11,948 bases of DNA from Gemmatimonadota bacterium (lineage in GTDB: Bacteria; Gemmatimonadota; Gemmatimonadetes; Longimicrobiales; Gaopeijiaceae). The DNA lies in the NCBI GenBank assembly GCA_039589315.1, contig JBDHHQ010000118.1, forward strand, positions 1 through 11,948, given 5' to 3'. Made by a program: the position numbers and the translations under genes. Shown in pieces: positions 1 to 11,948 of this stretch; position 1 is the first letter of the stretch, and each line of letters starts with the position of its first letter. The notes beneath the pieces were generated by a model. The model searched no databases and was not told the origin of the DNA. It saw only the letters and a program-made list of their open reading frames with translations.

Positions 1-1194
1 CTCTATCTTCGGGCTCTGGAGTACAGGGCGTCGAACGAGCGGCGTGAGCGCCTGCTGTGGCAAGCGATCGAGCAAGATCCGGACTTCGCCCTCGCCCATG
101 CGGCCCTGGCCCGCTCGCACATGCAGCAACACTGGTGGCGCGGGGATCGGTCGGAAGAGAGGCTTCAGGCGGCCAAGGCTTCCACGGATCGGGCAATCGA
201 ATTGGACCACGACCTCGCGGAGGCCCACCTCGCGGCTGGGTACTACTATTACTGGGGTCACCGCGACTACGTGCGGGCGGCGGGCGAAGCAGCGCAGGCG
301 GCCGAAGGACTTCCCAACACGGCTCCCGTCCATGCATTGCTGGGTCACGTCCAGCGGCGTCTCGGCCAGTTCGACGAGGCGATGACGAGCTATCGTAGGG
401 CTGCGGACCTCGACCCCCGAGGGGGCACCGGCCTTTTGGACTTGGCCGGGACGCAGGCACTGGTACGCCGCTTCGGCGATGCCGAAGTGACCTATGCACG
501 GTTGGCTGATCTGCGGGGCATACCTTTCCATCGCAGGGCTATCCAGTACGTGGTGCTGAACCGTGGTGAAGCTGCCACGGCCGAGACCATGCTGGCCGCG
601 TACAGCGCCCACCAGTGGGAAGACGCAGAACTCTGGAGCGTAGGTGAGCGGTGGTACACGTATCAGCGCATGTTCCTGATGTTGCGTGACTACGAGCGGG
701 CCGCAGAGGTAGTCAACGCTGCGACTCAGGACTATGAGGGCACGCAGTCGCTTCGGACTCGATCCACCGCTCTGGGGCACATCTACGGTTTGCTCGGGCA
801 GGAGGAACTGGCCCTGGCTCACTACGAGGCATCGCGCACCCAGCTTGAGCTTAGGAACGCAGATCAACCCACCGACGTCCGGGTTCTCTCGGCTCTCGGT
901 ATTGCCTATGCGGGGTTGGGCCGGGACCGTGAAGCGGTCGAGATGGTGAGGATGGCGATGGAACTGGTCCCAGAAGAGAGGGACGCCCTCCAGTTCCGCA
1001 ACCTCGTGACAGACCTTGGGACAGTGTACGTCATGGTGGGCGATGATGATAACGCCCTGGTGCAAGTCGAGTGGCTGCTCTCCCATCCGTCTCGCATGAA
1101 CGTTGGCCGTTTTCGCGCCGAGCCCATCTGGGATCCCATCCGCGACCACCCCCGCTTCCAGGCGCTGCTGGAGAAGTACGGAAGGGAGCCCTGA
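1..1194 (+). CDS. TPR-repeat protein, C-terminal part (TolB-like/TPR family, probably kinase- or cyclase-associated); 5' end outside window
   Basis: Frame is open from base 1 (LYLRALEY...QAIEQDPDFALAHAALA) into the listed 121..1194 ORF. It has TPR-like helices (AIELDHDLAEAHLAAG, LGQFDEAMTSYRRAADLDP) and the family-typical tail WDPIRDHPRFQALL. Confidence 0.85.
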   Translation, partial: LYLRALEYRASNERRERLLWQAIEQDPDFALAHAALARSHMQQHWWRGDRSEERLQAAKASTDRAIELDHDLAEAHLAAGYYYYWGHRDYVRAAGEAAQAAEGLPNTAPVHALLGHVQRRLGQFDEAMTSYRRAADLDPRGGTGLLDLAGTQALVRRFGDAEVTYARLADLRGIPFHRRAIQYVVLNRGEAATAETMLAAYSAHQWEDAELWSVGERWYTYQRMFLMLRDYERAAEVVNAATQDYEGTQSLRTRSTALGHIYGLLGQEELALAHYEASRTQLELRNADQPTDVRVLSALGIAYAGLGRDREAVEMVRMAMELVPEERDALQFRNLVTDLGTVYVMVGDDDNALVQVEWLLSHPSRMNVGRFRAEPIWDPIRDHPRFQALLEKYGREP

Positions 1195-1197
1195 CCG

Positions 1198-1335
1198 ATG
1201 TCCCTCCTGACCCGCCTCAAGGAGCGCAAGCTCGTCCAGTGGGCGCTGGCGTACGTGGACCGGATGCGCGAGGACGTGTTGGCGATGGAGGCGGATTTGG
1301 AGGCTGCTCGACTGGCGAGCGGAAAGGAACAGTAA
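1198..1335 (+). pseudogene. 45-aa remnant: N-terminus of a TolB/TPR membrane protein apparently fused to a C-terminal tail
   Basis: ATG lies 3 nt after the upstream stop. Translation: MSLLTRLKERKLVQWALAY-VDRMREDVLAMEADLEAARLASGKEQ*. LKERKLVQWALAY resembles the N-terminus of this family from recall; the expected TM/TolB/TPR body is missing. Confidence 0.55.
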
Positions 1336-1350
1336 CGAGCACAGTCACAG

Positions 1351-1422
1351 CGCCCACGATTCCGGGTGATCGCCCACGAGCGTCGAACCCAGGAAACAAG
1401 CGCCCACGAGCGCTAGTGGGCG
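1351..1422. repeat. CGCCCACGA direct repeats x3 plus one inverted copy (putative integrase arm-type sites)
   Basis: CGCCCACGA at 1351, 1371 and 1401, inverted GTGGGCG at 1416-1422, ending 12 nt upstream of the tRNA-Lys fragment. Confidence 0.6.
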
Positions 1423-1434
1423 TCCTGCATCTTC

Positions 1435-1477
1435 CTCTTAATCAGTAGGTTCGGGGTTCGAGTCCCTGGCGGGGCAC
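1435..1477 (+). tRNA. tRNA-Lys(CTT) 3' fragment (att-site-like, not a full tRNA)
   Basis: CTCTTAA anticodon loop, TCAGTAGGTT, T-arm CGGGG-TTCGAGT-CCCTG, acceptor 3' strand GCGGGGC-A. Upstream sequence cannot form the D-arm or anticodon stem; no CCA. Confidence 0.8.
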
Positions 1478-1481
1478 TGGG

Positions 1482-1581
1482 GTAAACGAGAGCCCTGCAT
1501 CGATTTAGGTCGGTGCAGGGCTTTGCTATTGGGGATCTGTGTGGCAGTGAGTTCTCATATAAGTCTCACTCGTGACGGATT
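1482..1581 (+). repeat. Left copy of ~100-bp inverted repeat (partner 3548-3646)
   Basis: 1482-1529 matches the reverse complement of 3599-3646 at 43/48. 1561-1581 AAGTCTCACTCGTGACGGATT matches the reverse complement of 3548-3568 at 21/21. The spacers are 31 vs 30 nt and diverged. Confidence 0.9.
1491..1529 (+). terminator. Terminator-like hairpin downstream of the tRNA-Lys fragment
   Basis: AGCCCTGCATCGA (1491-1503) pairs with TCGGTGCAGGGCT (1510-1522), one G-U, followed by TTGCTATT. Confidence 0.55.
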
Positions 1582-1667
1582 TCGTGGGACACGCCGTCGG
1601 CCGCCGTAAGTCGCTGTCATGCATGAGTTTGCCATCTACAGCGGATGCTCTTGTTCCGAGCAAACCG

Positions 1668-1713
1668 TTGTCCTGGTACCGTGGTACCCGCGCGTGTGGC
1701 GGTGTTCAGGGAG
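1668..1713 (+). repeat. 46-bp direct repeat, copy 1
   Basis: TTGTCCTGGTACCGTGGTACCCGCGCGTGTGGCGGTGTTCAGGGAG; 43/46 identical to 1932-1977. Confidence 0.9.
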
Positions 1714-1873
1714 CGGGTCGCGCCGCTCGGCCGCTACAGGCCGCCCCTAGCCCACGGGGGGCTAGGGGGGTCTCTAGGGGGTCCGAAAGGGGGGAGTATC
1801 CCAACCCGATCGCTCGGTGTTTGCTTTGCGATGTGTCTAAGCCATAGTAGAATAATGACTTAGCCTCGGGGCT

Positions 1874-1901
1874 ACTTCTGATAAGGGCCATTATGTAAAG
1901 T
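1874..1901 (+). other. dif: XerCD dif-like recombination site
   Basis: ACTTCTGATAA-GGGCCA-TTATGTAAAGT: 11-6-11 architecture with ATAA/TTAT inner palindrome. The right arm is XerD-type (TTATGTnAAnT), close to E. coli TTATGTTAAAT and B. subtilis TTATGTAAACT. Confidence 0.8.
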
Positions 1902-1931
1902 CGGGCCCTGCATACCCGCACGGAGTATCCT

Positions 1932-1977
1932 TTGTCCTGGTACCTTGGTACGCGCGCGTGTGGCGGCGTTCAGGGAG
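1932..1977 (+). repeat. 46-bp direct repeat, copy 2
   Basis: TTGTCCTGGTACCTTGGTACGCGCGCGTGTGGCGGCGTTCAGGGAG; 43/46 identical to 1668-1713. Confidence 0.9.
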
Positions 1978-1995
1978 GTGGTCCCACCGGGCGTT

Positions 1996-2051
1996 GGCCC
2001 TGGCCGGGGGTCCAATCCGTACCGGCCCTGGCCGGGGGTCCAATCCGTACC
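1996..2051 (+). repeat. Perfect 28-bp tandem duplication
   Basis: GGCCCTGGCCGGGGGTCCAATCCGTACC at 1996-2023 and 2024-2051. Confidence 0.95.
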
Positions 2052-2059
2052 CTGGGTGA

Positions 2060-3433
2060 GGGGGGGGGCCCGTGTGGGGGTACGACGGCTACGTGTACTT
2101 CACCAGCGGGCGAGACGCCTTTCGCGTGCTCAGCGCCGGAGGAGCGGCAGAGGTCCTCCTGAGCCTCGGCGAGGGAGAATCCGTCCATCGATTCACCGAC
2201 CTGTTGCCGTCCGGTGACCGAGCGCTCCACGGCGTGGTCGCCGATGACGAAGGGGAGGTCCGGATCCTCGACCTCGAAGGCGGCGAGGAGCGGACCCTTG
2301 CCTCCGGCGCGTGGGGGAAGTTCGCAGCGCCGGGATACCTCCTGTATCTCACTGACGGCACACTCATGGGAGCCCCGCTCGATGCCGCCGCCATGGAGCT
2401 CACCGGCCCCCCCGTTCCGCTCATCGCCGACGTCCTCGCCTTTTCCGTAGCAGAGGACGGCACTCTCTTCTACTCCACCGGGGCCGGCGGCGGCGGGACT
2501 GTGGCTCGCGCCGTGTGGGTGGACCGCGCCGGCGAGATCACCCCCATCGATCCGGCGTGGACCTTCGACCGGACCACGAATCCCAACGACATCCCGGCCC
2601 TCTCACCCGATGGGACGCGCCTCGCCCTGCGAGAGCTCGCCGAGGACGGCTTCGACATCTGGGTCAAGCAGCTACCGGCCGGCGTCCGCACCCGACTCAC
2701 CCTGGCTGAGGGCGAGGACCGGATGGCAGTGTGGCACCCGAATGGCCGGGAGATCCTCTTCATCTCCAGTCGGGACGGTGACCGACAGGTCTGGATGAAG
2801 CGGGCCGACGGTATCGGCGAGGCTCGTCTCTTCGTCGACTTCGACATGCCGGTGGCCAATGCCGCCTGGACCCCGGACGGAGCGAAGCTCCTCCTTCGGA
2901 CCGCCGGAACCGGCGGCGTGGAGGGTGGCCGGGACATTTACATCTACGATCCCGAGTCCGGTGACTCGCCCCAACCTCTCCTTGCCGAGGGCTTCGACGA
3001 TGGTGCGCCGGCCGTCTCTCCGGACGGTCGCTGGTTGGCATACACCTCCAACGAAAGCAACCGTTGGGAGGTCTACGTGCGTCCGTTCCCCGACGTGGAG
3101 GGCGGCCGATGGCAGATTTCCACCGACGGTGGGCGGACGCCCAAGTGGTCCCGCGACGGTGATGAGCTCTTCTTCCTGGACAACAACGATCAGTTCGTGG
3201 CCGTGGCCGTCGAGACCGACGGCGGATTCCGCGCCGGTACGCCCCAGGTCCTTTTCACCGTCCCTCCCTACATCGAGACCGTCGACCTCAGCTTCCCGTA
3301 CGATGTGGCGCTCGACAACGACCACTTCGTGGCGCTCAGCTACGACATCGGAAACGACGACGACCGTCCCGGCCCGGGCGCGGTGCTGGTGGAGAACTTC
3401 GCCGCGGAGCTTCAGGCCAGGATTCCCCGCTGA
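2060..3433 (+). pseudogene. 5'-truncated PD40/TolB-like beta-propeller (C-terminal half of a Ser/Thr kinase-PD40 protein)
   Basis: ORF 2072..3433 is collinear with the C-terminal half of 4917..7607 (WGYDGYVYF vs WGRDGYLYY; SPDGRWLAYTSNESNRWEVYVRPFP vs SPNDRFLAYVSNSSGRPEVYVRPFP; VLVENFAAEL vs IVVENFQEEL). In-frame TGA at 2057-2059; no kinase domain, signal peptide or TM helix. Confidence 0.75.
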
Positions 3434-3547
3434 GCGGCGGCGGGTGGACAGCCGCGCTCACTCCGTCAACACTGCCACGCGCGCGTAACCATCATCCCAA
3501 CATTCAGTTACGGTACCGGCGGCCCTGTCTCCGGGGCCTGCAAGTGG

Positions 3548-3646
3548 AATCCGTCACGAGTGAGACTTCTGTGATACTCGTGTCGGCACATCGAGAATAT
3601 AGCAAAGCCCTGCACCGATCTAAGTCGATGCAGGGCTTTCCCTTAC
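3548..3646 (-). repeat. Right copy of ~100-bp inverted repeat, including a terminator-like hairpin (3606-3637)
   Basis: Reverse complement matches 1482-1529 (43/48) and 1561-1581 (21/21). Confidence 0.9.
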
Positions 3647-3747
3647 TCTATGCGGAAGGCCCTGCGGGGCAGGCGTGAGGTCGGTGGAGGGGAGTCCTGA
3701 ACCGACACGCTGAATCGGCACACGTCCGGTGCCAAGGGCCCGAAGGC

Positions 3748-3781
3748 AGCCCCACCTGAGGCCGTGACCTCAAGCGGGGCT
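3748..3781 (-). terminator. Hairpin downstream of the tRNA-Ala fragment
   Basis: On the minus strand AGCCCCGCTTGAGG-TCACGG-CCTCAGGTGGGGCT forms a 14-bp stem with 2 G-U pairs, starting 13 nt after the tRNA fragment. No clear U-tract. Confidence 0.45.
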
Positions 3782-3794
3782 TGATGATCTCCCA

Positions 3795-3837
3795 GTGGAG
3801 CCAGGGGGGCTCGAACCCCCGACCTCCGGCTTGCAAA
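3795..3837 (-). tRNA. tRNA-Ala(TGC) 3' fragment (att-site-like, not a full tRNA)
   Basis: Reverse complement TTTGCAA-GCCGG-AGGTC-GGGGG-TTCGAGC-CCCCC-TGGCTCC-AC: anticodon loop TGC, T-arm and Ala-type acceptor strand. The 5' half is absent; no CCA. Confidence 0.8.
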
Positions 3838-3968
3838 GGGAAGATCGCCCTAACAGAAATGCCCATTTCGCCAACTGCAGGCGTCTGTAAGTTATTGCAT
3901 CATAGCAGGTTAGTGTTCATGCCAGGTGACGCCGGGTCCTCCCCGTACACGTCGCTGAAGGGCAGATC

Positions 3969-3987
3969 TGTTACCCGTTTTGTTACC
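3969..3987. repeat. TGTTACC direct repeat pair (putative integrase arm-type sites)
   Basis: TGTTACC at 3969-3975 and 3981-3987, about 130 nt from the tRNA-Ala fragment at the edge of the lower-GC tract. Confidence 0.45.
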
Positions 3988-4003
3988 GGTTGATCGGGTA
4001 GGC

Positions 4004-4733
4004 TTCCGGCCGGTCCTCACGGCAGCGCGCGGCGGACACGGACCGGGCATGTCGCCTTGCGTCACCTGCCACGTGAACAACGGTACGCCACTCAAGCTGC
4101 AGCCACTCCAGGAGAGGGATGGCGGCCGGGTGTACTGGTCGGAGGAGCAGTCGCGATCGAACTTCGAGGTGGTGTCGCGCCTGGTCGTACCCGGAAGCCC
4201 GGAGCGGAGCCGTGCTGAAGAGGGCGCGTGCCGTCGAGGCGGGCGGGGCCACCTTCCGCGTGGGTGGCAAGTTCTTCGACTCCCAGGCTGATCCCGAGTG
4301 GCAGGCGATCGCCGACTGGGTGCGGGCCGCCGACGCTCCGGCCGAGGCGGAGGCGTCCGAGTCCATGCCACCACCGTTGGACTTCCAGCTCTTCCGCACC
4401 TGCGTTCAGCAGATCTTCCTGAACAAGCGGGAGGGGCGTATGGAGTGCGTCCACTGCCATGGCTCCGGCTCGCGCGATTTCGCCCGAGAGATTTCAGAGG
4501 GGAGGGCGTTCTGGAACGTCGAGGAGTCCCGGCAGAACTTTGAGGTTGTCCTGCGTTACATCGAGCCCGGACATCCCATGAGGAGGCGCTTCCTGACGCA
4601 TCCGCTGGCGCCCGAAGCAGGGGGCGATCACTTCCACAGCCGAGGTCGGCGTTGGCTCAGCCAGGACGACCCGGAGTGGCGGATGCTGGCCGCCTGGGTG
4701 AGGGGCGAGCAGGCCCAATGCCTCAGCAGGTGA
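4004..4733 (+). pseudogene. Two-repeat, di-heme (2x CxxCH) cytochrome c-like protein, 5'-truncated and frameshifted
   Basis: Frame of 3980..4291 gives PVLTAAR..CVTCH..WSEEQSRSNFEVVSRLVVPGSPERSR. After a shift at ~4211-4214, the frame of 4119..4733 continues LKRARAVEAGG..GGKFFDSQADPEWQAIADWVR, then a second repeat CVHCH..WNVEESRQNFEVVLRYIEPG..HPLAPEAGGDHFH..SQDDPEWRMLAAWVR. No signal peptide. The 5' boundary is approximate. Confidence 0.7.
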
Positions 4734-4916
4734 TCCCCTCGAGAATGCGGCGCCGGGCCTCCAGGCCGCATGTCAGGCCACCATGACCTGATCCGGCACC
4801 CCATTGGCGCAGAGCTTCCAAGTCGTCGTTTTCTTGCCCTTCCCTGAACCGCTCACACATCTTGAACCGGCCCCGGCCCGCGCCGGTCCCCCCGCCCCCC
4901 AACTGGTCTGCAAGAC

Positions 4917-7607
4917 ATGACGGACGACATTTCCTCGCTCGAACGCCTCAAGGCCGCGCTCGCCGATCGTTACGAGCTCGTACGCGAGCTCGGCGAGGGC
5001 GGGATGGCGACTGTCTATCTGGCCGAGGATCTGAAGCACAACCGGAAGGTCGCGCTCAAGGTCCTGAAGCCCGAGCTGGCCGCGGTCGTGGGAGCGGAGC
5101 GCTTCCTGGCCGAGATCGAGGTCACGGCGAACCTGCAGCACCCGAGCATCCTACCGCTCTTCGATTCGGGTGAGGCAGACTCGTTCCTGTATTACGTCAT
5201 GCCCTACGTGCAGGGCGAGTCGCTCCGGGAGCGCTTGGACCGGGAGCGGCAGCTGCCGGTCGACGAGGCCGTGAGGATCGCGACCGAGTTGGCGGAGGCG
5301 CTCGACTACGCCCACCGCCAGGGTGTGATCCATAGAGACATCAAGCCGGCGAACGTCTTGCTGCAGGAGGGACGGCCGCTCATCGCCGACTTCGGCATCG
5401 CGCTGGCCGTGGGGGCCGCCGGCGGCGCGCGGCTTACGGAGACGGGACTGAGCGTCGGCACGCCGTTCTACATGAGCCCGGAGCAGGCGACGGGCGATCA
5501 GGTAATCGGGCCGCAGAGCGATACCTATTCGCTCGGCTGCATGCTGTTCGAGATGTTGACGGGTGAGCCGCCGTATCCCGGCGCCACGGCTCAGGCGGTG
5601 CTCGGCAAGATCATCGCCGGGAAGCCCGTCTCGGCCACCGAGGTTCGCACTTCGGTGCCGATCCATATCGACGCGGCGATCCGCCGCACCTTGGAGAAGC
5701 TGCCGGCTGATCGGTTCGCCTCGGCGGGCGATCTTGCAAAGGCCCTGGCGGATCCCGGCTTCCGGCATGGTGAGGCTGTGGCTGCCGGCATCGGGGGACC
5801 CAGGCGCTCCTGGAACGCACTGACGATCGGATTGACGGTCGTGGCGGCCGTCAGCACCGGAGGGCTCGTCTTCACGGCTACGCGACCGCATCCATCTATG
5901 CCTGTAATCCGCTATGCCCTGACGTTTCCGGAAGGCCAGGCGCCGGTCGCCGGCCAGGACGCGTTCGGAGTCTCGTTCGGAGTCTCGGCAGACGGGTCTC
6001 GCCTGGCATACGTCGGTCCCGCCGGTGAGGGCGATTCTCAGCTCTGGGTCAGGGAGCGGGACGCGCTCGAAGGCGTTCCAGTGCCCGGTACGGACCTCGG
6101 CGTCCAGCCGTTCTTTTCGCCGGACGGTCAACGCATGGGCTTCATCGTGACCGGCAGCCGCGAGCTCAAGGTCGTGTCACTCGGGGGAGAGCCCCCGCTC
6201 ACCCTGGTCGATTCCCTCGTCTACCGGCTCGGTGGGTCATGGGGGCGAGACGGGTACCTCTACTATTGCAGCCTGCCCGACGGCGGCCTTTACCGAGTGC
6301 CGGCCACGGGCGGCGACATCGAACAGCTTTCGACAGCCGACACCACGCAGGGGGAAACCCGCCATGCGTGGCCGGACGCGCTCCCGAGCGGGAGAGGCGT
6401 TCTGATCACGGTGCAACGGGGCGACAACGCCTACACTCCCGAGGACGACGTTGGAGTGCTGGACCTGGAGTCCGGGCGCGTCGAGATCCTCTTCCGTGGA
6501 CTCCTCGCGCGGTATCTGCCGACGGGTCACATACTCGTGGTCACTCACGACGGGGACTTGGTTGCCGCGCCGTTCGATCAGGAGCGACTCGAGGTCACCG
6601 GTCCAACGGTGCCCCTGCTCTCGGGGCTGCCCGGAGGGGTGCGTGGACCCGACGTGGCGATCTCCCGATCGGGCCGGCTTCTCTACCAGCCCAGCGGTGT
6701 GACCGCCGACCGGGAGTTGATCTGGGTCGATCGCGCCGGGCGAGCCACAGCCGTGGAGCCGGGCTGGACACTGACGCCGGTGGGCAACGGCGGGTTGGCG
6801 CTCTCACCGGACCAGACGAGCATCGCTGTCGACGTCCGACCGGCGGATGGGGGATCCGAGCTCTGGATCAAGCAGATCGGCGGTCCGTTCACGCGGCTCG
6901 GGAGAGGTTGGCGGCCGAGCTGGTCGGTGGATGGGCGTTCGGTCCTGTACCTGTCCGATGTCCAAGGACCTAGCTTTGACATATGGACCCGAAGGGCGGA
7001 CGGCAGCGGAGACCAGGAGCTGGTGCTGGACCTGGACGACCCCCTCGCGGAAGCCCGCCGGTCGATCGCTGGCGACTGGCTCGTCGTGAGAAAGCTCAAC
7101 CCCATCTTCGACGTCTTCGCCATAAGGCCCGGCGTGGATACGGTGCCCGTCCCCTTGATCGCCACGGACTTCGCAGAGTCGTCCATCTCGCTTTCGCCCA
7201 ACGACCGCTTCCTTGCCTACGTTTCCAATTCATCCGGCCGCCCGGAGGTCTACGTGCGGCCGTTTCCGAATGTGGACGAAGCAAGGATACAGGTCTCCAC
7301 GGACGGCGGTGTCGAGCCTGTCTGGGCACACAGCGGGCGTGAGCTCTTCTACAAGAATCAGTCCCGAGAGTTGATTGCAGTCGCCGTGAACACGGACGAT
7401 GCCTTCCAGGTTCTCGGACGCGAGCCCCTCTTTTTGCTGCCTCTCGGCGCATCAGTGTTCTCCGCCTATGCACAGTACGACGTCACTCGGGACGGTCAGC
7501 GGTTTCTGATGTTCCGTTCGACCGGCGGCGTCGGCGAGGGGGAAGTCGACCGCTACATCGTGGTGGAGAACTTCCAGGAGGAGCTGCTGGCGAGGGTACA
7601 GAACTGA
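4917..7607 (+). CDS. Hanks-type Ser/Thr protein kinase with TM helix and PD40/TolB-like beta-propeller domains
   Basis: Kinase motifs GEGGMATVY, VALK, HRDIKPAN, DFG, GTPFYMSPE; hydrophobic ALTIGLTVVAAVSTGGLVF; multiple SPDG/SADG/SPND repeats. Confidence 0.93.
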   Translation: MTDDISSLERLKAALADRYELVRELGEGGMATVYLAEDLKHNRKVALKVLKPELAAVVGAERFLAEIEVTANLQHPSILPLFDSGEADSFLYYVMPYVQGESLRERLDRERQLPVDEAVRIATELAEALDYAHRQGVIHRDIKPANVLLQEGRPLIADFGIALAVGAAGGARLTETGLSVGTPFYMSPEQATGDQVIGPQSDTYSLGCMLFEMLTGEPPYPGATAQAVLGKIIAGKPVSATEVRTSVPIHIDAAIRRTLEKLPADRFASAGDLAKALADPGFRHGEAVAAGIGGPRRSWNALTIGLTVVAAVSTGGLVFTATRPHPSMPVIRYALTFPEGQAPVAGQDAFGVSFGVSADGSRLAYVGPAGEGDSQLWVRERDALEGVPVPGTDLGVQPFFSPDGQRMGFIVTGSRELKVVSLGGEPPLTLVDSLVYRLGGSWGRDGYLYYCSLPDGGLYRVPATGGDIEQLSTADTTQGETRHAWPDALPSGRGVLITVQRGDNAYTPEDDVGVLDLESGRVEILFRGLLARYLPTGHILVVTHDGDLVAAPFDQERLEVTGPTVPLLSGLPGGVRGPDVAISRSGRLLYQPSGVTADRELIWVDRAGRATAVEPGWTLTPVGNGGLALSPDQTSIAVDVRPADGGSELWIKQIGGPFTRLGRGWRPSWSVDGRSVLYLSDVQGPSFDIWTRRADGSGDQELVLDLDDPLAEARRSIAGDWLVVRKLNPIFDVFAIRPGVDTVPVPLIATDFAESSISLSPNDRFLAYVSNSSGRPEVYVRPFPNVDEARIQVSTDGGVEPVWAHSGRELFYKNQSRELIAVAVNTDDAFQVLGREPLFLLPLGASVFSAYAQYDVTRDGQRFLMFRSTGGVGEGEVDRYIVVENFQEELLARVQN

Positions 7608-7709
7608 GGTCACAAAGGGATGTGATCCTCTCGGACACCCCAGACGCCAATACCACGGTCGTTGTCAGAACCGTCACGACAACCCAGGGCACTGTGATCA
7701 AGGGGAACG

Positions 7710-8591
7710 GTGGTGGTGACGCGACGAACACAGCGACAGTTGCGTCACTGGGCTGGCCTCGAATGGAGCGACTGGTTCCCGTTGGACGGCACGCCGCAAG
7801 ACCTGGCCGCGGTTCCGAGAACCGCCGGTGTCTATCGGGTGCGCAGCCCACCCGAGCCACACTCATCTACGTCGGTGAAACCGGCAGGGAGTTGCGAGAC
7901 CGACTGAATGCGCTCCGTCGCGGCATCGTGTCTGTACGAATGCCGTTCAACGATCCACACACCGCCGCACCGTCCCTTTGGGCATGGCGGGACGCCGAGG
8001 GCATGCGTTTCGAGGTCTCAGTGGCCGAAGTCGACATGCCTATGCCCTCGCGGCGAGCACTCGAGTGCTTCTTACTCTGGCGGCACCGTGTCGAGCTGCA
8101 AGCCTCGACGCTCTGCAATCACGGCTGGTTCCATCCGGCGTACTGGAAGAGCGGTAGCCGAAAGAGCGGGCTGATCGGAGGACGAAGAACTGGCGACGAG
8201 CTTGGCGCGGCGCGGGCGGAGGCCAAGGCCCTTGGGCCGTTGGACCCCCAGCAAGACCGCGCTTCTGATCAGCTCCCATGGCGAGTCGGGGGAAGGCTGG
8301 ACTCGCTGGAGCTCACCGGAGTCGCCAATGCGGCCGGGTTGTATCTGCTGCTTGAGGACCGCGAGCTCGTATACGTAGGAGAGACACGGAATCTACGGGG
8401 CCGTCTCGGCAGTCACAGGCGAGTCCTACCTGCTGCAGACGGCTCGATGGTTCCAAACGGATCCGCTAGGGCTGCCGCAACAACGGCGCGAGATGGAGAC
8501 CGATCTCATCGGCGCTTTCTACGAGCACTACGGACGTGCCCCGAACCTTCAGTTCGGTCGGATGCCGAAACAGCAGAAAACGTCCGGCTAG
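7710..8591 (+). pseudogene. Tandem (double) GIY-YIG nuclease, split by two frameshifts
   Basis: Segment 1 (7710 frame): WAGLEWSDWFPL..VPRTAGVYRVR. Segment 2 (7622 frame): LIYVGETGRELRDRL..MPFNDPHTAAPSLW..LE, then AGLYLL..LVYVGETRNLRGRLGSH. Segment 3 (7710 frame again): QRREMETDLIGAFYEHYGRAPNLQF..TAG at 8589-8591. Confidence 0.7.
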
Positions 8592-8592
8592 C

Positions 8593-9009
8593 TCAGCACT
8601 CTCCTTCTCCCGCAGCGTCCTCCGCCGCCACCGCCTTGAGCGCCTCCAGGTGCATCTGCTGCACCGTCGGCACCGCTGTCGGCCCGCCCCGCTCGAGCGC
8701 CGCTACCAGGAACTTGCGCACGTCGATCTGCAGCCTGGCCTGGGCCACCGCCGGCTTCATCGGCTGAGCGCCGTCCGCGATGGCGAGCGTCTCGTCCGCG
8801 AGCTTATCGGCGCGGGCTTGCTTCGCGTCCTCGAGCTGCCGCCGTCGCTCCGGATCCTTCTTGATCCACGACCACAGCATCGTGCGGCTGATGCCGATCC
8901 GTCGGCTGAACTCTACCTGCGAGATCTCGGACAGGATCGCGAAGATCTGGTGCTCGCCGAGCTGGTCTAGCATCGCGAAGACGGATCGGCGCTTTGGTCT
9001 TCCGGCCAT
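8593..9009 (-). CDS. Phage terminase small subunit-like protein (Sf6 gp1-like, N-terminal HTH)
   Basis: HTH-like SQVEFSRRIGISRTMLWSWI, then AKQARADKLADETLAIAD and ARLQIDVRKFL, a pattern I recall from Sf6-type TerS proteins. RBS-like AGGAAGG upstream of the ATG. Confidence 0.72.
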   Translation of the reverse strand: MAGRPKRRSVFAMLDQLGEHQIFAILSEISQVEFSRRIGISRTMLWSWIKKDPERRRQLEDAKQARADKLADETLAIADGAQPMKPAVAQARLQIDVRKFLVAALERGGPTAVPTVQQMHLEALKAVAAEDAAGEGEC

Positions 9010-9092
9010 CGGTCACCTTCCTGTCGGGGGGGCTCTCTGATGATACCCCCGAGGGAAGGAATAGTGGGCGGGCTGGGTGAGGGGTCCTGGAG

Positions 9093-9225
9093 GTGCAACA
9101 GCCGCAACATGCCTTGATCTGCCTGGGTTCTTGGCGGATCTCGAGGGTCCAGCAGGAACGGTCGTGTTGCGGTCCCGCGGACGGCGGAAAGGCCCTAGAT
9201 ACCGGGACTGTTGCGGGTGTTGCGG
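9093..9225. repeat. TGTTGCGG / CCGCAACA iteron-like repeat cluster
   Basis: GTGCAACA 9093-9100, CCGCAACA 9102-9109, and TGTTGCGG at 9165, 9209 and 9218. Paired copies with 9-nt periodicity at each end, in opposite orientation. Confidence 0.6.
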
Positions 9226-9509
9226 TTCGATTAGGGGCCGTTCCCGGCGCGGGCCGATCTTGCACCCGCCACTTCGGTCTCTGGGTGGCGCGGGACTCCT
9301 CGATGGCGCGTCGGCGTGGGCGCGACATGGCTTGATGGAACGATCGCCTCAGCCGTCGATGTTGTGTGGCGGACAAACGATCTCGATCAGGAGCGCTACG
9401 AACCGTCCGGCGGCATCGGCATCCAGGATCCCAGGCCGACCTCGTTTCGACGGAGGCGCCCGGCCGTCATCTGACGCACCGTGTTCAATGGGGCCAGGAT
9501 GCTTCTACC

Positions 9510-9983
9510 CTAATCGTGAGCCAGTTCCACCCAATCCGCCCAACCAGTGGTCTCGGCCAACGCCTGGAATCCCTGCCACGCGGCTTCGCACGCGCTCCCG
9601 CACGCCTCATCGATCGCGTTGAGAGCTTCACTGGGTGTGCCAGAACGAGGCACCCACCAGTCCCTCACGTATACGGATTGGATGTCGTAAACGAGAACGT
9701 ACTGCCCCGGATCCGCATTCCTTTCGCCTTTCATCACCATGAGGTGCATCCCGGGGTAGCGGCCGCTGATGACGGGCTCCCACTCGTCCTTGACGTAGCG
9801 CTCGAAGTCGGCAGGGTCGACCCCGTCCTTGAGCGAGAGGTGGTGGATGCCCAAGAGTCGCGGTTTCACGGCGAGCTCTTCGGGGACCCTCACGCCGGAT
9901 CCGTCGAGGAACCCCGCAACACCCGTGGAAGCCATCAGCACTAAGGACAAAAGGACTAGAAGAGCGGGGGCGAACTTGCGCAT
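9510..9983 (-). CDS. Secreted hypothetical protein (possible dimeric alpha/beta-barrel fold)
   Basis: Signal peptide MRKFAPALLVLLSLVLMASTGVAG; GGAGG RBS 7 nt upstream; alternating strand/helix pattern LSLKDGVDPADFERYV..MVMKGER..YVLVYDIQS. Confidence 0.8.
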   Translation of the reverse strand: MRKFAPALLVLLSLVLMASTGVAGFLDGSGVRVPEELAVKPRLLGIHHLSLKDGVDPADFERYVKDEWEPVISGRYPGMHLMVMKGERNADPGQYVLVYDIQSVYVRDWWVPRSGTPSEALNAIDEACGSACEAAWQGFQALAETTGWADWVELAHD

Positions 9984-10070
9984 GAGAATGCCTCCAGAAT
10001 CACAAGGATCGTGCGATGCTCGCGAACTGCTACGGCGGGTGTCGTCATGGCTGGACGGGACGCTTCGCGC

Positions 10071-11141
10071 TCAGCCGTCCACAACAGGCGGTGGCGGACA
10101 GATGACCTCGATGCCGTCGAGCGTCGTGGTGATCCCGAAGTCCTCGACTATTTCGAGCACGAGGCCGGACTGCACAATCCGTTCCTGCACCAGGTCTCCC
10201 CTTGGAGTAGTATCCAATGTTTCGTGCAAGAAGAGGAGGACGGGGCTTTGAACCACGACCGGCAACGTGACCTCCTCCATCACCTCGACCTTGTCTGCCC
10301 CCACAGCGAGAGCCTCCGCAGCCGATTGCAGACCCACCAACTGGATGCCCTGAGACCACACGTGGGTTTCGAGGTCCATCAGATACGTCTCTTTCCCAAC
10401 GACCGGCTCGAGCGTCAGGCGGTGCAGCACACCCATGACGCCACTGATCGCCACGCTCTCGTCAACACCGCCTAGGCACGGCGTGGTGACCTCCTCAGCG
10501 ACAAAGAGCACTTCCTTCGTCGTGCTCCTGATCGTGCCATCATCGGCGTCGGCCGGCGGCGGACAGACGATGTCGACGCTCTCGAGCGTCGTGGTGATCC
10601 CGAAGTCCTCGGCGATCTCTATGGTGAGACCCGTGGACAGTCCGAAACCAGTGGATTGTGCGTGGGGGACGCCCCCTGCGTTGGAAGCGGATTCGGCGAA
10701 GTCCAGATTGAAATCGACTGCCAAGCCGGTCGGCAGCGCCACCACCTCTTCCGTCACCTCGAACTTGTCCGCCCCCATGGCCAGCAATTCTGCGGCGGCC
10801 TGGAGGCCGACGCCCCGAATGCCCTGGGACCACACCTGAGTATTGAGGTTCAACAGATACGTCTTGCCCCCGGAGATCGGCTCAAGCCTCAACCTGTGGA
10901 CCACGCCAAGCTCGCCGGAGATCTCGACGAACTCGCCCTCGTTTAGGCACGGCACATACACGACGACCGGCTTGTCCTGACCGATCGAGATCACGTCCCT
11001 CACCGTCGTGACGACGGTGCCCTCTCCTGTTACGGCGGCATTGGGCTGGACCTCGGGCGACGAAGTCGGGCTGCCACAGCCGGTTGGAACGAGGATGGCG
11101 CAGAGGGACAGAACAGCGGCGGCGCGGAGCGAGCGTGCCAT
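10071..11141 (-). CDS. Lipoprotein with two tandem ~155-aa beta-rich repeats, unknown function
   Basis: GGGAGG RBS; signal peptide ending LVPTG-C. The repeats share PCL..ISG..GV.HRL.LEP..TYL..L.T.VWSQGI..VGLQ.AAE.LA.GADK.EV.EEV and EDFGITTTL..CPPP. A 30-bp identical DNA stretch occurs at 10117-10146 and 10582-10611. Confidence 0.85.
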   Translation of the reverse strand: MARSLRAAAVLSLCAILVPTGCGSPTSSPEVQPNAAVTGEGTVVTTVRDVISIGQDKPVVVYVPCLNEGEFVEISGELGVVHRLRLEPISGGKTYLLNLNTQVWSQGIRGVGLQAAAELLAMGADKFEVTEEVVALPTGLAVDFNLDFAESASNAGGVPHAQSTGFGLSTGLTIEIAEDFGITTTLESVDIVCPPPADADDGTIRSTTKEVLFVAEEVTTPCLGGVDESVAISGVMGVLHRLTLEPVVGKETYLMDLETHVWSQGIQLVGLQSAAEALAVGADKVEVMEEVTLPVVVQSPVLLFLHETLDTTPRGDLVQERIVQSGLVLEIVEDFGITTTLDGIEVICPPPPVVDG

Positions 11142-11347
11142 GATGACCTCCCTTGGCAGATAGCTCAGCCTACGGCTTCTACGTTATCTGACCGTTATCC
11201 CCGTTTTCAGCCTTTTCCCGACAGACAGCGGCAGCCGATCCCGCGAGGCTAAGGTCACACCATTGGTTTCCAGCCCTTCCCCGGCGGGCAGGAGTGAAGC
11301 CGATGGCCCGCCCGGTGGGTTTTCCTCATCGGCAGGAGGGTGATGCC

Positions 11348-11948
11348 ATGAGGCTGTCAACGCTTCGCCCGACCGCTCGGTCGGGCCTGCGCCGCCCACT
11401 CTATCTCAGTGCGTCCGTGGCGTTGTTGGTCTCGGGCTGTGGAGACGAGCCAGCGACGCCTGCCGATGTGGGCCACCGCCCAGACCTGACCGTTGTCACC
11501 GGGAATAAGACTCTTTTGACCCAGTGGGAGGTGGACGCACAGGCTGGGCTCACCAAGGTGATAGGGACTCTCTATATCTTTCCCTACGGATCTCCGATCA
11601 TGAATCTGGACGCCCTTTCTAGCCTGACCTCTGTGGGGCGGTACCTCGAAGTCATTTCCAACGACGCCCTCATGAGCCTGGACGGCCTGTCCGGTGTGAC
11701 CTCGGTGGGGGAGGGCCTCTTGGTCCACCGAAACGCCGTCTTGGGAAGCTGCTCGGGCATTGCCGGGCTTGTGAGGAGCGGAGGGGTCACGGGCACGGTC
11801 ACGATTGAAGACAACGCGCCCGGCTGTAACTCCATCGAAGAGGTCCTAGCGAGCGCCCCCACGCCGGAAGAGCAGTTCGAGGATCTCGCAGACATGGTCC
11901 AGGACCTATCCGACGCGGGCACGCTCACGAAGGGTCAGGCCAATGCTC
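11348..11948 (+). CDS. Lipoprotein with receptor L-domain/LRR-like repeats; 3' end outside window
   Basis: Not in the ORF track because it runs off the edge. AGGAGG at 11334-11339; MRLSTLRP..SVALLVSG-C lipobox; repeats IMNLDALSSLTSVGRYLEVISN / LMSLDGLSGVTSVGEGLLVHRN; TIEDNAPGCNSIEEV; then helical LADMVQDLSDAGTLTKGQANA. Confidence 0.8.
   Translation, partial: MRLSTLRPTARSGLRRPLYLSASVALLVSGCGDEPATPADVGHRPDLTVVTGNKTLLTQWEVDAQAGLTKVIGTLYIFPYGSPIMNLDALSSLTSVGRYLEVISNDALMSLDGLSGVTSVGEGLLVHRNAVLGSCSGIAGLVRSGGVTGTVTIEDNAPGCNSIEEVLASAPTPEEQFEDLADMVQDLSDAGTLTKGQANA

Follow-up and report, generated by a model that had tools for sequence, protein, structure and literature searches.

Introduction

Islands that insert into tRNA genes have been described in some detail. 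According to the Islander study (PMC4383910), such islands consist of a restored tRNA gene and a displaced 3′ fragment, they use tyrosine integrases, one class has its crossover centred on the anticodon, and tandem arrays hold one fragment per member. The tycheposon islands of Prochlorococcus (10.1101/2020.12.28.424599) are likewise seeded at tRNA genes, with successive insertions split by partial tRNAs; they contain fragmented integrases, scattered partial tRNAs, the hallmark genes xis, primase and terS, and rearrangements between elements. Xer sites on mobile DNA are known from the plasmid and phage sites cer and psi and the attP sites of IMEX, which combine an 11-6-11 organisation and a conserved XerD arm with a variant XerC arm and centre (PMC5357621), and from the Tn6022 islands of Acinetobacter, whose hybrid dif-like site has a perfect XerD half and was proposed to recombine islands together (PMC11014353).

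The locus described here lies in a window of 11,948 nt, which is an entire contig of the short-read Gemmatimonadota MAG G000 (5% contamination; C numbers are contigs of G000, other G numbers are related genomes). It is mostly an ordinary locus of a known kind of system. With Islander islands it shares the restored tRNA and displaced fragment, the anticodon crossover, the tandem arrays and the tyrosine integrases (PMC4383910); however, its two fragments are of two isotypes and face each other, an arrangement which that tool filters out, and the window has no intact integrase. Layout and hallmark genes are also those of tycheposons, a likeness that rests on these features and not on integrase lineage, but the window comes from a different phylum and its dif-like site has no counterpart in the available part of the tycheposon account. 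This site follows the 11-6-11 arm pattern of cer/psi and IMEX, and boxes flanking the corresponding sites of relatives are reminiscent of accessory sequences; in contrast to those systems, it is neither at nor beside the chromosomal dif, its centre is not homologous to dif, the relatives' boxes lie on both sides of the core and the window copy is boxless. As in Tn6022, an island carries a dif-like site with a perfect XerD half (PMC11014353), but there a Tn7-like element provides the site with an XerC-like gene of its own, whereas the window site adjoins no recombinase gene and its carriers are tRNA-targeted integrase elements.

Results and discussion

An initial annotation, made from the DNA letters, had described a mirror-like layout, and its repeats, tRNA fragments, inverted pair, hairpins (z scores of -5.0, -8.3 and -3.6), dif-like site and truncated gene were all found again. 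Its statement that several different elements end here face to face, with a third type of end duplicated inside, also held. The layout is nevertheless a scar mosaic rather than a single designed cassette: the annotation's option of a purposeful composite sits badly with cores whose two arms come from different elements, an inverted repeat (IR-R) without a core and a broken gene in the middle. The link between tRNA att and Xer sites that it had pointed out recurs in relatives as a feature of single elements, and not as the mirror layout. An Rfam scan of the window gave no matches at E values up to 1. A permuted tmRNA called by ARAGORN at 3321-3885 was rejected, as a normal tmRNA is present on C26 and the call overlaps a gene end and att arms.

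On the left, arm A (1330..1434, plus strand) contains an AGTAAC/AGTCAC pair followed by three CGCCCACGA repeats at 1351, 1371 and 1401. Homologues lie upstream of a Met(CAT) fragment on C159 (81%) and of a Lys fragment in G012 (76%), a genome in which tRNA-Lys(CTT) is followed by an integrase, xis and rep. Both arm A motifs are present in 2 of 12 clade arms, those of the two closest integrases, and arm A aligns to the P arm adjoining the G004 integrase with a modest p of about 0.01 (two matches at or below 0.01 in 60 comparisons). Arm A is putatively the distal (P-type) att arm of an element with a P4-like integrase, the integrase gene being absent. It is followed by the att core, a 3′ fragment of tRNA-Lys(CTT) extending from anticodon loop to gene end (1435-1480, plus strand) and identical over 46 nt to the tRNA-Lys(CTT) gene of G001 from tRNA position 32. 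Further copies of this fragment are found at C33:32423, at C33:130 (the same as C69:1) and at C69:19796.

On the right, the corresponding core is a 3′ fragment of tRNA-Ala(TGC) (3838-3793, minus strand), with 46 nt identical to C121:4526-4571 and C11:12793-12838. The initial annotation had given both fragments as 43 nt from the first base of the anticodon loop; they are real but 46 nt long, and the Ala identity starts 1 nt before the loop. Its reading of both as displaced att cores of anticodon-loop tyrosine-integrase elements is supported. The end fragments are identical to host tRNAs, as in Islander islands: Ala in 46/46 positions to the gene on C121, which has an adjacent integrase, and Lys in 46/46 to the gene of G001, the G000 copy falling, by synteny with G001, in an assembly gap beside C227. 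The CACTG ends, taken earlier for altered ones, are native: all three tRNA-Ala genes of G000 end in CCACTG with no encoded CCA, and the tRNA-Lys of G001 ends in GGCACTGG. ATCTTCC does precede both fragments, with a 2-nt offset, but is not significant; we rejected it as a common core signal because a 7-mer was shared by 3.2% of 20,000 random 22-nt pairs and this ending is absent from all 12 related P arms.

The Ala core is flanked by arm C (3701..3792, minus strand), the P′ arm of a tRNA-Ala element, with ACCGACAC-type repeats and a hairpin at 3748-3781. Of the 28 relatives' loci listed, 13 have this hairpin after the Ala 3′ end; in G215 it is flanked by a full tRNA-Ala(TGC) and a convergent integrase that shares 55.7% identity with that of C119. 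Arm C adjoins an integrase remnant missed by the annotation (3650-3700, plus strand), in which the final 16 codons of a C119/C93-type tyrosine integrase survive together with the stop codon; its MRKAL.. end is in register with C119:1478-2641 (PF00589) and C93. This stub is the only integrase sequence in the window, and intact cognate-type integrases are encoded elsewhere in G000 and in relatives. On this sequence evidence we regard the assignment of arm C to its integrase family as secure. Arm D (3839..3990, minus strand) probably belongs, as distal arm, to the element that occupies the right part of the contig. The TGTTACC pair of this arm (3969 and 3981, spanning 3969-3987) has one other copy in G000, at C27:40423, where a Ser fragment lies on one side and an integrase on the other (none in the reversed control), and a sediment contig matches 3815-3964. 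The right-hand element also carries a satellite hallmark, a small-terminase-like gene (8593..9009, minus strand; PF20901, phrog_1482) with paralogues on C37 (89%), C190 and C206.

Between the cores lie the inverted repeats of the initial annotation, here arms B1 (its IR-L; 1482..1710, plus strand) and B2 (IR-R; 3466..3646, minus strand). The pair is real, with 78% identity between 1482-1581 and 3548-3646 and a looser extension to about 1710 and 3466, but it is not private to this locus, as C37:34811-35007 holds a third copy, which shares 83% identity with IR-R and 76% with IR-L. B1 contains a terminator-like hairpin (1489-1524), a AGTCTCAC repeat pair at about 1548-1581 and an end motif reaching 1710. 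The repeat pair of the C37 copy is identical to that in the arm adjoining an intact integrase, C52:22686-23903 (PF00589, PF13356, PF22022; 0 of 300 shuffles). Judged by these sequence matches, IR-L and IR-R are two arms of one P4-like-integrase satellite family, an assignment that we regard as firm, B1 being a proximal (P′-type) arm and B2 a second P′-type arm with no tRNA core. An intact relative of this family is split over C52, which has an arm, the integrase, xis and primase, and C37, which has terS, cargo and a B arm; these halves are linked by the 31-bp duplication bounding the element and not by a single contig, and the empty site is present in G001. It has the integrase, xis/AlpA-like HTH, primase and small terminase of PICI/P4-like satellites and no structural operon, of which the window holds only arms and terS. 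BLAST against 250 family genomes placed an anticodon-loop 3′ fragment 200-500 bp upstream of 10 of 11 homologues of the C52 integrase, and a short one was recognised by eye for the eleventh; these fragments include Lys(CTT) and Ala(TGC) twice. Among 314 genomes the exact B-arm motif was confined to G000 (three) and G180 (two); 12 one-mismatch matches elsewhere lay in coding DNA, a number close to the control, and a search of metagenome contigs gave none.

The left side continues with a G/C-run hairpin (z -3.1) and a CTAAG..CTTAG palindrome (1711..1873, plus strand), likely left over from the end or packaging region of an element, and with the dif-like site. Direct repeats of 61 nt, also missed earlier, surround that site on the plus strand: D2a (1665-1725), at the outer end of arm B1, and D2b (1929-1989), 87% identical to it and the last element-derived sequence on this side. 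A 19-nt likeness between 1482-1500 and 1895-1913 is possibly due to chance. The two sides meet at a single breakpoint near 1990, as placed by alignment of 1985..2071 (plus strand), where gene homology begins, to the full-length paralogues on C164 and G001:C309. This region holds a 28-nt tandem duplication (1996-2051), which the annotation had overlooked, and a 1-nt gap near 2059. The breakpoint cuts a Ser/Thr-kinase-PD40 gene, so that the truncated gene of the annotation is confirmed as a 3′ half (2072..3433, plus strand) that has the PD40 domain, lacks the kinase half and forms cargo adjoining arm B2. The remnant is 90% identical to C164 and 89% to G001, with 452 codons open and 76 synonymous against 44 non-synonymous codon changes relative to C164. 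No matching kinase 5′ half, as would mark a reciprocal inversion junction, was found in G000.

We consider it probable that the locus marks where two tandem arrays, both decayed, were fused; their members would be integrative elements that target tRNA genes and resemble PICI and tycheposon satellites. Each element's attP would carry the 3′ half of its target tRNA, and its tyrosine integrase would cross over in the anticodon loop, restoring the tRNA and displacing the 3′ fragment. Later arrivals would push older elements outward, leaving each fragment with one element's distal arm on one side and an older element's proximal arm on the other. The left side would then be a Lys array, with arm A, Lys core and arm B1 followed by the end region and own dif-like Xer site of the B1 element; the right side, on the minus strand, would be an Ala array, with arm D, Ala core, arm C and integrase stub and, beyond a deletion, arm B2 with its cargo gene. 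The two arrays may have been joined head-to-head by one illegitimate rearrangement near 1990 that also cut the cargo gene; the order of events and the choice between deletion and inversion are suggestions. G000 contains 39 partial tRNA matches (none in a reversed control), and adjacent pairs are mostly co-oriented (20 of 25, with 3 convergent and 2 divergent). Other sediment runs have five of the window modules apart on short contigs, with no contig bridging the locus; only 5-8% of the words searched for were present in the sequencing runs. In G006 and G010, both single-contig genomes, a distance of more than 1 Mb separates the Lys(CTT) gene from the Ala(TGC) gene. No contig-end links from the window to C69, C11, C121 or C227 were found, so that membership in the two canonical arrays is unproven, and GC skew was too weak to place the contig.

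A virtually identical contig, C95, is present in G180, a MAG of another genus; it covers window positions 1228-11948 with no differences over 1228-11601, one repeat-unit difference near 11600 and a different left end. Such a copy fits mis-binning and also a unit moving whole. The latter would suit a functional multi-address element or episome: the contig would be part of a recombinase-free circle with attP-like Lys and Ala sites and a dif-like resolution site, able to integrate at either tRNA by means of integrases acting in trans. None of five other tested G000 regions has a near-identical copy in G180, A-Lys-B1 shows attP geometry, and terS and an Xer site are present. We nevertheless hold this reading to be unlikely: the arm repeats differ across each core but are identical on the two arms of the intact C52/C37 element, the integrase stub and broken gene indicate decay, and the layout occurs in no other of 300 family genomes. 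Moreover, the window genes share 89-90% identity with G000/G001 paralogues and at most about 77-84% with those of G180, and the identity of the Ala core to the tRNA of G180 is 87-89%, which favours mis-binning.

An assembly chimera, in which the B arms or tRNA repeats of 46 nt caused contigs to be joined, is less probable still. G000 is a short-read MAG with many tRNA repeats, its contigs do break at such repeats (C227 and C33/C69), and the region is bridged by no independent run. Against this, the second assembly in G180 has the same layout, though possibly from related reads, the junction near 1990 is no long repeat, and the arm-core pairings recur in other runs. An invertible cassette switching between IR-L and IR-R might be suggested by inverted homologous ends that enclose a dif-like site and a gene, but is very improbable given arms of only 78% identity with no shared core, the lack of a nearby invertase, an unchanged orientation in G180 and a third copy that is plainly an island end.

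The dif-like site itself (1874-1901, plus strand) has a perfect XerD arm, a variant XerC arm and the centre GGGCCA, and thereby the XerC/XerD core of a cer/psi-type resolution site. The annotation was right to single it out, as the 28-mer scores 32.7 on the profile against a best of 16.1 in the reversed genome. It differs at 6 positions from the chromosomal dif at C2:58268, and G000 has no third dif-like site above background; XerD-arm look-alikes on C171, C250 and C60 were rejected, having no XerC arm and not exceeding background. A 27/28 match lies on the phage contig L189, separate sediment contigs match 1730-1861 and 1869-1929, and most of the 19 viral matches to the 16-mer centre are chance-like. 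In pdif modules of the Acinetobacter type, cargo is flanked by a pair of dif-like sites; this contig has a single one. An integration hotspot at the replication terminus, with IMEX-type insertion at dif, was proposed earlier and could draw on the significant site and on XerC/D-like genes on C2 and C3, but has next to no probability, because the true dif is on C2 and not in the window, lies mid-contig at least 58 kb from a contig end, and is intact, with no hybrid dif flanks and both flanks syntenic in G001, while the 6-bp centre in the window matches it at only 2/6 positions and is thus not a hybrid. The window site is a mobile-element Xer site. Most likely, XerCD once used it to resolve dimers of the circularised element, and it now persists as a passenger.

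A search of 314 genomes gave matches in 118 family genomes, 7 of which had extra dif-like sites, often near integrases, IS, terS or tRNAs: among 15 fetched candidate sites, 9 had integrase, IS, terS or Abi genes nearby and 4 lay within 2.5 kb of a tRNA gene. At 8 sites of relatives a common flank recurs, made up of 12-bp boxes at three positions (about -105, -70 and +26); it is absent from the window site (best 2.8 bits, at background level). The box motif occurs upstream of 10 of 17 secondary and 2 of 58 primary sites, a contrast that is partly circular because the motif was picked by eye from the secondary sites. The boxes resemble an ARG-box. ArgR as their binder is unsupported, since ArgR was matched in 4 of 5 genomes tested and not in G205, which has four boxed sites. 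Att sites with conserved arms and swapped cores also occur, one arm type being combined with a Lys, a Val-like or a protein-gene target. One possibility, which we raise tentatively, is that tRNA-integrating satellites of Gemmatimonadota possess a functional XerCD site that has an architecture of its own (in relatives, the three boxes) and would resolve dimers of excised circles and, as a side effect, recombine islands across tRNA loci; together with the core-swapped att sites this would create a modular recombination network, with the window junction as one product. In a search of open-access paper listings, we found no account of a second Xer site with a three-box flank on tRNA-targeted elements.

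Conclusions

The locus shows with good resolution how islands build up and decay, in a phylum whose mobile elements have received little attention in the literature, and yields att arms, cores and integrase families that are open to direct testing. Of wider interest is a second Xer site, with a fixed three-box flank, that recurs on tRNA-targeted elements and points to a little-noticed habit in this bacterial group, that of virus-like, tRNA-inserting elements carrying their own copy of a dif-type site, which serves bacteria in untangling circular DNA. If the site is functional, it would provide an accessory system for Xer recombination and a way in which islands could be shuffled.

Results and discussion

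The window spans contig C118 of the source assembly G000 end to end (6.67 Mb in 288 contigs, 95% complete with 5% contamination). The initial annotation had the positions right for the repeats, the two tRNA fragments and the inverted pair, as well as for the hairpins, the dif-like site and the truncated gene. Both fragments match real tRNA genes: the 46-nt Ala core (3793-3838) is identical to the tRNA-Ala(TGC) gene on contig C121, and the 46-nt Lys core (1435-1480) to the tRNA-Lys(CTT) gene of the same-genus relative G001. The full tRNA-Lys(CTT) gene of G000 is unassembled, and contig C227 matches the upstream flank of the G001 gene up to its first base. Two proposed signals were discarded: the CACTG at the fragment ends is the native 3' ending of these tRNA genes, and the ATCTTCC before both fragments is offset by 2 nt, a common 7-mer being found in 3.2% of random pairs. 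We consider the locus likely to be a head-to-head junction, now decayed, between the ends of tRNA-targeted satellites, with the Xer site as a passenger.

The inverted repeats (1482-1710 and 3466-3646) are arms of a satellite family with a P4-like integrase. A third copy lies on contig C37 directly after core genes, and G001 has the same genes up to that point; the empty site in G001 falls within a gene's 3' end, the gene having repeats that look LysM-like on reading the sequence, and a 31-bp duplicate of this gene end recurs in G000 on contig C52. There, the same AGTCTCAC repeat pair (a score reached by 0 of 300 shuffles) is followed by a P4-like integrase, which is intact, and then by an HTH_17 protein and a CHC2-Toprim primase. 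On the C37 side there is a small-terminase-like gene that shares 89% identity with that of the window. Among 250 family genomes, 11 homologues of the C52-type integrase were found, with an anticodon-loop 3' fragment upstream in ten by BLAST and a short one, found by eye, in the eleventh; these include Val(TAC) (three), Pro, Asn, Lys(TTT), Lys(CTT) and Ala(TGC) (two). Arm A (1330-1434) is similar to the P arms found with the two nearest members of this integrase group, giving modest support for a link to that clade. As its two arms bear different repeats, whereas those of the intact element are identical, 1330-1710 reads as a putative tandem junction of a distal arm, the Lys core and the proximal arm of another member.

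The C52/C37 satellite (C52:22376-22406 and C37:34754-34810), the closest relative of which targets tRNA-Val, is integrated at a protein-gene 3' end (empty site L241, G001:C260 near 25563). A 31-bp gene piece replaces most of the tRNA core and a T-loop-to-end tRNA remnant is still present, a snapshot of an integrase switching target. Elsewhere in the window, GCAACA/TGTTGC inverted and direct repeats precede the small-terminase-like gene. This unit (8593-9240), probably a non-autonomous satellite mini-module, is also found on C190 (83%, 614 nt), and the gene without repeats on C37 and C206. An apparently frameshifted ORF with a GIY-YIG domain (7622-8767) overlaps the terS-like gene.

On the tRNA-Ala side, 3650-3700 encodes the final 16 residues of a C119/C93-type integrase, followed by the arm repeats and hairpin of arm C (3701-3792). 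In the family genome G215 the same hairpin is flanked by a full tRNA-Ala(TGC) gene on one side and, on the other, by a convergent integrase that shares 55.7% identity with that of C119; it is present in 13 of the 28 relatives' loci shown, with an integrase within 1.5 kb in two of those 13. The TGTTACC pair of arm D (3839-3990) has one further occurrence in G000, on C27, flanked by a Ser fragment and an integrase. The right-hand inverted repeat adjoins the integrase stub without a core, which would imply a deletion.

Genome-wide, 39 partial tRNA matches were obtained in G000 at E below 1e-3 (0 in the reversed genome), among them a pseudogene of nearly full length and a fragment that was counted twice, on two overlapping contig ends. 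The queries were 39 tRNA genes (50 ARAGORN calls less 11 removed by eye as false or pseudo) and the G001 Lys gene. Twenty of the 25 adjacent fragment pairs are co-oriented (14 of the same isotype), three convergent and two divergent, the window being one of two convergent pairs with differing isotypes. PMC4383910 and 10.1101/2020.12.28.424599 describe tandem fragment arrays as a known outcome of repeated insertion at one tRNA, and 10.1101/2020.11.02.365908 indicates that different tRNAs at one sublocation may serve one integrase subfamily.

Other tRNA features were also observed. Fragments comprising the 5' half or anticodon only (Gly, Val, Thr, Ile; C38:35746, C98:11955, C195:846, C52:28223) indicate that elements restoring the tRNA 5' side exist too. 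The G000 tRNA-Ala(TGC) gene (C121:4496-4569) shares just 88% identity with its G001 counterpart, yet in the 3' half it has the same sequence as the gene of G020, from another genus. An array of 17-18 tRNA genes (C68:16206-18887; L089 in G024), conserved in order between two genera, includes in G000 a degenerate tRNA-Pro duplicate carrying a T-loop insert. This structured insert (86-95 nt in G000, 71 in G016) occurs within displaced Ser, Pro and Met tRNA fragments, invariably between TTCG and AATCC; its ends and a central motif are conserved. There are ten copies in G000 (C27:37364, 38932 and 40252; C68:16471; C127:8245; C142:2424; C159:7009; C176:370; C184:77 and 5176) and one in G016 (L267:2936); the start motif occurs nine times in G000 and 0 times in its reverse. 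It looks like a miniature element targeting T-loops.

G180, a MAG assigned to another genus, carries window positions 1228-11948 with 0 differences across 1228-11601 and the same final base; sharing at that level was seen for 0 of five other G000 regions tested. Such a copy could suggest an episome or a functional multi-att unit, but the contig genes and Ala core are nearer to G000 and G001 than to G180, mis-binning is likelier than transfer, and we regard this reading as unlikely. In either case the layout has been assembled twice, though perhaps not independently, and this argues against an assembly chimera, which we hold to be more doubtful still; short contigs from four public runs match five separate window modules, with none bridging them. 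In the G180 copy the last ORF is longer by one leucine-rich repeat unit (window 11602-11635 versus L138:10408-10444), which may be true variation or a collapsed repeat.

Left-hand element-derived sequence stops at 1989 and homology to the kinase-PD40 cargo gene (3' half, 2072-3433) starts from the right at ~1985; at the join, 28 nt are duplicated in tandem and there is a 1-nt gap. The remainder keeps 452 codons open, with erosion no greater than in intact paralogues, so the break looks recent. No match to the 5' half was found in the G000 assembly, so the rearrangement may have been an inversion or a deletion. An invertible switch is very improbable. The Lys(CTT) and Ala(TGC) tRNA genes are >1 Mb apart in G006 and G010, genomes outside the source genus.

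A dif profile was built on 34 strings taken from relatives (the one contributed by G025 is marked by its depositors as unpublished and is not needed for the conclusion). It scored 45.7 at C2:58268, 32.7 at the window site (1874-1901), 13.9 at the next site and 16.1 in the reversed genome. The flanks of the C2 dif are syntenic in G001; it follows that the window holds a second site lying away from the terminus, and the suggested replication-terminus hotspot is the least credible reading of all. The centre of the window site matches that of the chromosomal dif at just 2 of 6 positions, unlike IMEX sites as described in PMC5357621. Its XerC/XerD arm pair is found on 33 viral loci. One of these, a 52.9-kb contig of high GC that has matches to portal, head and (weakly) terminase, is identical at 27 of 28 positions. 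Tn6022 (PMC11014353) offers a precedent for island-borne dif-like sites.

The dif pattern was matched in 118 of 314 family genomes, seven of which (one dubious) have two to five matches. Among 15 non-canonical candidates, nine are close to integrase, IS, terS or Abi genes and four lie <=2.5 kb from a tRNA gene; three are chance-like or poor sites and one is probably a primary dif. In G082, site L303 adjoins a Lys fragment and tRNA-Ala, and L305 lies a short way upstream of a terS that shares its Pfam family with the window's; this site is enclosed by 38-nt direct repeats spaced 283 bp apart (the repeat spacing in the window is a similar 264 bp). Eight secondary sites chosen by eye (L304, L307, L308, L309, L310, L313, L314 and L319) have three 12-bp boxes at about -105, -70 and +26, on both sides of the core, with 23 of 24 box positions within 4 mismatches; this flank is absent at the window site. 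ArgR had no match in G205, although that genome has four boxed sites.

Conclusions

The locus belongs to an already known kind of system, and the parts worth following are the Xer site that recurs on islands and the arms with swapped cores.
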